The notes beneath the pieces are model-generated. The model was given only the letters and a program-made list of their open reading frames with translations, was not told the origin of the DNA and made no database searches. This document shows, piece by piece, positions 1-64,000 of a DNA stretch of 64,000 bases; positions within the stretch are counted from its first letter, which is position 1, and each line of letters opens with the position of its first letter. The stretch lies in assembly GCF_016903815.1 (NCBI RefSeq), contig NZ_CP069973.1. One strand, given 5' to 3'. The translations under genes and the position numbers were made by a program. The stretch is from Escherichia coli. Its GTDB lineage: Bacteria > Pseudomonadota > Gammaproteobacteria > Enterobacterales > Enterobacteriaceae.

Positions 1-2220
1 TACCGCTTCTTCGGCTACGCTTTGCTCGTAACGCACTTTCTGATTGAGCTGACGCTGTTTACGACGCGGCTGAACCGGACGTACACGTTCTTCCTGTTCG
101 GTTTCCTGAACAGATTGCTCTTCAACATTCAGCGCCTTCGCTTCTTGTTGCGCCTGACGTTTATCATCGTTACGGCGGCGGCTACGTTCACGACGCGGCG
201 CTTGCTGCTCGTCGGTGGTACGTGCTTTTTCCGTTACCTCAGCCTGCTGACGGCTCTCACGCGTCTCGGCAGTCTGCTGCTGTGCCTGGCGACGATTACG
301 ACGGTTTTCTTCGCGATTATCGCTGCCTTCAGTACGTTCACTACGGGTGTCGCGGCGCTCATTACGGTCACGGCGGTTGTTCTGACGAGGCTTGCGACGA
401 TCCTGTTGACGTTCCGGTTTCGCTTCTGCTTTCGGTGCTGGTTGCTCGGCCGGTTTGGTTTCTTCACCACCGCTGAATAGCGCTTTCAGTGCGCCGAAGA
501 AGCGGCTCAACAACCCTGGTTGTGCAGGAGATGCTGGTGTTGCCGTTGCAGCTTTAGGTGCTGGGGCTACAACAGGGGCGGCAGGTTCAGCTGGGGTTGG
601 AGCTGGCGGCACATCCGGCATGGCAAAGGTTGCCAGCGCAGGTTGTTCAGGACGCTTACGTTCAGCGAACTCTTCTTCAGACGGCAGCGCCATCGCTTCT
701 TCATGCAGCTTCGGCAGCATGTAGCTTAAGGTTGGAGTTTCTTCCCCTTTACGCACGCGCAGCACATGGTAGTGCGGGGTTTCCATCTGATCGTTTGGCA
801 CAATCACACAGCGCACGCCGTCCTGACGAGTTTCAATCGCATTCACTGCAGAACGTTTTTCATTCAGCAGGTAAGACGCGATTGGCACAGGAACAATGGC
901 GTGAACTTCCTGAGTGTTCTCTTTCAGCGCTTCTTCTTCGATCAGACGCAGAATAGAGAGCGACAACGATTCGTTGTCACGCACGGTACCGGTACCGGAG
1001 CAGCGCGGGCAGACGTGATGGCTGGATTCACCCAGTGATGGGCTCAGACGCTGACGGGACATTTCCAGCAGGCCAAAGCGAGAAATATGGCTGATTTGAA
1101 TACGCGCCCGGTCCTGACGCACCGCTTCACGCAGACGGTTTTCTACCGCACGCTGGTGGCGTACTGGCGTCATGTCGATGAAGTCGATAACAATCAGGCC
1201 GCCGAGGTCACGCAGGCGCAGCTGACGAGCAATCTCATCGGCAGCTTCGAGGTTGGTGTTAAACGCGGTTTCTTCGATATCGCCGCCGCGGGTCGCGCGT
1301 GCGGAGTTGATGTCGATGGCGGTTAACGCTTCGGTGCTGTCGATAACAATGGAACCACCGGATGGCAGACGAACTTCACGCTGGAAGGCGGACTCAATCT
1401 GTGACTCGATCTGGTAGTGGCTGAACAGCGGGATCTCGCCGGTGTACAGTTTGATTTTGCTGCTGAAATCCGGGCGACCTAATGCAGCGATATGCTGGCG
1501 TGCCAGTTCGAGCACTTTCGGGTTATCGATAAGGATTTCGCCGATGTCCTGACGTAAGTAATCGCGGAATGCGCGAACGATTACGTTGCTCTCCTGATGA
1601 ATCAGGAACGGAGCTGGGCGGCTTTCAGCGGCTTTTTTGATGGCTTCCCAGTGTTTCAGACGGAAGCTTAAATCCCATTGCAGCGCCTCAGCAGATTTGC
1701 CGACGCCAGCGGTGCGCACGATAAGCCCCATGCCTTCCGGCAGTTCAAGGCTTGCCAGTGCTTCTTTTAATTCGGTACGGTCGTCGCCTTCGATACGACG
1801 AGAAATGCCACCCGCGCGCGGGTTGTTCGGCATCAGAACCAGATAGCTACCCGCCAGACTGATAAAGGTGGTTAATGCCGCGCCTTTGTTGCCGCGCTCT
1901 TCTTTATCGATCTGAACAATGACTTCCTGACCTTCACGCAACACATCTTTAATGTTGGGACGACCATGAGCACTGTAGTTAGCAGGGAAATATTCGCGGG
2001 CAATTTCTTTTAGTGGGAGGAAACCGTGACGTTCAGCGCCGTAATCAACAAAAGCAGCTTCCAGACTCGGTTCAATGCGGGTGATTTTACCTTTGTAGAT
2101 GTTTGCCTTTTTCTGCTCGTGCCCTGGACTTTCGATATCCAGGTCATACAGACGCTGCCCATCTACAAGGGCAACGCGCAACTCTTCCTGCTGAGTTGCG
2201 TTGATTAACATTCTTTTCAT
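1..2220 (-). CDS. rne: Ribonuclease E, N-terminal catalytic part (gene continues past the left window edge)
   Basis: Reverse complement of 2220 downward reads ATG AAA AGA ATG TTA ATC AAC GCA ACT CAG = [10 protein letters not shown]; Arg/Glu-rich repetitive coding further in explains the many short plus-strand shadow ORFs. Confidence 0.93.
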
Positions 2221-2792
2221 CGTAACTTACTCATTATTCTTACATTGACGACTAAGCTGCGGGCAAAGTAACGCCTTTCCGGGTGTGAACCGATGGCCTC
2301 GTGTCTAGTCGCGTCGCCAACCTCACGGTTATCGTCAGCTCAAAGAGGCGCAGAGTGTCGGTTGCCCGTTTTTCATGCGGAAAAACAGCGCAATTATCAA
2401 AGAAACAGACTGGGTATTACTCTCCAGAAATATTTCCATCTACCGGTAAGGACTGCAACCCGCAGCCCGCTAACTGCCTGAAAGATCAATACGTCTTACG
2501 CCATTGCTGCGTGGATGATCGGTCGGGCAAAATGGGTTATTCCGTAAAATTTCTTGTTTTAACAAGGATGGACACGGAAACGGCCTCATTATTCCACTGC
2601 AAGCCTTGTTATAGCAAGATGACTTTTACCATTTATCACCCGCTTACTCACAGTTTTTTCACTTCTTGCTGGTGATTGGTTTAATAACCATCAATAAAGT
2701 GATCACGTAGTGAAGTAATAAGGTGCAAAACTAAATATAAGCATAGAAAAATGAGTGGCGCGAATCCTGTTGACTAATTAGAATCGCCCACC
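2221..2792. promoter_or_regulatory. rne 5' leader and divergent rne/rluC promoter region
   Basis: 570-bp ORF-poor gap between divergent rne and rluC starts; a long structured autoregulatory rne leader is established for this locus. Confidence 0.5.
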
Positions 2793-3752
2793 ATGAAAAC
2801 AGAGACTCCATCCGTAAAAATTGTTGCTATCACCGCTGACGAAGCGGGGCAACGTATCGATAACTTTTTGCGTACCCAATTGAAAGGCGTACCAAAAAGT
2901 ATGATTTACCGTATTTTGCGTAAAGGCGAAGTGCGGGTGAACAAAAAACGTATTAAGCCTGAATATAAACTCGAAGCGGGTGATGAGGTGCGTATCCCAC
3001 CGGTTCGCGTTGCTGAACGGGAAGAAGAGGCGGTTTCGCCACATCTGCAAAAGGTGGCGGCGCTGGCGGACGTCATCTTATATGAAGATGACCATATCCT
3101 GGTGCTGAATAAACCTTCCGGTACGGCGGTACATGGCGGTAGTGGTTTAAGCTTCGGCGTTATCGAAGGTTTGCGGGCGTTGCGCCCGGAAGCGCGGTTC
3201 CTTGAACTGGTTCATCGTCTCGACCGGGACACTTCAGGTGTGTTGCTGGTAGCGAAAAAACGCTCGGCGTTGCGTTCTCTGCATGAGCAATTACGTGAAA
3301 AAGGGATGCAAAAAGATTACCTGGCGCTGGTGCGCGGTCAGTGGCAGTCGCATGTGAAGAGCGTTCAAGCGCCGTTATTGAAAAATATTCTGCAAAGCGG
3401 CGAACGTATCGTGCGTGTGAGTCAGGAAGGCAAACCGTCGGAAACACGCTTTAAAGTGGAAGAACGCTATGCTTTTGCCACCCTGGTGCGTTGTAGCCCG
3501 GTAACAGGGCGTACTCATCAGATCCGTGTTCATACACAGTATGCGGGTCATCCGATTGCCTTTGACGATCGCTACGGTGACCGTGAATTTGACAGACAGC
3601 TCACTGAAGCAGGCACGGGATTAAATCGCCTGTTCCTGCACGCTGCAGCGTTGAAGTTTACTCATCCGGGGACCGGTGAGGTGATGCGTATCGAAGCGCC
3701 GATGGATGAAGGTTTGAAGCGTTGTTTGCAAAAGCTGCGTAACGCGCGCTAA
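2793..3752 (+). CDS. rluC: 23S rRNA pseudouridine synthase RluC
   Basis: 319-aa ORF with RluA-family motifs (HRLDRDTSG), conserved position opposite rne. Confidence 0.93.
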   Translation: MKTETPSVKIVAITADEAGQRIDNFLRTQLKGVPKSMIYRILRKGEVRVNKKRIKPEYKLEAGDEVRIPPVRVAEREEEAVSPHLQKVAALADVILYEDDHILVLNKPSGTAVHGGSGLSFGVIEGLRALRPEARFLELVHRLDRDTSGVLLVAKKRSALRSLHEQLREKGMQKDYLALVRGQWQSHVKSVQAPLLKNILQSGERIVRVSQEGKPSETRFKVEERYAFATLVRCSPVTGRTHQIRVHTQYAGHPIAFDDRYGDREFDRQLTEAGTGLNRLFLHAAALKFTHPGTGEVMRIEAPMDEGLKRCLQKLRNAR

Positions 3753-3783
3753 TACAAGCATATAAACCTGATAATGGGCGGTT

Positions 3784-3856
3784 GGCCTGATAAGGCGTTT
3801 ACGCCGCATCAGGCCGCCAGCACCGATTGCCGGATGCGAAGTAACCGCATCCGGCG
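3784..3856. repeat. REP (repetitive extragenic palindromic) elements
   Basis: Imperfect palindromes ggcctgataaggcgtttacgccgcatcaggcc and gccggatgcgaagtaaccgcatccggcg. Confidence 0.6.
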
Positions 3857-3863
3857 CAAACAA

Positions 3864-4448
3864 CTATCCCATCAGCGGGTTTTTCCCTTCCCGACGTAAC
3901 ATCTGACACAGCGCGATTAGCGGTAAACCAACCAGCGTGTTAGGATCACGCCCCTCTAAACGCTCAAACAGCGTAATGCCAAATCCTTCACTCTTAAAGC
4001 TACCCGCGCAGTGCAGGGGATGCTCTTTACGCACGTAATTATCAATCTCCGCCTCGCTCAGGTGACGGAAATGGACGTCAAAAGGCTCCACTTCTGTTTG
4101 TAGATGCCCATTCGCCGAATTAAACAACGCCAGTCCAGTATAGAAGGTGACGATATTGCCGCTGGCTTTGCGTAATTGCAGACGGGCATTTTCTTCCGTT
4201 AACGGTTTACCGGTGATTTCGCCATCAAGAACACATACCTGGTCTGAACCAATAATTAAATGATCCGGATAACGTGACGCCAGAGATTGCGCTTTTTCTT
4301 GTGCCAGTCGAAGCACCAACTGTCGCGGTGATTCGTCGCTGCGTGGGGTTTCGTCGACCTCTGGTGCTGCACATTCAAAAGAGATTTGCAGTTTTTCCAG
4401 AAGAGCGCGACGCCAGGGCGAGGTGGAGGCTAAAATAAGTTTAGGCAT
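3864..4448 (-). CDS. yceF: Maf-like nucleotide pyrophosphatase YceF
   Basis: ORF 3864-4487; start placed at internal Met ([14 protein letters not shown]) giving 194 aa. Confidence 0.88.
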
Positions 4449-4634
4449 ATTTTTTTCCATCAGATATAGCGTATTGATGATAGCCATTTTAAACTATGCG
4501 CTTCGTTTTGCAGGTTGATGTTCGTTATCAGCACTGAACGAAAATAAAGCAGTAACCCGCAATGTGTGCGAATTATTGGCAAAAGGCAACCACAGGCTGC
4601 CTTTTTCTTTGACTCTATGACGTTACAAAGTTAA

Positions 4635-5168
<534 letters not shown>

Positions 5169-5207
5169 TTGGTGCTCCCCGTTGGATCGGGGATAAACCG
5201 TAATTGA

Positions 5208-5393
<186 letters not shown>

Positions 5394-5473
5394 TCACGCG
5401 TCTGCGTGATGAAGCTTAGTGAGGATTTTCCCCAGGCAACTGGGGAAAGACCAAACCGGGCGGCGACGATACC

Positions 5474-6544
5474 TTGACACGTCTAACCCTGGCGTTAGAT
5501 GTCATGGGAGGGGATTTTGGCCCTTCCGTGACAGTGCCTGCAGCATTGCAGGCACTGAATTCTAATTCGCAACTCACTCTTCTTTTAGTCGGCAATCCCG
5601 ACGCCATCACGCCATTGCTTGCTAAAGCTGACTTTGAACAACGTTCGCGTCTGCAGATTATTCCTGCGCAGTCAGTTATCGCCAGTGATGCCCGGCCTTC
5701 GCAAGCTATCCGCGCCAGTCGTGGGAGTTCAATGCGCGTGGCCCTGGAGCTGGTGAAAGAAGGTCGAGCGCAAGCCTGTGTCAGTGCCGGTAATACCGGG
5801 GCGCTGATGGGGCTGGCAAAATTATTACTCAAGCCCCTGGAGGGGATTGAGCGTCCGGCGCTGGTGACGGTATTACCGCATCAGCAAAAGGGCAAAACGG
5901 TGGTCCTCGATTTAGGGGCCAACGTCGATTGTGACAGCACAATGTTGGTGCAATTTGCCATTATGGGCTCAGTCCTGGCTGAAGAGGTGGTGGAAATTCC
6001 CAATCCTCGCGTGGCGTTGCTCAATATTGGTGAAGAAGAAGTAAAGGGTCTCGACAGTATTCGGGATGCCTCAGCGGTGCTTAAAACAATCCCTTCTATC
6101 AATTATATCGGCTATCTTGAAGCCAATGAGTTGTTAACTGGCAAGACAGATGTGCTGGTTTGTGACGGCTTTACAGGAAATGTCACATTAAAGACGATGG
6201 AAGGTGTTGTCAGGATGTTCCTTTCTCTGCTGAAATCTCAGGGTGAAGGGAAAAAACGGTCGTGGTGGCTACTGTTATTAAAGCGTTGGCTACAAAAGAG
6301 CCTGACGAGGCGATTCAGTCACCTCAACCCCGACCAGTATAACGGCGCCTGTCTGTTAGGATTGCGCGGCACGGTGATAAAAAGTCATGGTGCAGCCAAT
6401 CAGCGAGCTTTTGCGGTCGCGATTGAACAGGCAGTGCAGGCGGTGCAGCGACAAGTTCCTCAGCGAATTGCCGCTCGCCTGGAATCTGTATACCCAGCTG
6501 GTTTTGAGCTGCTGGACGGTGGCAAAAGCGGAACTCTGCGGTAG
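5474..6544 (+). CDS. plsX: Phosphate acyltransferase PlsX
   Basis: 356-aa ORF, PlsX family, first gene of fab cluster. Confidence 0.93.
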
Positions 6545-6611
6545 CAGGACGCTGCCAGCGAACTCGCAGTTTGCAAGTGACGGTATATAACCGAAAAGTG
6601 ACTGAGCGTAC

Positions 6612-7565
6612 ATGTATACGAAGATTATTGGTACTGGCAGCTATCTGCCCGAACAAGTGCGGACAAACGCCGATTTGGAAAAAATGGTGGACACCTCTGA
6701 CGAGTGGATTGTCACTCGTACCGGTATCCGCGAACGCCACATTGCCGCGCCAAACGAAACCGTTTCAACCATGGGCTTTGAAGCGGCGACACGCGCAATT
6801 GAGATGGCGGGCATTGAGAAAGACCAGATTGGCCTGATCGTTGTGGCAACGACTTCTGCTACGCACGCTTTCCCGAGCGCAGCTTGTCAGATTCAAAGCA
6901 TGCTGGGCATTAAAGGTTGCCCGGCATTTGACGTTGCAGCAGCCTGCGCAGGTTTCACCTATGCATTAAGCGTAGCCGATCAATACGTGAAATCTGGGGC
7001 GGTGAAGTATGCTCTGGTCGTCGGTTCCGATGTACTGGCGCGCACCTGCGATCCAACAGATCGTGGGACTATTATTATTTTTGGCGATGGCGCGGGCGCT
7101 GCGGTGCTGGCTGCCTCTGAAGAGCCGGGAATCATCTCCACCCATCTGCATGCCGACGGTAGCTATGGTGAGTTGCTGACGCTGCCTAATGCTGACCGTG
7201 TGAATCCAGAGAATTCAATTCATCTGACGATGGCGGGCAACGAAGTCTTCAAGGTTGCGGTAACAGAACTGGCGCACATCGTTGATGAGACGCTGACGGC
7301 GAATAATCTTGACCGTTCTCAACTGGACTGGCTGGTTCCGCATCAGGCTAACCTGCGTATTATCAGTGCAACGGCGAAAAAACTCGGCATGTCGATGGAC
7401 AATGTCGTGGTGACGCTGGATCGCCACGGTAATACCTCTGCGGCCTCTGTCCCGTGCGCTCTGGATGAAGCTGTACGCGACGGGCGCATTAAGCCGGGGC
7501 AGTTGGTTCTGCTTGAAGCCTTTGGCGGTGGATTCACCTGGGGCTCCGCGCTGGTTCGTTTCTAG
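6612..7565 (+). CDS. fabH: 3-oxoacyl-ACP synthase III
   Basis: 317-aa ORF; active-site Cys context AAACAGF. Confidence 0.95.
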
Positions 7566-7580
7566 GATAAGGATTAAAAC

Positions 7581-8510
7581 ATGACGCAATTTGCATTTGT
7601 GTTCCCTGGACAGGGTTCTCAAACCGTTGGAATGCTGGCTGATATGGCGGCGAGCTATCCAATTGTCGAAGAAACGTTTGCTGAAGCTTCTGCGGCGCTG
7701 GGCTACGACCTGTGGGCGCTGACCCAGCAGGGGCCAGCTGAAGAACTGAATAAAACCTGGCAAACCCAGCCAGCGCTGTTGACTGCATCTGTTGCGCTGT
7801 ACCGCGCATGGCAGCAGCAGGGCGGTAAAGCACCGGCATTGATGGCCGGTCACAGCCTGGGGGAATACTCCGCGCTGGTTTGCGCTGGTGTGATTGATTT
7901 CGCTGATGCGGTGCGTCTGGTTGAGATGCGCGGCAAGTTCATGCAAGAAGCCGTACCGGAAGGCACGGGCGCTATGGCGGCAATCATCGGTCTGGATGAT
8001 GCGTCTATTGCGAAAGCGTGTGAAGAAGCTGCAGAAGGTCAGGTCGTTTCTCCGGTAAACTTTAACTCTCCGGGACAGGTGGTTATTGCCGGTCATAAAG
8101 AAGCAGTTGAGCGTGCTGGCGCTGCCTGTAAAGCTGCGGGCGCAAAACGCGCTCTGCCGTTACCAGTGAGCGTACCGTCTCACTGTGCGCTGATGAAACC
8201 AGCAGCCGACAAACTGGCAGTAGAATTAGCGAAAATCACCTTTAACGCACCAACAGTTCCTGTTGTGAATAACGTTGATGTGAAATGCGAAACCAATGGT
8301 GATGCCATCCGTGACGCACTGGTACGTCAGTTGTATAACCCGGTTCAGTGGACGAAGTCTGTTGAATACATGGCAGCGCAAGGCGTAGAACATCTCTATG
8401 AAGTCGGCCCGGGCAAAGTGCTTACTGGCCTGACGAAACGCATTGTCGACACCCTGACCGCCTCGGCGCTGAACGAACCTTCAGCGATGGCAGCGGCGCT
8501 CGAGCTTTAA
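7581..8510 (+). CDS. fabD: Malonyl-CoA:ACP transacylase
   Basis: 309-aa ORF; GHSLGEYSA active-site motif. Confidence 0.95.
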   Translation: MTQFAFVFPGQGSQTVGMLADMAASYPIVEETFAEASAALGYDLWALTQQGPAEELNKTWQTQPALLTASVALYRAWQQQGGKAPALMAGHSLGEYSALVCAGVIDFADAVRLVEMRGKFMQEAVPEGTGAMAAIIGLDDASIAKACEEAAEGQVVSPVNFNSPGQVVIAGHKEAVERAGAACKAAGAKRALPLPVSVPSHCALMKPAADKLAVELAKITFNAPTVPVVNNVDVKCETNGDAIRDALVRQLYNPVQWTKSVEYMAAQGVEHLYEVGPGKVLTGLTKRIVDTLTASALNEPSAMAAALEL

Positions 8511-8522
8511 AAGAGGAAAATC

Positions 8523-9257
8523 ATGAGTTTTGAAGGAAAAATCGCACTGGTAACCGGTGCAAGCCGCGGAATTGGCCGCGCAATTGCTGAAACGCTCGCA
8601 GCCCGTGGCGCGAAAGTTATTGGCACTGCGACCAGTGAAAATGGCGCTCAGGCGATCAGTGATTATTTAGGTGCCAACGGCAAAGGTCTGATGTTGAATG
8701 TGACCGACCCGGCATCTATCGAATCTGTTCTGGAAAAAATTCGCGCAGAATTTGGTGAAGTGGATATCCTGGTCAATAATGCCGGTATCACTCGTGATAA
8801 CCTGTTAATGCGAATGAAAGATGAAGAGTGGAACGATATTATCGAAACCAACCTTTCATCTGTTTTCCGTCTGTCAAAAGCGGTAATGCGCGCTATGATG
8901 AAAAAGCGTCATGGTCGTATTATCACTATCGGTTCTGTGGTTGGTACCATGGGAAATGGCGGTCAGGCCAACTACGCTGCGGCGAAAGCGGGCTTGATCG
9001 GCTTCAGTAAATCACTGGCGCGCGAAGTTGCGTCACGCGGTATTACTGTAAACGTTGTTGCTCCGGGCTTTATTGAAACGGACATGACACGTGCGCTGAG
9101 CGATGACCAGCGTGCGGGTATCCTGGCGCAGGTTCCTGCGGGTCGCCTCGGCGGCGCACAGGAAATCGCCAACGCGGTTGCATTCCTGGCATCCGACGAA
9201 GCAGCTTACATCACGGGTGAAACTTTGCATGTGAACGGCGGGATGTACATGGTCTGA
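8523..9257 (+). CDS. fabG: 3-oxoacyl-ACP reductase
   Basis: 244-aa SDR; TGASRGIGRA NADP motif and YAAAKAG catalytic motif. Confidence 0.95.
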   Translation: MSFEGKIALVTGASRGIGRAIAETLAARGAKVIGTATSENGAQAISDYLGANGKGLMLNVTDPASIESVLEKIRAEFGEVDILVNNAGITRDNLLMRMKDEEWNDIIETNLSSVFRLSKAVMRAMMKKRHGRIITIGSVVGTMGNGGQANYAAAKAGLIGFSKSLAREVASRGITVNVVAPGFIETDMTRALSDDQRAGILAQVPAGRLGGAQEIANAVAFLASDEAAYITGETLHVNGGMYMV

Positions 9258-9467
9258 CCGCGATTTGCACAAAATGCTCATGTTGCGCGCAGTCTGCGTG
9301 GTTATGAGTAATAATTAGTGCAAAATGATTTGCGTTATTGGGGGGTAAGGCCTCAAAATAACGTAAAATCGTGGTAAGACCTGCCGGGATTTAGTTGCAA
9401 ATTTTTCAACATTTTATACACTACGAAAACCATCGCGAAAGCGAGTTTTGATAGGAAATTTAAGAGT

Positions 9468-9704
9468 ATGAGCACTATCGAAGAACGCGTTAAGAAAATT
9501 ATCGGCGAACAGCTGGGCGTTAAGCAGGAAGAAGTTACCAACAATGCTTCTTTCGTTGAAGACCTGGGCGCGGATTCTCTTGACACCGTTGAGCTGGTAA
9601 TGGCTCTGGAAGAAGAGTTTGATACTGAGATTCCGGACGAAGAAGCTGAGAAAATCACCACCGTTCAGGCTGCCATTGATTACATCAACGGCCACCAGGC
9701 GTAA
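9468..9704 (+). CDS. acpP: Acyl carrier protein
   Basis: 78-aa ORF with [12 protein letters not shown] phosphopantetheine-attachment motif. Confidence 0.96.
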
Positions 9705-9714
9705 GTGAACATCT

Positions 9715-9751
9715 CCAGGCGGTCGTTCGACCGCCTGAGTTTTATCTTTTT
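9715..9751 (+). terminator. Rho-independent terminator after acpP
   Basis: Hairpin ccaggcggtcg/cgaccgcctg followed by a T-rich run. Confidence 0.6.
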
Positions 9752-9761
9752 GTCCCACTAG

Positions 9762-11033
<1,272 letters not shown>

Positions 11034-11054
11034 GTTGTCATTTCCCACCCTTAT

Positions 11055-11080
11055 AAAAGGTCCGCTTGCGGGCCTTTTTT
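11055..11080. terminator. Rho-independent (bidirectional-looking) terminator after fabF
   Basis: aaaaggtccgcttgcgggcctttttt: GC stem flanked by an A-run and a T-run. Confidence 0.6.
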
Positions 11081-11081
11081 C

Positions 11082-11794
11082 TTGTGCACAGAAAACCCCC
11101 AGCTAGGCTGGGGGTTCCGGAAAGCTTTCAGCTTTAAGCCAGTTATTAAAACCCCTTTTGATTTGTTAAAACACCTTGCGGTCTGGCAACTGCAAGTGTC
11201 AAACAAGAAATCAAAAGGGGGTCCCAATGGGGAACGAAAAGAGCTTAGCGCACACCCGATGGAACTGTAAATATCACATAGTTTTTGCGCCAAAATACCG
11301 AAGACAGGTGTTCTACAGAGAGAAGCGTAGAGCAATAGGCAGTATTTTGAGAAAGCTGTGTGAGTGGAAAAGTGTACGGATTCTGGAAGCTGAATGCTGT
11401 GCAGATCATATCCATATGCTTGTGGAGATCCCGCCCAAAATGAGCGTATCCGGCTTTATGGGATATCTGAAAGGGAAAAGCAGTCTGATGCTTTACGAGC
11501 AGTTTGGTGATTTGAAATTCAAATACAGGAACAGGGAGTTCTGGTGCAGAGGGTACTACGTCGATACGGTGGGTAAGAACACGGCGAAGATACAGGATTA
11601 CATAAAGCACCAGCTTGAAGAGGATAAAATGGGAGAGCAGTTATCGATTCCCTATCCGGGCAGCCCGTTTACGGGCCGTAAGTAACGAAGTTGGATGCAA
11701 ATGTCAGATCGTGTGCGCCTGTTAGGGCGCGGCTGGTAAGAGAGCCTTATAGGCGCATTTGAAAAACCTCCGGCTATGCCGGAGGATATTTATT
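11082..11794 (+). mobile_element. IS200-type insertion sequence, copy 1
   Basis: 713-bp block identical to 27980-28692; left-end hairpin cccccagctaggctggggg; single Y1 transposase gene; absent from this intergenic site in E. coli K-12 as I recall it. Confidence 0.9.
11227..11685 (+). CDS. tnpA: IS200/IS605-family Y1 (HUH) transposase TnpA
   Basis: 152 aa from internal Met with RBS aaaggggg; HUH motif HIHMLVEIPP; ORF-track 5' extension judged non-coding. Confidence 0.9.
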   Translation: MGNEKSLAHTRWNCKYHIVFAPKYRRQVFYREKRRAIGSILRKLCEWKSVRILEAECCADHIHMLVEIPPKMSVSGFMGYLKGKSSLMLYEQFGDLKFKYRNREFWCRGYYVDTVGKNTAKIQDYIKHQLEEDKMGEQLSIPYPGSPFTGRK

Positions 11795-11863
11795 AGCTTT
11801 TATTCTGACTTGTTCCGTAGTGAACATGCTGCCACACTAACAATTCTCTGATAAGGAGCCGGT

Positions 11864-12673
11864 ATGTTCTTAATTAACGGTCATAAGCAGGAATCGCTGG
11901 CAGTAAGCGATCGGGCAACGCAGTTTGGTGATGGTTGTTTTACCACCGCCAGAGTTATCGACGGTAAAGTCAGTTTGTTATCGGCGCATATCCAGCGACT
12001 ACAGGATGCTTGTCAGCGGTTGATGATTTCCTGTGACTTCTGGCCTCAGCTTGAACTAGAGATGAAAACGCTGGCAGCAGAACAGCAAAATGGTGTGCTG
12101 AAAGTGGTGATCAGTCGCGGTAGTGGCGGGCGAGGATACAGCACATTGAACAGCGGACCGGCAACGCGGATTCTCTCCGTTACGGTTTATCCCGCACATT
12201 ACGACCGTTTGCGTAACGAGGGGATGACGTTGGCGCTAAGCCCGGTGCGGCTGGGGCGCAATCCTCATCTTGCAGGTATTAAACATCTTAATCGGCTTGA
12301 GCAAGTATTGATCCGCTCTCATCTTGAGCAGACAAACGCTGATGAGGCGCTGGTCCTTGACAGCGAAGGGTGGGTTACGGAATGCTGTGCGGCTAATTTG
12401 TTCTGGCGGAAGGGCAACGTAGTTTATACGCCGCGACTGGATCAGGCAGGTGTTAACGGCATTATGCGACAATTCTGTATCCGTTTACTGGCACAATCCT
12501 CTTATCAGCTTGTCGAAGTGCAAGCCTCGCTGGAGGAGGCGTTGCAGGCAGATGAGATGGTTATTTGTAATGCGTTAATGCCAGTGATACCCGTACGTGC
12601 CTGTGGCGATGTCTCCTTTTCGTCAGCAACGTTATATGAATATTTAGCCCCACTTTGTGAGCGCCCGAATTAG
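11864..12673 (+). CDS. pabC: Aminodeoxychorismate lyase
   Basis: 269-aa class IV aminotransferase-fold ORF, conserved position after fabF. Confidence 0.9.
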
Positions 12674-12675
12674 TC

Positions 12676-13698
12676 ATGAAAAAAGTGTTATTGATTATCT
12701 TGTTATTGCTGGTGGTACTGGGTATCGCCGCTGGTGTGGGCGTCTGGAAGGTTCGCCATCTTGCCGACAGCAAATTGCTTATCAAAGAAGAGACGATATT
12801 TACCCTGAAGCCAGGGACCGGACGTCTGGCGCTCGGTGAACAGCTTTATGCCGATAAGATCATCAATCGCCCACGGGTTTTCCAATGGCTGCTGCGTATC
12901 GAACCGGATCTTTCTCACTTTAAAGCCGGGACTTACCGCTTTACACCGCAGATGACCGTGCGCGAGATGCTGAAATTGCTGGAAAGCGGTAAAGAAGCAC
13001 AGTTCCCTCTGCGACTGGTAGAAGGGATGCGTCTGAGCGATTACCTCAAGCAATTGCGTGAGGCCCCGTATATCAAGCACACGCTGAGCGACGATAAGTA
13101 CGCCACCGTAGCGCAGGCACTTGAACTGGAAAACCCGGAGTGGATTGAAGGTTGGTTCTGGCCAGACACCTGGATGTATACCGCCAATACCACCGATGTC
13201 GCGTTACTCAAGCGAGCGCACAAGAAAATGGTGAAAGCGGTCGATAGCGCCTGGGAAGGGCGTGCGGACGGTCTGCCCTATAAAGATAAAAACCAGCTGG
13301 TGACGATGGCATCAATTATCGAAAAAGAAACCGCCGTTGCCAGTGAACGCGATCAGGTTGCCTCGGTATTTATCAACCGGTTACGCATTGGTATGCGCCT
13401 GCAGACCGACCCGACCGTGATTTACGGGATGGGAGAGCGTTATAATGGCAAACTTTCTCGTGCAGACCTGGAAACGCCGACAGCGTATAACACCTATACC
13501 ATTACCGGTTTGCCGCCAGGTGCAATAGCTACGCCGGGGGCGGATTCGCTGAAGGCTGCTGCGCATCCGGCAAAAACGCCGTATCTCTATTTTGTGGCCG
13601 ATGGTAAAGGTGGTCACACGTTTAATACCAATCTTGCCAGTCATAACAAGTCTGTGCAGGATTATCTGAAAGTGCTTAAGGAAAAAAATGCGCAGTAA
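12676..13698 (+). CDS. mltG: Endolytic murein transglycosylase MltG (YceG)
   Basis: 340-aa ORF with N-terminal TM segment, YceG family. Confidence 0.9.
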
Positions 13699-14329
13699 GT
13701 ATATCGTCATTGAGGGGCTGGAAGGCGCAGGCAAAACTACCGCGCGTAACGTGGTGGTTGAGACGCTCGAGCAACTGGGTATCCGCGACATGGTTTTCAC
13801 TCGGGAACCTGGCGGTACGCAACTTGCCGAAAAGTTAAGAAGCCTGGTACTGGATATCAAATCGGTAGGCGATGAAGTCATTACCGATAAAGCCGAAGTT
13901 CTGATGTTTTATGCCGCGCGCGTTCAACTGGTAGAAACGGTCATCAAACCTGCGCTGGCTAACGGCACCTGGGTGATTGGCGATCGCCACGATCTCTCCA
14001 CTCAGGCGTATCAGGGCGGCGGACGTGGTATTGACCAACATATGCTGGCAACACTGCGTGATGCTGTTCTCGGGGATTTTCGCCCCGACTTAACGCTCTA
14101 TCTCGATGTTACCCCGGAAGTTGGCTTAAAACGCGCGCGTGCGCGCGGCGAGCTGGATCGTATTGAGCAAGAGTCTTTCGATTTCTTTAATCGCACCCGC
14201 GCCCGCTATCTGGAACTGGCAGCACAAGATAAAAGCATTCATACCATTGATGCCACCCAGCCGCTGGAGTCCGTGATGGATGCAATCCGCACTACCGTGA
14301 CCAATTGGGTGAAGGAGTTGGACGCATGA
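13688..14329 (+). CDS. tmk: Thymidylate kinase
   Basis: 213-aa ORF; P-loop [10 protein letters not shown]. Confidence 0.95.
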
Positions 14330-15330
14330 GATGGTATCCATGGTTACGACCTGATTTCGAAAAACTGGTAGCCAGCTATCAGGCCGGAAGAGGTCACCAT
14401 GCGCTGCTCATTCAGGCGTTACCGGGCATGGGCGATGATGCTTTAATCTACGCCCTGAGCCGTTATTTACTCTGCCAACAACCGCAGGGCCACAAAAGTT
14501 GCGGTCACTGTCGTGGATGTCAGTTGATGCAGGCTGGCACGCATCCCGATTATTACACCCTGGCTCCCGAAAAAGGGAAAAATACGCTGGGCATTGATGC
14601 GGTACGTGAGGTCACTGAAAAACTGAATGAGCACGCCCGCTTAGGTGGTGCGAAAGTTGTCTGGGTAACCGATGCTGCCTTACTGACCGACGCCGCGGCT
14701 AACGCATTGCTGAAAACGCTTGAAGAGCCACCAGCAGAAACCTGGTTTTTCCTGGCTACCCGCGAGCCTGAACGTTTACTGGCAACATTACGTAGTCGTT
14801 GTCGGTTACATTACCTTGCGCCGCCGCCGGAACAGTACGCCGTGACCTGGCTTTCACGCGAAGTGACAATGTCACAGGATGCATTACTTGCCGCATTGCG
14901 CTTAAGCGCCGGTTCGCCTGGCGCGGCACTGGCGTTGTTTCAGGGAGATAACTGGCAGGCTCGTGAAACATTGTGTCAGGCGTTGGCATATAGCGTGCCA
15001 TCGGGCGACTGGTATTCGCTGCTAGCGGCCCTTAATCATGAACAAGCTCCGGCGCGTTTACACTGGCTGGCAACGTTGCTGATGGATGCGCTAAAACGCC
15101 ATCATGGCGCTGCGCAGGTGACCAATGTTGATGTGCCGGGACTGGTCGTCGAACTGGCAAACCATCTTTCTCCCTCGCGCCTGCAGGCTATACTGGGGGA
15201 TGTTTGCCACATTCGTGAACAGTTAATGTCTGTCACAGGCATCAACCGCGAGCTTCTCATCACCGATCTTTTACTGCGTATTGAGCATTACCTGCAACCG
15301 GGCGTTGTGCTACCGGTTCCTCATCTTTAA
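14326..15330 (+). CDS. holB: DNA polymerase III delta' subunit
   Basis: Start at internal Met ([14 protein letters not shown]) overlapping tmk stop; 334 aa. Confidence 0.9.
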
Positions 15331-15340
15331 GAGAGACATC

Positions 15341-16138
15341 ATGTTTTTAGTCGACTCACACTGCCATCTCGATGGTCTGGATTATGAATCTTTGCATAAG
15401 GACGTGGATGACGTTCTGGCGAAAGCCGCCGCACGCGATGTGAAATTTTGTCTGGCAGTCGCCACAACATTACCAGGTTATTTACATATGCGGGATCTGG
15501 TAGGCGAACGTGACAACGTCGTATTTTCTTGTGGCGTGCATCCACTCAACCAGAATGATCCCTACGATGTAGAAGATTTACGCCGTCTGGCGGCAGAAGA
15601 GGGTGTTGTAGCGCTGGGTGAAACCGGTCTGGATTATTATTACACACCGGAAACTAAAGTACGTCAGCAAGAGTCCTTCATTCATCATATCCAGATTGGT
15701 CGTGAACTGAACAAGCCGGTTATCGTCCATACCCGTGACGCCCGCGCCGATACGCTGGCAATTCTGCGCGAAGAAAAAGTGACGGATTGCGGTGGCGTAC
15801 TACACTGTTTTACAGAGGACAGAGAAACGGCGGGTAAATTACTGGATCTCGGATTTTACATCTCCTTTTCCGGCATTGTGACCTTCCGTAATGCGGAGCA
15901 ACTGCGCGATGCTGCGCGTTATGTCCCCCTGGATCGGTTACTGGTAGAAACTGACTCACCTTACCTTGCACCGGTTCCGCATCGAGGAAAAGAGAATCAA
16001 CCTGCGATGGTTCGTGACGTTGCAGAATACATGGCTGTGTTGAAAGGTGTTGCCGTTGAAGAACTGGCGCAGGTAACCACCGATAACTTCGCCCGTCTGT
16101 TTCACATCGACGCTTCCCGCCTTCAATCCATCCGTTGA
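15341..16138 (+). CDS. ycfH: TatD-family metal-dependent DNase YcfH
   Basis: Start at [11 protein letters not shown] (His-rich metal motif); 265 aa. Confidence 0.88.
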
Positions 16139-16432
16139 ATGAGTTTTTTTAAAGCTCGTAATTAATGGCTAAAACGAGTAAAGTTCACCGCCGAAAATTG
16201 GGCGGTGAATAACCACGTTTGAAATATTGTGACATATGTTTTGTCAAAATGTGCAACTTCTCCAATGATCTGAAGTTGAAACGTGATAGCCGTCAAACAA
16301 ATTGGCACTGAATTATTTTACTCTGTGTAATAAATAAAGGGCGCTTAGATGCCCTGTACACGGCGAGGCTCTCCCCCCTTGCCACGCGTGAGAACGTAAA
16401 AAAAGCACCCATACTCAGGAGCACTCTCAATT

Positions 16433-17866
16433 ATGTTTAAGAATGCATTTGCTAACCTGCAAAAGGTCGGTAAATCGCTGATGCTGCCGGTATCCGTACT
16501 GCCTATCGCAGGTATTCTGCTGGGCGTCGGTTCCGCGAATTTCAGCTGGCTGCCCGCCGTTGTATCGCATGTTATGGCAGAAGCAGGCGGTTCCGTCTTT
16601 GCAAACATGCCACTGATTTTTGCGATCGGTGTCGCCCTCGGCTTTACCAATAACGATGGCGTATCCGCGCTGGCCGCAGTTGTTGCCTATGGCATCATGG
16701 TTAAAACCATGGCCGTGGTTGCGCCACTGGTACTGCATTTACCTGCTGAAGAAATCGCCTCTAAACACCTGGCGGATACTGGCGTACTCGGAGGGATTAT
16801 CTCCGGTGCGATTGCAGCGTATATGTTTAACCGTTTCTACCGTATTAAGCTGCCTGAGTATCTTGGCTTCTTTGCCGGTAAACGCTTTGTGCCGATCATT
16901 TCTGGCCTGGCTGCCATCTTTACTGGCGTTGTGCTGTCCTTCATTTGGCCGCCGATTGGTTCTGCAATCCAGACCTTCTCTCAGTGGGCTGCTTACCAGA
17001 ACCCGGTAGTTGCGTTTGGCATTTACGGTTTCATCGAACGTTGCCTGGTACCGTTTGGTCTGCACCACATCTGGAACGTACCTTTCCAGATGCAAATTGG
17101 TGAATACACCAACGCAGCAGGTCAGGTTTTCCACGGCGACATTCCGCGTTATATGGCGGGTGACCCGACTGCGGGTAAACTGTCTGGTGGCTTCCTGTTC
17201 AAAATGTACGGTCTGCCAGCTGCCGCAATTGCTATCTGGCACTCTGCTAAACCAGAAAACCGCGCGAAAGTGGGCGGTATTATGATCTCCGCGGCGCTGA
17301 CCTCGTTCCTGACCGGTATCACCGAGCCGATCGAGTTCTCCTTCATGTTCGTTGCGCCGATCCTGTACATCATCCACGCGATTCTGGCAGGCCTGGCATT
17401 CCCAATCTGTATTCTTCTGGGGATGCGTGACGGTACGTCGTTCTCGCACGGTCTGATCGACTTCATCGTTCTGTCTGGTAACAGCAGCAAACTGTGGCTG
17501 TTCCCGATCGTCGGTATCGGTTATGCGATTGTTTACTACACCATCTTCCGCGTGCTGATTAAAGCACTGGATCTGAAAACGCCGGGTCGTGAAGACGCGA
17601 CTGAAGATGCAAAAGCGACAGGTACCAGCGAAATGGCACCGGCTCTGGTTGCTGCATTTGGTGGTAAAGAAAACATTACTAACCTCGACGCATGTATTAC
17701 CCGTCTGCGCGTCAGCGTTGCTGATGTGTCTAAAGTGGATCAGGCTGGCCTGAAGAAACTGGGCGCAGCGGGCGTAGTGGTTGCTGGTTCTGGTGTTCAG
17801 GCGATTTTCGGTACTAAATCCGATAACCTGAAAACCGAGATGGATGAGTACATCCGTAACCACTAA
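16433..17866 (+). CDS. ptsG: PTS glucose-specific EIICB component
   Basis: 477-aa ORF: multi-pass membrane domain plus C-terminal IIB domain (CITRLR). Confidence 0.95.
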
Positions 17867-17888
17867 TCCGTAAGACGTTGGGGAGACT

Positions 17889-17915
17889 AAGGCAGCCGGA
17901 TGGCTGCCTTTTTTA
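17889..17915 (+). terminator. Rho-independent terminator after ptsG
   Basis: aaggcagccggatggctgcctttttt. Confidence 0.7.
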
Positions 17916-17925
17916 CAGGTGTTAT

Positions 17926-20115
17926 TCAGAATTGATACGTGCCGGTAATGCTGAAATTACGCGGTGCGCCGTAGACGATAGAACCTTCCACGTTGGTATC
18001 GTAGGTTTTGTCGAACAGGTTATTGACGTTCCCCTGTAACGAGAAGTTTTTCGTCACCTGGTAGCGGGTGAAGAGATCCACCAGCGCGTAGCTACCTTGC
18101 TCGGCGCGGAAGGTGCCATACGGTGTCACGGTGTCGGTATACACGCGATTTTGCCAGTTAACACCACCGCCGACCGTCAACTCTGGCATGACAGGCAACC
18201 GGTAGCTGGTGAACATTTTAACCGTGGTGCGTGGCAGATTAGGATTAACGGCGTTTCCTTCGTTATCCTCTGCAATATAGCGTGTTGCGCCAAACGTCAG
18301 CTGCCAGTTGTCGGTAATTGCGCCGTTGAGTTCAAATTCCACACCTTTACTGACTGTCCCATCCACCGCTTTATAGGCGGTTTCGCCGTTGCTGCCGGGG
18401 ATAGGTGTACCGGTGGACTGAGCGACATTATCCTGCTCAATACGGAAGATGGCTAACGTGGTGATCAGACGGCTATTCATCCAGTCCGATTTCAGACCCA
18501 GCTCGTAGTTGTTACCGGTGATTGGAGCCAGATATTTGCCTGAACTGTCACGATCATTTTGCGGCTGGAAAATAGAGGTATAGCTGGCGTAGGTCGACCA
18601 GTTGTCATTGATGTCAAACACCAGACCAGCATAAGGCGTGGTGTGGTTTTTCTCCATGCTGTAAGTCAGCGTATCAACCCGCCAGTTGGTATATCGCGCG
18701 CCGAGGATCAGATGCAGCGGATCGGCAAGGGTGACACGAGTGGCAGCATATAACGATTTCATATGTGTGGTATCGTCCTGCGCCAGGCTCTGTGGTGACC
18801 AGTCGGTTTGTGGGAAATTGCCATTAAAGTTGTAGAAACTGCCAATTTCATCCGGGAAGATGTTTGCCCATGAACTGAAGTAACGATTGTTTTGTTTGCT
18901 GTAACTGCCACCAAACATTAGATTGTGCTGACGACCAAACAATTCATAACTACCGTCAGCAAACAAATCCAGCGCATCAACTTTACGTTTGCCGCTGTTC
19001 CAACCGGTGCCGCCGACATAATCAAAGCCAGGTCCATAATTACTGTATGGCCCAACCAGCATACCATCCGCTTTATTTACATAGGCATCGACATACATCA
19101 TTTTACTGTCAAATTCGACTTCGGAGTGGGTGGCATTCAGTGTCGCTTGCCAGGTATCAGCAAACCGCTGCTTGAGGGTCATAAAGACCTTGTTGATCTC
19201 TTTATCGTTATACGCCCAGTCAGGTGCGGTACTGCGTGCGCGATCGTAACTGTTGCTGCTGCCATCAGTATTCCAGCGCGGTAAACCGCCCCAGGTTGGG
19301 TTATTAACATCAATGCGCTGATATTCGTAACCGGCTGAAAGCGTCGTAAGATCGCCTAAATCAGCATCGACAATGCCGGAGAAGAAGGTCTTTTCACTGT
19401 TGTAGCGGTCCAGCCATGAGTCGTTATTCTGGTAGCCACCGACAATTCGCGCGCGGAATTTACCATCTTCGGTGAGTGGGCTTTGTAAATCCGCCACATA
19501 CCGTTCTTTGTTCCAGCTACCGTATTCCGCCGAGACATCGCCTTTAAATTCACGACTGGTCGCGTGTTTTCGAACCATATTAATTGCCGCAGATGGATTA
19601 CCCGTCCCGGTCATGAGTCCTGTCGCGCCACGCACTACTTCTACGCGTTCAAACAGTGCCATATCAGAAAGTGCGTCGCCCAGATTCCAGCGCGATTCAA
19701 AATAGGTGGGGATACCATCAACCATATAGTTATCGATCTGGAATCCGCGGGAATAATAAAGAGCACGATCGGAATCCGCCTGACTTTTGCTGATCCCCAG
19801 CGTGTTTTCCATCACTTCGCCCAGCGTTTGCAACTGCTGATCTTCCATCCGCTGCTGGCTAACAATAGTGACCGACTGAGGAATATCACGTTGAGTCATC
19901 TGCATTTTGGTTCCTGCAGAAGTAGACGTTACGCTGTAATCATTTTCGCCATCATCTGGAGCTGTGGCTGAACCCTCAACAATCACCGTTTCTTCAGTGG
20001 CTGGTGCAGCAAAAGCGGCAGAAGGTAATAGTGCCAGTACAATGCAACCGGCAAGTAGTGACGGTTTGGTGATGGCTTGATATTGATTATCCCTGTTAAA
20101 TTGTGTTGAAAGCAT
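17926..20115 (-). CDS. fhuE: TonB-dependent ferric coprogen/rhodotorulic acid receptor
   Basis: 729-aa ORF with signal peptide, plug domain and C-terminal beta-barrel ending in aromatic residue. Confidence 0.9.
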   Translation of the reverse strand: MLSTQFNRDNQYQAITKPSLLAGCIVLALLPSAAFAAPATEETVIVEGSATAPDDGENDYSVTSTSAGTKMQMTQRDIPQSVTIVSQQRMEDQQLQTLGEVMENTLGISKSQADSDRALYYSRGFQIDNYMVDGIPTYFESRWNLGDALSDMALFERVEVVRGATGLMTGTGNPSAAINMVRKHATSREFKGDVSAEYGSWNKERYVADLQSPLTEDGKFRARIVGGYQNNDSWLDRYNSEKTFFSGIVDADLGDLTTLSAGYEYQRIDVNNPTWGGLPRWNTDGSSNSYDRARSTAPDWAYNDKEINKVFMTLKQRFADTWQATLNATHSEVEFDSKMMYVDAYVNKADGMLVGPYSNYGPGFDYVGGTGWNSGKRKVDALDLFADGSYELFGRQHNLMFGGSYSKQNNRYFSSWANIFPDEIGSFYNFNGNFPQTDWSPQSLAQDDTTHMKSLYAATRVTLADPLHLILGARYTNWRVDTLTYSMEKNHTTPYAGLVFDINDNWSTYASYTSIFQPQNDRDSSGKYLAPITGNNYELGLKSDWMNSRLITTLAIFRIEQDNVAQSTGTPIPGSNGETAYKAVDGTVSKGVEFELNGAITDNWQLTFGATRYIAEDNEGNAVNPNLPRTTVKMFTSYRLPVMPELTVGGGVNWQNRVYTDTVTPYGTFRAEQGSYALVDLFTRYQVTKNFSLQGNVNNLFDKTYDTNVEGSIVYGAPRNFSITGTYQF

Positions 20116-20448
20116 TTGAAATCTCTAGGTTTATGTTGTCGTCAGGCTCATGCCGGAGGAGGGTGATGAGCGGTTATATTTAGTGTGCGAATAATTTTGC
20201 ATGTAAATGCAAATGAGAAATATACGCATTCATATTTGACGTGTAAACCAAACAGAGAATGTCTTTTCAGCGCATTCGCAGGCAGAAATGGGAATAATGG
20301 CGATATATACGGCAGCAAAACGATTTTTTGCTTAAGAAATCGTGAGTTAAGGTTGAAAGAGCAGGTTTAACTCGACCATACTCTATACTCGCAGTGTGGC
20401 GCGGCGTAGCATGGCGCAACGCATGGCTATTTGAAAAAGGAAAATGTC

Positions 20449-20808
20449 GTGGCAGAAGAAACTATATTCAGCAAAATTATTCGTCGTGAGATCCCCTCCG
20501 ATATCGTCTACCAGGATGATCTGGTAACGGCGTTTCGCGATATTTCGCCGCAAGCGCCAACGCATATTCTGATCATTCCGAATATCCTCATTCCGACTGT
20601 GAACGACGTGTCTGCTGAGCATGAGCAGGCGCTGGGACGCATGATCACCGTAGCGGCAAAAATTGCTGAGCAAGAAGGTATTGCCGAAGATGGCTATCGT
20701 CTGATCATGAACACCAACCGCCACGGCGGACAAGAGGTTTACCACATCCATATGCACTTGTTGGGTGGCCGTCCGCTGGGACCAATGCTGGCGCATAAAG
20801 GTCTGTAA
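20449..20808 (+). CDS. hinT: HIT-family purine nucleoside phosphoramidase
   Basis: GTG start giving [16 protein letters not shown]...; histidine triad HIHMHLLGG; 119 aa. Confidence 0.9.
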
Positions 20809-20810
20809 CG

Positions 20811-21188
20811 ATGAGAAAAGGATGCTTTGGGCTGGTGTCTCTGGCGTTGTTAGTGCTGGTGGGCTGTCGTTCACATCCGGAAATTCCGGTGAATGATGAG
20901 CAATCGCTGGTGATGGAGTCATCTTTATTGGCTGCGGGCATCAGTGCAGAAAAGCCCGTCCTTTCGACGTCTGATATTCAACCTTCAGCATCCTCAACGC
21001 TTTATAACGAAAGGCAAGAACCCGTTACCGTTCATTATCGTTTTTACTGGTATGACGCCAGAGGGCTGGAGATGCATCCTCTGGAAAGGCCACGCAGCGT
21101 TACCATTCCCGCACATTCGGCGGTAACGCTGTACGGCAGCGCCAATTTTCTGGGGGCGCACAAAGTCAGACTTTATCTATATTTGTAA
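20811..21188 (+). CDS. ycfL: Lipoprotein YcfL
   Basis: 125-aa ORF with lipobox LVGC. Confidence 0.85.
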   Translation: MRKGCFGLVSLALLVLVGCRSHPEIPVNDEQSLVMESSLLAAGISAEKPVLSTSDIQPSASSTLYNERQEPVTVHYRFYWYDARGLEMHPLERPRSVTIPAHSAVTLYGSANFLGAHKVRLYLYL

Positions 21189-21201
21189 GGGGTGAATCTT
21201 G

Positions 21202-21823
21202 ATGACAAAAATGAGTCGCTACGCCTTGATTACCGCGCTGGCGATGTTTCTCGCCGGGTGTGTGGGGCAACGTGAACCTGCGCCGGTAGAAGAAGTGAAA
21301 CCAGCGCCGGAACAACCAGCCGAGCCACAACAGCCTGTCCCCACAGTGCCATCGGTGCCGACAATACCGCAGCAGCCAGGCCCAATTGAGCACGAAGATC
21401 AAACTGCACCGCCTGCGCCGCATATTCGCCATTATGACTGGAATGGCGCAATGCAGCCGATGGTCAGTAAGATGCTTGGGGCTGACGGCGTGACTGCGGG
21501 TAGCGTCCTGCTGGTTGATAGCGTTAACAACCGTACTAACGGTTCGCTGAATGCCGCAGAAGCGACCGAAACGCTGCGAAATGCGCTGGCTAATAACGGT
21601 AAATTTACCCTGGTTTCCGCCCAGCAGCTGTCGATGGCTAAGCAACAGTTAGGTTTGTCGCCGCAGGACAGTTTAGGCACCCGTAGTAAAGCCATAGGCA
21701 TTGCCCGCAATGTCGGCGCTCATTACGTGCTGTACTCCAGCGCCTCTGGCAACGTTAACGCTCCGACCCTACAAATGCAGCTGATGCTGGTGCAGACGGG
21801 CGAAATTATCTGGTCAGGTAAAG

Positions 21824-21843
<20 letters not shown>
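21202..21843 (+). CDS. lpoB: Outer-membrane lipoprotein activator of PBP1B
   Basis: Lipobox LAGC, Pro-rich linker, 213 aa. Confidence 0.88.
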
Positions 21844-23684
<1,841 letters not shown>

Positions 23685-23706
23685 CCCTGGCTTATGTGAG
23701 GAAGCG

Positions 23707-24249
23707 ATGATTATCTATTTACACGGTTTTGACTCTAACAGTCCGGGTAACCACGAGAAAGTCTTACAATTGCAGTTTATTGACCCGGATGTACGCTTGA
23801 TAAGCTACAGTACGCGGCATCCGAAACATGATATGCAGCATCTGCTTAAAGAAGTGGACAAAATGTTGCAACTGAACGTTGACGAGCGTCCGCTAATTTG
23901 CGGCGTTGGTCTGGGCGGATACTGGGCAGAACGGATTGGTTTTCTTTGCGACATCCGCCAGGTGATCTTCAACCCTAATTTGTTCCCTTATGAGAACATG
24001 GAAGGCAAGATTGATCGCCCGGAAGAGTATGCCGATATTGCCACTAAGTGTGTGACCAACTTCCGCGAAAAGAATCGCGATCGTTGCCTGGTGATTTTGT
24101 CGCGTAATGATGAAGCGCTTAACAGCCAGCGGACATCTGAAGAGTTGCATCATTATTACGAGATTGTCTGGGACGAAGAGCAGACGCACAAATTTAAGAA
24201 TATCTCCCCGCATTTGCAGCGCATTAAAGCGTTCAAAACCCTCGGGTAA
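23707..24249 (+). CDS. ycfP: UPF0227 esterase-like protein YcfP
   Basis: Start at [10 protein letters not shown]; 180 aa. Confidence 0.85.
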
Positions 24250-24254
24250 ATGCC

Positions 24255-24385
<131 letters not shown>

Positions 24386-24648
24386 CTCCATACACACCTC
24401 ACTCTATATCACTCTCACAAATTCGCTCAAATAATAAACAACAAACTCTGTTTTTTGATCTCACCCGGTAAAGTCGCCTATCTTTTCAGCAACAAAACTT
24501 GATTAACATCAATTTTGGTATGACCAATGCACCATTCATGTTATTCTCATTAGCGAAGAACATTTTCATTGCTGTAACCTGTTGTTAATTAAGAGCCATG
24601 TTAATAACCATTAATTAACAATTGGTTAATAAATTTAAGGGGGTCACG

Positions 24649-25953
24649 TTGACTACGCCATTGAAAAAAATTGTGATTGTCGGCGGCGGTGCTGGTGGGC
24701 TGGAAATGGCAACACAGCTGGGGCATAAGCTGGGACGCAAGAAAAAAGCCAAAATTACGCTGGTCGATCGTAACCACAGCCACCTGTGGAAACCGCTGCT
24801 GCACGAAGTAGCGACTGGCTCGCTTGATGAAGGCGTCGATGCGTTGAGCTATCTGGCCCATGCGCGCAATCATGGTTTCCAGTTCCAGCTGGGTTCCGTC
24901 ATTGATATTGATCGTGAAGCGAAAACAATCACTATTGCAGAACTGCGCGACGAGAAAGGTGAACTGCTGGTTCCGGAACGTAAAATCGCCTATGACACTC
25001 TGGTAATGGCGCTGGGTAGCACCTCTAACGATTTCAATACACCAGGTGTCAAAGAGAACTGCATTTTCCTCGATAACCCGCACCAGGCGCGTCGCTTCCA
25101 CCAGGAGATGCTGAATCTGTTCCTGAAATACTCCGCCAACCTGGGCGCGAATGGCAAAGTGAACATTGCGATTGTCGGTGGCGGCGCGACGGGTGTAGAA
25201 CTCTCCGCTGAATTGCACAACGCGGTCAAGCAACTGCACAGCTACGGCTATAAAGGTCTGACCAACGAAGCCCTGAACGTAACGCTGGTAGAAGCGGGCG
25301 AACGTATTTTGCCTGCATTACCGCCACGTATCTCTGCTGCGGCCCATAATGAGTTAACGAAACTTGGCGTTCGCGTGCTGACGCAAACCATGGTCACCAG
25401 TGCTGATGAAGGCGGCCTGCATACTAAAGATGGCGAATATATTGAGGCTGATCTGATGGTGTGGGCAGCCGGGATCAAAGCGCCAGACTTCCTGAAAGAT
25501 ATCGGTGGTCTTGAAACCAACCGTATCAACCAGCTGGTGGTGGAACCGACGCTGCAAACCACTCGCGATCCAGACATTTACGCTATTGGCGATTGCGCGT
25601 CATGCCCGCGTCCGGAAGGGGGCTTTGTTCCGCCGCGCGCTCAGGCTGCACACCAGATGGCAACTTGCGCAATGAACAACATTCTGGCGCAGATGAATGG
25701 TAAGCCGCTGAAAAATTATCAGTATAAAGATCACGGTTCTCTGGTATCGCTGTCGAACTTCTCCACCGTCGGTAGCCTGATGGGTAACCTGACGCGCGGC
25801 TCAATGATGATTGAAGGACGAATTGCGCGCTTTGTATACATCTCGCTATACAGAATGCATCAGATTGCGCTGCATGGTTACTTTAAAACCGGATTAATGA
25901 TGCTGGTGGGGAGTATTAACCGCGTTATCCGTCCACGTTTGAAGTTGCATTAA
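24649..25953 (+). CDS. ndh: Type II NADH:quinone oxidoreductase (NDH-2)
   Basis: TTG start after RBS aagggggt; two GxGxxG FAD/NAD motifs; 434 aa. Confidence 0.92.
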
Positions 25954-25959
25954 TCGGCT

Positions 25960-26055
<96 letters not shown>

Positions 26056-26179
26056 CCTTCAGACTCCTCCGAATCCCTAAGTATTTCCAGCCATTCCCGC
26101 GCTTTTCATCTTCTGTCTGATAGCTGCTTTTCTCCTTCGCTTGCATGATTGGCATAACAGCAAAGAAGGAGGTGTTCCC

Positions 26180-26719
26180 GTGAATAAATCAATGTTGGCG
26201 GGTATGGGGATTGGTGTCGCAGCTGCGTTGGGCGTAGCGGCAGTGGCCAGTCTGAACGTGTTTGAACGTGGCCCGCAATACGCTCAGGTTGTTTCTGCAA
26301 CCCCAATCAAGGAAACGGTTAAAACACCGCGTCAGGAGTGTCGCAACGTCACAGTGACCCATCGTCGACCGGTGCAGGATGAAAATCGCATTACCGGGTC
26401 GGTGCTCGGCGCTGTTGCTGGCGGCGTGATAGGGCATCAGTTTGGCGGTGGTCGCGGTAAAGATGTCGCCACTGTTGTGGGGGCGCTGGGAGGTGGCTAT
26501 GCCGGTAACCAGATCCAGGGCTCTCTCCAGGAAAGCGATACTTACACGACTACGCAACAGCGTTGTAAAACGGTGTATGACAAGTCAGAAAAAATGCTCG
26601 GTTATGATGTGACCTATAAGATTGGCGATCAGCAGGGCAAAATCCGCATGGATCGCGATCCGGGTACGCAGATCCCGCTAGATAGTAACGGGCAACTGAT
26701 TTTGAATAACAAAGTATAA
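26180..26719 (+). CDS. ycfJ: Gly-rich outer-membrane protein YcfJ
   Basis: GTG start after RBS aggagg; 179 aa. Confidence 0.85.
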   Translation: MNKSMLAGMGIGVAAALGVAAVASLNVFERGPQYAQVVSATPIKETVKTPRQECRNVTVTHRRPVQDENRITGSVLGAVAGGVIGHQFGGGRGKDVATVVGALGGGYAGNQIQGSLQESDTYTTTQQRCKTVYDKSEKMLGYDVTYKIGDQQGKIRMDRDPGTQIPLDSNGQLILNNKV

Positions 26720-26740
26720 CAAGGCTGTACTCTGCAATTT

Positions 26741-26775
26741 GGCCCCTCATTCGCTCAGGCTGAGGGGCTTTTTTT
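26741..26775. terminator. Bidirectional rho-independent terminator between ycfJ and comR
   Basis: ggcccctcattcgctcaggctgaggggcttttttt. Confidence 0.7.
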
Positions 26776-26780
26776 GCGAC

Positions 26781-27413
26781 TTATTTCACCAGTTCGGGCC
26801 ATAAACGCAAAGTCGTTCCGGCAATCTGCATCAGTTTTTCCAGCGATGCACCTTCGCGTGCGCTGATCGACATCCCCTGAATAATACAATTAAGGAATTC
26901 AGCCAGATGCGTCACGTCACAGTGGGTCGGGATTTCCCCGCGCGCTTGTCGTTGACATAAAAACTGCTGCAAAGTGCGCTCTTGCATCGCATGGCGTGAT
27001 TTCAGCGTATTGGCGATATCTCCGGAATCCGGGGAGAGGGTGGTGCAGTTGTTGATCATAAAGCAGCCAGCCGGGGTGTCTTTGCTGGTAAAGCAGTTGG
27101 CGACGGCAGCAAAATAGTCAGCCAGCGCAGACTCCACGCTTTTCTCTTCACAAAACAGCTGTGCTTCATGCTTAGCGGCAAAACGATCGATATAGCGGTC
27201 GAGTACGGCGCGAAATAACCCCTCTTTGTTGGTAAATTCCGCGTATAGCGTGGGCGCTTTGGCTCCGGTCGCTTCGACGAGGTCCGCAAGAGAAGTCGCT
27301 TCATAACCGTGCTGCCAGAACAATTTCATGGCCTTATCAAGCGCGGCATCCCTGTCGAACACTTTTGGGCGGCCACGGCTTTTTTTTACACATTGTGTTG
27401 AGTCAGTTGCCAT
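26781..27413 (-). CDS. comR: TetR-family repressor ComR (YcfQ)
   Basis: Start at MATDSTQCVKKSRGRPK; TetR-type HTH; 210 aa. Confidence 0.88.
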   Translation of the reverse strand: MATDSTQCVKKSRGRPKVFDRDAALDKAMKLFWQHGYEATSLADLVEATGAKAPTLYAEFTNKEGLFRAVLDRYIDRFAAKHEAQLFCEEKSVESALADYFAAVANCFTSKDTPAGCFMINNCTTLSPDSGDIANTLKSRHAMQERTLQQFLCQRQARGEIPTHCDVTHLAEFLNCIIQGMSISAREGASLEKLMQIAGTTLRLWPELVK

Positions 27414-27653
27414 GATGCCGTTGTACCTGGTGACTGTGATTGAAAGGTTATTATAAAAATAATCACCTCCGTTCACCAGTCCACAAACCATAAAAATAAT
27501 TGCTTTCTATTTAACTGAAATTTAAAGATTTTTAAATTAATTAATGATTGTTATAAAAAATATCTTGTATGTGATCCAGATCACATCTATCATTTAGTTA
27601 TCGATCGTTAAGTAATTGTTTGCGACGTCATTCATCTGCATAAGGCCACTATT

Positions 27654-27911
27654 ATGAAAAACGTAAAAACCCTCATCGCTGCGGCGATTTTAAGCTCCAT
27701 GTCATTTGCCAGCTTTGCGGCTGTCGAAGTTCAGTCAACGCCAGAAGGCCAACAAAAAGTCGGTACTATCAGTGCTAACGCGGGGACAAATCTGGGATCG
27801 CTGGAAGAGCAGCTGGCGCAAAAAGCGGATGAGATGGGCGCAAAATCATTCCGTATTACTTCTGTAACCGGTCCAAATACCCTCCATGGAACAGCAGTAA
27901 TTTATAAATAA
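27654..27911 (+). CDS. bhsA: Multiple stress resistance protein BhsA (YcfR)
   Basis: 85-aa ORF with signal peptide, YdgH/BhsA family. Confidence 0.9.
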   Translation: MKNVKTLIAAAILSSMSFASFAAVEVQSTPEGQQKVGTISANAGTNLGSLEEQLAQKADEMGAKSFRITSVTGPNTLHGTAVIYK

Positions 27912-27950
27912 GCATTAACCCTCATTAATGCCTGCTACTGCTGATTTTTT

Positions 27951-27981
27951 CCCCGCGACATGCCGTGTCGCGGGGATTTTT
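27951..27981 (+). terminator. Rho-independent terminator after bhsA
   Basis: ccccgcgacatgccgtgtcgcggggattttt; IS200 copy 2 begins in its T-tail. Confidence 0.7.
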
Positions 27982-28692
27982 GTGCACAGAAAACCCCCAG
28001 CTAGGCTGGGGGTTCCGGAAAGCTTTCAGCTTTAAGCCAGTTATTAAAACCCCTTTTGATTTGTTAAAACACCTTGCGGTCTGGCAACTGCAAGTGTCAA
28101 ACAAGAAATCAAAAGGGGGTCCCAATGGGGAACGAAAAGAGCTTAGCGCACACCCGATGGAACTGTAAATATCACATAGTTTTTGCGCCAAAATACCGAA
28201 GACAGGTGTTCTACAGAGAGAAGCGTAGAGCAATAGGCAGTATTTTGAGAAAGCTGTGTGAGTGGAAAAGTGTACGGATTCTGGAAGCTGAATGCTGTGC
28301 AGATCATATCCATATGCTTGTGGAGATCCCGCCCAAAATGAGCGTATCCGGCTTTATGGGATATCTGAAAGGGAAAAGCAGTCTGATGCTTTACGAGCAG
28401 TTTGGTGATTTGAAATTCAAATACAGGAACAGGGAGTTCTGGTGCAGAGGGTACTACGTCGATACGGTGGGTAAGAACACGGCGAAGATACAGGATTACA
28501 TAAAGCACCAGCTTGAAGAGGATAAAATGGGAGAGCAGTTATCGATTCCCTATCCGGGCAGCCCGTTTACGGGCCGTAAGTAACGAAGTTGGATGCAAAT
28601 GTCAGATCGTGTGCGCCTGTTAGGGCGCGGCTGGTAAGAGAGCCTTATAGGCGCATTTGAAAAACCTCCGGCTATGCCGGAGGATATTTATT
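27980..28692 (+). mobile_element. IS200-type insertion sequence, copy 2
   Basis: Identical to 11082-11794 by eye, same orientation. Confidence 0.9.
28125..28583 (+). CDS. tnpA: IS200/IS605-family Y1 transposase TnpA
   Basis: Same 152-aa protein as copy 1. Confidence 0.9.
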   Translation: MGNEKSLAHTRWNCKYHIVFAPKYRRQVFYREKRRAIGSILRKLCEWKSVRILEAECCADHIHMLVEIPPKMSVSGFMGYLKGKSSLMLYEQFGDLKFKYRNREFWCRGYYVDTVGKNTAKIQDYIKHQLEEDKMGEQLSIPYPGSPFTGRK

Positions 28693-28704
28693 TTTATCCA
28701 GGAT

Positions 28705-29670
28705 TTACAGAGTTTGTGGGCTCACTTGATGACGGCGGACATCCACCGGCATCCCGGAACGGACATCCATCACATGTTGCATCACTTCAGCGTCAGTTTG
28801 TGCTGCATCTTTAAATGATTGCATTGCGCTATTCAGCGTAATTGGCAGCAGCTGCGGATCGTCATCAATCTTCTCTGACAGCGGCTGATGTACTTCAACC
28901 AGACGCGCACCGTTTGGTTCGGCAGAGACTTTTATCGGAGTGTTGATGATATTCACTTTGGTGCCTGGGGTGACCTGGCTAAAGAGTGTTTTGATATCGT
29001 CATCCCGCAGACGAATACAGCCAGAACTTACCCGCATGCCAATGCCGAAATCGGCGTTCGTACCATGAAGCAAATAAACGCCGCCATAGGCCGCCAGACG
29101 AATCGCATGATGGCCCATTGGGTTATCCGGTCCAGCCGGCACTACCGCAGGCAACTCAATTCCCTGTGCTTTATAACGGGCGCGGATGTTTGCCGTTGGC
29201 GTCCAGGTTGGGTTTGCTCGTTTGTCTGAAACGGTGGTCACCATTGTCGGTGTCAGCGTGTCACCACCCAACTGACCAATACCTATTGGATACACGGTTA
29301 CCGAATTTTTACCCGGCGGGTAGTAATAGAGACGCAGCTCCGCAATATTGATCACAATGCCTTCGCGCGGCGCATCTGGAAGTAGGGTTTGCAACGGGAT
29401 CGTTAACACGCTGCCCGCGCGCGGTACGTAAGGATCAACGCCGGGGTTAGCCTGTAACAGAGCGAGAAAGCCGACGTTATATTTTTTGGCGATGGCTTCC
29501 AGAGAACCACCGTCATTTTCCACCACATGAAATTTGTTTTCGCCAACCAGACGACTGCCCGCTGGCGGCAGCGGCCAGGTGTTGGCTTTTGCCGGTAGCG
29601 CCAGCGCCACGGCAGCGGCGAACGTAAAAAACGTTAGCCAGCGAGAAAAACGCGTTTTGATCATCACCAA
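28705..29670 (-). CDS. ldtC: L,D-transpeptidase LdtC (YcfS)
   Basis: 321-aa ORF: signal peptide, LysM-like region, YkuD domain with catalytic Cys (SSGCIRL). Confidence 0.9.
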   Translation of the reverse strand: MVMIKTRFSRWLTFFTFAAAVALALPAKANTWPLPPAGSRLVGENKFHVVENDGGSLEAIAKKYNVGFLALLQANPGVDPYVPRAGSVLTIPLQTLLPDAPREGIVINIAELRLYYYPPGKNSVTVYPIGIGQLGGDTLTPTMVTTVSDKRANPTWTPTANIRARYKAQGIELPAVVPAGPDNPMGHHAIRLAAYGGVYLLHGTNADFGIGMRVSSGCIRLRDDDIKTLFSQVTPGTKVNIINTPIKVSAEPNGARLVEVHQPLSEKIDDDPQLLPITLNSAMQSFKDAAQTDAEVMQHVMDVRSGMPVDVRRHQVSPQTL

Positions 29671-29810
29671 AAATCCATAATAAATATAAGGTTATTGTAA
29701 TAAACAGATAAGCCTGAATTATGGATGGTGACAGTGTCGGATAGTGCAGGGAAGTGCAAAGAATTTGTAAATGTTGCAGATGGGGGCGCAGAAACGCCCC
29801 CGATTTACCA

Positions 29811-32800
29811 TTAAGCGATGGCGTTCTCTTCCAGTTCACGCATAAACTGGCGTACCCATTCGATACGCGTTTTCCGCTCACTCAAATCCTGAATAAACTT
29901 CAGGCGCGTCGGACCATCAAGGCGGTAATGCTGCGGCTGTTTTTGCAGCAAACCAATCAACCAGGCCGGATCAACGTGATTCTTCTCGGCAAATTCGATC
30001 ACGCCGCCTTTCTCATTACCTTCCAGCTTCCTGATCCCCAGTTTCTGCGCTTGCTGGCGCAGACGGGCAATATCCAGCAGGGTACGCGCCGGATCCGGCA
30101 GCAGGCCGAAGCGATCGATAAGCTCAACTTTGATCTCTTCCAGTTCGTTTTCCGTTTTGGCGCTGGCAATACGTTTATAGAACGACAAACGCGTATTCAC
30201 GTCAGGAATGAAATCATCTGGCAATAGCGACGGCATCCGCAGCTCGACTTCTGTTTGCTGGCTGGTGAGATCTTCCAGCGACGGCTCGCGTCCGGCTTTC
30301 AGTGCATCGACGGCGTTTTCCAGCAACTCCATATACAGCGAGAAACCGATGGTTTCCATTGAGCCGCTTTGTTCTTCGCCAAGCAGTTCACCCGCGCCCC
30401 GAATCTCCAGATCGTGCGTTGCCAGCGCAAAACCTGCCCCGAGATCTTCCAGCGAGGCAATCGCTTCAAGACGTTTTTGTGCATCGGTAGTCATCGCTTT
30501 TGGATGCGGCGTCAGCAGCCATGCATATGCCTGATGATGCGAACGTCCGACGCGACCGCGTAACTGGTGCAGCTGCGCCAGACCGAAGTGATCCGCGCGT
30601 TCAATGATAATGGTGTTGGCTGTCGGGATGTCGATCCCGGTTTCGATAATGGTTGTACAAACCAGCACGTTGAAACGTTGATGATGGAAATCATTCATCA
30701 CCCGTTCCAGTTCGCGCTCGCGCATCTGCCCGTGACCGATGGCGATCCGCGCTTCTGGCACCAGTTCTGCCAGCCGTTCGGCGGCTTTCTGGATGTTTTC
30801 CACATCATTGTAGAGATAATAAACCTGTCCTCCGCGCAAAATTTCACGCAGGATCGCCTCCCGGACCACCAGACTGTCATACTCGCGGACAAACGTTTTG
30901 ACCGCCAGACGACGGGCGGGCGGCGTGGCAATAATCGACAGATCGCGCATTCCGCTCATCGCCATATTCAGCGTACGTGGGATCGGCGTAGCGGTAAGCG
31001 TCAGAATATCCACGTTCGCACGCATCGCTTTAATGCGCTCTTTATGACGCACCCCGAAGCGGTGTTCTTCATCGACAATCAGCAGGCCTAAATCTTTAAA
31101 CTTGACGTCACTTTGCAGCAGTTTGTGCGTACCGATCAGAATATCGATTTTCCCTTCCGCCACTTCCGCAAGGATTTGCGTCTGCTCTTTGGCGCTGCGG
31201 AAACGGGAGATCATTTCGATACGTACCGGCCAGTTGGCGAAACGGTCGCGGAAGTTGTCGTAATGCTGCTGCGCGAGAAGGGTGGTAGGCACCAGCACCG
31301 CCACCTGCTTGTGGTTATCTACTGCCAGGAAAGCGGCGCGCATCGCCACTTCTGTTTTACCAAAGCCAACATCGCCGCACACCAGACGATCCATTGCCAG
31401 CGGCTGACACATGTCGCTAAGTACCGCATTAATGGCCTGTGCCTGATCCGGCGTGGTTTCAAACGGGAAGCTGTCGCAGAACAACTGATACTGCTCGCGA
31501 TCGTGTTTAAACGCGAAGCCCTCTTTGGCGGCGCGTTGCGCGTAAATATCCAGTAATTCTGCCGCCACATCACGCACTTTTTCCGCCGCTTTCTGCCGCG
31601 CGCGTGACCACGCATCGCCGCCAAGTTTATGCAGCGGGGCGTTTTCTTCCGCGCCACCTGCGTAACGGCTAATCAGATGCAGTGACGACACCGGAACATA
31701 CAGTTTGGCGTCGTTGGCATAGGTGAGCATCAGGTACTCGCCAGTAATGCCGCCCGCTTCCAGCGTGGTCATTCCTGCATAACGACCGACACCGTGCTCC
31801 AGATGGACCACCGGCTGACCAATATGCAGCTCCGCGAGGTTACGGATCAGTGTATCGGGGTTGATGGCGCGGCGAGAATCCTGACGACGGCGGGCAACGC
31901 GTTCACCGAGCAGATCGCTTTCGCAGATCAGCGCCAGATTACGCACCGTATCGACAAAACCATGTTCGGCAGCGCCAATCATCAGATAACGCCCACGGTC
32001 GCTGGCTTCATCAAGACGCATAATGCGTTGAGGAGCAATTTTAATTCGCGCGAGCAGTTCACCCAGTGCTTCACGGCGACCTTCACTTTCTACCGAGAAC
32101 ACCACCGGACCGTCGAAAGACTCGAGGAACTTACGCAGCGCATCCAGCGGCGCTTTTTGTTGTGCCTGAACGGCCAGGTCTGGCAGTTTCTGGAAACCTA
32201 AATTGGCATTCGCTGCTTTTGTCGGTAAATGTTCAGTTTTTAGCTGCACACGCGGCCAGTTTTTCAGCTCTGAAAAGAGCTCGTCTACCCGCAGCCAGAG
32301 CGATTGTGGTGGCAACAGTGGACGCATCGGATCGACGCCGCGATTTTCAAAACGCGCCAGCGTGTCAGCCTGGAAACGTTCGGCACTGTTTTCCAGATCG
32401 CCAGTATTCACCAACAGCGTATTGGCAGGGAAATAACTGAACAGTGGCGGCAGCGGTTCGCTGAAGAATAGCGGCTGCCAGTACTCGATCCCGGCAGGTA
32501 ATGTGCCTTTACTCACTTGCTGATAAATATGTTCCGGATCGCGCTTCACTTCGAAGGTATCACGCCACTGGCTGCGGAACAGTTCAATTGCCGCTTTATC
32601 GGTCGGAAATTCGTGCGCGGGAAGCAGATTGATCTCTTCTACTTCCTCCAGCGTACGCTGGCTGTCGACGTCAAACACCCGCAGGCTGTCGATTTCATCA
32701 TCAAAGAAATCAAGACGATAAGGCAGCTCACTCCCCATCGGGAAGAGATCCAGCAACGCGCCGCGCGTGGCGTATTCGCCGTGCTCCATCACCTGGTCAA

Positions 32801-33257
32801 CATGGCGATAACCGGCGCTGTCCAGTTGGGTTCGTAATGCATCTCGTGACAGGCGCTGACCTTTTTTCATCACCAGCGCATGGCCGTGGAGAAAACTGTG
32901 CGGGCAAACGCGCTGCATAAGCGTATTCACCGGAACAATCAGTACGCCACGCTGCATCGTCGGTAGCTGGTAAAGGGTGGAAAGGCGCGAGGAGATAATG
33001 TCCTGATGAGGCGAAAAACTGTCGTAGGGAAGAGTTTCCCAGTCCGCCAGATTCATCACCATCTGGTCGGTAAACTGGCTAATTTCATCATGCAAACGCA
33101 GGGCATTTTGCATATCTGGTGCAATGAGTACCACCGGACCGGCGTGACGTTCGGCAATTTCCGCCACCAGCGTCGCGCAGGCAGCGCCAGTTAACTCGCC
33201 CAGCAGACGCTGCTCACCCGCTTTGACGGGCAGCGTATAACGATATTGTTCAGGCAT
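29811..33257 (-). CDS. mfd: Transcription-repair coupling factor
   Basis: Start at internal Met (MPEQYRYTLPV), 1148 aa; Walker A GDVGFGKTEVA and DEAD-like box. Confidence 0.93.
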   Translation of the reverse strand: MPEQYRYTLPVKAGEQRLLGELTGAACATLVAEIAERHAGPVVLIAPDMQNALRLHDEISQFTDQMVMNLADWETLPYDSFSPHQDIISSRLSTLYQLPTMQRGVLIVPVNTLMQRVCPHSFLHGHALVMKKGQRLSRDALRTQLDSAGYRHVDQVMEHGEYATRGALLDLFPMGSELPYRLDFFDDEIDSLRVFDVDSQRTLEEVEEINLLPAHEFPTDKAAIELFRSQWRDTFEVKRDPEHIYQQVSKGTLPAGIEYWQPLFFSEPLPPLFSYFPANTLLVNTGDLENSAERFQADTLARFENRGVDPMRPLLPPQSLWLRVDELFSELKNWPRVQLKTEHLPTKAANANLGFQKLPDLAVQAQQKAPLDALRKFLESFDGPVVFSVESEGRREALGELLARIKIAPQRIMRLDEASDRGRYLMIGAAEHGFVDTVRNLALICESDLLGERVARRRQDSRRAINPDTLIRNLAELHIGQPVVHLEHGVGRYAGMTTLEAGGITGEYLMLTYANDAKLYVPVSSLHLISRYAGGAEENAPLHKLGGDAWSRARQKAAEKVRDVAAELLDIYAQRAAKEGFAFKHDREQYQLFCDSFPFETTPDQAQAINAVLSDMCQPLAMDRLVCGDVGFGKTEVAMRAAFLAVDNHKQVAVLVPTTLLAQQHYDNFRDRFANWPVRIEMISRFRSAKEQTQILAEVAEGKIDILIGTHKLLQSDVKFKDLGLLIVDEEHRFGVRHKERIKAMRANVDILTLTATPIPRTLNMAMSGMRDLSIIATPPARRLAVKTFVREYDSLVVREAILREILRGGQVYYLYNDVENIQKAAERLAELVPEARIAIGHGQMRERELERVMNDFHHQRFNVLVCTTIIETGIDIPTANTIIIERADHFGLAQLHQLRGRVGRSHHQAYAWLLTPHPKAMTTDAQKRLEAIASLEDLGAGFALATHDLEIRGAGELLGEEQSGSMETIGFSLYMELLENAVDALKAGREPSLEDLTSQQTEVELRMPSLLPDDFIPDVNTRLSFYKRIASAKTENELEEIKVELIDRFGLLPDPARTLLDIARLRQQAQKLGIRKLEGNEKGGVIEFAEKNHVDPAWLIGLLQKQPQHYRLDGPTRLKFIQDLSERKTRIEWVRQFMRELEENAIA

Positions 33258-33384
33258 AACGGTTGTCAGATTCTCGTTAGGATATGCCTCAACATATGGG
33301 GGCATATCTCTGATAAGCAATGCTGTTCATTATCCGTAATCGACATGGTTTAGCAAATTGAATCGCCCCGGCTGGGGCGATGGC

Positions 33385-34458
33385 TTAGCGGGAGTAACTG
33401 ACGGCAGCGGGCAGTGAAGGCGGGGAGAACAACAGATCGCTGAATGCGCGCTGTGAAAGTTTTCTTACCAGCAAGCCCGCAACAGTACAGATGAACAAAC
33501 TGACAAAGGGGTAAACCATCAGGAGTGTCAGTTCGACTTGCGGCGACCAGCGTGCCGCGTTCATTGGCGCAAGCAGAGTTAAGCTGAATATCTCTACCAG
33601 AATGCGATGGGTGGTGTAGATAGCAATGGTGTTGGTGCCAATCACATTCAGCAGGCTGGTGGAGCGCATACCGAAACGTTGCTCGTATTGATAAAACAGC
33701 TTCATGATCACCACAATCGATACCAGCGACAACAGCAGCGAGATAGTAAACAACCAGGCACCGACCGCCAGAACGGTCAGCAAAGAAGCCATCAGCAGAT
33801 GGCGGCGCAACGGCACCTCTTTAACGTAGGTCATTAATGTTGCGCCAAACCATGCGCCAAGGCTGTAATAAGGCAAATTGCGGATCACACTGTTCATGCC
33901 CCACCACGGCGTGGGAACGAAATTAACCGCCACACTCATCAGTACAAACAAGGCGAATAGTGGCAGCGCCAGACGGCTAAAAATTTTACATACCACGAAA
34001 TAAACAATTAACGCATACAGATACCACAAACTGGTGCTGGCGGTGATCATCCCGTGCAGGAACTCACCGGTGGAATCGGCATACGCGGCATTGGAGGCAT
34101 TGCTTAAATCGCGCTCAGGTGCCAGCCACTGGTTCAGCGCACTTAACGCCAGCCACTGCACCACGCCCCAAAGCGCCAGCACCCAGAAGATGTTCCAGAT
34201 CCGTTTATCGAGACAATTTCCCCACGGTACGCTGTCGATATAGCGGCGAATCAAATAGCCGGATATAAAGAAAAAAACCGGCATACGAAAGGGTGCAAGG
34301 TAAAGATTGTAATAGATCCAGCATTTGCTCAGGACTTCCGATAACGGATGCTGAAAAGTGCTCAGATGCGGATAAAAGGTAATCACCGAGTGATAAATCA
34401 CTACCAGACAAATACATAATCCTTTGATCTGGTTAATCCATAGCTCTTTTTGTTTCAT
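33385..34458 (-). CDS. ycfT: Inner-membrane acyltransferase-family protein YcfT
   Basis: 357-aa polytopic membrane ORF. Confidence 0.85.
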   Translation of the reverse strand: MKQKELWINQIKGLCICLVVIYHSVITFYPHLSTFQHPLSEVLSKCWIYYNLYLAPFRMPVFFFISGYLIRRYIDSVPWGNCLDKRIWNIFWVLALWGVVQWLALSALNQWLAPERDLSNASNAAYADSTGEFLHGMITASTSLWYLYALIVYFVVCKIFSRLALPLFALFVLMSVAVNFVPTPWWGMNSVIRNLPYYSLGAWFGATLMTYVKEVPLRRHLLMASLLTVLAVGAWLFTISLLLSLVSIVVIMKLFYQYEQRFGMRSTSLLNVIGTNTIAIYTTHRILVEIFSLTLLAPMNAARWSPQVELTLLMVYPFVSLFICTVAGLLVRKLSQRAFSDLLFSPPSLPAAVSYSR

Positions 34459-34607
34459 CAGGACAACACGCTCTTTTTATTTAACATGCTGTTGATCCTG
34501 AGGGGCCAGTCGCGTGGTGTAATGCGTATCTGTCTGTATTTGGTTATTTTTCAGATAAAGATCAGGCCACAAGGCCAATGAGAAAATGAGGCCCTTTAGT
34601 CGATTGA

Positions 34608-37856
<3,249 letters not shown>

Positions 37857-37884
37857 AGGCAGTACATTAAAACAAGGAGCGGCA

Positions 37885-38796
37885 ATGTATTACGGGTTTG
37901 ATATTGGTGGAACAAAAATTGCGCTTGGCGTGTTTGATAGCGGTCGGCAGTTGCAGTGGGAAAAGCGGGTGCCGACACCGCGTGACAGCTATGACGCATT
38001 TTTAGATGCAGTGTGCGAGCTGGTGGCTGAAGCCGATAAGCGTTTTGGCTGTAAAGGTTCTGTCGGCATCGGTATTCCGGGAATGCCGGAAACAGAAGAT
38101 GGTACGCTGTATGCCGCCAATGTCCCCGCTGCCAGCGGTAAACCGCTGCGTGCCGACCTGAGCGCACGTCTTGATCGCGATGTCCGCCTTGATAACGATG
38201 CCAACTGTTTTGCCCTTTCAGAAGCCTGGGATGATGAATTTACTCAATATCCACTGGTGATGGGGTTGATTCTCGGCACCGGCGTTGGCGGCGGGCTGAT
38301 TTTCAACGGTAAACCAATTACCGGTAAAAGCTATATTACCGGCGAGTTTGGCCATATGCGTCTGCCGGTTGATGCGTTAACCATGATGGGGCTGGATTTC
38401 CCGTTACGCCGCTGCGGCTGTGGTCAGCATGGCTGCATTGAAAATTATCTGTCTGGTCGCGGTTTTGCGTGGCTGTATCAACACTATTATCATCAACCGT
38501 TGCAGGCTCCCGAAATTATTGCGCTTTATGATCAAGGCGATGAGCAGGCAAGGGCGCACGTTGAGCGTTATCTGGATTTATTAGCGGTTTGTCTGGGAAA
38601 TATCCTGACCATTGTTGACCCTGACCTGGTCGTCATTGGTGGTGGCTTATCGAATTTCCCGGCAATCACAACGCAACTGGCGGACAGGCTGCCTCGTCAT
38701 CTCTTACCTGTAGCTCGTGTTCCGCGCATTGAACGCGCGCGCCACGGTGATGCGGGAGGAATGCGTGGTGCGGCCTTCCTACATCTAACCGATTAA
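37885..38796 (+). CDS. nagK: N-acetyl-D-glucosamine kinase
   Basis: Start at [11 protein letters not shown]; ROK family; 303 aa. Confidence 0.9.
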
Positions 38797-38811
38797 ACAA
38801 CAGAGGTTGCT

Positions 38812-39633
38812 ATGCTGTCGCGTCGGGGTCATCGGTTAAGTCGTTTTCGTAAAAATAAACGCCGTCTGCGCGAGCGTTTGCGTCAGCGTATTTTTTTCAG
38901 AGATAAAGTGGTGCCGGAAGCAATGGAAAAACCAAGAGTACTCGTACTGACAGGGGCAGGTATTTCTGCGGAATCAGGTATTCGTACCTTTCGCGCCGCA
39001 GATGGCCTGTGGGAAGAACATCGGGTTGAAGATGTGGCAACGCCGGAAGGTTTCGATCGCGATCCTGAACTGGTGCAAGCGTTTTATAACGCCCGTCGCC
39101 GACAGCTGCAGCAGCCAGAAATTCAGCCTAACGCCGCGCATCTTGCGCTGGCTAAACTGCAAGACGCCCTCGGCGATCGCTTTTTGTTGGTGACGCAGAA
39201 TATCGACAACCTTCATGAGCGTGCCGGTAACACCAATGTTATTCATATGCATGGGGAACTGCTGAAAGTTCGTTGTTCACAAAGTGGTCAGGTTCTCGAC
39301 TGGACCGGAGACGTTACCCCAGAAGATAAATGCCATTGCTGCCAGTTCCCGGCACCCTTGCGACCGCACGTAGTGTGGTTTGGCGAAATGCCACTCGGCA
39401 TGGATGAAATTTATATGGCGTTGTCGATGGCCGATATTTTCATTGCCATTGGTACATCCGGGCATGTTTATCCGGCGGCTGGGTTTGTTCACGAAGCGAA
39501 ACTGCATGGCGCACACACCGTGGAACTGAATCTTGAACCAAGCCAGGTCGGTAATGAATTTGCCGAGAAATATTACGGCCCGGCAAGCCAGGTGGTGCCA
39601 GAGTTTGTTGAAAAGTTGCTGAAGGGCTTATAA
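38812..39633 (+). CDS. cobB: NAD-dependent protein deacylase (sirtuin)
   Basis: 273-aa Sir2-family ORF ([10 protein letters not shown], Zn Cys pairs). Confidence 0.9.
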
Positions 39634-39649
39634 AGCGGGAAGAATTGCC

Positions 39650-39750
39650 TGATGTGCTACGCTTATCAGGCCTACAAGGGGACGCAATTAATTGAATTTG
39701 CGGGTTTGTGGGCCGGATAAGGCGTTTACGCCGCCTCCGGCATAATAGAC
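39650..39750. repeat. REP elements
   Basis: gcctgatgtgctacgcttatcaggcctac and ggccggataaggcgtttacgccgcctccggc. Confidence 0.6.
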
Positions 39751-39769
39751 GCACACTTTACTGCCTCTT

Positions 39770-40555
39770 TTACCGTTTACTCGTCAATAACAACGCGGCA
39801 ATAAACGTACAGACACCAATTAGTCCTGCCCAGAGCGGCGATATTCTGGTAATCGCAAAGCTATTATCGATGTACAAACATAAAGCCTGATAACCCATAT
39901 TGGCAATAGTCATCGCCACTGCAAACTTTAATGCATAATTAAGGCGCGTCGTGTAGTAAAAAAATGCAGTAAAGACGATGAATGCAACTGCCCAGGCAAA
40001 AAGACCTAATATCGTGGTACTGCCGGGAGGATCATTCTCCTGCTGTTGTCCGGGATGCGGATAATATGTCAGTGGCGGCGTCGGTTGTTTTAATATCTGT
40101 GCTTGTAAAACAGCCAATGCATTATTGATTCCCTGATACCAGAGGTCCGCATGTAAATAAGCCTGAGTGTGATTTTCTACCAGAAGGCCGAGATGTTTAT
40201 CGTCCAGACCGCTTTCAACCTGGCCGTTGGTTATCATAATTAACCGTGGCTCGCGGGTGGTAAAAAGTAACAGGACGCTGCCTTTTACATCACTCAATGA
40301 AGATGACGCATGCGCCAGCATCGCTTTGCCATTTTGCCTGAAGCTTGCTTCATTAACGCCAGGTACAACCACGATAAACGGCGCAATCCCGGTTTGTTGG
40401 CGAAAAAGCTCGGCTTTATGCGCGATCTCTTCAGCATCCGGTACAGTACCTGTAACATCTGTAAAAAGAGTCTTCATTATTGGAATCAATGGATTACTGG
40501 TTGCCGTCAGAGGCAGGAGTATCAGTAAACTGAGCAATAATATGATTTTTTTCAT
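39770..40555 (-). CDS. ycfZ: Inner-membrane protein YcfZ
   Basis: 261-aa ORF with signal/TM segments. Confidence 0.8.
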
Positions 40556-41013
40556 GGGCGGGACTTCCGTTTCCTGCGTGTCTTTTTAGAGGAGGGCATA
40601 CTGATTAATAAACCGACGGAGATAAAAATAACGCCCATAATGCCGATAAACCCCCATTTAAAAAAATTAACCCACGGGTTATTTATCTCAGCCTTTTCAG
40701 GATGTCCTGGAGAATAATAAACATTAACTTTATCGCCTTCGCTGTCTTCATAAAAATCGCTGCCGATACTCGAATTGAAAATTAGCGTGTAATCAGGCGT
40801 CGGTCGAAAGGCAACGACGGGATACCACGAACCATTTTTACCCGTGCGATGAGAATGACTGGAGTGCCAGACGGTATCAACAATGACGCCTTCAGTATGA
40901 ATCGCGTCTTTGCTATAGGTGAACTGGTTATAAAAGACAACAACAGAAATGAGGATCAGTACCAGACCGATACCGAGGAATATACGAAAGAAAACTCTAC
41001 TGTCCTGACTCAT
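40552..41013 (-). CDS. ymfA: Inner-membrane protein YmfA
   Basis: Start at internal Met (MSQDSRVFF); 153 aa. Confidence 0.8.
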
Positions 41014-41070
41014 TAGCCACATCCTTGCTAAATAAAAAACGGGCGGTAATACCACCGCCCGCTTGCTGAA

Positions 41071-42117
41071 TTAACGTCCTGCTTTCAGCTTCTGATAATA
41101 CTCTTCATAAATGCTGCTGGCTGCGCCAACGTCATTCTGCCATTCACCATTTTTAATGGTTTCAGCATCCGGGTAGAGCGTTTTATCGTTCGCCACTTCC
41201 GGACTTAACAGCTTACGCGCCGCAAGGTTTGGCGTTGGATAACCGATAGTTTCTGCAACCTGTTTTGCCACATCCGGGCGCAGCAGGAAGTTGATCAATT
41301 TCAGCGCGCCTTCTTTGTTTTTGGCATTTGCCGGGATCGCCAGGCTGTCCATCCAGAAAATGCCGCCTTCTTTCGGCCACACCACATCAATTGGCGTACC
41401 CGCCTGGCGTGCAACGAAAGCAGAACCGTTCCAGATCATGCCGAGGTTAACTTCGCCTTCCATATACGGGTTAGCGGGGTTATCGGAGTTAAACGCCGCG
41501 ACGTTTGGCATCAGTTTTTTCAGCTCGTTGTATGCAGCTTCAATCTCTTTCGGATCGGTGGTGTTACCGGAGTAGCCCAGCTTACGCAGCGCCATCTGGA
41601 ACACTTCACGGGCATCGTCGGTCAGCAGCAGGCTGCCTTTGTACTCAGGTTTCCACAGATCGGCCCAGCTGGTAACGGATTTCGGATCCACCGCATCACC
41701 GTTAACGCCAATCGCCGTTGCACCCCAGATATACGGAATGGAATAGTCGTTATTCGGGTCAAACGGCTTGTTGAGCATGTCTGGATCGAGGTTGCTGAAA
41801 TTGCTTAACTTCGACTTGTCGATCTTCTGGATCATCCCTTCTTTACGCATTTTATCGACGTAATAGGTTGAAGGAACCACCAGGTCATAGGCACCGTCTT
41901 TGTACGTTTTCAGCTTCGCGTACATGGTTTCGTTCGACTCGTAAGTCGAATAGATAACCTTAATACCGGTTTCTTTGGTGAACTGTTCAAGCAGTCCTGG
42001 CGGCACGTACTCGGTCCAGTTGTAGAAATACAGCGTGTTGTTGTCATCGGCGTGAGCGGCGCTCATGCCCAGTGCCAGAGCACCCGCCGCGAGCAGGTGG
42101 CGTGACCATTTTTTCAT
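41071..42117 (-). CDS. potD: Spermidine/putrescine ABC transporter periplasmic binding protein
   Basis: 348-aa ORF with signal peptide. Confidence 0.93.
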   Translation of the reverse strand: MKKWSRHLLAAGALALGMSAAHADDNNTLYFYNWTEYVPPGLLEQFTKETGIKVIYSTYESNETMYAKLKTYKDGAYDLVVPSTYYVDKMRKEGMIQKIDKSKLSNFSNLDPDMLNKPFDPNNDYSIPYIWGATAIGVNGDAVDPKSVTSWADLWKPEYKGSLLLTDDAREVFQMALRKLGYSGNTTDPKEIEAAYNELKKLMPNVAAFNSDNPANPYMEGEVNLGMIWNGSAFVARQAGTPIDVVWPKEGGIFWMDSLAIPANAKNKEGALKLINFLLRPDVAKQVAETIGYPTPNLAARKLLSPEVANDKTLYPDAETIKNGEWQNDVGAASSIYEEYYQKLKAGR

Positions 42118-42908
42118 TTAACGTCCCCTGTGTTACCTTTCGTTTTATCACGAGCAATAAGCTGGCTGGCAATTACCATCACCAGCGACAGCACCAGTAA
42201 TATGGTTGCCAGCGCGTTAACTTCCGGCGATACGCCGACTTTGACCATCGAATAAATTTTTAACGGCAGAATTTCATAGCTTGGTCCGGTGACGAACGAA
42301 GAAACTACTACATCGTCCATCGACAGGGTAAAGCTTAACACCCAGCCCGCCGCTACCGCTGGCATTGCCAGTGGCAGAATGATTTTTCGCAGAATGGTAA
42401 ATTCGCTGGCACCGAGATCTTTCGCCGCTTCCAGCATTCGCACGTCAAAACCTTTCAGGCGCGAATACACCGTCACCACCACAAACGGCAGGCAGAAGGT
42501 GATATGCGAGAACAGCAGCGACCAGAAGCCAAGCTGAATACCCAGCAGCATAAACAGCACCAGCAGAGAAATCGCCATCACAATATCTGGCGACATCATC
42601 ACCACAAACAGCATTCCGCTAACGAACGGCTTACCGCGAAAGCGATAACGGTACAGCGCAACTGCAGTCAGTGAACCGATAAGCGTAGCAAACGTCGCTG
42701 AAAACACCGCCATCGTCAATGAATGCTGAGCTGCCTGCAACAGACTGTCGTTGTTCATCAGCAGGCTATACCATTTAGTGGTAAAACCCTGCCAGTTGAT
42801 GCCAAAGCGCGAGCTGTTGAACGAGTTCACAATCAAAATAATGATTGGAATATACAGGTACGCGTAGATAGCGGTCATAAAACCGCCGCGAAGCAGTCGA
42901 CCGATCAT
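42114..42908 (-). CDS. potC: Spermidine/putrescine ABC transporter permease
   Basis: 264-aa ORF; the upstream partner potB is not where expected. Confidence 0.93.
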   Translation of the reverse strand: MIGRLLRGGFMTAIYAYLYIPIIILIVNSFNSSRFGINWQGFTTKWYSLLMNNDSLLQAAQHSLTMAVFSATFATLIGSLTAVALYRYRFRGKPFVSGMLFVVMMSPDIVMAISLLVLFMLLGIQLGFWSLLFSHITFCLPFVVVTVYSRLKGFDVRMLEAAKDLGASEFTILRKIILPLAMPAVAAGWVLSFTLSMDDVVVSSFVTGPSYEILPLKIYSMVKVGVSPEVNALATILLVLSLVMVIASQLIARDKTKGNTGDVK

Positions 42909-43074
42909 TCGAGTTCCACCTTCTTATTCATAAGGTGGAGCACTTTCAGGATTTTGAATTTATTCAATTTTTTCCTTTCTCCAAAATCTCTCCAAAACGT
43001 TTCCCCAAAACTAGGCCACGCATTTTACAACACTTTTTTCCTGAGATGGTGACGGATATTCCATATGGTGTTTG
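42909..43074. other. Prophage left junction (attL-containing region) with a short potB-like 3' tail
   Basis: Only 166 bp separate the potC start from the integrase 3' end; minus strand has an ATG-less open frame of about 35 codons ending ...KVLHLMNKKVELE with TGA overlapping the potC ATG. Confidence 0.55.
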
Positions 43075-44193
43075 TCAAATAACCAACTTAACCCATTCCT
43101 GACCTCGAGTATCGTTATAGCGATCGGTGGTTGCCTGGACTTTATGTCCTAGTAATGTTTTTGTATCGATACCCTGTGCACGGTACAGCCGTTCTGATAG
43201 AGAGCGTTGTTCATGAAATGTTGGCGGAGTTTTTCCTGCTGGTGGAATTATCCCAGCCAGATCCCGTGCTTTGGCAAAGTAGTCGCTCAGGTTGTCTTTA
43301 CTCATCGGCTTCGGTTGTTTCTGGTGCCGACTATGGATTAGATATGGACTTAATATTCTGTCTCGGCACCCATCAATAACTTCTTTTAACGTTATCCCAA
43401 TGGCATCACAGCGTAGTGTAAGCGGTAACGCCAGACGCATTCCGGTTTTTCCCTGGGTGATATGCAAGTGTTCGTTCCACACATCTGAAAAACGCATGTG
43501 GCAAATGTCATCACGGCGCTGACCAGTAACAATCGCAAGAAGCATTGCGTTACGGATAAAGTGTTTTTCAGGCGTTGCATTGTAAATTTTTTGCCAGTCT
43601 TCCATGGTGAGCCTGGCTCTGGTTACTTTAGGGATCGGTTTACGGGTAGCCTCCGGAGGATTCCATCCAGGAGGAACTTCCCCTGCATGCTGTGCTTCTT
43701 TATAAATATCAACCCATAATCCACGATTTACTCTCGCTGTGCTGACCATGTCTTTATCCAGCCACTCATCCAGTATTAATGCAAAGTCTCTTACTTCCAG
43801 TTCTTTCAATGGGTGGTTTCCCAGACGGGAAACCAGGTATGCAGCCATTCGAGTTTTTTCTTTGTGAGTTGTAGCTGCAATATCTCCATTTTTCAGTCGC
43901 GTGTCCTGTATTTTCAGATATCGATCAACCCATGCCTTTAATCTGATACCCCGACGTTTTGTTGCTGACGGACTTTCATCAATTTTGCGCATGAAATATT
44001 CAGCTTCTGCTGCAGCTATTCGCTGATTGGCTGTGGAAGCGATTTTTTCTGCCTTACCTTTGTCTGTTCCGAGTCCGTGAAATTTTCCAGTCACAGGATT
44101 TTTATACTGGTAGTAAACTCTGCCAGTTCTGCGATCAAACTTTTCGTAAAGACCGGCTACGTCAGTGCTGTTTTTTCGTGGCCTCGGTGACAT
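43075..44193 (-). CDS. int: Lambda-family tyrosine integrase
   Basis: 372 aa; C-terminus HEQRSLSERLY...LGHKVQATTDRYNDTRGQEW matches the lambda Int catalytic R-H-R-Y region. Confidence 0.92.
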   Translation of the reverse strand: MSPRPRKNSTDVAGLYEKFDRRTGRVYYQYKNPVTGKFHGLGTDKGKAEKIASTANQRIAAAEAEYFMRKIDESPSATKRRGIRLKAWVDRYLKIQDTRLKNGDIAATTHKEKTRMAAYLVSRLGNHPLKELEVRDFALILDEWLDKDMVSTARVNRGLWVDIYKEAQHAGEVPPGWNPPEATRKPIPKVTRARLTMEDWQKIYNATPEKHFIRNAMLLAIVTGQRRDDICHMRFSDVWNEHLHITQGKTGMRLALPLTLRCDAIGITLKEVIDGCRDRILSPYLIHSRHQKQPKPMSKDNLSDYFAKARDLAGIIPPAGKTPPTFHEQRSLSERLYRAQGIDTKTLLGHKVQATTDRYNDTRGQEWVKLVI

Positions 44194-44428
44194 GAGTTAA
44201 AATCTCCTTCAGTGCATCATCATCGCCAGTATGAATTTCCGGCGCAATTCCCGTTTCACCAGGCCCAACAAATACTGCTCGGCGATCTATCAGCCAACGC
44301 CCACGAATTTTTTGTGGTCTTGGAACGATGTATCCTAGTTTTCCGTATTTCACCAGGGTAGTGTTTGTTATTGGGAGACTGAACCGTTTTGGTTTCCACT
44401 CGTCGAGCGTTATCAGGTACTGTTCGCT
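44162..44428 (-). CDS. xis: Excisionase
   Basis: Small ORF overlapping int start; lambda Xis-like pattern (LDEW...RW...P.P.K.GR.W). Confidence 0.7.
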   Translation of the reverse strand, partial: SEQYLITLDEWKPKRFSLPITNTTLVKYGKLGYIVPRPQKIRGRWLIDRRAVFVGPGETGIAPEIHTGDDDALKEILTHVTEATKKQH

Positions 44429-44492
44429 CATGGCTATCACTCCGGAACGCGCCAGTTGCAGAATATCAACGACAACTGGCGACGGTTGAACA

Positions 44493-46949
44493 TTAAAAAT
44501 CAGCCTGACTCGGGATCAGTTTTTGCCAGATAACTGAAACGTATTTTGCCTGGTAACGGGCGTCATCAAGTGCATTATGGCGCTCACCTTCGAATGGAAT
44601 AGCCGTTCTGGCATCGAAGTCTATGGCTTTCCCCAGCTCAACGATTGTGCGTACATCGCGATCGTTGTAGTAACGCCACGGGCAGGGGATCCCCTGCCGT
44701 TCGTATGAACGGCGCAAAATCGTGTTGTCGAAGTTGGCTCCATTTCCCCAGACCTGAACAAAAAATTCGCCGGAGTTTTCGTCGATAAATTCCCGCAATT
44801 GTAACAGTGCATCATCTAACGGGATTTCATCGGTCATAATGGCAGATTGCGCTTCGCGTGATTGCTTAAGCCACCATTTAATGGTGTCCCGATCAATGAC
44901 TCCGCCAGCAGTTTCCAGATCGATAGTCTTACTAAATTCCGGTCCCATATCTCCGGTTTGCGGATCGAAAAATATTGCACCTATTGAGATAATCGGGGCA
45001 TCTGGATTTTTTCCCATGGTTTCAAGGTCGATCATTAGATGGTCACACGTCCCGCTGGTGGATGTGCCTTTATGATGACCGTTCACCTTAACTGAGTGAT
45101 CTGTCGCCTCGCCAGTTTCACTATCGCTATCGTGATGCTGATTGCCGCCAGGGTTCTCCTTGTGTGGATGTTCAGTGCCTTCCATTTCCTCCGGATCATT
45201 TTCCTGAACTTCAACCTGATTCTCTTCATTGAATGTTTCCTGGTATGTTGCGTCGCCCATCACCGCGCCACAATCAGGGCAGTTGCCGCCGCCGGTCTGA
45301 CCGCAGGCGGTGCAGATCTTTTCCGGTTCCTGTTGCACTACTGGTTCAGGTTGTTTCGTTTCTGGCTCGTTTTGTAACGCATTTGGGCTGTTTTGTTCCG
45401 CTTTCTGGCCGTTCTGTTCCGTTTCTTGCTGGTTCTGGTTCACAGAATCGCGGGTTTCCATCCCCTTGACCCATTTCGGATCATTCGGGTCGCTAATCCC
45501 TGCAACAAATTCTCCGCGAGAGGCCGCAAGCAACTTATCGGCGTCAGGCTGGCTGATATTGGCTGCCTGCATAATTTTGTTTACTTCGTCAGCGGTAACT
45601 TTTACCTGATTAACCGGATCTATCTGTGCCTGAGTATCCAGCGATTGCGTGTCCTGGCGATGTTCAGTTGTATTCGGCTCCATTGCTTCAGTCGTTGCCT
45701 GTTCATCTGCCATTGCGTCAGACGGTTGTGATTTTTCCTCATTATTTTTTTCTTCTTCTGTTTCGCGTTCAGCAGCCAGTTCGCGGTTAACTTCTTCCAG
45801 GATATCTTTTTCCGGTGTATGTCGTGCAGCAGCGAGAGTTTCCTCGGTAGGGTTCTCGTGATCAGTTTCCGTCAAATAGGCGTTGATATACCCCTGAAGG
45901 CGTCCCGGGTAGTGATAAAATTCAGGGTGTGCGCTTCGGATAAGTGCAAAAATAGCGGCGCGGGAATAATCCAGGATACCCGGGATTGCGCGAAGTGCTG
46001 CGGACCATTCTTTGAACGGACTTTCTTTCTTCCGGACGACTTCTTTTGCGCGACGATAAACGCTGCCCGGAATTTCATAAATATTAAAATCCATCGGAAG
46101 TGTGGCCGCTGCAATCTCCACATCCAGCGTATCGAAGGTGTGTACTAAATTCGGATTGCGATCGGTTTTGTTCCCTCCACCGGCATTAGCACCGGAAGCC
46201 GTGCGGGTGATGCGTGAAACACGATTTCCTTTCATCCACTCTTTTGTCAGCAGACCGCGATCGGTGTAGTCAGCGCCCAGGTATGCTTCGAAAAAAGCAG
46301 TCATCAGTCCCAGGTCTGAATTACCAGGATTAGGGAAAACTTTGTCCGTGTCACGAACCAGTTTGTGGAGATCGCGAATTTCCAGCGGTTCGAGTTGCGC
46401 TGCTTTATTTGAGATGGCCAGCGCGGTAACGGCGGGAAGTTTTTCATCCTGTGCGTTATGTAATGTGCGCAGTTCGTCCCGCGAAACGTGTGTGATCGGT
46501 TTTTCGCTGCCGTGCTGTGCCAGCCATCGAACAGGCAGAATCTGACCTGAAACCGGCAGGAGCATGTTCTCCTCAATCTCAGCCATGTCTTCGCCGTTGA
46601 CGTTGGTATTGTCAGTGCTGGCTGGTTTATCCTGAACAGAGGGCGAGGGCGCGATAAGTACCATTGTGATACCATCTTCACCGCCCTTTTCGTATCGGTT
46701 GCAGAATTCGGTATCAAACACGCCTTCCGGAGGAAGGTCATTCACAACGGGTAAATGGACGCGAACAGGTTTTTTAAAATCCTCTTTGTCAAATCCGGCA
46801 TCGTCCATTGCGACAACACCGCGTGATATTGCAACCGATAATTTTTTTGCTGTGCGCCAGTAAAAACCGCCTTTAATTCCAAGACGTTTTCTGATTTTGT
46901 CATTTTTGGCTTCGTAATATAGTGCAATTTCTTCTTTATCAGTGCTCAT
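44493..46949 (-). CDS. Phage exonuclease with C-terminal DEDDh (DnaQ-like) 3'-5' exonuclease domain
   Basis: 818 aa; C-terminal motifs IDLETMG and HNALDDARY; long acidic low-complexity middle region; C-x2-C...C-x2-C zinc ribbon. Confidence 0.75.
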   Translation of the reverse strand: MSTDKEEIALYYEAKNDKIRKRLGIKGGFYWRTAKKLSVAISRGVVAMDDAGFDKEDFKKPVRVHLPVVNDLPPEGVFDTEFCNRYEKGGEDGITMVLIAPSPSVQDKPASTDNTNVNGEDMAEIEENMLLPVSGQILPVRWLAQHGSEKPITHVSRDELRTLHNAQDEKLPAVTALAISNKAAQLEPLEIRDLHKLVRDTDKVFPNPGNSDLGLMTAFFEAYLGADYTDRGLLTKEWMKGNRVSRITRTASGANAGGGNKTDRNPNLVHTFDTLDVEIAAATLPMDFNIYEIPGSVYRRAKEVVRKKESPFKEWSAALRAIPGILDYSRAAIFALIRSAHPEFYHYPGRLQGYINAYLTETDHENPTEETLAAARHTPEKDILEEVNRELAAERETEEEKNNEEKSQPSDAMADEQATTEAMEPNTTEHRQDTQSLDTQAQIDPVNQVKVTADEVNKIMQAANISQPDADKLLAASRGEFVAGISDPNDPKWVKGMETRDSVNQNQQETEQNGQKAEQNSPNALQNEPETKQPEPVVQQEPEKICTACGQTGGGNCPDCGAVMGDATYQETFNEENQVEVQENDPEEMEGTEHPHKENPGGNQHHDSDSETGEATDHSVKVNGHHKGTSTSGTCDHLMIDLETMGKNPDAPIISIGAIFFDPQTGDMGPEFSKTIDLETAGGVIDRDTIKWWLKQSREAQSAIMTDEIPLDDALLQLREFIDENSGEFFVQVWGNGANFDNTILRRSYERQGIPCPWRYYNDRDVRTIVELGKAIDFDARTAIPFEGERHNALDDARYQAKYVSVIWQKLIPSQADF

Positions 46950-47026
46950 TGATAAACCTCATTACAGATTTAAGGGTGAACAAATCCCTGCCATTGCTGG
47001 CATATAAAAATGAAACCGGATATTAA

Positions 47027-47236
47027 TTACGGTGCTGTTTTAAGCCCCGCCGGGATTTCGTTATTGTCCATGTGAATAACTTTATCGACCGGATAACAGT
47101 TGCCGGGAATTTTCTGTTCCGCTGCGGCAGCCATGCATTCTTTCATTGAGTTGTACATGCCGGTGATTGCATCAAGCGACTCACCAGTATTGAGATGTAC
47201 AGTCAGAATGAGTACGAATAATGTGTTCATCGCCAC
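47027..47236 (-). CDS. Small membrane protein, YdfD-like by position (putative host-killing/lysis protein)
   Basis: 69-aa ORF with N-terminal hydrophobic segment, immediately downstream of the DicB-like gene as ydfD is in Qin; identity not verified. Confidence 0.45.
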   Translation of the reverse strand: MAMNTLFVLILTVHLNTGESLDAITGMYNSMKECMAAAAEQKIPGNCYPVDKVIHMDNNEIPAGLKTAP

Positions 47237-47415
47237 TCTCCGAAAATACCGAGTTTAAGAAGGGCAATTCTGGAGAGTATGGAATTGTCATTCAGCAGGT
47301 AGGGTTCATATTTTCTCATATTGATTGCATCCTCGGTGAAATCCCTGTTACTGAGCAGAACACCAATATTAAAGCACCCGTCAGACGTATTAACGTTTGG
47401 TAGTGACGTTTCCAT
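47227..47415 (-). CDS. dicB: DicB-like cell-division inhibitor
   Basis: 62 aa; LPNVNTSDGCFNIGVLLSN..FTEDAIN.RK closely matches recalled E. coli DicB. Confidence 0.75.
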   Translation of the reverse strand: METSLPNVNTSDGCFNIGVLLSNRDFTEDAINMRKYEPYLLNDNSILSRIALLKLGIFGEWR

Positions 47416-47425
47416 TATCGCGTCC

Positions 47426-47983
47426 TCAACAATGAATTTTTAGCAATTGCTCCACAGTCATATTTTTAATTGCGCTCCGGTTTACAAGAGTCCATCCTTG
47501 TTTCTCCAGATAAAACCGGAAGGTATCCAGGGTGCAGACCATTGCGCCGTCAGGAACGGTTTCAGTGAATTTGATATTGCCGTGTTCGTCGAGACGGATA
47601 ACCAGGGTGCGTCCGTCCCCGTGAATCATTTTGTCGGGAGACGGGGCGTTATTCTGGCGCAGTTCTTCCTCCATGCGATCGAACTCAGCGATGTAGGCTT
47701 CTTTGAAAGTTGCGGCTTTTTTACCTGTGAACCCCATCACCAGGAAAACGAAGCCGTTTTTGGTGATTTGGTACATGGGGCGTTTTTCGCCTTTGGCGTC
47801 GGTGTAGGTAACGGGCGTAAAATTGCGCTCGTTAAAATCTTCAGAGCATTCTAGCGTTTCAATTTTGCGCAGAACGTCCTTGTGCATTTTGCGGAAGAAC
47901 TCTGCAACCGCAACAGACGTAGTGACAGCGCGACCATTTTCGATGGTTACGTCAGGGTGAGAAAGGGTAGGGATAGTAGCCAT
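47426..47983 (-). CDS. rha: Rha-family phage regulatory protein
   Basis: Start at internal ATG with RBS gagg (MATIPTLSHPDVTIENGRAVTTSVAVAEFFRKMHKDVLRKIE); the ORF-track 5' extension crosses a terminator-like hairpin. Confidence 0.7.
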   Translation of the reverse strand: MATIPTLSHPDVTIENGRAVTTSVAVAEFFRKMHKDVLRKIETLECSEDFNERNFTPVTYTDAKGEKRPMYQITKNGFVFLVMGFTGKKAATFKEAYIAEFDRMEEELRQNNAPSPDKMIHGDGRTLVIRLDEHGNIKFTETVPDGAMVCTLDTFRFYLEKQGWTLVNRSAIKNMTVEQLLKIHC

Positions 47984-48463
47984 AATGGCAGCCTCTTGGT
48001 TGAGTATTAATAACTCACCACCAAGGTTTTCCACGACCATAAGGGTGGTGAGGCGTACAGGGGTGGAAATACCGGTCAACCAAGAATCCGGCCAGCCTTG
48101 CAGCTGCCCTGCACGCCCCACCATAATCTGAATGTGGCTGTGCTTGACGCATAAAAAAACCGCCTGAGCGCGGTTATGCGCTTGATTGAATTCCGGGTTT
48201 CCACGCCCGGCACCCGTTTTATGAGGTGCAGGTGCACTATAATTCCACCCGTTCTGGTTTTCAATAGCTACATTCAACATTTTCTCTTACCTTTCATCAC
48301 CGAAGTGAACTTTGTTGATGCGGTGCCTGGTGCCTCCAGGTGACGTTAACCAGTTAACAATTAACGCCGGATACAGAGAATCCACCCATAACACTGTTTT
48401 TGGTTTTAACTGTTCCGCGTGCGCTTAGCCGCATTCACCGCATCACAAAATTCACTTTAAAAA

Positions 48464-48515
48464 GGGTGGCAGAGCAGTCACGGAGTAGAACTGATGCCAC
48501 CAAAGACTACACATG
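48464..48515 (-). ncRNA. dicF: DicF-like small RNA
   Basis: Minus-strand ggtggcatcagttctactccgtgactgctctgccaccc plus U-tail matches recalled DicF 3' two-thirds at about 34 of 38 nt; 5' end approximate. Confidence 0.6.
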
Positions 48516-48810
48516 GGTATTGTGGCGGGGCTGTCACTTAAGCGTATGGTCAACCTGACAACCCGGTGCATTTTCTGGAGCAATGGAGGAAACCCCAGCC
48601 ATACTTACCGCCGCGCCATTTCGCGGATTGCCACAACCGGAAGCGCACGATCGAATTAAATTTAACGACGACCTATACAGAGAGACTAACTTCGCCGGGC
48701 GCTTTCGTGTTATGCCCTGACTTTTCAGGGATATATCCTTTTTAGTAAACTGTCAGTGCCGGATTCTTATCCGTGTCCGGCGCACGCACTCTACCTCACC
48801 TGTGAATAAA

Positions 48811-49197
48811 TTAATGATTAATTGATATTTTGTTGTTTGATTCAACTTTCCCATCGGATGTGTGATGCTTTAAATCACAGGAATTAATACTGCTCGCTGT
48901 AAAATGATTTTCAAGGGGAGCTATTCGAATCCCTTTCTTTTTCATTAACAAGCCAAATCCTTTATTAATGATGTCCATTAATTCCAGGAAGTATTTTTCA
49001 TGTAAATCCTGGTTATCAGAGAGCTGCTTCTCTTCGTACAGACCGATAAAGGCACGACGCACGTTACCGGATATAGTATCGATGGTTTCTTTTTCTACGG
49101 TACTCAGGTCAAGAGTCGCCAGTTGAGAGCGAACCACATTCGATGCCATTTCCTGGAATGGTACTGGTAAATCTTTAAATTCCATCGTCAACCTCAT
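48811..49197 (-). CDS. Hypothetical protein, early-left operon
   Basis: 128-aa ORF whose start overlaps the stop of the upstream small gene; 3' half markedly AT-rich; no recognised motif. Confidence 0.55.
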   Translation of the reverse strand: MRLTMEFKDLPVPFQEMASNVVRSQLATLDLSTVEKETIDTISGNVRRAFIGLYEEKQLSDNQDLHEKYFLELMDIINKGFGLLMKKKGIRIAPLENHFTASSINSCDLKHHTSDGKVESNNKISINH

Positions 49198-49349
49198 CAG
49201 TCAGTGTTTCTGGTTAACCAGCGACGCGCGCCAGCTTCAGTTTGAAACGTTTTGCTTCTGGTATACGTCATCGCGGTAAACGTGCCGTCCTGGTTGGGAA
49301 ACACGCCGCATACCAGAGATTCGTTGTTGCCAAGATCGATAGTATCCAT
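49197..49349 (-). CDS. YdfA-like small protein
   Basis: Start placed at internal MDTIDLGNNESLV...TAMTYTRSKTF, which resembles recalled Qin YdfA; the ORF-track start at 49403 is also possible. Confidence 0.5.
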   Translation of the reverse strand: MDTIDLGNNESLVCGVFPNQDGTFTAMTYTRSKTFQTEAGARRWLTRNTD

Positions 49350-49403
49350 GCTGACCTCATTTCCCCTTAACGCCAGGGTAGCGGAACTGTTTGCTGAGAA
49401 CAC

Positions 49404-49555
49404 CGTGCGGTGTCTTGATGAGTAGAATTTAGAATAACCTAAGAATTATGGTCAAGCTTTTTGTGTAGAAAAACCTAAGTTTTTTGATGTAAAAAACACA
49501 AGCATTTGAAAGTTTGTGCTTTTTATTACAGAGAGTGGCGAAAAAAAAGGGAGGT
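49404..49555 (-). promoter_or_regulatory. Early-left promoter/operator region (PdicB analogue)
   Basis: 152-bp AT-rich gap with repeated aacctaag and ttgatg/ttgtgtag motifs. Confidence 0.4.
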
Positions 49556-49963
49556 TTATTTATTTGCGCTTCTTTTGCGAGCTTTGAGTAGTTCTTCAAA
49601 AAGTTTGTTGAAATTCTCAACTCGAGCACGCATCTCTGACAACAGAGCCTTTTGCTCTGACTCAGGCAGTGCGTCGAACAGTTGAAGCAACTCTTTTTGA
49701 TCTTCTGTCAGATTAACTGGCTGATTATCTGGGATCGGTTCGCCTGGTTGCTTATCTTCATCTCCAAAAAGAAGCCAAGTCGGCGAGCACTGAAGCGCCT
49801 GGCTCAGTGCGAATAATCTCTTCCCCGCTGGCTGTGTTTCATCTCTTTCCCATTGAGAAATTGTTACGTGAGCCACTTTGACCAGCTTACCTAATGCGGC
49901 CTGAGACAGTTTTAATTTTTTACGCCTGTATAAGAGGCGAGCACCGAAGGTTTCGTTTTTCAT
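49556..49963 (-). CDS. dicA: DicA-type HTH (XRE) prophage repressor
   Basis: 135 aa; LSQAALGKLVKVAHVTISQWERDETQPAGKRLFALSQALQCSPTWLLFGDEDKQP and MRARVENFNKLFEELLKARKR closely match recalled DicA. Confidence 0.85.
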   Translation of the reverse strand: MKNETFGARLLYRRKKLKLSQAALGKLVKVAHVTISQWERDETQPAGKRLFALSQALQCSPTWLLFGDEDKQPGEPIPDNQPVNLTEDQKELLQLFDALPESEQKALLSEMRARVENFNKLFEELLKARKRSANK

Positions 49964-50039
49964 ATTAGGTAATTCTAATTTTTCTTGACTTAGGTTTCTC
50001 TACGATCTAGTTTCCTTAGGAAAATCTAAGGAGTTCGAT
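49964..50039. promoter_or_regulatory. Divergent repressor/cro promoter-operator region
   Basis: 76-bp gap with repeated cttagg/cctaag half-sites (acttaggtttc, ccttaggaaaatctaagg). Confidence 0.5.
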
Positions 50040-50267
50040 ATGTTGAAAATTGATGCTATAGCGTTTTTTGGCAGCAAAACAAAGCTTGCCAATGCCGCAG
50101 GAGTTAGGCTGGCAAGCGTTGCTGCATGGGGGAAACTGGTTCCTGAAGGTCGCGCGATGCGTCTACAGGAGGCATCCGGCGGGGAACTTCAGTACGACCC
50201 CAAAGTTTATGACGAATATCGTAAGGCAAAGCGGGCGGGGCGGTTGAACAATGAAAATCACCCCTGA
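50040..50267 (+). CDS. dicC: Cro-like regulator (DicC/YdaS family)
   Basis: 75 aa; FGSKTKLANAAGVRLASV...LVPEGRAMRLQEASGGELQYDPKVYDEY matches YdaS/DicC. Confidence 0.8.
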   Translation: MLKIDAIAFFGSKTKLANAAGVRLASVAAWGKLVPEGRAMRLQEASGGELQYDPKVYDEYRKAKRAGRLNNENHP

Positions 50268-50802
50268 ACAGGTTTGTGAGGCTCTGGATGCCTGGGTATG
50301 TCGACCAGGAATGACACAGGAGCAAGCGACGATATTAATCACGGAAGCATTCTGGGCTCTGAAAGAACGCCCGAACATCGATGTTCAACGCGTCACGTTT
50401 AATGATGGCGAGGTTGATCAACGGGCGCTGGGCGTTAACCGGGTGAAGATATTCGAACGCTGGAAAGCTATCGACACCAGGGATAAGCGGAAAAAATTCA
50501 CGGCGCTGATTCCGGCAATTATGGAGGCTATCCGAATTAGTGATTTCAGGTTGTATCGTGAGATCAGTGATGGAAAAAGCATTACGTACATGATCGCCGG
50601 ATTAAACAAAGAATATGGCGATGTGGTGGAGTCCGGGCTGCTTTTTGCGGATCCAGCTGTTGTGGAACGTGAGACTGACGAGCTTATAGAAAAAGCTATT
50701 GCTTTCAAGCATGCGTATCGTCAGCAATATCAATATTACTTTGCAGATAAACAAATGTCTGCCAGGGGTTTGTATGAGTATCGATGCACTACGATGGGCT
50801 AA
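50251..50802 (+). CDS. YdaT-like protein (CII-position regulator/toxin family)
   Basis: 183 aa; KFTALIPAIMEAIRISDFRL resembles recalled YdaT; position after cro analogue. Confidence 0.6.
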   Translation: MKITPEQVCEALDAWVCRPGMTQEQATILITEAFWALKERPNIDVQRVTFNDGEVDQRALGVNRVKIFERWKAIDTRDKRKKFTALIPAIMEAIRISDFRLYREISDGKSITYMIAGLNKEYGDVVESGLLFADPAVVERETDELIEKAIAFKHAYRQQYQYYFADKQMSARGLYEYRCTTMG

Positions 50803-51814
50803 AAAGGTGAAAACCGGCAGTTCATCCAGTAAGTCTGTATTGACCTGGCTTGCTGATATGTGCGGTGCCGATTTGTGTGCATACCCGTCTGTATCTGCAC
50901 TGGCAGAAGTAACGGAACTGAACAAAAAGACTGTGCAGGACAGCTTACGACACCTGATGGAGATTGGGTTAATTGTTGATACCGGTGAGAGAAAAGGCAG
51001 AACAAAGCAAATTGTGGTGTACCGACTTATCGGTGTAGAAGAAAGTGTTGCCGAGCCTGAATACACCCAAAAACGGGAGTCTTTAAAGGTGGGTAAAATT
51101 GGTGCTGTTAATAAAAACAGTACCGAAAATGGTTATGTTTCAGCACAAAACAGACCCAAAAACGGAACTCTTAGCTGCATGGAAAATAACCAAAGACACC
51201 CAAATTTTCCATCAAAGACACCCAAAAACGGATCACGGAACCCAAAGGAACCCAAAGATCTAAACCCCACACATAACGCACGCGAGAGTGCTCCGACCAG
51301 TGAGCAGGAAGTTTTGTCGTTACAGGCAGCACCCCTTGTATTCCTGGATGGCCTGAGCGAACCCATCGGAAAATTTCCGATGACCGATAGCTGGTATCCG
51401 TCACGGGATTTTCGACGACGGGCTGCGTTGTGGGGGATGGCTTTGCCGGAGACAGAATTTACACCTGCTGAACTTGCCGCCTTCCGGGACTACTGGGCAG
51501 CGGAGGGGAAAGTGTTTACGCAGATTCAGTGGGAGCAGAAATTCGCCCGTCACGTAAATCACGTCAGGGCGCAGGTTAAACCAGTCAGCAAGGGGGTAAA
51601 CCATGCAGCAGCACCAGGTGGCACCGCATCACGGGCAGTTCAGGAAATTCGGGCAGCACGTGAGCAGTGGGAACGTGAAAACGGATTTATCAGCGACGGA
51701 AACGGTCTGGAAGCTGTGGGAACTCATGGGGGAGGTTTATTCGAACCGCTGGACCCAGAAGAACGGGGCCGCACCTTCGAAGCTCTGGATTGCACAGATT
51801 GGCGCGATGACTGA
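50774..51814 (+). CDS. Replication initiation protein (O-like; N-terminal HTH, DnaT-like C-terminal region)
   Basis: Start at ATG 50774 (MSIDALRWAKKV) with RBS; C-terminal YWAAEGKVFTQIQWEQKFARHVN resembles DnaT-type domain. Confidence 0.6.
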   Translation: MSIDALRWAKKVKTGSSSSKSVLTWLADMCGADLCAYPSVSALAEVTELNKKTVQDSLRHLMEIGLIVDTGERKGRTKQIVVYRLIGVEESVAEPEYTQKRESLKVGKIGAVNKNSTENGYVSAQNRPKNGTLSCMENNQRHPNFPSKTPKNGSRNPKEPKDLNPTHNARESAPTSEQEVLSLQAAPLVFLDGLSEPIGKFPMTDSWYPSRDFRRRAALWGMALPETEFTPAELAAFRDYWAAEGKVFTQIQWEQKFARHVNHVRAQVKPVSKGVNHAAAPGGTASRAVQEIRAAREQWERENGFISDGNGLEAVGTHGGGLFEPLDPEERGRTFEALDCTDWRDD

Positions 51815-52268
51815 GCAGCAAATCCGACAGGTCTGCCGCCAGTGCATGGACCGCTGCCGGGCGGGTGAAACATGGCCTCCGGACCTGGCTGAGTTTGTGG
51901 CGCTGATTTCAGAAAGCGGGGCCAATCCATTTGGCCTGACGGTGGATGCTGTGATGGAGGAGTACCGCCGCTGGCGTGATGAGTCCTGGCGATATGACGG
52001 AAGCGACAAATATCCGTGGCCTCAGCCTGTGCTGTACCACATCTGCCTCGAAATGCGTACCAGAGGGATTGAGCGCCAGATGACGCAGGGTGAGTTAAAA
52101 CGACTTGCAGAACGGCAACTGACGAAATGGGCAAAGCATGTTGGTAACGGGATGAGTGTTCCGCCAGTGCGACGACAACTGGAAGGGGCGAAACACCCGC
52201 AAGGGCCAACGCCAATTGAACGGCTGAAACAGGAATACGAACGCCGGAAGGCAGCTGGTTTTATTTGA
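51603..52268 (+). CDS. Lambda P-like replication protein (helicase loader family)
   Basis: LPPDLAEFVALI...VMEEYRRWRDESWRYDGSDKYPWP parallels lambda P (LPNVSELVDMVYEYCRKRGLYPDAESYPWK); start ambiguous because of the 212-nt overlap with the O-like gene. Confidence 0.55.
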   Translation: MQQHQVAPHHGQFRKFGQHVSSGNVKTDLSATETVWKLWELMGEVYSNRWTQKNGAAPSKLWIAQIGAMTEQQIRQVCRQCMDRCRAGETWPPDLAEFVALISESGANPFGLTVDAVMEEYRRWRDESWRYDGSDKYPWPQPVLYHICLEMRTRGIERQMTQGELKRLAERQLTKWAKHVGNGMSVPPVRRQLEGAKHPQGPTPIERLKQEYERRKAAGFI

Positions 52269-52283
52269 ATCTGAGAAACGATT

Positions 52284-53072
52284 TTGTCGGAGGAAATTTT
52301 AATGGAAACCGTATTTGACGCACTGAAAGCAATGGGAAAAGCCACATCGGTAGAACTGGCCGCGCGACTTGATATCAGTCGTGAAGAGGTTCTCAACGAG
52401 CTGTGGGAACTCAAAAGAAATGGCGTCGTTGATAAAACTGGTCACACCTGGTTTCTGGCTGGCGAAGGTGAATCCCGGGTAACCGAAGAGCGGCCAGTAA
52501 AATCTGAAGCACAGGATATGCTGACCGGGGAGGTCGAACAAAAAGTTACCGCAGACATGATGATTGAGTTTATCGGTCAGGATGGTGCTAAAACGTGTGA
52601 GGAACTGGCGGGTAAGTTCGGCGTCAGTACTCGCAAGGTTGCCTCCACGCTGGCGGTGGTAACCGCAACGGGGCGGCTGGCACGCGTTAATCAGAACGGT
52701 AAATTTCGTTACTGCATGCCGGGCGATAATTTACCAGCAGAGCCGAAAGCCGCGCTGGTAACGGAAAGTGATGGTAAGGCCTTTCCTCAGCCAGCAGGTG
52801 CTGCGTTACCAGTCCGGGAAGCCGCAACACAGGAAGAAATTAAAACAGAAACTGTGGCGGACATTGTGCAGCCGTTGCCATCGTTTACCGAAACGCAAGC
52901 AGATGAGCTGATTTTTCCGTCCCTTCGCAGGGCAAACCTGGCGCTGCGCAGGGCGAAAAGTGATGTTCAGAAGTGGGAGCGAGTCTGCGCCGCGCTGCGG
53001 GAGCTGAACAAGCACCGGGATATTGTTCGACAGATTAGTGATTCTTCCCGCCGTGTTGTATCGGAAAAGTGA
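52284..53072 (+). CDS. Hypothetical phage protein with two winged-helix-like segments
   Basis: 262-aa ORF; repeated [15 protein letters not shown] and [19 protein letters not shown]-like segments. Confidence 0.5.
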
Positions 53073-53087
53073 TTGCCGGAGGCGCTT

Positions 53088-53480
53088 ATGGCAAAAGTAT
53101 TTACACCAGAAGAGCGGGAAGAAGTGAAGGCGCGCATTGTGGAATTCGTGCGCCTGAGCGGACGAGAAACTTTTCGACAACTGGCAGATAAAACGGGTGT
53201 CAGTAAGACCGCTATTCGTCGTTTATCTGGTGCGCTTGCGGCCAGTGGTGATGTCTGGCTCTCTGGTTGCGGGGTATTTCCATCAGAGCAGGCGTATCGC
53301 GTATGGCGTAAGACACCGGAGAAGGCTGCTGACCCGACACTGATTCGAAAGTTACCTGACGGAGAAATACGTCGTTACAACAGACGGCAGAACATAATTT
53401 GTCGTGAGTGCCGCCAGAGCGAAGTCATGCAGCGTGTGCTGGCGTTCTATCGGGGAAACTTTCAGGAGGTGATGGAGTGA
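53088..53480 (+). CDS. Hypothetical HTH protein
   Basis: ATG 53088 preceded by ggagg; FRQLADKTGVSKTAIRRL HTH-like. Confidence 0.5.
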   Translation: MAKVFTPEEREEVKARIVEFVRLSGRETFRQLADKTGVSKTAIRRLSGALAASGDVWLSGCGVFPSEQAYRVWRKTPEKAADPTLIRKLPDGEIRRYNRRQNIICRECRQSEVMQRVLAFYRGNFQEVME

Positions 53481-53482
53481 GG

Positions 53483-53773
53483 GTGAGAGTTTATATTGCC
53501 GGTCCAATGACGGGATATGAAAATTTCAACCGTGAGGCGTTTCACAAGGCGGAAGAGGAACTGAAACGGGAAGGGCATACCGTCTTAAACCCGGCAGTAC
53601 TTCCGGACGGGCTGACACAGCCGCACTACATGGATATTTGCATGGCAATGATTCGTTGTGTGGATGCGATTTACATGCTGAATGGCTGGCAGCGGTCAGC
53701 GGGCGCTAAGGCAGAGCTGGCACTGGCGGAGAAACTGGGGCATGCGGTGATTTATCAGGAGGTGGCTCAATGA
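53483..53773 (+). CDS. DUF4406-like (nucleoside 2-deoxyribosyltransferase-like) protein
   Basis: GTG start after ggag; VRVYIAGPMTGYENFN...DAIYMLNGWQRSAGAKAELALA pattern. Confidence 0.55.
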   Translation: MRVYIAGPMTGYENFNREAFHKAEEELKREGHTVLNPAVLPDGLTQPHYMDICMAMIRCVDAIYMLNGWQRSAGAKAELALAEKLGHAVIYQEVAQ

Positions 53774-54231
53774 GAGAGGTTAACTATGAGGCGCTTCGTG
53801 AGGCAGCACAAAACTATCAGTCGACGCTGGCGTGGTATCAGGCTATCCCGGACAGCCCAAATGCTGAACGGGATTGTGATGCGGCTCTTGCTGCGTTTAA
53901 GCGTCACATCCGTCATCGGGAAGCGGATATTATCGCTGATTTGCTGGATGGACTGGAAGAAGCAAAATCACAACTCAACGAGCAGCGTGAGTATTACGAA
54001 GGCGTTATCTCTGATGGGAGTAAGCGTATTGCTGAACTGGAAGCGCGGGAAGTTCAATTACCGACTCGCTACGACCTTCGATATGGACACCCGATAAATG
54101 CAGATGAGCGACATGTCATGATACCTAAAGAAAATGGCAGTTGGCTTTACCTGATTGACCTAGAACACGCATTACGCGTCGCTGGCATTCGCATCAAAGG
54201 AGAGGAGCATGGAAATAAAACCAGAGGATGA
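53770..54231 (+). CDS. Hypothetical phage protein
   Basis: 153-aa ORF, overlapping stop/start with neighbours. Confidence 0.45.
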   Translation: MREVNYEALREAAQNYQSTLAWYQAIPDSPNAERDCDAALAAFKRHIRHREADIIADLLDGLEEAKSQLNEQREYYEGVISDGSKRIAELEAREVQLPTRYDLRYGHPINADERHVMIPKENGSWLYLIDLEHALRVAGIRIKGEEHGNKTRG

Positions 54232-54565
54232 GTTAAGCAATATCGTTTTATTTCCGGTAAAAGAGGATGACCCTCGTAATCAGGTTAATTTTCTTTATGA
54301 GTCATCGGAAAGACCATATTGTCATCACGCCTCTGTTCGGGTTGACGAAAAAGAGCGTCAGGTCCGCTGTAAAATCTGCGGTGCAGTTGTGGAGCCGTTT
54401 GACTGGATGCTCTCTGTGGCGAAAAGAGAAACCAGACTGGCAGATGATGTAAGGCTATTGCGCCAGGAGGAACAGGAAAGGCGGAAAAATATAGAAAAGT
54501 TAATTCAGATTGAGCGTAACGCGAAAGCGCGGATATGCAGGGCGACAAAATCCAGAACTGAATAA
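54209..54565 (+). CDS. Hypothetical zinc-ribbon-like protein
   Basis: 118-aa ORF with CHH...CKICG pattern. Confidence 0.4.
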   Translation: MEIKPEDELSNIVLFPVKEDDPRNQVNFLYESSERPYCHHASVRVDEKERQVRCKICGAVVEPFDWMLSVAKRETRLADDVRLLRQEEQERRKNIEKLIQIERNAKARICRATKSRTE

Positions 54566-54660
54566 TTAAATTTAGCACTGTTAAAAATTTTATCCTTAAC
54601 CGGAGGGATTTCTGCACCCTCAGAACATCAGGAGGCCGCCCGAAAGGGCGGTAATGAAAA

Positions 54661-55068
54661 ATGACTGAATTAACAAAAGAGCAATTAATCGAAGAAGCCA
54701 AATTAAAAATAGCGATTGCGAAATGCCACACGAATTCAGGGATGGCACGGGTAGAGGGTGAGTTATTCAAAATTGCACTGGCATCGCTAGAAGCGGAACC
54801 GATAGCGTGGAAATGCGGCGAAAACATAATCCTGTTTAATCCTGACACAGTTGAAGCATACGCAAAACGTGCGGAGATATCACCTAAACCACTATTCGCA
54901 GCTCCACCTGTGCCGGTTGTGTCTGAAGGACTGGTTAAAGCCGTGCGCTTCTATGAAAAGGTTAAGCGTGAAAATCCGCCAGTCGAAACCGGAGCATGGA
55001 AAGACGCTGTTGACTGGGTGCTCAAAGAGGCCTGCCAGGTTGTAAACACTGGCATCAAAGGAGACTGA
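54661..55068 (+). CDS. Hypothetical phage protein (shares N-terminal module with the 328-aa protein)
   Basis: 135-aa ORF; AAPPVPVVSE linker motif. Confidence 0.5.
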   Translation: MTELTKEQLIEEAKLKIAIAKCHTNSGMARVEGELFKIALASLEAEPIAWKCGENIILFNPDTVEAYAKRAEISPKPLFAAPPVPVVSEGLVKAVRFYEKVKRENPPVETGAWKDAVDWVLKEACQVVNTGIKGD

Positions 55069-55069
55069 T

Positions 55070-55435
55070 ATGGCACTGACGAAAAAACAACGTGCAGAAT
55101 TGCGCATGAAGTTTGGCGGTCGCTGTGCTTATTGCGGCTGTGAACTTGGCGAAAAGTGGCATGCAGACCATGTAAAACCGGTCATTCGTTTTAATGGAAA
55201 TATGCTTCACCAGGAACGTGACGATATATCCAACATGGTTCCGGCATGCCACCCATGCAATCTGCACAAGCATTGCAGTAGCCTGGAAGACTATCGGCGA
55301 ATTATCAGTGATGGTCGTCGTGAATTCCTTGCGTCCGGGAAAGGCAAAGCGCTGGTTCGTATGGGATTGGTTGAAATGAAATCTGACCCGGTTGTGTTCT
55401 GGTTTGAAAAATATCAAGAAGGGGCTACAGCATGA
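55070..55435 (+). CDS. HNH endonuclease
   Basis: 121 aa; CAYCGC...HADHVKP...N...CHPCNLHKH HNH motif. Confidence 0.8.
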   Translation: MALTKKQRAELRMKFGGRCAYCGCELGEKWHADHVKPVIRFNGNMLHQERDDISNMVPACHPCNLHKHCSSLEDYRRIISDGRREFLASGKGKALVRMGLVEMKSDPVVFWFEKYQEGATA

Positions 55436-56418
55436 CCACTATTACCAATAAGAAACAGTATCCCAGCGAGCAATATCTTAATGAGCTTATCACCAACATA
55501 GAGTTTGCTGCAAGGGCACCAGTTGAAGTCGTGAGCGCAATGGCAGCAGAGCTACAGAAGCGGCGCGAAGCTGATAGCGCAGAACCAGTTGCTTATATTT
55601 TCAAACATCCGGCCGGGAAATTATTCTGGGCTTTAACGGATGAAAGCAATAAAGAGCAAGCGGACGTTATTCCTGTTTATGCCGCCCCTCCAGTGCCAGT
55701 AGTATCTGAAGAAAAACCAATGCCTAACCCTCTTAAAATGTACGCGGTCGATGATGTTGCCGCTATTGCAGAGGTGAGAGGCTGGAATGCCTACCGCGCC
55801 GCCATGCTTCAGAGTCAGGGGGAAGGCAACCCTCATGTAACCCCGGCTCGCCTGCCTGGTGGTTTCACCATTGAGGATGCGAAGGTGTTACATGAAGACC
55901 TTGTACGTAGCCACATAAGCCAGGCTTTAAGTGGCGAAAAGATGAAAAAGAAAGATCGCGATGCTGATTTGCGCTGGATTCATGGCGTAATAGTTCAGGC
56001 CGCGTGGTTTGTAAAGGCATCACTGGAGCAGAATGCACTATCGGGCAACTCTCCGGTAATTCCTGGTGAGGTGTTGTCCGCAATCCGGGAGGTTGCCAGG
56101 ATTCGCGCCGATTTCGATGATTTTGACGGTGACAGGCGAGGTATCGGTGATTGTCTGGATGAGGCCGAGCAAGAGCTTATCGTTACCATTAACAAATATG
56201 CCAGTCAGTTGGCAGTAGAGCCGGTAGTACCTGATGACGTTCTGGAACAGACAGTAGCGTCGCCAGCGCTAGGTAACCAGGTTAGCGAATTAACAATGTG
56301 GGTTAAACGACTGGTCAGTCAACTGAAAAAAGCTCAGCCGGACTGCAAATTACCGGAGAAGGCGATGGATTACCTGAAACGAAATGGACTGATAAGCGTG
56401 GAGGATGTTTTACGATGA
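55432..56418 (+). CDS. Hypothetical phage protein
   Basis: 328-aa ORF; AAPPVPVVSE motif after an N-terminal module paralogous to 54661-55068. Confidence 0.5.
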   Translation: MTTITNKKQYPSEQYLNELITNIEFAARAPVEVVSAMAAELQKRREADSAEPVAYIFKHPAGKLFWALTDESNKEQADVIPVYAAPPVPVVSEEKPMPNPLKMYAVDDVAAIAEVRGWNAYRAAMLQSQGEGNPHVTPARLPGGFTIEDAKVLHEDLVRSHISQALSGEKMKKKDRDADLRWIHGVIVQAAWFVKASLEQNALSGNSPVIPGEVLSAIREVARIRADFDDFDGDRRGIGDCLDEAEQELIVTINKYASQLAVEPVVPDDVLEQTVASPALGNQVSELTMWVKRLVSQLKKAQPDCKLPEKAMDYLKRNGLISVEDVLR

Positions 56419-56538
56419 ATATTTAGACTAAAGAGTTTGTAACGCTATGTAAGTGATTTTTTCTGGTTTAGATATTTATATGTCCGGCCAAATTGAGGTG
56501 TGTTTAAATGTTATTGCACATTGATTGTAGGGGGAATA

Positions 56539-56718
56539 ATGAAAAACGCATTGCAGTTTTTGTTTGTTGCGTTCTGGTTGTTCGCATCATGTATGCCCAT
56601 CATCTTCACAGCAAGGTATATGGAAAAAATTGATGTTTTGATATTAATGTTTGGACATATAAATGCCCTTTTTTTAGGGGTGTTCATGGCGGTCATGTGC
56701 ATTGAATACTGGCGGTAA
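56539..56718 (+). CDS. Putative small membrane protein
   Basis: 59 aa from ATG 56539 with RBS aggggg; two hydrophobic segments; AT-rich context. Confidence 0.3.
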   Translation: MKNALQFLFVAFWLFASCMPIIFTARYMEKIDVLILMFGHINALFLGVFMAVMCIEYWR

Positions 56719-56799
56719 ATACAGCGAACGCCATTGGTTTAGTTGGATATTTACTGTGCCGGACAAAAACGGTTTGCGGGGAAATCTTAGTTAAGTAGA

Positions 56800-56976
56800 A
56801 TAACTGCGGGTGCTTGAGGCTATCTGTCTCAGGCATGAACACCAAAAGGCAGATAGAGAAAAGCCCCAGTTAACATTACGCGTCCTGCAAGACGCTTAAC
56901 ATTAATCTGAGGCCATATCTATGCGACACATAGAGATTAGCCTCTTACGGACCGAAAGGTCAAGGAGAAGCAGGCT
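56800..56976. promoter_or_regulatory. hok mRNA leader with mok-like upstream ORF and expected antisense Sok region
   Basis: 19-codon upstream ORF (ATG 56921) whose TGA overlaps the hok ATG; hairpin gcgtcctgcaagacgc; Sok position inferred, not observed. Confidence 0.35.
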
Positions 56977-57132
56977 ATGAAGCAGCAAAAGGCGATGTTA
57001 ATCGCCCTGATCGTCATCTGTTTAACCGTCATAGTGACGGCACTGGTAACGAGGAAAGACCTCTGCGAGGTACGAATCCGAACCGGCCAGACGGAGGTCG
57101 CTGTCTTCACAGCTTACGAACCTGAGGAGTAA
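56977..57132 (+). CDS. hok: Hok/Gef-family type I toxin
   Basis: Hand translation MKQQKAMLIALIVICLTVIVTALVTRKDLCEVRIRTGQTEVAVFTAYEPEE (51 aa), essentially the HokD/RelF sequence as recalled. Confidence 0.85.
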   Translation: MKQQKAMLIALIVICLTVIVTALVTRKDLCEVRIRTGQTEVAVFTAYEPEE

Positions 57133-57200
57133 GAGACCAGGCGAGGGAGAAATCCCTCGCCACCTCTGATGTGGCAGGCATCCTCAACGCACCCGCACTT

Positions 57201-57229
57201 AACCCGCTTCGGCGGGTTTTTGTTTTTAT
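57201..57229 (+). terminator. Rho-independent terminator after hok
   Basis: aacccgcttcggcgggtttttgtttttat. Confidence 0.75.
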
Positions 57230-57348
57230 TTTCAACGCATTTGAAGTTCTGGACGGTGCCGGAATAGAATCAAAAATACTTAAGTAGCGCGCAGGGATAA
57301 GAGGGATGGTCCCTTAAAGGGGAGAGCTAATTATCCGGAAGGATTCTG

Positions 57349-57600
57349 ATGATGAACATCGAAGAACTGCGTAAAATTTTTTGTGAAGATGGCCTCTATG
57401 CTGTGTGCGTTGAAAATGGAAATATTGTTAGCCATTACCGCATTGTGTGTTTGCAAAAAAATGGGGCTGCGTTAATTAATTTTGTGGATGCCCGAGTGAC
57501 GGACGGATTTATCTTGCACGACGGTGAGTTTGTCACTTCATTACAGGCATTGAAAGAGATCGGAATAAAAGCTGGCTTTTCTGCTTTTTCAGAAGAATAA
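57349..57600 (+). CDS. Hypothetical phage protein
   Basis: 83-aa ORF. Confidence 0.4.
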   Translation: MMNIEELRKIFCEDGLYAVCVENGNIVSHYRIVCLQKNGAALINFVDARVTDGFILHDGEFVTSLQALKEIGIKAGFSAFSEE

Positions 57601-57666
57601 ACTCATCTACAATCTTGCGCGGGGCTGAACTCCCGCTGAGTAACACCGTGCCACCGGAGAAAACCG

Positions 57667-57945
57667 ATGGCACGCAACGCAAAATATTACAATCATGATA
57701 ATTCGACCGTTCTTGCCCACACGCACGAGCGGTATTCTCATGCATTTAAGTCAGACTGGTACCAGCATCCCCCATGCACTGAAGAACAGGCCGAGTGGCT
57801 AATTCAGTGCTACCGCAGACACGGATACGAGATTAAGAAAGCCCTCAGCCTCGATTATCGTCACTGGATAATCTCCGTCAGGCTCCCTTACTCCGAACGG
57901 CCACCGCGTCCGTCCCGCACATTCCAGCAACGCATCTGGAGGTAA
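57667..57945 (+). CDS. Hypothetical phage protein
   Basis: 92-aa ORF abutting the DUF968 gene. Confidence 0.4.
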   Translation: MARNAKYYNHDNSTVLAHTHERYSHAFKSDWYQHPPCTEEQAEWLIQCYRRHGYEIKKALSLDYRHWIISVRLPYSERPPRPSRTFQQRIWR

Positions 57946-57946
57946 C

Positions 57947-59005
57947 GTGCGGGTATTACTTCGACCTGTTCTGGTACCGGAACTTGGGCTGGTGGTGCTA
58001 AAACCGGGCCGTGAATCCATGCCGGTATTCCACAATACCCGGGTACTGGTGGAGCCGGAACCGAAAAGCATGCGTAATCTGTCGTCCGGGGTCGTTCCTG
58101 CCGTTCGCCAGCCGCTGGCGGAGGATAAATCATTACTGCCATTTTTCAGCGACGAACGAGTGATTCGTGCTGCTGGTGGCGCTGGCGCATTGTCTGACTG
58201 GTTACTGCGCCATGTTAAATCCTGCCAGTGGCCACACGGCGATTATCACCACAGTGAAACCGTCATTCACCGTTATGGTACCGGCGCAATGGTGTTGTGC
58301 TGGCACTGCGACAACCAGCTGCGCGACCAGACCTCCGAATCACTCGGGCAACTTGCTCACCAAAACCTGTCTGCATGGATGATTGACGTCATACGCCATG
58401 CAATGAATGGCTCGCAGGAACGGGAATTATCGCTGGCTGAATTATCCTGGTGGGCGGTCCGCAATCAGGTGGCGGACGCGCTACCGGAAGCGGTATTACG
58501 TCGTTCGCTGGGGTTGCGTGCGGAAAAAATCCGCTCAATGTACCGTGAAAGCGACATCGTACCGGGAGAGCAGACCGCCACCAGCATACTGAAACAGCGC
58601 ACAAAAAATCTTGCGCCGCTGCCTCACGCCCACCAGCAACAGAACCCACCACAGGAAAAGACGGTGGTCAGCATTGCCGTTGATCCGGAATCTCCGGCTC
58701 AGTATCTCCAGCGCCAGAAACCACAACGGGAAGAGATGCCTGTATACACGCGCTGGGTAAAAACGCAGAAATGCATGACGTGTGGCAATCAGGCAGATGA
58801 TCCGCATCACATCATTGGTCATGGACTGGGAGGGATGGGAACAAAGGCTGACGATTTGTTTGTTATTCCGCTGTGTCGTAAATGCCATAACGAACTACAC
58901 GCCGGGGTAAAAGATTTTGAAGAAAAACACGGTAGTCAGTTGTTGTTGCTGATTCGTTTTTTAATGCACGCGAGAAATTCGGGTGTTCTGAAGTGGAAAG
59001 CATAA
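57947..59005 (+). CDS. DUF968-family phage protein
   Basis: C-terminal Cys/His cluster CMTCGNQADDPHHIIGHG...PLCRKCHNELH; position before rusA/Q as in Qin (ydfU); true start may be an internal Met. Confidence 0.6.
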   Translation: MRVLLRPVLVPELGLVVLKPGRESMPVFHNTRVLVEPEPKSMRNLSSGVVPAVRQPLAEDKSLLPFFSDERVIRAAGGAGALSDWLLRHVKSCQWPHGDYHHSETVIHRYGTGAMVLCWHCDNQLRDQTSESLGQLAHQNLSAWMIDVIRHAMNGSQERELSLAELSWWAVRNQVADALPEAVLRRSLGLRAEKIRSMYRESDIVPGEQTATSILKQRTKNLAPLPHAHQQQNPPQEKTVVSIAVDPESPAQYLQRQKPQREEMPVYTRWVKTQKCMTCGNQADDPHHIIGHGLGGMGTKADDLFVIPLCRKCHNELHAGVKDFEEKHGSQLLLLIRFLMHARNSGVLKWKA

Positions 59006-59374
59006 ATGACCGAACGCATAGAATTTGTTTTGCCTTACTCGCCGACGGTGAACACTTACTGGCGACGCCGTGGCAGCACATATTTTGTATCAAAAGCCGG
59101 GGAGCGTTATCGCCGGGCAGTGGCGCTTATTGTTCGCCAGCAGCGACTGAAATTAAGCCTGTCCGGACGGCTGGCAATAAAAATTATTGCAGAGCCACCG
59201 GATAAGCGTCGTCGTGACCTGGACAATATTCTGAAAGCACCACTGGATGCGCTGACGCACGCGGGGTTGTTAATGGACGATGAGCAGTTTGATGAAATCA
59301 ATATTGTACGTGGCCAGCCAGTATCTGGTGGACGGCTGGAGATAAGAATTACAGAGGTGGGTGTGCATGAATAA
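59006..59374 (+). CDS. rusA: Holliday-junction resolvase RusA
   Basis: 122 aa; PDKRRRDLDNILKAPLDALTHAG and GGRLEIRITEVG match RusA. Confidence 0.88.
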   Translation: MTERIEFVLPYSPTVNTYWRRRGSTYFVSKAGERYRRAVALIVRQQRLKLSLSGRLAIKIIAEPPDKRRRDLDNILKAPLDALTHAGLLMDDEQFDEINIVRGQPVSGGRLEIRITEVGVHE

Positions 59375-60056
59375 CCAGTATTTACAGTTTGTTCGTGAGC
59401 AACTCATGATTGCCACTGCAGATCTCAGTGGGTCGACAAAATGCCAGCTGGAAGCCTGGCAGGAAAATGCCCTGTTCGATACAGGGCGTTACAGACGCAA
59501 AAAAATTCGTTACCGCGATGAGGTAACCGGAAAAATGATCACGCGGGATAATCCCCCGATCCAGGGTAAACAATCACTGGCGAAAGGCTCATCAATTGCG
59601 CTGGTCAGTCCTGTTGAGTTTGCAACATCATCGTGGCGGCGTGCTGTTCTGGAACTGGAAGAACATCAGAAGGCGTGGTTGTTGTGGTGTTATGGCGGAA
59701 ACATTTGCTGGGAGCATCAGATCGCGATAACGCAGTGGGGGTGGAGTGAATTTAAAACTCAGTCCGGCTCCAGAAAAATTGCAGTGAAAACGCTGGAGCG
59801 TGTGAAGAAGTTGATCTGGCTGGCGGCACAGGATGTCAGAGGATGGGTTACCGGGTGTGAGGTCTACCAGAGACAGGAGCTTGCCAGACTGTGTGGAGTT
59901 AAGCCTGATAACTGGAGCCATAATTATGCGAACTACTGGCGTGAGATGTGCGATATTTTTAAGCGCCTCGATAGAGAATCCTTGATTTGCTCCGTGAAAA
60001 TAAGAGCGCAACAAAAAGCGACCTTTTCACGACGAGATATTGCAAAAGTCAATTAA
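59367..60056 (+). CDS. Putative late-gene antiterminator (Q-like)
   Basis: 229 aa, overlapping rusA stop, directly upstream of a tR'-like terminator and the lysis genes; assigned by position. Confidence 0.5.
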   Translation: MNNQYLQFVREQLMIATADLSGSTKCQLEAWQENALFDTGRYRRKKIRYRDEVTGKMITRDNPPIQGKQSLAKGSSIALVSPVEFATSSWRRAVLELEEHQKAWLLWCYGGNICWEHQIAITQWGWSEFKTQSGSRKIAVKTLERVKKLIWLAAQDVRGWVTGCEVYQRQELARLCGVKPDNWSHNYANYWREMCDIFKRLDRESLICSVKIRAQQKATFSRRDIAKVN

Positions 60057-60117
60057 ATCGCGTATGTTTCGTATAAATCTGATATTTTGCCGATTTTGTA
60101 CGTGATGGCAAAGTAAG

Positions 60118-60146
60118 AAAAAACCACCGCCAGGTGGTTTTTTTTA
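60118..60146 (+). terminator. tR'-like rho-independent terminator downstream of Q
   Basis: gaaaaaaaccaccgccaggtggttttttttat. Confidence 0.75.
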
Positions 60147-60268
60147 TGTCCGAAAATCGCGTCAGTACAGTAAACGCGCTGGTGGTTGCGAATACGGGTC
60201 TTTCAGCTTGCCGGCTTTTTCGACAAGAGTTATTGGTATGTCACGTTAACCGGAAAAGGGAAAAAGAC

Positions 60269-60466
60269 ATGCTAAAACAGCAGGATATGACAGAAGCCGC
60301 CAGAGTGGTGTTTAATGAATTAAGCGTTACCGACCCGGCGACAGTCAGGGAGATTGCACAGAATACTTACCTTTCACGCGAACGCTGCCAGTTAATACTG
60401 ACCCAGCTTGTTATGGCGGGTCTGGCAGACTATCAGTTTGGTTGTTACAGACACCTTCAGTCCTGA
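60269..60466 (+). CDS. Hypothetical small protein
   Basis: 65 aa from ATG 60269 (MLKQQDMTEAARVV...) with RBS aaggg; stop lies inside a terminator hairpin. Confidence 0.35.
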   Translation: MLKQQDMTEAARVVFNELSVTDPATVREIAQNTYLSRERCQLILTQLVMAGLADYQFGCYRHLQS

Positions 60467-60478
60467 AGGCTTTTTTAT
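60454..60478 (+). terminator. Rho-independent terminator
   Basis: ccttcagtcctgaaggcttttttattt. Confidence 0.6.
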
Positions 60479-60835
60479 TTGTGGTAAATGGGCGGCTGGT
60501 GGGTGTGGTGGTTGTTGCTTTCCCGTTGCTGAAAAAGAAAACGCCAGACTGTTAGCCGGGTATCAGTTAGCGGGAGAAATTTTTAAATACTTCACAATTC
60601 AGGCGGTTGACTGTTGTCTGGTTTGCGGGGAGTTTGTTAAAAGAAACTGGCATGGTGAATCCCCCTGTGCGGAGGGGCAATCAGCGAGTAGGTATATGGG
60701 ATAATCGCGGATTCAGGTGCTGGTACTGAATTCACCGGGAGGCACCCGGCACCATGCAATGGCACATAGCGCCACTCTCCAGCCCCTCTCCGGAGGGGCT
60801 GTTTATATTGATTTTGTCAGATGTGAGTAAACTCC

Positions 60836-61171
60836 TTATGGACTTTGTTGTTTTAGCCCATAAGGACATATTTGCAGAGTGCAACGATTATTAAAGCATT
60901 CATTCAATACGTTATCTGTATTTGTAGGGCATTCCTGGCTGTTTTTGATTAAATTCCAGAATGTTTTATTGAATGGTACTACGTTGTAAATGGTTACAGG
61001 TAGCACTTTGTTATTGAGCATGATACCTGTGTGAGTCAGTGTAAATATACTTTCAGGAGGTAAGAAAGCATCCGATTGATACCAGATTATTAATTTTATT
61101 TTACTCCATATGACTGAAAAAGATATTCCGCATGATGGCTGGATAACTGTATCAATCACAATCCACTTCAT
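60836..61171 (-). CDS. Hypothetical protein in AT-rich island (antisense to the late operon)
   Basis: 111-aa ORF open despite AT-rich (stop-codon-prone) sequence; four Cys in the C-terminal third; AT-rich upstream region. Confidence 0.4.
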
Positions 61172-61416
61172 TTAGTTTCCTTGTTTATGCCTTGCTGGTG
61201 ATGTTCTGAAAAGTATAAATGATATTTTTGATTGTAAACCATAGAGCAGAATTATTTTTCTGATGTTGTTTATTGTTTATTTAAATGCAGGGTGGTTTAT
61301 ATCTCGTCTTGTAGTTTATCCATGCATATCTGCTTGATGATGAGGTTTTTATTTAAGGTATGGTTTTGTGTTTTTTCTGTATTACATGTCAGGTATTTTA
61401 AAGAATCATTTTTCAG

Positions 61417-61620
61417 ATGGTGGAAAGAACCATGGCATTTAAACACTATGATGTTGTCAGGGCGGCGTCGCCGTCAGATCTTGCGGAAAAGCTGACACAT
61501 AAACTGAAAGAGGGCTGGCAGCCGTTTGGTAGTCCGGTGGCCATAACCCCTTATACCCTGATGCAGGCGATTGCAGCAGAAGGTGATGTGGTGGTCAGTG
61601 GTGCAACTGAGCCGGAGTGA
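61417..61620 (+). CDS. Hypothetical small protein
   Basis: 67-aa ORF; stop overlaps the next small ORF start (GTGA). Confidence 0.4.
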   Translation: MVERTMAFKHYDVVRAASPSDLAEKLTHKLKEGWQPFGSPVAITPYTLMQAIAAEGDVVVSGATEPE

Positions 61621-61778
61621 TACTACGTCATCGTACTGGCCCGGCATTCCAGGCCATAAAAGACGGTCTGGCAGTGGGACTAAATGCACTGACGCTGACG
61701 GATATTACCAAAAATGCAACGTATGGCGTTGAGATAGAAAGTCTGGTGCTGGAGATAAATGCACCGGCATCATCATAA
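61617..61778 (+). CDS. Hypothetical small protein (translationally coupled)
   Basis: Hand-translated 53-codon frame from GTG 61617; below the ORF-track cutoff. Confidence 0.25.
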
Positions 61779-61927
61779 AAAGTGAGCCAGTCAAATGGAA
61801 GGTATCGTTAAACTCACCGGTAGTGTCAGTGGGTCGTCTGAGACGCCTGCATGAGTTATCAGAGCCATCAGTACTTAACTGGTGGCTTTTTTATTGTTGT
61901 CAGCTTCCGGATAACGGGAGACGGGGT

Positions 61928-62143
61928 ATGTACCAGATGGAAAAAATCACAACAGGTGTGTCATACACCACGTCAGCGGTGGGAACGGGCTACTGGTTCC
62001 TGCAGTTGCTGGACAGGGTTTCCCCGTCTCAGTGGGCGGCAATAGGCGTGCTGGGGAGTCTGCTGTTTGGGCTGCTGACATATCTGACTAACCTGTATTT
62101 CAAAATCAAAGAGGACCGGCGTAAGGCGGCGCGGGGAGAGTAA
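61928..62143 (+). CDS. S: Class II pinholin, phage 21 S-type
   Basis: [51 protein letters not shown] closely matches recalled S21; dual start motif M-Y-Q-M at 61928/61937. Confidence 0.88.
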
Positions 62144-62147
62144 AGTG

Positions 62148-63038
62148 ATGAATAAAAAATATGAACTGGTTGTTAAGGGGATAAATAATTACGGGGATAA
62201 GGTTACTGTTACTGTGAAGTCGGAAGGTGACGGGCAAGCGTCGCTGTTGTTGCCAGATGTGGCGATTAGTCTTGACCGTACTGAAGGTGCCACGCTGGAG
62301 TTTTACGAAGCTGAGGCGAAAAAGCAGGCGAAGCAGTTTTTCATGGATGTTGCTGCCGGGTTATGTGAATGGAACGAACCGTTGCCGGAAAAGCGCCCCG
62401 TAATTTTAGAGGCGCAGGATGTGTTGATAACCTACAAAGGAAAGCTACCGGGAAGAATTACTTGTTCTCTGAAGATGCCGCCGTCAACACTGCGGTCAGA
62501 AAAAGATGATGTTGAATCACGTATTGAAAAACTGGAGAGCTACGTCGTTGAGCTGAATAAGAAATGGTCGATATTGGTGCCTTCTGGCGATGAAAAGCAG
62601 TTTGCTGCGTTTGACGATTATTGTCGGAAAGTGATGAGCAGAAATCTCGCAGAGTGTTTCAGTATTCATAATGATAATTTCAGTGACCCGGAATGGGAGT
62701 GTAACCGGCCATCCTTTGTTGTATCCGGTGATGCTGGGAAAATAACCATCTCAGAAAATGGGAAAGTAACACCTCCATCGCACCAGCACAGTGAGGAGCT
62801 CATTGAATTTGCCATTGATTACCTGAAGAACAATAAAAAGCAGGGGCTGATGAAGCGCGTTGGCCGTTGCATGGGATATCTTCAGGTAGCCGCTGAGATT
62901 GAAGCGCTGGCCAGTGGTGCTGATAAGGATGCAATTGTGCGGGAGGCTCTTCTTCGTGATTTTAATACTCCACCCTTTAAAAAAGTGCCGGCTTACTGGC
63001 TTCATCCGGGGCTGACTTATCTTAAAGTGCGTATTTAG
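62148..63038 (+). CDS. Hypothetical 296-aa protein inserted between holin and endolysin
   Basis: ATG 62148 five nt after the holin stop with RBS ggggagag; no recognised catalytic motif. Confidence 0.6.
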   Translation: MNKKYELVVKGINNYGDKVTVTVKSEGDGQASLLLPDVAISLDRTEGATLEFYEAEAKKQAKQFFMDVAAGLCEWNEPLPEKRPVILEAQDVLITYKGKLPGRITCSLKMPPSTLRSEKDDVESRIEKLESYVVELNKKWSILVPSGDEKQFAAFDDYCRKVMSRNLAECFSIHNDNFSDPEWECNRPSFVVSGDAGKITISENGKVTPPSHQHSEELIEFAIDYLKNNKKQGLMKRVGRCMGYLQVAAEIEALASGADKDAIVREALLRDFNTPPFKKVPAYWLHPGLTYLKVRI

Positions 63039-63074
63039 TGGGCCAGGGACAGCGGCTGAATATTTAATATATCC

Positions 63075-63608
63075 ATGAACACCAAAATCAAATACGGCCT
63101 GTCGGCTGCCGTTCTGGCGCTGATTGCCGCTGGTGCGCCTGCGCCTGACATTCTCGACCAGTTTCTGGATGAAAAGGAAGGCAACCACACCACGGCATAC
63201 CGTGATGGTGCAGGTATCTGGACCATCTGCCGTGGTGCCATCATGGTGGATGGCAAACCTGTCGTTCCGGGCATGAAGTTGTCGAAGGAAAAATGCGACC
63301 AGGTTAACGCCATTGAGCGTGATAAAGCGCTGGCGTGGGTGGAGAAAAACATCAGAGTGCCGCTGACCGAACCCCAGAAAGCGGGGATCGCGTCATTCTG
63401 TCCGTACAACATTGGTCCCGGTAAGTGTTTCCCGTCGACGTTTTACAGACGAATTAATGCTGGTGATCGAAAAGGTGCCTGCGAAGCGATTCGCTGGTGG
63501 ATTAAGGACGGTGGCAGAGACTGCCGTATTCGTTCAAACAACTGTTACGGTCAGGTATCCCGTCGTGACCAGGAGAGCGCGCTGGCGTGCTGGGGTATCG
63601 ACAGATAA
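63075..63608 (+). CDS. R: SAR endolysin (T4-type lysozyme, GH24)
   Basis: Gly/Ala-rich N-terminal SAR segment; catalytic E-x8-D-x5-T (EGNHTTAYRDGAGIWT). Confidence 0.88.
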   Translation: MNTKIKYGLSAAVLALIAAGAPAPDILDQFLDEKEGNHTTAYRDGAGIWTICRGAIMVDGKPVVPGMKLSKEKCDQVNAIERDKALAWVEKNIRVPLTEPQKAGIASFCPYNIGPGKCFPSTFYRRINAGDRKGACEAIRWWIKDGGRDCRIRSNNCYGQVSRRDQESALACWGIDR

Positions 63609-63765
63609 GCAGAATATTTTGCTGAAAAATGAGGAATGGCCACGCGGGCGGATAACACGAAATCCTGCGAACTGGCGAAACGTAAGTGAATAAAAGTAAA
63701 AACCCCGTTTGTTGGCACCAAGCGAGGTTTTGTGTTTCTGACCTTGAGTAAGGCAAGGGAGAACA

Positions 63766-63947
63766 TGGCGAAGTGTAAACGAATTCTGTTGAGGTTGACT
63801 ATGAAAAATGGCCTTGAACTGAAAGCGCCTGTAACTGATGACATCAGCAGAGCACTGGCTTTTGCCATTAAGTGGGTGGCGGTCGGTGTTGCTGTGTCCC
63901 CGATGCTGTATGGGCTGGCAAAACTGGTCATTGCGTTGAAATCGTGA
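63766..63947 (+). CDS. Putative small membrane protein downstream of endolysin
   Basis: 59 aa from ATG 63766; C-terminal hydrophobic segment; does not look like Rz/Rz1. Confidence 0.3.
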
Positions 63948-64000
63948 AGGGAGGATTAAGCATGTCAGACAAACTCATAACGCTGGCGAAGATCCTCTGT

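Follow-up and report, generated by a model that had tools for sequence, protein, structure and literature searches.

A Probable Late-Gene Control Module of the Phage 82 Type in a Lambdoid Prophage of Escherichia coli

The window analyzed here, a stretch of 64,000 nucleotides from Escherichia coli (NCBI RefSeq assembly GCF_016903815.1, contig NZ_CP069973.1), very probably carries, within a lambdoid prophage, a module for late-gene control of the phage 82 type, with its activities assigned by analogy to the studied phage. Behind a gene for a Q antiterminator follow a late promoter, a promoter-proximal pause element, an intrinsic terminator and, farther downstream, the lysis genes; the protein family, the presence and conservation of each cis element, and the order of the genes can be read directly from the DNA. 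The region is an ordinary example of a well-studied kind of late switch, and the value of its description lies mainly in annotation: RefSeq annotation of this switch covers only the Q gene, to which coordinates for the late promoter, the pause site, and the first terminator are added here for a common E. coli prophage type.

The Prophage and Its Q Gene

An rne 5′ UTR element (2245–2581, minus strand) and SraB (4442–4610, plus strand) show that the window opens with E. coli chromosomal DNA. Two copies of the STnc490 RNA family, which are found 16.9 kb apart at 11094–11217 and 27992–28115 on the plus strand (146 bits each), suggest a repeated element in this chromosomal part. The sizes and the order of the open reading frames (ORFs) suggest that the prophage starts near 43 kb and extends past the window end. 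It presents an integrase region, DicF/C4 immunity RNAs, replication genes, rusA, Q, and lysis genes in this order, which corresponds to the lambdoid map position of a Q gene. C4 antisense RNA, isrK, and DicF are located together at 48041–48515 (minus strand), and a sok antitoxin RNA (56808–56979, plus strand) adjoins a 51-aa hok-type ORF (56977–57132).

The Q gene occupies positions 59367–60056 of the plus strand and encodes 229 amino acids. Its upstream neighbors are a DUF968/YdfU-like gene and rusA, the 3′ end of which is overlapped by the start of Q. Translation is placed at the ATG at 59367, in agreement with RefSeq, and not at the GTG at 59361; the TAA stop codon lies at 60054–60056. In a Pfam profile search, the only match of the protein was to PF06323 (276.4 bits against a cut-off of 25; E 2.2e-82), with residues 6–222 aligned to positions 1–217 of the 220 profile positions, i.e., over the full length, and there was no match to PF03589, the family of lambda Q. 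The protein aligns with phage 82 Q from end to end and free of gaps, with 152 of 229 residues identical (66%, E 1e-114). Divergence between the two proteins is greatest in the C-terminal third, and DNA identity to phage 82 is confined to the first two thirds of the gene. RefSeq labels the gene ‘bacteriophage antitermination protein Q’ in identical genomes, meaning those with 100% identity over 59300–60900.

PF06323 represents the Q82 family, one of three unrelated families of Q proteins (PMC9388147; PMC7171158), and the only one that still lacks a structure-based mechanism (PMC9388147). A sequence search of the PDB found no solved relative of the window Q. In the preliminary description, the gene had been assigned as Q-like by its position alone, and a match to a non-antiterminator family would have spoken against it; homology now bears the assignment out, the family found being that of an antiterminator. 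Judged by its sequence, the gene is thus a true Q antiterminator gene of the phage 82 family, and the predicted function of its product is to render RNA polymerase resistant to terminators.

The Late Promoter

In a consensus promoter scan, the interval from Q to the terminator yielded no promoter on the plus strand, and the number of promoter-like matches in the region as a whole was at chance level (10 found, 10.3 expected). Relatives of the region were therefore compared. The phage 82 GenBank record, X92588, ends at the Q stop codon and hence gives no pR′, and no usable literal sequence of 82 pR′ was found in papers or supplements; for this reason, phage 82 is represented by PhiR47_2, with 97% identity between its Q and Q82, and by the description of 82 pR′ given in the text of a published study (PMC5001585).

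The comparison reveals a composite motif, TTGCAA-N17-YAYRTT-N11-TGATAT, which occurs once in the 64-kb window and in none of 100 shuffled versions. The same motif is present once per locus, always equally far from the Q stop codon, in all 85 Q82-family loci for which downstream sequence is available: five annotated phages and 80 viral contigs that encode relatives of the window Q, including phages of Klebsiella and Enterobacter. Three other loci lack it, namely a record ending at the Q stop codon, a locus cut at the end of Q, and a phage with a different Q.

Within this motif, TTGCAA at 60040–60045 (plus strand, as are all elements of the module) is the predicted −35 hexamer of the late promoter, i.e., the equivalent of pR′, being homologous to that of phage 82. 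None of the 85 loci deviates from this hexamer or from its distance to the Q stop codon. The −35 hexamer sits within the last codons of Q (ATT GCA AAA), and the Q stop codon falls into the 17-bp spacer that follows (60046–60062). The putative −10 hexamer, TATGTT, at 60063–60068, conforms to a conserved column pattern, [TC]A[TC][AG]TT; across the 45 distinct versions of the 150 nt from the −35 hexamer onward, the A at its position 2 and the T at its position 6 are invariant. Transcription would start 7 nt past the −10 hexamer with the AAA at 60075–60077 (+1 to +3), which is identical in PhiR47_2 and agrees with the AAA with which 82 pR′ begins (PMC5001585).

With 8 of 12 positions agreeing with the consensus, the hexamers TTGCAA-17-TATGTT are weak, and the promoter was missed by the scanner because this score lies below its threshold. 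The preliminary description had likewise left a promoter upstream of the terminator uncalled, in part because the −35 hexamer lies upstream of the coordinate at which that description began, inside the Q coding sequence. Homology now identifies a candidate at the same position in every related locus: the late promoter can be called through comparison with relatives, not through its consensus score.

The Q-binding element of 82 pR′ is located between the −35 and −10 hexamers, within −31 to +30 (PMC4914094), which makes the spacer at 60046–60062 the putative location of such an element in the window. This spacer is in part conserved and in part unlike that of phage 82, with differences at several positions. 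Because both the spacer and the C-terminal third of Q have diverged, the specificity of the window Q may differ from that of phage 82 Q.

The Pause Element

Reading from the A at 60075, the window continues as AAATCTGATATTTTGCC GATTTTGTA, with AAA at +1 to +3, TG at +6/+7, TATTTT at +9 to +14, GCC at +15 to +17, and T at +25. In phage 82, pR′ transcripts have GCC at +15 to +17, the pause element is an extended −10 sequence that comes nearer to TATAAT than that of lambda, and the major pauses occur at +25/+26, with a U at +25 (PMC5001585). The stretch 60075–60100 fits all features stated for 82 pR′ in that study, and sequence comparison 3′ of Q shows it to be identical to PhiR47_2 at +1 to +17 and at +24 to +26. 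The extended −10-like TGaTATTTT (+6 to +14) and the adjacent GCC, together at 60080–60091, are accordingly listed as a putative sigma70-dependent pause element, in which TGATAT is invariant in the 85 loci, and the pause positions would be the T at 60099 (+25) and the A at 60100 (+26).

This conservation bears on another account of the region, in which the hairpin downstream of Q does no more than end the delayed-early Q transcript, and no late promoter exists between Q and the terminator. The weak hexamers, missed by the consensus scan, and the chance-level number of promoter-like matches would be expected on such an account. However, the −35 and −10 hexamers, the AAA start, and the pause element are positionally conserved in 85 of 85 loci and match the studied pR′ of phage 82, and a plain terminator needs no conserved extended −10-like element 40 nt upstream, so that an exclusive role at the gene end appears very improbable. 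The two roles of the hairpin, at the end of the Q transcript and in the late switch, are compatible and not exclusive.

The late switch thus remains the preferred reading, and the 45 natural variants delimit its invariant positions: TTGCAA of the −35 hexamer, A2 and T6 of the −10 hexamer, and TGATAT of the pause element. This variant set could guide work on the mechanism of the Q82 family with respect to promoter, pause element, and terminator.

The Terminator and the Leader RNA

An intrinsic terminator, the predicted equivalent of tR′ or t82, was located by scan and by folding at 60118–60145, with the sequence AAAAAACCACC-GCCA-GGTGGTTTTTTTT. Its core stem, CCACC/GGTGG, consists of 5 bp of G+C (60124–60128 and 60133–60137) around a 4-nt loop and can be extended by 6 A-U pairs; 8 T follow the stem at 60138–60145, and the base at 60146 is an A. 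The predicted 72-nt transcript from 60075 to 60146 folds into two hairpins (−27 kcal/mol, z = −5.7), and none of 200 shuffled sequences was as stable. A perfect intrinsic terminator with a long U-tract, as proposed in the preliminary description, is therefore well founded, and its placement about 60 bp past the Q stop codon was approximately right, the core stem beginning 68 nt past the TAA; of the extent given there, the hairpin and the T-run stand, while the T-run ends at 60145 and not at 60146.

A hairpin with a T-run is found at the equivalent place in 42 of the 45 distinct variants at a cut-off of −7 kcal/mol, and in the other three, single substitutions weaken the hairpin to below this cut-off. 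The stems themselves differ among relatives (CCACC, CUGCC, CCCGC, GCCCGAGG, GCCUCGCC, and GCCACUGG). Structure is conserved where sequence is not, and the terminator is selected as a structure.

The predicted product of termination is an RNA of about 70 nt. Most leaders in related loci measure 69–79 nt; variants without the first hairpin have shorter ones of 53–55 nt, and a Klebsiella phage has one of 98 nt. The first hairpin of the window leader (UAUUUUGCC ... GGCAAAGUA, 60083–60115) is part of the minimum-free-energy fold; its 5′ arm overlaps the pause element and the GCC. Taken alone, it scores z = −2.7 in the lineage of the window, and equivalent hairpins reach −3.2 and −3.9 in two lineages. 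Further lineages, the phage 82 type among them, give −1.3, +0.1, −0.2, and −1.0. In view of these mixed scores and of the hairpin-less variants with leaders of ~53–55 nt, a conserved RNA structure is not claimed for this hairpin.

No Rfam family reached its threshold in a scan of 60057–60146. Three matches were discarded as falling far short of their gathering scores and being driven by the terminator hairpin: Phe_leader (28 bits, gathering score 55); isrK (19 bits, gathering score 50), where the leader has little beyond the terminator in common with the real isrK copy; and, on the minus strand, STnc370 (35.9 bits, gathering score 54). The ATG at 60146 was rejected as an ORF start, since relatives show frame-breaking indels and an in-frame stop, and the RefSeq start at 60269 was kept.

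Besides its part in the switch, the terminated RNA of ~70 nt might have a second role in lysogens, as a small RNA with regulatory effects in trans. The precedent is StxS, which derives from the pR′-tR′ region of a Shiga-toxin phage and regulates host genes (PMC7547250). The window leader has a stable fold of two hairpins, and it combines an A-rich linker (AGUAAGAAAAAA) with an 8-U tail. Linker and tail resemble Hfq-binding features. Against a role in trans stand the lack of an Rfam family at threshold over 60057–60146 and the pattern of variation: linker and terminator sequences vary freely and the first hairpin is absent in some relatives, which argues against a conserved seed. An additional StxS-like function is unlikely, and quite unlikely in the specific form of a constitutive pR′ leader (5′ hairpin, A-rich linker, 8-U terminator) that works as an Hfq-dependent trans-acting small RNA in lysogens. 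If such a function were real, it would constitute a widespread regulatory input from prophage to host, because related leaders occur in 1,128 of 5,426 complete E. coli genomes.

The scanner listed the terminator on both strands, which raises the question of whether its main function lies on the minus strand, either as a bidirectional terminator or as part of a unit that acts antisense to Q in the manner of lambda paQ. An A-run flanks the hairpin, such that the minus strand reads as the stem followed by TTTTTT; a promoter-like TTGCCA-16-CAAAAT lies inside the leader (60111 to 60084, minus strand) and is aimed antisense into Q; and the STnc370-like match falls on this strand. However, the count of promoter-like matches equals chance, the Rfam match is sub-threshold and driven by the hairpin, and many relatives lack the A-run and have terminators with a downstream T-run only. 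Moreover, other structures lie between the element and the nearest minus-strand gene (60836–61171). A mainly minus-strand function is accordingly hardly credible, and the hairpin is treated here as the plus-strand terminator of the late leader.

The Region Downstream of the Terminator

From 60120, i.e., from within the terminator onward, the window is 90–93% identical to Stx2 phages, in which the same module of terminator and ORF follows a different Q of 127 aa with its own leader. This match, beginning at the terminator behind a different Q, implies that Q, promoter, and pause site travel as one unit, with the joint at the terminator. The terminator hence marks a mosaic joint between a Q-specific module and a downstream module that is common to Stx2 phages with an unrelated Q; the joint at the hairpin is represented by positions 60120–60806 of the window and 2433–2680 of a fetched locus (L087).

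The first gene past the terminator is a 65-aa ORF (60269–60466, plus strand), which Stx2 phages keep as a ‘hypothetical protein’ and which shows a weak winged-helix (TrmB) match (E 9e-4) that falls short of the Pfam cut-off. A terminator-like hairpin at 60454–60469 overlaps its stop codon. Further terminator-like sites 3′ of the first terminator are thus present at 60454, and also at 60780 and 61861. A strong match to the prophage small RNA family STnc100 (60621–60810, plus strand; 132 bits, gathering score 47), with its own terminator at 60780–60801, falls into the late leader, past the first terminator and upstream of the holin gene; STnc100 is related to PasD small RNAs (2026 preprint). On the opposite strand, a gene of 111 aa (60836–61171) lies inside the late operon. 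It has no Pfam match, is named anti-adapter protein IraM by RefSeq in identical genomes, and, lying between Q and the lysis genes, has the appearance of host-directed cargo.

The late (lysis) genes at 61928–63608 (plus strand) comprise a holin (PF04971), a DUF1327/YdfR-like ORF (PF07041), and a lysozyme (PF00959), as assigned by Pfam and RefSeq. Two late-region genes, DUF1737 and YdfR-family, are flagged as incomplete by RefSeq (window 62145–63038, plus strand; locus L088, 6133–7184), and the DUF1327 match of the 297-aa ORF in 62145–63038 is limited to the first ~100 residues. The late region may have been rearranged or may be in decay, and because of the two genes flagged as incomplete, the switch may no longer give productive lysis in this strain.

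Proposed Mechanism

Promoter activity, pausing, Q loading, and read-through are inferred from work on phage 82, and by this analogy the module could operate as follows. Host sigma70 RNA polymerase would start at 60075, from a constitutive promoter that overlaps the 3′ end of Q, and sigma70 would then re-bind to the −10-like TGaTATTTT (+6 to +14), thereby holding the polymerase at about +25/+26. In the absence of Q, the enzyme would escape and stop at the terminator at 60118–60145, releasing the RNA of ~70 nt. Once Q (59367–60056) has accumulated, it might bind the DNA of the promoter spacer and join the paused polymerase. Q together with NusA would make the polymerase resistant to the first terminator as well as to the sites at 60454, 60780, and 61861, and the resulting read-through would allow transcription of the holin and lysozyme genes at 61.9–63.6 kb.

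Comparison With Known Late Switches

Promoters of the pR′ type are constitutive, and short terminated RNAs have been reported for the phages lambda, 21, phi80, 82, and P22 (PMC7547250). StxS offers a parallel in that it is a short RNA of lysogens, made constitutively between a Q-controlled late promoter and the first terminator, as predicted for the window leader. StxS differs in being cut by RNase E from a 258-nt leader to 74 nt, whereas the whole leader is only ~70 nt long here, and in having demonstrated targets, rpoS and stx1 (PMC7547250); no sequence relation between StxS and the window leader was detected.

The preliminary description had compared the region with the pR′-tR′ architecture of lambda. 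The logic is indeed the same: a constitutive promoter just past Q, a sigma70-dependent promoter-proximal pause, a terminator that is read through by Q-modified polymerase, and late genes beyond it. However, lambda Q belongs to the unrelated family PF03589, the lambda pause occurs at +16/+17, and the lambda leader (6S RNA) is 194 nt long. In lambda, the late promoter does not overlap Q codons.

The closest model is instead phage 82 pR′, with a leader of ~70 nt in the window and a pause at +25. The Q proteins are of the same family (PF06323, 66% identity), and, with PhiR47_2 as a proxy for phage 82, the promoters share the −35 hexamer TTGCAA, the spacer length of 17 bp, identical sequence from +1 to +17 (AAA, TGaTATTTT, GCC), and the U at +25. 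In both, a short leader (~70 nt in the window, ~78 nt in the phage-82-like PhiR47_2) ends in an intrinsic terminator, and lysis genes lie downstream. The window differs from phage 82 in its −10 hexamer (TATGTT versus TATATT), at several positions of the spacer, the presumed Q-binding element, and in the diverged C-terminal third of Q. The terminator hairpins are unrelated in sequence, CCACC/GGTGG in the window versus AAGCCCGAGG/CCTTGGGCTT, and the region behind the terminator stems here from another mosaic module, the one common to Stx2 phages.

What the first reader, a model, noticed from the sequence alone, without database searches (positions are those of the whole stretch)
60480..60830. 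Hairpin-rich segment after the tR' terminators, possibly a structured RNA or Cys-rich micro-ORF
Downstream of two consecutive intrinsic terminators there are strong GC hairpins (ccccctgtgcggagggg at about 60660, agcccctctccggaggggct at about 60781, the latter followed by a T-rich tail). The only long frame, the track ORF at 60408-60704, begins upstream within the 65-aa ORF, has no obvious RBS and is unusually Cys-rich (CGGCC, CCLVCG). In Stx phages this position carries tRNA genes, but I see no tRNA-like T-loop or acceptor pattern.
Basis: seen in the sequence. Interest (0 to 1): 0.4.

Follow-up and report, generated by a model that had tools for sequence, protein, structure and literature searches.

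The report
Known prophage small RNA STnc100
The hairpins belong to a copy of STnc100, a known small RNA gene carried in many copies by lambda-like prophages of E. coli and Salmonella; the Cys-rich reading frame is not a gene, so the finding is real but ordinary.

Summary
They are two helices of one RNA gene, not loose hairpins. Rfam's STnc100 model (RF02076) matches 60621-60810 (+) end to end at 132.4 bits (threshold 47, E 3.8e-30).

The likely transcript is about 160 nt, 60650-60809. It has a five-helix 5' domain closed by an 8-bp stem, a 22-nt linker, and an intrinsic terminator. Relatives support the fold: 95.7% of cells pair, 10 pairs show compensatory changes, and the closing stem covaries at two positions.

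An extended -10-like motif (TGtTAAAAG) sits at the right distance upstream. It stays conserved where the surrounding sequence differs.

It holds the 3' remnant of a DUF3927/TciB small-protein gene. The 98-aa Cys-rich ORF is another frame of that remnant, runs across a terminator and into the RNA, and matches no family. There is no tRNA.

Other copies of this family are reported as transcribed and Hfq-bound, for example EcOnc27 next to stx2B. PasD1/PasD2 of EPEC are diverged relatives. No function has been established.

Most likely this is a trans-acting base-pairing sRNA with a constant scaffold and a swappable 3' seed. Already known; low interest.

The parts
60487..60555 (+). Context, not part of the RNA: 3' remnant (about 22 codons plus stop) of a DUF3927/TciB-type small membrane-protein gene. 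In relatives the intact gene directly precedes the sRNA.
   Evidence: Pfam DUF3927 matches residues 16-37 of the 60442-60555 ORF to profile positions 31-53 of 53. The alignment with intact E2348/69, JLK-2012 and mEp460 proteins covers the C-terminus only. PGAP- or 24-aa fragments here.
60614..60643 (+). Inferred sigma-70 promoter: weak -35-like TTGTCT (60614-60619), extended -10 TG (60635-60636) and -10 TAAAAG (60638-60643).
   Evidence: TTTGTTAAAA at -17..-8 relative to GCATGG is 83-100% conserved at most of its positions (about 50% at -15, -14 and -12, where the two promoter classes differ) in 42 distinct upstream sequences whose flanks differ. The geometry places +1 at 60650. The simple promoter scan did not call this site.
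60621..60810 (+). Extent of the Rfam STnc100 (RF02076) match. The first ~29 model positions cover what is probably promoter DNA.
   Evidence: cmscan gives 132.4 bits against a gathering score of 47, E 3.8e-30, model positions 1-206 of 206.
60650..60809 (+). Inferred primary transcript of the sRNA, about 160 nt.
   Evidence: The 5' end is inferred from promoter geometry. It agrees with the RNA-seq 5' end of the relative PasD1, which is the homologous G of GCATGG (NC_011601:1060260, supplement of PMC8550237). The 3' end is inferred from the terminator. MFE -69.5 kcal/mol, z -3.1.
60650..60657 (+). P1, 5' strand (GCAUGGUG) of the 8-bp stem that closes the 5' domain.
   Evidence: It pairs with 60750-60757 in the MFE and consensus folds. 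Relatives with GCATGATG carry CATCATG(C/T) in 19 of 19 cases. Relatives with GCATAGTG carry CACTATGC in 5 of 7.
60662..60677 (+). P2 hairpin (CCCCC / 6-nt loop / GGGGG region).
   Evidence: It pairs in 100% of cells in 21 sequences, is nearly invariant, and shows no covariation.
60684..60708 (+). Variable central segment with a weak 4-bp P3 (GCGA/UCGC). It contains the mini-frame AUG GGA UAA at 60696-60704.
   Evidence: P3 appears only in the MFE fold of this sequence. It is not in the consensus. The region falls into about 26 length and sequence classes among relatives.
60709..60733 (+). P4 hairpin, 8 bp (GGAUUCAG / CUGAAUUC).
   Evidence: Six of its 8 pairs show changes on both sides that keep pairing; 98.2% of cells are paired.
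60735..60749 (+). P5 hairpin (CCGGG AGGCA CCCGG), abutting the 3' strand of P1.
   Evidence: It is nearly invariant and degenerate only in PasD1/PasD2.
60750..60757 (+). P1, 3' strand (CACCAUGC).
60758..60779 (+). Linker AAUGGCACAUAGCGCCACUCUC, the candidate seed. It holds a small 4-bp hairpin and a C/U-rich stretch next to the terminator.
   Evidence: This is the position where family members differ in blocks, with about 12 tail classes between a constant scaffold and terminator. PasD's proposed seed UGUGAG lies at the equivalent place (supplement of PMC8550237). The seed function is inferred.
60780..60809 (+). Intrinsic terminator: 9-bp G+C-rich stem with a 4-nt loop (60780-60801), then UUUAUAUU.
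   Evidence: Terminator scan. Four of its pairs covary among relatives.

Best explanation
The finding is a gene for an STnc100-family small RNA (Rfam RF02076). It lies in the 'moron' region of a Qin-like lambdoid prophage, between the Q antiterminator with its terminators and the lysis genes, on the same strand as the late operon.

Shown here: family membership, the conserved fold, and the anatomy. The fold has an 8-bp closing stem P1, invariant hairpins P2 and P5, a covarying hairpin P4, a variable centre, a 22-nt linker and an intrinsic terminator.

Inferred: the RNA is made in the lysogen from its own extended -10 sigma-70 promoter. It starts at G60650 and ends at the terminator near 60809, about 160 nt. 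The two terminators upstream keep pR' transcripts out unless Q is active.

Most likely mechanism (inferred from the anatomy and from published data on other copies): a trans-acting, Hfq-associated base-pairing sRNA. The constant 5' domain and terminator serve as a stable scaffold. The linker just before the terminator (60758-60779, including the C/U-rich CACUCUCC) is the seed that pairs with host or phage RNAs. Family members keep the scaffold and swap the linker, which would give each copy a different target set.
For: Identity: cmscan scores 132.4 bits against a threshold of 47, E 3.8e-30, full model, reproduced. One phage record annotates the homologous site as STnc100.

Fold: MFE z -3.1. 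In a 21-sequence alignment 95.7% of cells are paired and 10 pairs have compensatory changes. No shuffle of 500 reaches that, and slid controls give 3 or fewer. P1 covaries at two positions (and directly in L064).

Promoter: TTTGTTAAAA stays conserved in otherwise divergent upstream DNA at fixed distance from GCATGG. The homologous G is the RNA-seq 5' end of PasD1. RpoD ChIP-exo signal at Salmonella STnc100 promoters is reported in PMC10794520.

Terminators: three + strand terminators are called, at 60126, 60454 and 60780.

Expression and Hfq binding of other copies, from the literature: eleven copies in EDL933 have RNA-seq reads and one was seen on a Northern blot (PMC5331693). EcOnc27/sRNA103, which overlaps the STnc100 copy next to stx2B, is Hfq-bound (PMC12711010; PMC4104026). 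PasD1/2 were detected by Hfq RIL-seq and Northern blot (PMC8550237). The published STnc_100 qPCR primers match the window exactly.

Modularity: about 12 linker classes and about 26 centre classes sit on one scaffold.

Spread: the sequence is 100% identical over 366 nt in many E. coli genomes. There are matches in 2881 of 5426 genomes, median 2 and up to 16 places per genome.
Against: There are no expression data for this copy or this linker variant. Transcript ends are inferred.

The -10 element lacks the usual T at -7, the -35 is weak, and the simple promoter scan did not call the site.

The U tract is interrupted (UUUAUAUU). That should weaken both termination and Hfq binding compared with relatives that end in UUUUUU.

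No target is known for any STnc100 member, and I did not make any target prediction. The proposed stxB pairing in PMC12370729 is an 11-nt in silico match only.

The strong conservation of P1, P2 and P5 at the sequence level is more than a passive scaffold would need. This is left unexplained.
Confidence: 0.8

Rival explanations
1. The segment encodes a small Cys-rich protein (the 98-aa ORF 60408-60704, or one of the 37-46-aa frames inside the RNA).
For: The frames exist. Ribosome footprints on some STnc100 copies in EDL933 are reported, with ribosomal coverage up to 3.2 (PMC5331693). A minimal frame AUG GGA UAA lies at 60696-60704 behind an AGG.
Against: There is no Pfam or NCBIfam match. The frame runs through the 3' end of the 65-aa ORF, a terminator, a DUF3927 remnant that is recognisable in a different frame, the promoter, and P1-P3 of the RNA. 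Homology to relatives begins only at 60497, so the N-terminal third is not shared. The variable centre and tails of the family break any internal frame.
Confidence: 0.02
2. It is a tRNA gene, a degenerate tRNA or a tRNA-like element, as expected from the tRNA genes at this position in Stx phages.
For: The 5' domain is a multi-helix junction closed by an 8-bp stem, with a 5-bp hairpin stacked directly against its 3' strand. That loosely resembles a cloverleaf. tRNA genes lie in the same region of related phages.
Against: ARAGORN finds nothing. The Rfam tRNA model gives no match even at E up to 10. Loop sizes and sequences do not fit D or T loops, and there is no CCA or discriminator context. 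In relatives the tRNAs are separate genes further upstream of an STnc100 copy.
Confidence: 0.02
3. It is only a cis-acting part of the late operon: a further terminator, or a processing or stabilising structure in the pR' transcript, without a role as a separate RNA.
For: It always lies between Q and the lysis genes on the late strand. It ends in a terminator that Q-modified polymerase would read through, so its sequence is embedded in late mRNA after induction.
Against: A promoter-like element is conserved at fixed distance. Related copies give discrete, abundant RNAs in uninduced lysogens (PMC8550237, PMC5331693). Up to five copies occur in one locus, four of them in tandem with different linkers, which a terminator function does not explain.
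Confidence: 0.08
4. It acts as an anti-sRNA or sponge that titrates a core-genome sRNA or an RNA-binding protein, rather than by regulating mRNAs directly.
For: The convergent neighbours of STnc100 copies in this same moron site, AgvB and AsxR, are anti-sRNAs (PMC4104026; arrangement confirmed). The invariant P1/P2/P5 sequences could be a protein-binding surface.
Against: Nothing was tested for STnc100. I did not look for complementarity to a known sRNA seed. RIL-seq partners listed for PasD are mostly mRNAs (supplement of PMC8550237).
Confidence: 0.1

Closest known systems
STnc100 (Rfam RF02076), the multi-copy sRNA of lambdoid prophages of Salmonella and E. coli. In EHEC Sakai the copy next to stx2B overlaps the Hfq-bound sRNA EcOnc27 (sRNA103 in EDL933).
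   Same: The model matches over its full length well above threshold. The helices are the same. The position is the same: between Q and the lysis genes on the late strand. The promoter motif and the terminator type are the same.
   Different: The VT2-Sakai copy (207.7 bits) has a longer central segment, another linker (AGUAUACAGAGAUUAGGCAUAUACCAAG) and another terminator stem. It is paired with a convergent AsxR gene. The window copy has no AgvB/AsxR partner and instead faces an iraM-like gene.
PasD1/PasD2 of EPEC E2348/69 (EcOnc13 homologues): Hfq RIL-seq sRNAs of 172-173 nt
   Same: The 5' end (GCAUGGUGAAUCC), the P2 and P4 topology and the GGGAGGC motif are shared. The upstream TTATTAAAA promoter motif is shared. 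The gene sits directly downstream of a DUF3927 gene. A common origin was proposed in bioRxiv 10.64898/2026.05.13.724894.
   Different: PasD scores only 37.7 and 41.4 bits on RF02076, below the threshold of 47. Its P5 is degenerate. Its linker carries the proposed seed UGUGAG and its terminator is GGCUGCGCAUGGCGCGGCC. Neither is present in the window.
AgvB/AsxR anti-sRNAs (RF02702, RF02703)
   Same: They occupy the same moron site of lambdoid prophages. They also have a constant part and a variable targeting part (PMC4104026).
   Different: They are 51-60 nt, lie on the opposite strand, and are unrelated in sequence. There is no match in 59000-62500 at E up to 10.
IpeX of the K-12 DLP12 prophage
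   Same: It is a prophage sRNA of similar size (167 nt) encoded downstream of Q in the late region.
   Different: The DLP12 region 572000-580000 has no STnc100 match at the gathering threshold. IpeX is described as processed from the nmpC porin transcript (PMC12197685). I took this resemblance from memory, tested it and dropped it.

Membership tests
STnc100 (RF02076) | Score at or above the curated gathering threshold of the covariance model, over the whole model | tested here: met
   132.4 bits against 47, E 3.8e-30, model positions 1-206 of 206, not truncated.
STnc100 (RF02076) | Family helices present and maintained by compensatory change among relatives | tested here: met
   95.7% of cells are paired and 10 pairs have changes on both sides. 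No shuffle of 500 reaches that, and slid controls give 3 or fewer. P1 covaries at two positions. P2 and P5 never vary, so they say nothing either way.
STnc100 (RF02076) | Location in a lambdoid prophage between the Q antiterminator and the lysis cassette | tested here: met
   The gene order is DUF968, RusA, Q, then the RNA, then holin and lysozyme. VT2-Sakai, JLK-2012 and E2348/69 have the same layout.
STnc100 (RF02076) | Independent transcription unit: own promoter and intrinsic terminator | tested here: inconclusive
   The terminator is called. A TGnTAAAA-type motif is conserved at -15..-7, but the consensus promoter scan did not call it and no TSS data exist for this copy.
STnc100 (RF02076) | Expressed as a discrete small RNA that associates with Hfq | not testable with these tools
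   Only published data on other copies are available: PMC5331693, PMC4104026, PMC12711010, PMC12370729.
PasD (EPEC Pas sRNAs) | PasD linker with the UGUGAG seed and the PasD terminator; near-identity to PasD1/PasD2 | tested here: not met
   The window linker and terminator are unrelated to those of PasD. PasD itself falls below the STnc100 threshold, whereas the window is far above it.
PasD (EPEC Pas sRNAs) | Position directly downstream of a DUF3927 small-protein gene, after Q | tested here: met
   A DUF3927 remnant ends at 60555, 95 nt before +1. An intact DUF3927 gene precedes PasD1 and PasD2.
tRNA | Cloverleaf recognised by tRNA detectors | tested here: not met
   ARAGORN finds 0 genes in the window. 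No Rfam tRNA match in 59000-62500 at E up to 10.
AgvB/AsxR anti-sRNAs | Match to RF02702 or RF02703, convergent to the sense sRNA | tested here: not met
   No match in 59000-62500 at E up to 10. The same scan type finds them next to STnc100 in L128 and L016.
DUF3927 (PF13064), for the coding alternative | Full-length match of a roughly 50-aa protein | tested here: not met
   Only profile positions 31-53 of 53 are matched, at 29.9 bits. The N-terminal half is missing. The 98-aa Cys-rich frame has no match at all.

The most novel reading that the evidence does not exclude
The invariant five-helix 5' domain (P1, P2, P5 and the junction) may be a functional module in its own right. It could be a binding site or decoy for a host or phage protein, or a nuclease-resistant fold. 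Lambdoid phages would then use it as a common chassis onto which interchangeable 3' seeds are recombined, sometimes as tandem arrays of differently armed copies.

My evidence shows sequence invariance beyond what pairing needs, block-wise swapping of centres and linkers, and a five-copy locus. It does not show what the domain does.
Probability: 0.2. Interest if true: 0.5.

Novelty: already known. Interest (0 to 1): 0.2.

Why it matters
For annotation, NCBI's PGAP pipeline leaves this RNA unannotated in the genomes I looked at. It places short 'hypothetical protein' or 'DUF3927' CDS and a minus-strand pseudogene around and over it. Rfam-based annotation names it correctly.

For biology, STnc100 is among the most abundant sRNA families in enterobacterial genomes. 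It sits next to stx2 in Shiga-toxin phages. Variation within that copy has been linked statistically to HUS outcome (PMC12711010). Yet no target or function is known.

This copy adds nothing new in kind. It does show the family's constant-scaffold, variable-linker layout in a non-Stx, Qin-like prophage that is widespread in human isolates.

Tried and rejected
1. IpeX identity. I recalled that IpeX is also a prophage sRNA of about 167 nt downstream of Q. The K-12 DLP12 region gave no STnc100 match at the gathering threshold, so I dropped it.

2. PasD identity. I fetched PasD1 and PasD2 from E2348/69. They are related but score below the family threshold and have a different linker and terminator.

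3. tRNA or tRNA-like element. Negative with ARAGORN and Rfam.

4. Coding capacity. Pfam and NCBIfam are negative for the 98-aa ORF and for the 40-aa internal frame.

5. The Northern-verified EDL933 copy STnc100_4. I tried to fetch it for a direct comparison, but NC_002655.2 is not in the collection.

6. 'EcOnc13' in the paper library: no hits. I did not read the Tree et al. supplement.

7. The weak Rfam matches at 60061-60187 (STnc370, Phe_leader, isrK, RNAI, isrD) are all below threshold. They all sit on the first terminator hairpin, so I treated them as terminator look-alikes.

8. I did not run any target prediction for the linker. The tools give no whole host genome to scan, so any target statement would be guesswork.

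Full report
Setting. The window ends in the late region of a Qin-like lambdoid prophage of E. coli. The ORF list and the RefSeq annotation of identical DNA give this order: hokD, rem, a DUF968 protein (57947-59005), RusA (59006-59374) and a Q antiterminator (59361-60056). Next come a terminator hairpin at about 60118-60147, a 65-aa ORF (60269-60466) and a second terminator (60454-60475). The finding follows. After it come a convergent gene on the minus strand (60836-61171), a DUF1737 gene, a holin and a lysozyme.

Observation. Excess structure is confined to 60650-60808, which folds at -69.5 kcal/mol with z -3.1.

Identity. A scan of 59000-62500 against all Rfam families gives one strong match. 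It is STnc100 (RF02076) at 60621-60810 on the + strand, 132.4 bits against a gathering score of 47, E 3.8e-30, covering model positions 1-206 of 206. A second scan reproduced it. All other matches in the region are below threshold and sit on the first terminator.

Anatomy. The minimum-energy fold of 60650-60808 and the RNAalifold consensus of 21 relatives agree on the main helices.
- P1: 60650-60657 with 60750-60757, 8 bp, closing the 5' domain.
- P2: 60662-60666 with 60673-60677.
- P4: 60709-60716 with 60726-60733.
- P5: 60735-60739 with 60745-60749, directly abutting the 3' strand of P1.
- Linker: 60758-60779.
- Terminator: 60780-60788 with 60793-60801, followed by UUUAUAUU.
A weak P3 (60684-60687 with 60705-60708) appears only in the single-sequence fold.

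Conservation of the fold. I collected relatives from IMG/VR with a 17-nt motif from the 5' end. That gave 120 loci, 137 instances and 87 distinct sequences. On 21 diverse members, 95.7% of cells form standard pairs and 10 of 34 pairs carry changes on both sides. None of 500 column shuffles reaches that, and structures slid by 1-3 columns give at most 3 such pairs. The compensatory changes lie in P4 (6 of 8 pairs) and the terminator (4 of 7).

That search fixed the 5' strand of P1, so it could not test P1. I therefore ran two further scans that required a non-consensus base at P1 position 5 or 6. Copies with GCATGATG carry CATCATG(C/T) in 19 of 19 distinct instances. Copies with GCATAGTG carry CACTATGC in 5 of 7. 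Copies with the consensus 5' strand rarely carry those 3' changes. One example can be read directly in L064. P2 and P5 are almost invariant, so they offer no covariation evidence either way.

Promoter and ends (inferred). In 42 distinct upstream sequences, the stretch from -17 to -8 relative to the G of GCATGG reads TTTGTTAAAA or TTTATTAAAA. Most of these positions are 83-100% conserved; positions -15, -14 and -12 are split about evenly between the two classes. The DNA on either side differs between classes. In the window this gives TG at 60635-60636 and TAAAAG at 60638-60643, an extended -10 layout that places +1 at 60650. A weak -35-like TTGTCT lies 18 nt upstream of the -10. The homologous G is the reported 5' end of PasD1 in E2348/69 (coordinates from the supplement of PMC8550237; alignment). 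The simple consensus scan did not call this promoter, and the -10 lacks the usual T at -7, so I treat it as inferred. The first ~29 positions of the Rfam model thus probably cover promoter DNA rather than RNA.

What the rest of the interval is. The frame 60442-60555 matches only the C-terminal part (profile positions 31-53 of 53) of Pfam DUF3927. Aligned with the intact 43-54-aa proteins of E2348/69, JLK-2012 (annotated TciB) and mEp460, the window keeps only the last ~20 residues. In those genomes the intact gene directly precedes the sRNA. Homology of the window to JLK-2012 and mEp460 starts at 60497. So the module with the 65-aa ORF and its terminator has replaced the front of the DUF3927 gene.

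The 98-aa Cys-rich ORF is a different frame of this remnant. Its Cys and Gly run is the out-of-frame reading of the hydrophobic VGVVVVAF segment. It has no Pfam or NCBIfam match. It crosses a terminator and the promoter and stops inside the RNA. I reject it as a gene.

Relatives and what is known. The 366-nt segment is 100% identical in many E. coli genomes. 2881 of 5426 complete genomes have some match, with a median of 2 and a maximum of 16 places per genome. 283 phage records match the RNA, mostly Stx2 phages, at about 70% identity over the scaffold.

In VT2-Sakai the copy (207.7 bits) starts about 90 nt after stx2B and is followed by the convergent anti-sRNA AsxR. In another locus the convergent partner is AgvB. 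This is the 'convergent sRNA pair' in the moron site described by Tree et al. (PMC4104026). Their sense member EcOnc27 overlaps the STnc100 annotation, according to PMC12711010.

Other published data on the family:
- Eleven copies in EDL933 have RNA-seq reads, and one was detected on a Northern blot (PMC5331693).
- STnc_100 was detected by qPCR in outer-membrane vesicles, with primers that match the window exactly (PMC12370729).
- RpoD ChIP-exo signal at the Salmonella copies is reported (PMC10794520).
- A 2026 preprint proposes a common origin with PasD1/PasD2 of EPEC (bioRxiv 10.64898/2026.05.13.724894).

I checked the PasD relationship directly. PasD1 and PasD2 align with the window over the 5' part. 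They score only 37.7 and 41.4 bits on the STnc100 model and have a different linker and terminator. The window copy is STnc100 proper, not PasD. No paper I read establishes a target or function for STnc100.

Modularity. Among the collected copies, the scaffold (P1, P2, P5) and in most copies the terminator are constant. The centre between P2 and P4 falls into about 26 classes of 53-79 nt. The linker before the terminator falls into about 12 unrelated classes, and these are combined freely. The window's linker class, AAUGGCACAUAGCGCCACUCUCC, is the commonest in this sample, which is not an unbiased one. PasD's proposed seed lies at the same position. This is the basis for assigning the seed to 60758-60779. 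It is an inference, not a test.

Mechanism. I commit to a trans-acting, Hfq-associated base-pairing sRNA made in the lysogen from its own promoter. It would have a constant stabilising scaffold and a swappable 3' seed. After induction, Q-modified polymerase would read through it, so the sequence would also be part of the late transcript.

Three things count against this. There are no data for this copy. The promoter and U tract are suboptimal. The sequence invariance of P1, P2 and P5 goes beyond what a scaffold requires. That last point keeps open a role for the 5' domain itself, which is my novel case, and a sponge-type action like that of the neighbouring AgvB/AsxR family.

Verdict. The 'structured RNA' reading is right and the 'micro-ORF' reading is wrong. 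The element is a typical member of a curated, widely distributed family. It is already known, and interest is low. What remains open is the family's unknown function.

Noticed in passing
window 60836-61171 (- strand): A 111-aa gene convergent to the sRNA matches the NCBIfam IraM anti-adapter subfamily (162 bits against a cut-off of 121). IraM is an inhibitor of RssB-mediated RpoS degradation. Here it is carried as a moron in the prophage late region. Pfam has no match. Its stop codon lies 26 nt beyond the sRNA's U tract, and the shared hairpin has no U run on the minus strand.
   Followed up: partly
window 60269-60466 (+ strand): A 65-aa ORF is boxed in by two intrinsic terminators directly after Q. 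It has only weak winged-helix hits (TrmB E 9e-4, below the cut-off). PGAP calls it hypothetical. Its module appears to have replaced the 5' half of the DUF3927 gene.
   Followed up: partly
L064 4984-7937 (IMGVR_UViG_2529293141_000008): One prophage contig carries five STnc100 paralogues (119-172 bits). Four of them form a head-to-tail array with a period of about 260-270 nt. Each has a different centre and linker, and one has a compensated P1 variant (GCAUAGUG/CACUAUGC). Several other loci carry two copies about 467 nt apart.
   Followed up: partly
L004 2625-2815 (phage mEp460) and L070: In these copies the scaffold is intact, but the linker and terminator are replaced by unrelated sequence with no obvious U-tailed terminator. 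They may be truncated or read-through variants.
   Followed up: no
L002 3539-3586 and 3671-3796; L003 1512-1586 (RefSeq annotation of DNA identical to window 60508-60765): PGAP annotates 15- and 24-aa CDS ('hypothetical protein', 'DUF3927 family protein') on the gene remnant. It also annotates a minus-strand partial pseudogene lying across the sRNA. It gives no ncRNA feature. These are probably annotation artefacts.
   Followed up: partly
window 60696-60704: A minimal frame AUG GGA UAA sits inside the variable centre of the RNA, just after an AGG. A published ribosome-profiling table lists 'tatgggata' as a Shine-Dalgarno-like sequence for one EDL933 STnc100 copy with high ribosome coverage.
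   Followed up: no
window 11094-11217 and 27992-28115 (+ strand): Two matches to STnc490 (RF01405) have identical scores of 146.1 bits and lie about 16.9 kb apart. This suggests two copies of one repeated element.
   Followed up: no
window 2245-2581 (-), 4442-4610 (+), 48041-48515 (-), 56808-56979 (+): Other Rfam matches above threshold are the rne 5' UTR and SraB (host DNA at the start of the window), and C4, isrK, DicF and sok RNAs inside the prophage. They fit a Qin-like element.
   Followed up: no

Follow-up and report, generated by a model that had tools for sequence, protein, structure and literature searches.

The 64,000-nucleotide stretch of Escherichia coli DNA analysed here (hereafter the window) is collinear with E. 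coli strain 222 (99.998% over 44.4 kb), and its genes follow the order ptsG ... potD, potC, a prophage integrase, early phage genes, hokD, rem, DUF968, rusA, Q, iraL and the lysis genes. In strain 222 the prophage adjoins potC, as it does in uropathogenic E. coli CFT073, and the integration site is that of the CFT073 potB prophage. Between the Q antiterminator and the class II holin, and on the opposite strand to both, lies an ATG-initiated open reading frame (ORF) of 111 aa that sits in a conspicuously AT-rich island. The GC content of positions 60811-61416 is 0.323, whereas the window as a whole and both flanks have 0.50, making this the lowest-GC 606-bp stretch among those sampled across the 64 kb; the coding sequence itself has a GC content of 0.342, and the upstream segment 61172-61416 one of 0.294. 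The island and its antisense ORF between Q and the lysis genes had been singled out in a first-pass annotation, and its coordinates, strand and AT-richness proved to be as claimed. The features of the locus are collected in Table 1.

Table 1. Features of the iraL island and of the surrounding prophage DNA, in window coordinates
Feature	Position	Strand	Basis
iraL gene, 111 codons and a stop; product an RssB anti-adaptor (IraM/IraL family)	60836..61171	-	ORF list, identity to CFT073 IraL
Cysteine tail motif, IraL residues 81-103	60863-60931	-	sequence
iraL 5' UTR, 33 nt; transcription start 61204	61172..61204	-	published 5'-RACE sequence
Shine-Dalgarno-like AAGGAAAC ahead of the ATG	61182..61175	-	sequence
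-10 element TATACT (-13..-8)	61217..61212	-	relative to mapped start
-35-like element TTTACA (-34..-29), 15-nt spacer	61238..61233	-	relative to mapped start
Core promoter	61212..61238	-	start mapping; sigma-70 assignment by PMC4045071
Strongly AT-rich DNA between iraL and the divergent esterase remnant, upstream region of both	61239..61416	-	GC 0.29
PhoP-box-like site, 1 mismatch (within upstream region)	61267-61283		pattern search
GC-rich hairpin beyond the iraL stop (distance 35 nt)	60780..60801		terminator scan
Q antiterminator	59361-60056	+
Late promoter TTGCAA...TATAAA, then hairpin and T8 run	60040-60147	+	sequence
STnc100 sRNA (RF02076)	60621-60810	+	132 bits vs gathering score 47
67-aa DUF1737 ORF, then 53-aa ORF	61417-61778	+	PHROG 143, ends only
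Class II holin	61928-62143	+
297-aa ORF between holin and lysozyme	62145-63038	+	PHROG 1085, end to end
Segments similar to the CFT073 IS200C element	11068-11794; 27977-28692		about 99% identity each

An ORF of this length had been judged unlikely to survive by chance in AT-rich DNA, and our data bear this out: among 2000 dinucleotide-preserving shuffles of the island, only 12 yielded a frame of 111 aa or more. The opposite reading, in which the ORF is an accidental open frame in an AT-rich spacer and encodes nothing, can draw on those same 12 shuffles, AT-rich DNA being stop-rich and a long frame in it unexpected yet possible. It is already refuted by the rest of the evidence. The dN/dS ratio is 0.10-0.19 against K-12 iraM and the O157 paralogue (with high, saturating dS), a profile search of 1.84 billion representative proteins returned 94 relatives, most of them 105-125 aa long, a close relative has a solved structure, and genetics and biochemistry have been published for the identical protein. 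As judged from these substitution patterns and relatives, the ORF is a real protein-coding gene under purifying selection.

The first-pass annotation had found no recognisable family for the product, a statement that homology and structure show to be wrong. The protein is identical at 111 of 111 positions to IraL of CFT073, with which it shares the RefSeq accession WP_000871291.1; the CFT073 gene, carried on the potB prophage, was described as iraL by Hryckowian et al. (mBio 2014; PMC4045071). The two coding sequences agree at 333 of 336 nt, the three changes being synonymous and none non-synonymous, and the window gene thus qualifies as iraL under the 2014 survey, which asked for an identity of 95% or more with the CFT073 iraL coding region. 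Identity to K-12 IraM is 62% over 107 aa (about 71% at the nucleotide level), and the protein scores 162 bits against NCBIfam NF007393 (anti-adapter protein IraM; PRK09919), above the curated cut-off of 121 and over positions 1-110 of 111. It also matches the sequence of PDB 8twd_A (IraM residues 1-78 bound to RssB) with E=9e-32, and PHROG 4407, listed there as "unknown function", end to end. A Pfam scan of the protein gave no match even at E<=10; homologues carry a precomputed match to PF11183 (PmrD), and the negative scan therefore reflects sensitivity or library version rather than a missing family. We also considered whether the gene is an orthologue of iraM of the K-12 type and rejected this, in view of upstream regions that do not align, a locus in the potB prophage rather than beside e14/icdC, and an amino acid identity of only 62%.

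An AlphaFold model built with 17 homologues predicts a beta-barrel plus helix over residues 1-78 (pLDDT 62-83), with a mean pLDDT of 63.6 for the model that denotes moderate confidence only. Residues 1-78 of the model superpose on 8twd_A, the best PDB match, with a TM-score of 0.86 and an rmsd of 1.5 Å, followed by PmrD (4hn7) with a TM-score of 0.72, in agreement with the PmrD-like fold reported for IraM (PMC10844676). In the IraM complex 14 residues in three clusters contact the receiver domain, linker and C-terminal domain of RssB (PMC10844676); IraL has the same residue at 10 of these 14 positions and a conservative replacement at the remaining four (T13S, L75I, H63N and I64V). PmrD, which shields phospho-PmrA, and the IraM/IraL proteins both bind a receiver-domain protein and share the beta-barrel plus helix, whereas PmrD is only 14% identical to IraL, lacks the four-cysteine tail and has PmrA rather than RssB as its target.

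This kinship invites the alternative that IraL acts mainly on a target other than RssB, either as a PmrD-like connector shielding another phosphorylated response regulator or as a toxin or phage-exclusion factor, the latter idea having been raised at first pass. The PmrD-like fold (PmrD binding PmrA), a reported mode of contact with RssB that differs from that of IraM (PMC4045071) and a conserved four-cysteine tail that has no assigned role can all be cited for it. We nevertheless regard it as very improbable, given that the identical protein binds RssB and stabilises sigma-S in the published experiments (PMC4045071) and that the RssB-contact residues are conserved. The toxicity or phage-exclusion version in particular finds no support, as a search with the PADLOC defence models matched no family at E<=0.01, no toxin-like feature was seen in the protein, and the published function is sigma-S stabilisation.

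Beyond the barrel, the four cysteines noted at first pass in the C-terminal third are indeed present (C81, C92, C97 and C102), and a further one, C14, lies in the N-terminal domain. All of 17 close homologues keep the four tail cysteines as well as P82 and P103, which form the motif C-P-x9-10-C-x4-C-x4-C-P. Across 53 full-length representatives sharing less than 50% identity, C81, C92, C97 and C102 are kept in 49, 44, 46 and 43 sequences, respectively, and most of the exceptions look truncated or frameshifted. The corresponding tail of IraM was removed for crystallography and was called less conserved and flexible (PMC10844676). In the AlphaFold model residues 80-111 are disordered with pLDDT below 50, and the model therefore speaks neither for nor against a metal site. 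Word searches for the tail cysteines or zinc found nothing in the IraM structure paper (PMC10844676) or in two anti-adaptor papers, the sections of PMC4045071 consulted make no mention of either, and a full-text literature search for zinc or cysteines in the IraM/IraL tail returned only noise. The tail may be the one feature of this locus that is perhaps still unexplored. Although speculative, it is tempting to think that the tail might be a zinc-binding or redox-sensing module that has so far escaped recognition and that governs how stable or active the anti-adaptor is, an idea that we advance only tentatively.

Turning to expression, the 5' end of iraL mRNA has been mapped by RACE (ACATCACCAGCAAGGCATAAACAAGGAAACCA) and a sigma-70 promoter assigned to the gene (PMC4045071). 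On the minus strand of the window an exact match begins at position 61204, both for the published 5'-RACE sequence ACATCACCAGCAAGGCATAAACAAGGAAAC and for the first 30 nt of ACATCACCAGCAAGGCATAAACAAGGAAACCA. A generic promoter scan did not pick up the iraL promoter, whose -35-like spacer is short at 15 nt. A Fur-box scan gave a best match of 12/19 inside the coding sequence and nothing in the promoter, and the reported rise of IraL in a CFT073 fur mutant may therefore be indirect. Control by PhoP was also considered, and we do not propose it: the PhoP-box-like site is the single one in the window, where about one is expected by chance, and the iraM upstream region is unrelated. In fact, the upstream regions of iraL and K-12 iraM do not align, which fits the different regulation reported for the two genes. 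Whether the hairpin downstream of iraL serves as its terminator is uncertain; its T-run is found on the + strand only and the - strand has no U-tract, the terminator scan listing the + strand only.

Between -96 and +45, three bases of the window depart from the CFT073 sequence: A replaces T at -28, directly 3' of TTTACA, A replaces G at -1, and T replaces C at +28. These differences raise the question of whether the gene is iraL but the window copy is silent or very weakly expressed, contributing little to sigma-S in its host strain, be it through the base change beside the -35-like hexamer, through H-NS silencing of the AT-rich island, or through both. An upstream GC content of 0.29 is typical of H-NS targets and would be compatible with such silencing. 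The three departures from the tested CFT073 allele point the same way, and a similar doubt was voiced in the 2014 paper over a promoter variant, a -35 point mutation of unstated effect, in JJ1886 iraL2 and other strains (PMC4045071). On the other side, no damage is seen in the -10 element, around the start site or in the coding sequence, whose only changes relative to CFT073 are synonymous. Moreover, the window promoter/leader allele (-28A, -1A, +28T; 61170-61250) is the commonest one, occurring exactly in 790 of 1,443 carrier genomes compared with 32 for the CFT073 allele, as far as these genome counts can be trusted given that clonal oversampling could inflate the larger figure. On balance we consider a silent copy unlikely, and we infer that the window allele is expressed despite its three promoter and leader differences.

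What the protein does has been established in CFT073, where, in log phase, an iraL deletion reduces the amount of sigma-S and cuts its half-life by half (PMC4045071). Loss of iraL has the same effect on the sigma-S level in Shigella sonnei, iraL with a -100..+33 promoter fragment restores sigma-S stability, and two-hybrid and pull-down assays show binding of IraL to RssB, in a manner different from that of IraM (PMC4045071). We therefore consider it very probable that the window gene is the iraL moron and that its product blocks RssB and stabilises sigma-S in the lysogen. The identification is based here on the identity to IraL, the promoter and start sequence, the predicted fold, the retained RssB contacts, evidence of purifying selection and the setting within a prophage; that the window protein binds RssB and stabilises sigma-S would follow from the published work on the identical CFT073 protein.

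In the proposed mechanism, a sigma-70 promoter belonging to iraL itself (start 61204) would drive its transcription in the lysogen, in the direction opposite to Q-dependent late transcription. The PmrD-like beta-barrel of IraL (residues 1-78) would bind the response-regulator-like adaptor RssB, which in its bound state would be unable to hand sigma-S (RpoS) to the ClpXP protease. Stabilised sigma-S would in turn raise the general stress regulon even in growing cells. Raised RpoS in growing cells is thought to aid stress tolerance and the niche adaptation of uropathogenic E. coli and Shigella, and iraL would represent one way for a prophage to rewire a core host regulator. Since iraL is antisense to Q-dependent late transcription, induction of the prophage may also switch the gene off, late antisense transcription presumably being the agent of the shut-off. 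Such a shut-off would couple sigma-S stability to the lysogenic state, a possibility that we put forward with some reserve.

The distribution of the island was surveyed by megablast with positions 60800-61420: of the 5,426 complete E. coli genomes searched, 1,445 carry it, and the matches listed were all annotated "anti-adapter protein IraM". The island is also present in 4 phage genomes on deposit. The upstream AT-rich region is kept as a unit with the gene in 1428 genomes. iraL is antisense between Q and the holin in all seven contexts inspected (six read by annotation and the window itself by its ORF list); these include three genomes besides strain 222 and CFT073 and one deposited phage genome, in which the order is STnc100, iraL, a DUF1737/SASA esterase gene and the holin. 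A tRNA scan of window positions 58000-64000 detected none; other iraL prophages carry Ile/Arg tRNA genes in this interval. In a lambdoid prophage of JJ1886, Q is directly followed by the holin with nothing in between, from which it follows that the island is dispensable for the phage; the JJ1886 region that we compared has an intact potB and an icd prophage that lacks iraL. Features of a moron are therefore present, namely a mapped promoter of its own, an atypical GC content (0.32 versus 0.50), a slot among phage operon genes, and dispensability. We are highly confident that this island represents iraL, carried as a moron by a lambdoid prophage inserted at potB. The earlier proposal of a moron of foreign composition in the Q-to-lysis slot, with its own promoter in the AT-rich upstream region, was well founded, the 5'-RACE start falling at 61204, and the cues on which it relied (the AT-rich island, the antisense ORF and the Q-to-S slot) correctly pointed to a genuine lysogenic-conversion gene. 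iraL is a true moron gene that has already been published with its target, as has the structure of its paralogue IraM.

Comparison with known systems places the window gene closest to that of CFT073, with which it shares the protein, the mRNA 5' end sequence, the -10 element and the potB integration site. The module of STnc100, iraL, esterase remnant and holin is common to both prophages at about 94% identity, over window positions 60502-62483 only. On the other hand, the two differ in their Q gene, and an IS200 element and three tRNA genes of CFT073 are absent from the window prophage; the iraL genes themselves are separated by three synonymous changes in the coding sequence and by three base changes in the promoter and leader. 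K-12 IraM (b1160) belongs to the same family and has the same fold and four-cysteine tail, with 10 of the 14 RssB-contact residues identical, and both genes are AT-rich (GC 0.34) and phage-associated. In contrast to iraL, K-12 iraM adjoins the e14 element rather than occupying a Q-to-S slot and has an unrelated upstream region. According to the literature, Mg2+ starvation induces iraM, whereas the action of IraL is seen in log phase without stress (PMC10844676; PMC4045071).

A third IraM/IraL paralogue, WP_001303568.1, is found in the Stx2c prophage of E. coli O157:H7 SS52 (positions 3503-3826 of locus L005). Like iraL, it is antisense in the Q-to-holin interval and immediately upstream of a SASA/NanS-p esterase gene, and its contact-cluster residues match those of IraL except at position 13. 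It differs in being 107 aa long, with 78% nucleotide identity to iraL, in having a higher GC content (0.41), and in lying directly after the Shiga toxin genes stx2c A and B. Our searches found no functional study of this protein.

Several neighbouring features were recorded in passing. The prophage-associated STnc100 sRNA ends in the GC-rich hairpin plus T-run, which form its terminator, and is convergent with iraL, ending 25 nt from the iraL stop; STnc100 has been related, in a 2026 preprint, to the PasD sRNAs found in Stx phages. The 67-aa and 53-aa ORFs divergent from iraL match the first 58 and the last 51 positions, respectively, of the 634-aa PHROG 143, and are therefore read as remnants of a SASA/NanS-p-type esterase gene from which about 520 codons of the interior have been lost; an intact esterase occupies the same spot in other iraL prophages (L005-L007). 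The 297-aa ORF between holin and lysozyme corresponds to a PHROG family of 296 aa and unknown function, with no NCBIfam or PADLOC match. The RefSeq annotation of strain 222, whose sequence is identical here, covers only the first third of this ORF and treats it as a truncated pseudogene of the YdfR family. Just after Q, the late promoter is followed by the hairpin ACCGCCAGGTGGT and its T8 run, and the unit resembles lambda pR'-tR'; its Rfam matches (isrK, STnc370 and Phe leader) are all sub-threshold. Finally, of the two IS200C-like segments, the aligned strain 222 stretch (from window position 17091) matches the first only, and the strain 222 IS200C copy is located at the position of the second window segment.

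Follow-up and report, generated by a model that had tools for sequence, protein, structure and literature searches.

The window, that is, the whole 64,000-nucleotide stretch of Escherichia coli DNA analysed here, carries host chromosome in its first ~43 kb, and its mapping to NZ_CP023820 (1255897–1303943) places a lambda-like prophage, located between potC and potB, at ~43,000–64,000 of the window. Integrase, dicB, hokD, rem, DUF968, rusA, and Q (59361–60056) are found upstream of the locus considered here, and a complete lambda-type head and tail module, with a gpE-type capsid and a gpD-type decoration protein, is found downstream. Ahead of the lysis genes, the program-made list of open reading frames gives two small frames on the plus strand, ORF1 at 61417–61620 (67 aa, ATG start) and ORF2 at 61617–61778 (53 aa, GTG start), which are read in different phases and overlap by GTGA at 61617–61620. 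This list bears out the two frames, their coordinates, and their overlap as given in a preliminary description of the locus, which also placed the pair immediately upstream of the holin; the latter holds only approximately, since the holin starts at 61928, 149 nt past the ORF2 stop, with a hairpin in between. The features of the locus are as follows (L002 is the prophage locus of E. coli CCUG 73778, and L001 that of strain 7/2).

60836..61171, minus strand: iraM-like anti-adapter gene (RssB inhibitor; NCBIfam NF007393, 162 bits versus a cutoff of 121)
61432..61620, plus strand: 5' remnant of a nanS-p-type esterase gene (ORF1 proper), codons 1–62 followed by a premature TGA
61617..61778, plus strand: ORF2, with codons 1–7 out of frame and codons 8–53 plus the stop being the 3' end of the esterase gene
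61618..61620, plus strand: premature stop TGA, TGG (Trp63) in intact genes according to the base-by-base alignment to L002
61636..61651, plus strand: deletion junction, the one surviving copy, CTGGCCCGGCATTCCA, of an imperfect 16-nt direct repeat
61861..61895, plus strand: terminator-like hairpin and T-run (consensus scan; 12-bp stem and 5-nt loop, hairpin at 61861–61889)
61928..62143, plus strand: class II (S21-like) holin, the first lysis gene (RefSeq, strain 7/2; L001 3079–3294)

The true start of ORF1 is almost certainly the ATG at 61432, which yields a product of 62 aa and is preferred because both the intact homologue and the RefSeq annotation begin there. The ribosome-binding sequence GGTGGAAAG is located 6–14 nt upstream of this codon; the ATG at 61417, which adds five codons (MVERT), falls within this ribosome-binding region and has no Shine–Dalgarno sequence of its own. 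At the beginning of ORF2, GGAG directly abuts the GTG, leaving zero Shine–Dalgarno spacing. No sigma-70-like promoter was found on the plus strand in 60000–62200, so a promoter specific to the ORF pair was discarded. Similarly, a known RNA overlapping ORF1 or ORF2 was rejected, as an Rfam scan of 58000–64000 returned only STnc100 and a sub-threshold STnc370, both outside 61417–61778. The terminator-like hairpin that precedes the holin is also present 3' of the intact esterase gene in L002, and lysis gene expression past 61861–61895 would need Q-mediated read-through.

A megablast search with positions 61350–61850 of the window against 5426 complete E. coli genomes revealed that the entire stretch recurs in about 836 of them, where it is annotated as a 'DUF1737 domain-containing protein' followed by a 'hypothetical protein', and that its initial ~300 bases additionally match large genes for a 'SASA family carbohydrate esterase' at their 5' end, near-full-length esterase genes being present in 1392 of the same 5426 genomes. 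One of these intact genes is syntenic with the locus studied here, since L002 displays the order iraM (minus strand), a 1854-nt esterase CDS, class II holin, YdfR, and lysozyme. Moreover, iraM is annotated as the upstream neighbour at decayed and intact loci alike (L001, L002, L058, and L059), which defines the synteny. Between iraM and the holin of L002, the esterase is encoded by one continuous ORF of 617 aa (3083–4936), so that the continuous frame that the preliminary description had proposed to look for in related prophages does exist. The CDS start at L002 3083 corresponds to position 61432 of the window. Window positions 60700–61651 align without gaps to L002 2351–3302 (BLAST, 99.3% identity) and 61636–62182 align to L002 4794–5341 (96% identity), the flanks thus being 96–99% identical, and within the second block positions 61636–61778 correspond to L002 4794–4936, where the CDS ends. 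At the protein level, the ORF1 product is 100% identical to residues 1–62 of the L002 esterase, and codons 8–53 of ORF2 encode its last 46 residues with three substitutions (43 of 46 identical). In strain 7/2, which is 100% identical to the window, RefSeq already describes ORF1 as a pseudogene ('DUF1737 domain-containing protein, incomplete, missing C-terminus') and ORF2 as a hypothetical protein.

The intact L002 protein comprises DUF1737 (residues 3–50), a SASA domain (66–262), and DUF6645 (467–577); its residues 59–379 match the structure of E. coli NanS/YjhS (PDB 3pt5), and residues 421–613 match that of the C-terminal domain of NanS-p (PDB 6yp6). A recent origin of the intact 617-aa genes by fusion of two small ancestral genes is contradicted by these solved domain structures. 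Prophage sialate O-acetylesterases of the NanS-p type have their genes in the late region of lambdoid phages, Stx phages included, and have been shown to cleave acetyl groups off Neu5,9Ac2 and mucin glycans (PMC8065619, PMC7366253, PMC10462455). NanS-p of phage 933W (z1466/933Wp42) and of phi24B (gp84/vb_24B_21) occupies the same late-region slot, from Q (or stx) to the holin. Members of this family consist of a single ORF of ~615–645 codons between Q/stx and the holin, and the window allele retains this position but not the continuity. In comparison with a functional NanS-p, it has lost the SASA domain and most of the lectin-like domain and contains a premature stop. Concerning domain content, ORF1 contains the complete Pfam DUF1737 domain (PF08410; E = 5e-17, residues 8–55 of the 67-aa form, model positions 1–53 of 53), while ORF2 matched no Pfam family, and the NCBIfam search returned nothing for either ORF. 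A search for the SASA catalytic domain and its GQSN block found no match left in ORF1 or ORF2, and only the 46 terminal residues of the ~200-residue C-terminal jelly-roll domain (DUF6645; PDB 6yp6) are left, in a frame different from that of ORF1.

The comparison with phage protein families leads to the same gene. Both ORFs match the two ends of the 634-aa full-length family phrog_143, ORF2 doing so at positions 582–632. In addition, ORF1 matches the 67-aa family phrog_2036 from end to end, and ORF2 matches families of 65 aa and 90 aa. The families phrog_2036, 9498, 12088, 6393, and 3591 all map onto phrog_143. Such small families, whose profiles measure 67, 113, 65, 90, and 265 aa, are simply pieces of the full-length one and represent decayed nanS-p alleles listed as ORFs in their own right.

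Two lesions separate the window allele from the intact genes. A G-to-A change at 61620 converts the TGG codon of Trp63 of the intact genes (within EPEWYYVIVLAGQSN) into TGA (W63*), so that the remnant proper, codons 1–62, spans the complete DUF1737 domain and the linker. The second lesion is a deletion. The intact gene carries two copies of an imperfect 16-nt direct repeat, CTGGCCGGGCAATCCA at L002 3287 and CTGGCCCGGCATTCCA at L002 4794, of which only the latter survives at the junction, the crossover being located within CTGGCC (61636–61641). The missing segment amounts to 1507 bp (3n+1), as deduced from the difference in offset between the two BLAST blocks, which overlap by 16 nt. In the protein, the left repeat copy corresponds to LAGQSN, near the beginning of the SASA domain; in SGNH/SASA esterases, this is the block-I motif with the nucleophile. 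The deletion removes L002 residues ~69 to ~571, that is, 502 codons that include the entire catalytic domain. Thus, no esterase can be produced from this locus, because the catalytic domain is deleted and a premature stop is present. Even if the TGG were restored, ORF1 would still stop 13 codons later, because the deletion shifts the frame. The alternative contemplated in the preliminary description, a single gene broken by a frameshift, was therefore right in that a single gene is involved, as the alignment to L002 demonstrates, but the damage consists of W63* and a 1507-bp out-of-frame deletion and is no simple frameshift at the overlap.

Both unusual features of the pair can be explained by these lesions. 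The GTGA overlap arises because the G-to-A change at 61620 turned the TGG of Trp63 into TGA, whereas the GTG already existed in the sequence GAG-TGG. Read from this GTG, intact genes reach a stop after 17 codons; in the window, the frame remains open as far as the native stop because the 3n+1 deletion joins the GTG phase to the native 3' frame of the esterase. As a result, codons 1–7 of ORF2 (GTG to ACT, MILRHRT) are an out-of-frame reading of the 5' part of the esterase gene, and codons 8–53 and the stop (61776–61778) are its native last 46 codons and stop, residues 8–53 corresponding to the last strands of the C-terminal lectin-like domain. The coding-like composition reported for ORF2 is therefore not due to chance, since 46 of its 53 codons keep the native reading frame of the parent gene, but it is no sign of a gene pair.

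The remnant alleles provide a further line of evidence, namely a set of 46 junction-bearing alleles covering 61432–61778, which represent 16 haplotypes, with one obviously recombinant allele excluded from the change counts. ORF1 exhibits six distinct nonsynonymous changes (H5Y, D7A, S13P, S13A, W29G, and M44I) versus one synonymous change (S56S), W29G altering the conserved EGWQP motif of DUF1737, and ORF2 exhibits eight versus two. Considering both ORFs, 14 nonsynonymous versus 3 synonymous changes over 253 nonsynonymous and 89 synonymous sites give an omega of ~1.5–1.9, these being small numbers (17 changes) counted as distinct site changes and not on a phylogeny. The probability that at least 14 of 17 changes are nonsynonymous is 0.32 under omega = 1 and 1.3e-4 under omega = 0.2; for ORF1 alone, with seven changes only, the corresponding values are 0.46 and 0.014. 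This result is conservative, because variation imported from intact paralogues would bias the counts towards fewer nonsynonymous changes. Thus, the substitutions among the remnant alleles look neutral. Neither ORF has acquired an indel or an extra stop in 45 of the 46 alleles, which says little, since the alleles differ from one another by no more than about 2%.

Regarding the order of the two lesions, a junction-spanning pattern with N at the nonsense position retrieved 49 viral contigs, with TGA in 49 of 49, and the junction with TGG was found neither in the 5426 complete E. coli genomes nor in these 49 contigs. An exact 42-mer search for the undeleted gene carrying the same TGA yielded two E. 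coli genomes and no viral contig. These German isolates, E. coli 20377 (L059 2433–4286) and strain 22919, harbour a full-length esterase gene with W63*, and the L059 allele differs from L002 by one base, W63* being the sole difference. This TGA-only allele is not the direct ancestor of the window allele, because it differs from the 3' piece of the window at seven sites, and its W63* may represent either an independent recurrence or a gene conversion from a remnant allele. The data would fit a nonsense mutation followed by the deletion, given that no allele combining the deletion with TGG was found and that a TGA-only allele exists, but would also fit a single origin. The same esterase gene has evidently decayed independently elsewhere, although gene conversion may account for L059. 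At L058 (2084–2398), a different deletion keeps codons 1–105 and joins them to the region upstream of the holin; at L003 (3001–3282), an IS66-associated truncation follows codon 94; and in phage Lys8385Vzw (L057 2001–2090), Q30* lies inside DUF1737. Each decayed nanS-p allele has a lesion of its own, that of the window being W63* together with the 1507-bp repeat-mediated deletion.

Taken as a whole, ORF1 and ORF2 are, with a probability of roughly 93%, the remains of one prophage nanS-p-type sialate O-acetylesterase gene that underwent ordinary decay. The common origin of the ORFs, the two lesions, the loss of the esterase, and neutral-looking drift are shown by the comparisons above. In intact relatives, the gene is a 617-aa ORF combining a DUF1737 capsid-binding domain, a SASA esterase domain, and a lectin-like DUF6645 domain, located in the iraM–holin slot and expressed from the Q-dependent late operon. 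The change of Trp63 to a stop left ORF1 as the part before that stop, and the out-of-frame deletion between imperfect repeats, of a kind typical of slippage or illegitimate recombination, started at the LAGQSN codons and eliminated all of the catalytic domain and the greater part of the C-terminal one. ORF2 is an accident, in which the GTG of GAG-TGG opens the -1 phase and the deletion supplies the last 46 codons, and the apparent GTGA 'coupling' signal is a by-product of the nonsense mutation. Downstream of Q and of an STnc100-type leader RNA, the locus belongs to the late transcription unit running into the lysis genes. Since the native ATG at 61432 and GGTGGAAAG are kept, translation of ORF1 from its native start probably persists and, once the late operon is switched on upon induction, would yield a 62-aa DUF1737 fragment. 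ORF2, in turn, is expected to be translated poorly or not at all, because GGAG abuts the GTG without spacing, and its translation could take place only via inefficient termination–reinitiation; the product would be unable to fold, as it constitutes a 46-residue piece of a ~200-residue beta-sandwich. As a pair, neither ORF would have a selected function. Counting against decay, the remnant occurs widely, in about 836 of 5426 complete genomes, 45 of 46 alleles carry no new indel or stop, and ORF1 keeps a complete domain, the native start, and the Shine–Dalgarno sequence, so that a residual role of the fragment is possible.

The role that could be envisaged for such a fragment is that of a useful stand-alone DUF1737 protein that binds to or decorates the capsid of this prophage, ORF2 being irrelevant. 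In phi24B, the DUF1737 domain of gp84 (NanS-p) is described as a capsid-binding domain that sits as a hexamer on the central hexons, and only NanS-p residues 2–57 stay on the T=9 capsid after processing; moreover, single-domain proteins are the commonest architecture of the family (2528 of about 3000) (preprint 10.64898/2026.04.10.717836). As translated, ORF1 likewise consists of one complete domain of ~60 aa, with the native start and Shine–Dalgarno sequence; W63* releases almost exactly the fragment retained by phi24B (1–62 versus 2–57), in a late operon upstream of the holin and in a prophage whose head and tail module is complete. It would follow that W63* created a minimal, constitutively 'pre-processed' capsid-binding peptide, made late and displayed on lambda-like heads, as a functional decoration gene in the process of emerging, an outcome that must be regarded as unlikely. 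This prophage is lambda-like, with a gpE-type capsid and a gpD-type decoration protein of its own, and not a podovirus of the T=9 phi24B type, and the evidence for capsid binding so far comes from a single preprint, which deals with another phage. In the sub-lineage of the window allele, the C-terminal half of DUF1737 and the linker are unlike those of the 933W/Min27 (phi24B) type, from which ORF1 diverges after ~residue 33, and the SISSP processing motif is missing. Furthermore, the six nonsynonymous changes versus one synonymous change in ORF1 include W29G in the most conserved motif, and other decay alleles destroy the domain itself, as Q30* does in phage Lys8385Vzw. In contrast to the single-domain DUF1737 proteins of phages and prophages, the ORF1 form goes back to a three-domain gene that was recently hit by a nonsense mutation, and its seven changes display no sign of purifying selection. 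A stand-alone capsid-binding function of ORF1 is unlikely.

Far less credible is the proposal of the preliminary description that the ORFs form a type II toxin–antitoxin or lysis-timing module translationally coupled through GTGA. The likeness is superficial, in that two neighbouring small ORFs overlap by 4 nt beside the lysis cassette, to which a weak PADLOC match of ORF1 to AbiEii may be added (E = 0.007, 13.8 bits, 37 residues). This match, which falls inside the DUF1737 domain, does not rise above noise, and PADLOC returned no match for ORF2, which is a domain fragment without a Pfam family and without Shine–Dalgarno spacing. Both ORFs come from one esterase gene and their overlap was made by a nonsense mutation; in addition, no purifying selection is seen among the 46 alleles, where an omega of 0.2 is rejected (P = 1.3e-4). 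Neither two independent folds nor a known toxin or antitoxin family was found, and the intact homologue effectively refutes a toxin–antitoxin or defence module, so that the proposed regulatory pair turned out to be pieces of one gene with neutral-looking substitutions. Programmed ribosomal frameshifting at the overlap, by which both frames would be read as one gene, can be given practically no weight. Although the frames do overlap in different phases, no slippery heptamer occurs at 61610–61620, the fused polypeptide would have no catalytic domain and would consist of a complete domain attached to a partial one, and this reading was rejected because in the intact homologues the two parts belong to a single frame with 1507 further bases between them.

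The decay of a nanS-p-type gene has consequences mainly for annotation. Several small PHROG families, like the 53-aa 'hypothetical protein' WP_001309421.1, are nanS-p fragments and not genes, and such fragments should not be mined as candidate toxin–antitoxin systems or lysis regulators. Moreover, nanS-p is discussed as a fitness factor for the use of mucin-derived sialic acid, and the prophage lineage in which its catalytic domain is lost is present in about 15% of the complete E. coli genomes. Counts of DUF1737 or nanS-p matches consequently overestimate the esterase capacity, because the catalytic domain is gone in this common remnant allele. If the stand-alone reading of ORF1 were true, the common remnant would not be a dead relic but an emerging decoration gene, functional and of a single domain. 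The locus represents the ordinary pseudogene decay of a known prophage gene, partly flagged by RefSeq before, and no new biology is implied.

Several observations concern the neighbouring genes. In the phage late region, the stretch that separates Q from the esterase remnant contains the iraM-like gene in antisense orientation, an arrangement that recurs beside the intact esterase genes of L002 and L059. Between Q and iraM, the plus strand contains a match to the Rfam sRNA STnc100 (60621–60810; 132 bits versus a gathering score of 47) that ends at a GC-rich terminator-like hairpin (60780–60801); by its position, this element looks like the pR'–tR' leader transcript for Q antitermination. Downstream of the holin, a plus-strand ORF of 297 aa (62145–63038) precedes the lysozyme gene and matches the 296-aa family phrog_1085 from end to end. 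In RefSeq, 62148–62483 is nevertheless listed as the truncated pseudogene of a 'YdfR family' protein. YdfR-like sequence (phrog_406) makes up the N-terminal ~114 aa of this ORF and an extension the remainder; the gene is probably a longer variant that is intact and has been wrongly labelled.

Follow-up and report, generated by a model that had tools for sequence, protein, structure and literature searches.

A long-form YdfR-family protein encoded between the pinholin and SAR endolysin genes of an Escherichia coli prophage

For YdfR of the prophage Qin (P76160), an interaction with the ribonuclease RNase E has been reported (PMC13232886), and this work represents the only functional data on the family. 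Here, YdfR came out of a two-hybrid screen, in which it binds RNase E 1-597. Furthermore, Rne 1-598 co-purifies with Strep-tagged YdfR, and residues 1-72 of YdfR suffice for the interaction (PMC13232886). The eluate of YdfR holds DNase-resistant nucleic acid and the protein co-purifies with RNA, although the actual RNA binder may have been a contaminant (PMC13232886). Overexpression of YdfR altered the levels of few transcripts and left growth unchanged, and ydfR is essentially silent, with almost no reads under standard growth (PMC13232886).

The ydfR gene of Qin lies between essQ, encoding an S21-type holin, and rrrQ, encoding a lysozyme. It starts 4-5 nt past the holin stop and its own stop overlaps the lysozyme start; the product of 103 aa consists of one domain and one helix. 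Within the literature searched, no paper connects ydfR with a holin, and DUF1327, the Pfam family of this domain, is mentioned once, in passing.

Here, a related gene is described, which lies in a 64,000-nt stretch of DNA from E. coli (contig NZ_CP069973.1, called the window). The gene has already been catalogued and named, and the DUF1327 family of its N-terminal domain is known but uncharacterised. New in comparison to the searched literature are the architecture of the long form, its orphan C-terminal domain, and the observation that this family fills the gap between the holin gene (S) and the endolysin gene (R) in most cassettes of this kind.

The lysis cassette and its 296-codon gene

The features of the cassette are collected in Table 1. 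The antiterminator gene Q is found 1.9 kb ahead of the cassette, and the genes for terminase, portal and capsid lie behind it, which places the cassette in the late operon of a lambdoid prophage. An earlier note on this DNA had seen, inside a late lysis cassette, a gene to which it could assign no function, and this is borne out. The holin ORF begins with MYQM, the M1/M4 dual start, terminates with TAA at 62141-62143 and matches two holin families (PHROG 9876, E 2e-40, and PHROG 20). It is named 'class II holin family protein' in RefSeq, and identical holins carry the Pfam domain Phage_holin_2_1 (PF04971). The endolysin has the hydrophobic, Gly/Ala-rich N-terminus MNTKIKYGLSAAVLALIAAGAPAP and contains E35, D44 and T50, the spacing of which we take to match that of the SAR endolysin R21.

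Table 1. Features of the lysis cassette and modules of the 296-aa protein (positions of the window).
Feature	Position	Strand	Basis
S21-type class II holin (pinholin), 71 aa	61928..62143	+	ORF call, PHROG 9876 and PHROG 20
Shine-Dalgarno GGGGAGAG	62133..62140	+	within holin 3' end, 7 nt 5' of ATG 62148
Long-form YdfR-family ORF including stop, 296 aa	62148..63038	+	PHROG 1085, contig matches
N-domain, aa 1-78, DUF1327/YdfR	62148..62381	+	Pfam PF07041, YdfR identity, AF2
Linker, aa 79-118, predicted disordered, basic	62382..62501	+	AF2, module survey
Helical region, aa 119-182	62502..62693	+	AF2 helices, hydrophobic spacing, PHROG 36381 and PHROG 15975
C-domain, aa 183-296, conserved orphan domain	62694..63035	+	
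R21-type SAR endolysin, 177 aa	63075..63608	+	PHROG 7 endolysin; RefSeq 'lysozyme'

The ATG of the ORF lies 5 nt past the holin stop, with an in-frame GTG at 62145, and TAG at 63036-63038 closes the frame after 296 codons. The start behind a strong ribosome binding site, as the earlier note had read it, is confirmed by the coordinates and the element GGGGAGAG. A junction comparison with four cassettes in which S and R are adjacent (L015, L017, L035 and L058) revealed that there the same GGGGAGAG element serves the endolysin instead. In the window, 36 nt separate the end of the ORF from the lysozyme start, and the ATG of the endolysin, which has the N-terminal allele MNTKIKY, is preceded by AATATATCC, with no evident Shine-Dalgarno sequence. 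A consensus scan of 59900-64000 found no promoter-like site on the plus strand; expression of the gene in the lysogen is therefore not expected. The GC content of the ORF is 46% (GC3 47%), in comparison to 54% for the holin gene (GC3 68%) and 54.5% for the lysozyme gene (GC3 60%), and this lower value fits an inserted module.

The 296-codon ORF is, judged by its conservation, a real gene and more than a chance reading frame. Its product has 204 database relatives at E <= 0.001, and the exact 296-aa sequence is present on at least 1000 public contigs. Of 5426 complete E. coli genomes, 548 contain the 1.9-kb cassette at a coverage of at least 80%, so that about 10% of these genomes hold the exact long-form cassette. 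For the last 114 codons, dN/dS values of 0.16-0.36 were obtained against five diverged alleles (Nei-Gojobori), which indicates that the C-domain is under purifying selection. The naming in RefSeq is inconsistent, since one and the same sequence appears either as a 296-aa protein or as a 112-codon pseudogene. At an identical RefSeq locus (L001, 9349-9684), PGAP calls a 'YdfR family protein, incomplete, missing C-terminus', which covers only codons 1-112 and leaves the remainder unannotated. On the minus strand, an ORF of 145 codons (62751-63188) overlaps the gene; it was rejected as a gene, as it matches no PHROG family and the plus frame is under purifying selection.

The earlier note had taken direct adjacency of S and R for the normal state, and had regarded the gene wedged between them as an anomaly. 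Both views turned out to be wrong for this type of holin. From IMG/VR, 80 loci with a near-identical holin were collected, a sample in which holins of at least 99% identity to the query are over-represented, and a lysozyme was found downstream in 69 of them. In only nine of the 69 are S and R adjacent, with a gap of 4 nt. The other 60 carry an insert of 374-1445 nt, which holds at least one module of the YdfR family in every case (N-domain in 51, C-domain in 20), and the exact spacing of the window, 931 nt, was met in seven surveyed loci. Thus, a member of the family sits in the S-R gap of about 87% of the E. coli phage loci sampled for this holin, Stx-converting phages included, and an inserted gene is the majority state.

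The presence of the insert goes along with differences in R itself. All 60 loci with an insert carry the endolysin allele M[NS][AT]KI[KR]Y, and all nine loci without it carry M[SN]RK[FL]RY. In cassettes with an insert, R is preceded by AATATATCC or AAATATCC and the strong Shine-Dalgarno sequence is lost, because the inserted gene starts on the element that otherwise serves R.

Architecture, modules and relatives of the protein

The identity of the ORF product as a member of the YdfR/DUF1327 family, together with its architecture, is practically certain. Residues 1-100 match positions 1-88 of the 93 positions of the Pfam model DUF1327 (PF07041) with an E-value of 2.1e-40, and residues 1-74 are 47% identical to Qin (K-12) YdfR. 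PHROG 1085, a profile of 296 positions, matched residues 1-296 end to end (E 3.1e-190), and further PHROGs correspond to single modules or combinations of them (406 to residues 1-113, 2091 to 1-176, 36381 to 120-233 and 26186 to 235-296; PHROG 15975 also matches the helical region). All nine PHROG matches are labelled 'unknown function'. In the NCBI records, 296-aa proteins that are identical or nearly identical to it go under the name 'YdfR family protein', so that the earlier verdict of no recognizable family does not hold. The likeness to Qin ydfR had been taken as one of position; the slot is indeed shared, but a mere positional analogy is wrong, since the N-domains are homologous. The length, about three times that of Qin ydfR (296 versus 103 aa), was given correctly. 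The protein thereby departs from the K-12-type size of about 100 aa with a single domain, having three further modules, and long forms of 268-333 aa are common and carry the YdfR family name at NCBI.

No match in NCBIfam was obtained for the ORF product or five homologues. In PADLOC-DB v2, the best hit was PbeC (E 0.018, 11 bits) over the coiled-coil residues 119-182, and four homologues gave no match. The reported lack of an enzymatic, Walker or helix-turn-helix signature thus agrees with Pfam, NCBIfam and PADLOC, which yield nothing beyond DUF1327.

Four parts make up the ORF product, a soluble mosaic protein: the DUF1327 domain is followed by a disordered linker, a coiled coil with heptad pattern and a C-terminal domain. 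A full-length AlphaFold2 (AF2) model was built on an alignment of 33 sequences. Within the N-domain, it displays strands at residues 5-14, 18-27 and 38-43, followed by a long helix at 50-76, with block-mean pLDDT values of about 73-95. Among close alleles of this domain, dN/dS is 0.5-1.3 and the variable positions cluster at residues about 14-38. For residues 75-120, the pLDDT is below 50, and the linker is present or absent as one unit among the relatives in the module survey; its dN/dS of about 0.3-1.5 comes from no more than 2-9 substitutions of each kind. The helical region contains predicted helices at 122-143 and 150-172, the first of which shows the a/d heptad pattern of a coiled coil (V122, I126, L129, V133, L136, W140, L143). 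The N-domain and the coiled-coil part are acidic (pI 4.7), and the linker (pI 9.5) and the C-domain (pI 8.9) are basic. A transmembrane segment was not found, as the maximal Kyte-Doolittle mean over 19 residues is 0.75 and the AF2 model contains no hydrophobic helix.

The C-domain of about 115 aa is predicted to be well folded and has neither a Pfam entry nor a structural relative. In the full-length model, residues of about 188-296 reach a pLDDT of 80-97, and the domain modelled alone, on an alignment of 20 sequences, gave a pLDDT of 88.9 and a pTM of 0.81. The predicted fold comprises a three-strand meander, three helices, a conserved extended tail with the pattern PPFK..P..W..PG..YLK.R and a short terminal helix. 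Across homologues with 31-40% identity to the C-domain of the window, L226, G239, R240, L245, Q246, A248, P276, K278, W284, P287 and Y291 are invariant.

Pfam returned nothing for this domain, even when each member was tried singly. A Foldseek search against the PDB with the full-length model as query gave a best E of 0.57; in AFDB50, the matches down to E 7e-3 are all annotated 'phage protein' from E. coli, Shigella or Salmonella, and the next one follows at E 1.4. When 1.8 billion representative proteins were searched exhaustively with HMMER, only 25 of them scored at E <= 0.001, and all their named sources are E. coli, Shigella or Salmonella. A sequence-profile search of the PDB stayed at chance level (best E 0.04-0.13). 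Two candidates were rejected, namely 8tch_A 'Pathogenicity island protein', a match to a short GRxxxLLQV motif at an insignificant E of 0.13-0.17, and a PhoU homologue at an equally insignificant E of 0.04; fold searches supported neither. The alternative modules of the proteins P0057 and P0051 also belong to no Pfam family.

A second set of 80 IMG/VR loci was chosen for the C-domain. In all 78 loci with enough flank, which are contigs of E. coli phages, the domain is located between holin and lysozyme. It is fused to the N-domain in 38 of the 80 loci (proteins of 296 or 329 aa), accompanied by the N-domain as a separate ORF in eight, and found with no N-domain detected in 34. The scan of IMG/VR with the C-domain alignment yielded close E. 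coli relatives only and did not widen the taxonomic range.

The members of the family come in many forms (103, 162-183, 211, 246, 268, 287, 296, 305, 325-333 aa and others), which represent the same modules together with varying inserts. Some proteins, of 185-222 aa, stand alone with coiled coil and C-domain and have no DUF1327, and truncated or duplicated variants are numerous. Alleles recombine at conserved joints; the protein P0002, for example, joins an N-domain of the K-12 type to the remainder of the window protein. The N and C parts exist as separate genes in either order as well. In Stx-type prophages, the arrangement is reversed and split, with holin, a 213-aa coiled-coil and C-domain protein, a 75-aa DUF1327 protein and lysozyme in a row.

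Distant homologues, 30-45% identical to the C-domain, stem in several cases from Salmonella and otherwise from unassigned metagenomic contigs. They retain the arrangement of an N-like domain, a coiled coil and a C-domain, which argues that the tripartite layout is old and not a recent accident. Their N-domain aligns to DUF1327 with an hhalign probability of 87.5% (E 4e-6), and one relative from Salmonella carries the DUF1327 annotation. Where the context suffices, the gene lies between Q and the holin gene, right after a DUF4406 gene that it sometimes overlaps; one such homologue sits two genes upstream of the holin. In three of four loci, the distance to the downstream holin is within about 1.2 kb, and the contig of the fourth is too short. 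Toxin-antitoxin genes adjoin in two loci, in the region of accessory genes from Q to S. The gene always occupies the 5' portion of the late operon, close to the lysis genes, but its place between S and R is peculiar to E. coli.

Possible functions

The earlier note had put forward a lysis-timing regulator, a late-expressed moron or a phage-encoded defence or exclusion factor; the one experimental lead points elsewhere, towards RNase E (PMC13232886). Since the N-domain of the window protein is a homologue of the YdfR region that binds RNase E, we tentatively favor a function at this enzyme. Here, the ORF product would be a dispensable cytoplasmic accessory factor of the late phase, which docks on RNase E or RNA. 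Its gene lies in the Q-dependent late operon and starts at the strong ribosome binding site with which the holin gene ends; the product would appear towards the close of lytic growth and would stand outside the core lysis machinery. We infer its dispensability from the nine of 69 cassettes that lack an insert and from the varied sets of modules in the other 60. Like Qin YdfR, the N-domain would bind RNase E at its catalytic half and perhaps RNA as well, the coiled coil would provide multivalency, which suits the tetrameric RNase E, and the C-domain may add a second binding or effector activity. As a net effect, RNA decay would be modulated late in infection, for example by protection of the long late transcript; alternatively, the turnover of host RNA would be disturbed.

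Against this reading speaks that the RNase E data themselves were obtained with a homologue of 47% identity and under overproduction, that overexpressed YdfR hardly changed the transcriptome and left growth as it was (PMC13232886), and that nothing links the C-domain with RNA. As this domain has no fold relative and often occurs with no N-domain, the two halves of the protein may have separate functions. The placement of the C-domain between S and R in all 78 flanked loci finds no explanation in a role in RNA decay.

This placement would be explained if the protein were a cytoplasmic regulator of the pinholin/SAR-endolysin pathway, which tunes triggering or release; on balance, this appears unlikely. 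It would bind S21 at its basic cytoplasmic tail, or the SAR endolysin at its short and basic N-terminal end (MNTKIK), and would be a soluble counterpart of the antiholins or of the Mu releasin. Besides the position in E. coli phages, the vicinity of the holin in three of the four distant loci, the start 5 nt past the holin stop on a strong Shine-Dalgarno sequence and the loss of this sequence in front of R are in line with such a role. The acidic N-domain and coiled-coil part carry the charge opposite to the tails of S and R. The linkage of the endolysin N-terminus with the insert is perfect, but shared ancestry alone would explain it. The known antiholins are membrane proteins. [quoted passage not shown] Against a regulatory role further speak the 13% of cassettes with a near-identical holin that do without an insert, the frequency of forms with only the N- or only the C-domain, and the distant homologues, which lie outside the S-R gap and are coupled translationally to, or directly follow, the DUF4406 gene.

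More doubtful is the reading as a conflict gene of the moron type, with a part in defence, anti-defence or exclusion. It would sit at a point of the late operon that is prone to recombination, and its modules would be shuffled in an arms race. The extreme mosaicism with its many architectures, the GC content below that of the neighbours, the dN/dS of the N-domain with its cluster of variable sites and the distant homologues in the Q-to-S accessory region, with toxin-antitoxin neighbours in two loci, are all consistent with this. However, the dN/dS values stem from few substitutions in recombining alleles, and the C-domain is under plain purifying selection. In addition, the protein belongs to no PADLOC family, the best hit covering just the coiled-coil stretch, the scanned region offers no independent promoter-like site, and Qin ydfR is hardly transcribed under standard growth (PMC13232886).

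It is still less probable that the family represents an unrecognised class of soluble lysis-cassette factor, by which the pathway of pinholin and SAR endolysin would be connected with a target in the cytoplasm, for instance RNase E. Such a factor might control the synthesis or release of the endolysin, given the lost Shine-Dalgarno sequence of R in cassettes with an insert, or alternatively sense the status of RNA decay and set the time of lysis, and the orphan C-domain would then contact S or R.

Finally, the gene might be non-functional at full length, a decaying fusion, or an accidental one, between a piece of ydfR and the sequence that follows it. This would fit the PGAP pseudogene call and the many truncated or duplicated variants, but is very improbable in view of 296 open codons that are identical on so many contigs, the low dN/dS of the C-domain and its confidently predicted fold, the recurrence of the architecture in homologues of 30-45% identity from Salmonella and from unassigned metagenomic contigs, and the other NCBI records that name the 296-aa product.

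An abundant protein, predicted to be well folded and encoded in a model lysis cassette, comes with a testable lead toward RNase E. If the RNase E link, the reading we prefer, is true for the phage proteins, they would constitute a modulator of host RNA decay among the late genes of lambdoid phages. If instead the protein acts on S or R, a soluble regulator would be added to the paradigm of pinholin and SAR endolysin, with a bearing on lysis timing and on the release of toxin by Stx phages.

Comparison with known systems

In style, the protein is similar to the Ea22/ead-like proteins of lambda, which are mosaic lambdoid accessory proteins centred on a coiled coil. A homology to them was rejected (BLASTP E 0.3, hhalign probability 0.3%). 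The prophage of the window carries an Ea22-like gene after its DUF4406 gene, the place taken by the YdfR-family gene in the distant-homologue loci. PHROG 1085, 406, 2091, 36381 and 26186, which cover the protein and its modules, are catalogue entries with no function, structure or literature.

Phage modulators of RNase E are the kinase gp0.7 of T7, Srd of T4 and Dip of phiKZ; gp0.7 and Dip target the enzyme's C-terminal scaffold. On the host side, RapZ, RraA and RraB modulate RNase E, and RapZ binds the catalytic N-terminal half, like Qin YdfR (PMC13232886). The likeness of the ORF product to these modulators lies in the proposed mode of action, the docking of a small protein on RNase E, and to none of the six does it show similarity in sequence or fold.

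Accessory regulators of lysis, namely LydB of P1, RI and RIII of T4 and the releasin gp25 of Mu (DUF2730), target the holin or a SAR endolysin and are encoded by extra genes in or beside lysis cassettes, a setting that the ORF product shares. The releasin gp25 acts via the basic cytoplasmic tail of the SAR endolysin (PMC9239132). The ORF product differs in that it has no transmembrane segment and no match to DUF2730 or another lysis family, and it is absent from 13% of otherwise near-identical cassettes.

The closest described protein is Qin YdfR, with which the ORF product shares the slot and the N-domain. RNase E binding has been published for Qin YdfR only (PMC13232886). In comparison to Qin YdfR, the window protein possesses an additional linker, a coiled coil and a C-domain of 114 aa, and it ends 36 nt before the lysozyme gene instead of overlapping it. 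YdfR of K-12 is just one module of a larger conserved architecture.

Linkage between the insert and the endolysin start

Here, the presence of an insert, i.e., one or more YdfR-family modules between the holin gene S and the endolysin gene R, is perfectly linked to the N-terminal allele of the endolysin. All 60 cassettes with an insert encode M[NS][AT]KI[KR]Y, whereas all nine cassettes in which S and R are adjacent encode M[SN]RK[FL]RY. In the insert cassettes a conserved CCTGATAAATATCC (or AATATATCC) lies just 5' of the endolysin start, and no Shine-Dalgarno sequence was found before this start (window 63039-63074; loci L010-L089). Within the same set of surveyed loci, the endolysin of the S-R-adjacent cassettes is served by GGGGAGAG in the 3' end of the holin gene.

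Composition, duplication and annotation of the ORF

The 296-aa ORF displays a GC content of 46% (GC3 47%; coiled-coil part 41%) in comparison to 54% (GC3 68%) for the holin and 54.5% (GC3 60%) for the lysozyme gene, and thus represents a compositional discontinuity between its neighbors. Furthermore, in the E. coli family proteins P0047, P0054 and P0063 the DUF1327 domain is tandemly duplicated as two partial copies inside one ORF. Such internal duplications occur in some family members and are further evidence of recombination, illegitimate or homologous, in the S-R slot.

The NCBI annotation of this ORF is inconsistent between records. In RefSeq locus L001, which is identical to that of the window, PGAP assigned a pseudogene of 112 codons ("YdfR family protein", "missing C-terminus"; L001 9349-9684, window 62148-62483) and left codons 113-296 without annotation; the same 296-aa product carries a name in other NCBI records.

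Neighboring genes and related loci

Features of the lysis region and of related loci
Feature	Location	Strand	Remarks
IraM-annotated gene	window 60836-61171	-	111 aa; RefSeq: anti-adapter protein IraM; PHROG 4407
Truncated DUF1737 ORF	window 61417-61617	+	RefSeq: pseudogene, missing C-terminus
Terminator-like hairpin	window 61861-61889	+	12-bp stem, T-rich tail
Holin gene	window 61928-62143
296-aa ORF	window 62148-63038	+
Lysozyme gene	window 63075-63608
Small ORF	window 63765-63947	+	60 aa from annotated ATG; PHROG 1115, unknown function
Stx-type modules	L002-L005, about 3782-5847		holin, 213-aa coiled-coil + C-domain protein, 75-aa DUF1327 protein, 95-aa minus-strand ORF, lysozyme
Distant homologues	L092 4639-5945; L007 1089-2377; L090 4689-5498

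The IraM-annotated gene, encoded by the minus strand between the antiterminator gene Q and the holin gene, has the appearance of an accessory gene carried in the leader of the late operon. The hairpin lies about 40 nt ahead of the holin gene, and 10 terminator-like sites were observed in window 59900-64000 against 3.8 expected. The small ORF, which separates the endolysin gene from the Rz-type gene, encodes a hydrophobic stretch, KWVAVGVAVSPMLYGLAKLVIAL, in its C-terminal part and may specify another membrane protein of the lysis region.

In Stx-type prophages the YdfR-family modules are split and their order is reversed. Here, the place of the window's truncated DUF1737 ORF is taken by a DUF1737-SASA-DUF6645 protein in its full length of about 650 aa. 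L004 carries, immediately upstream, genes for Shiga-toxin-like subunits (Pfam RIP and SLT_beta).

The distant homologues, from one Salmonella locus and two unassigned metagenomic contigs, lie downstream of Q and toxin-antitoxin genes and upstream of the holin gene wherever context is available. All three directly follow a DUF4406 gene, in two loci with their start overlapping its stop (e.g., ...AAAATGA in L092). This is unlike the prophage of the window, in which the DUF4406 gene is followed by an ead/Ea22-like gene.
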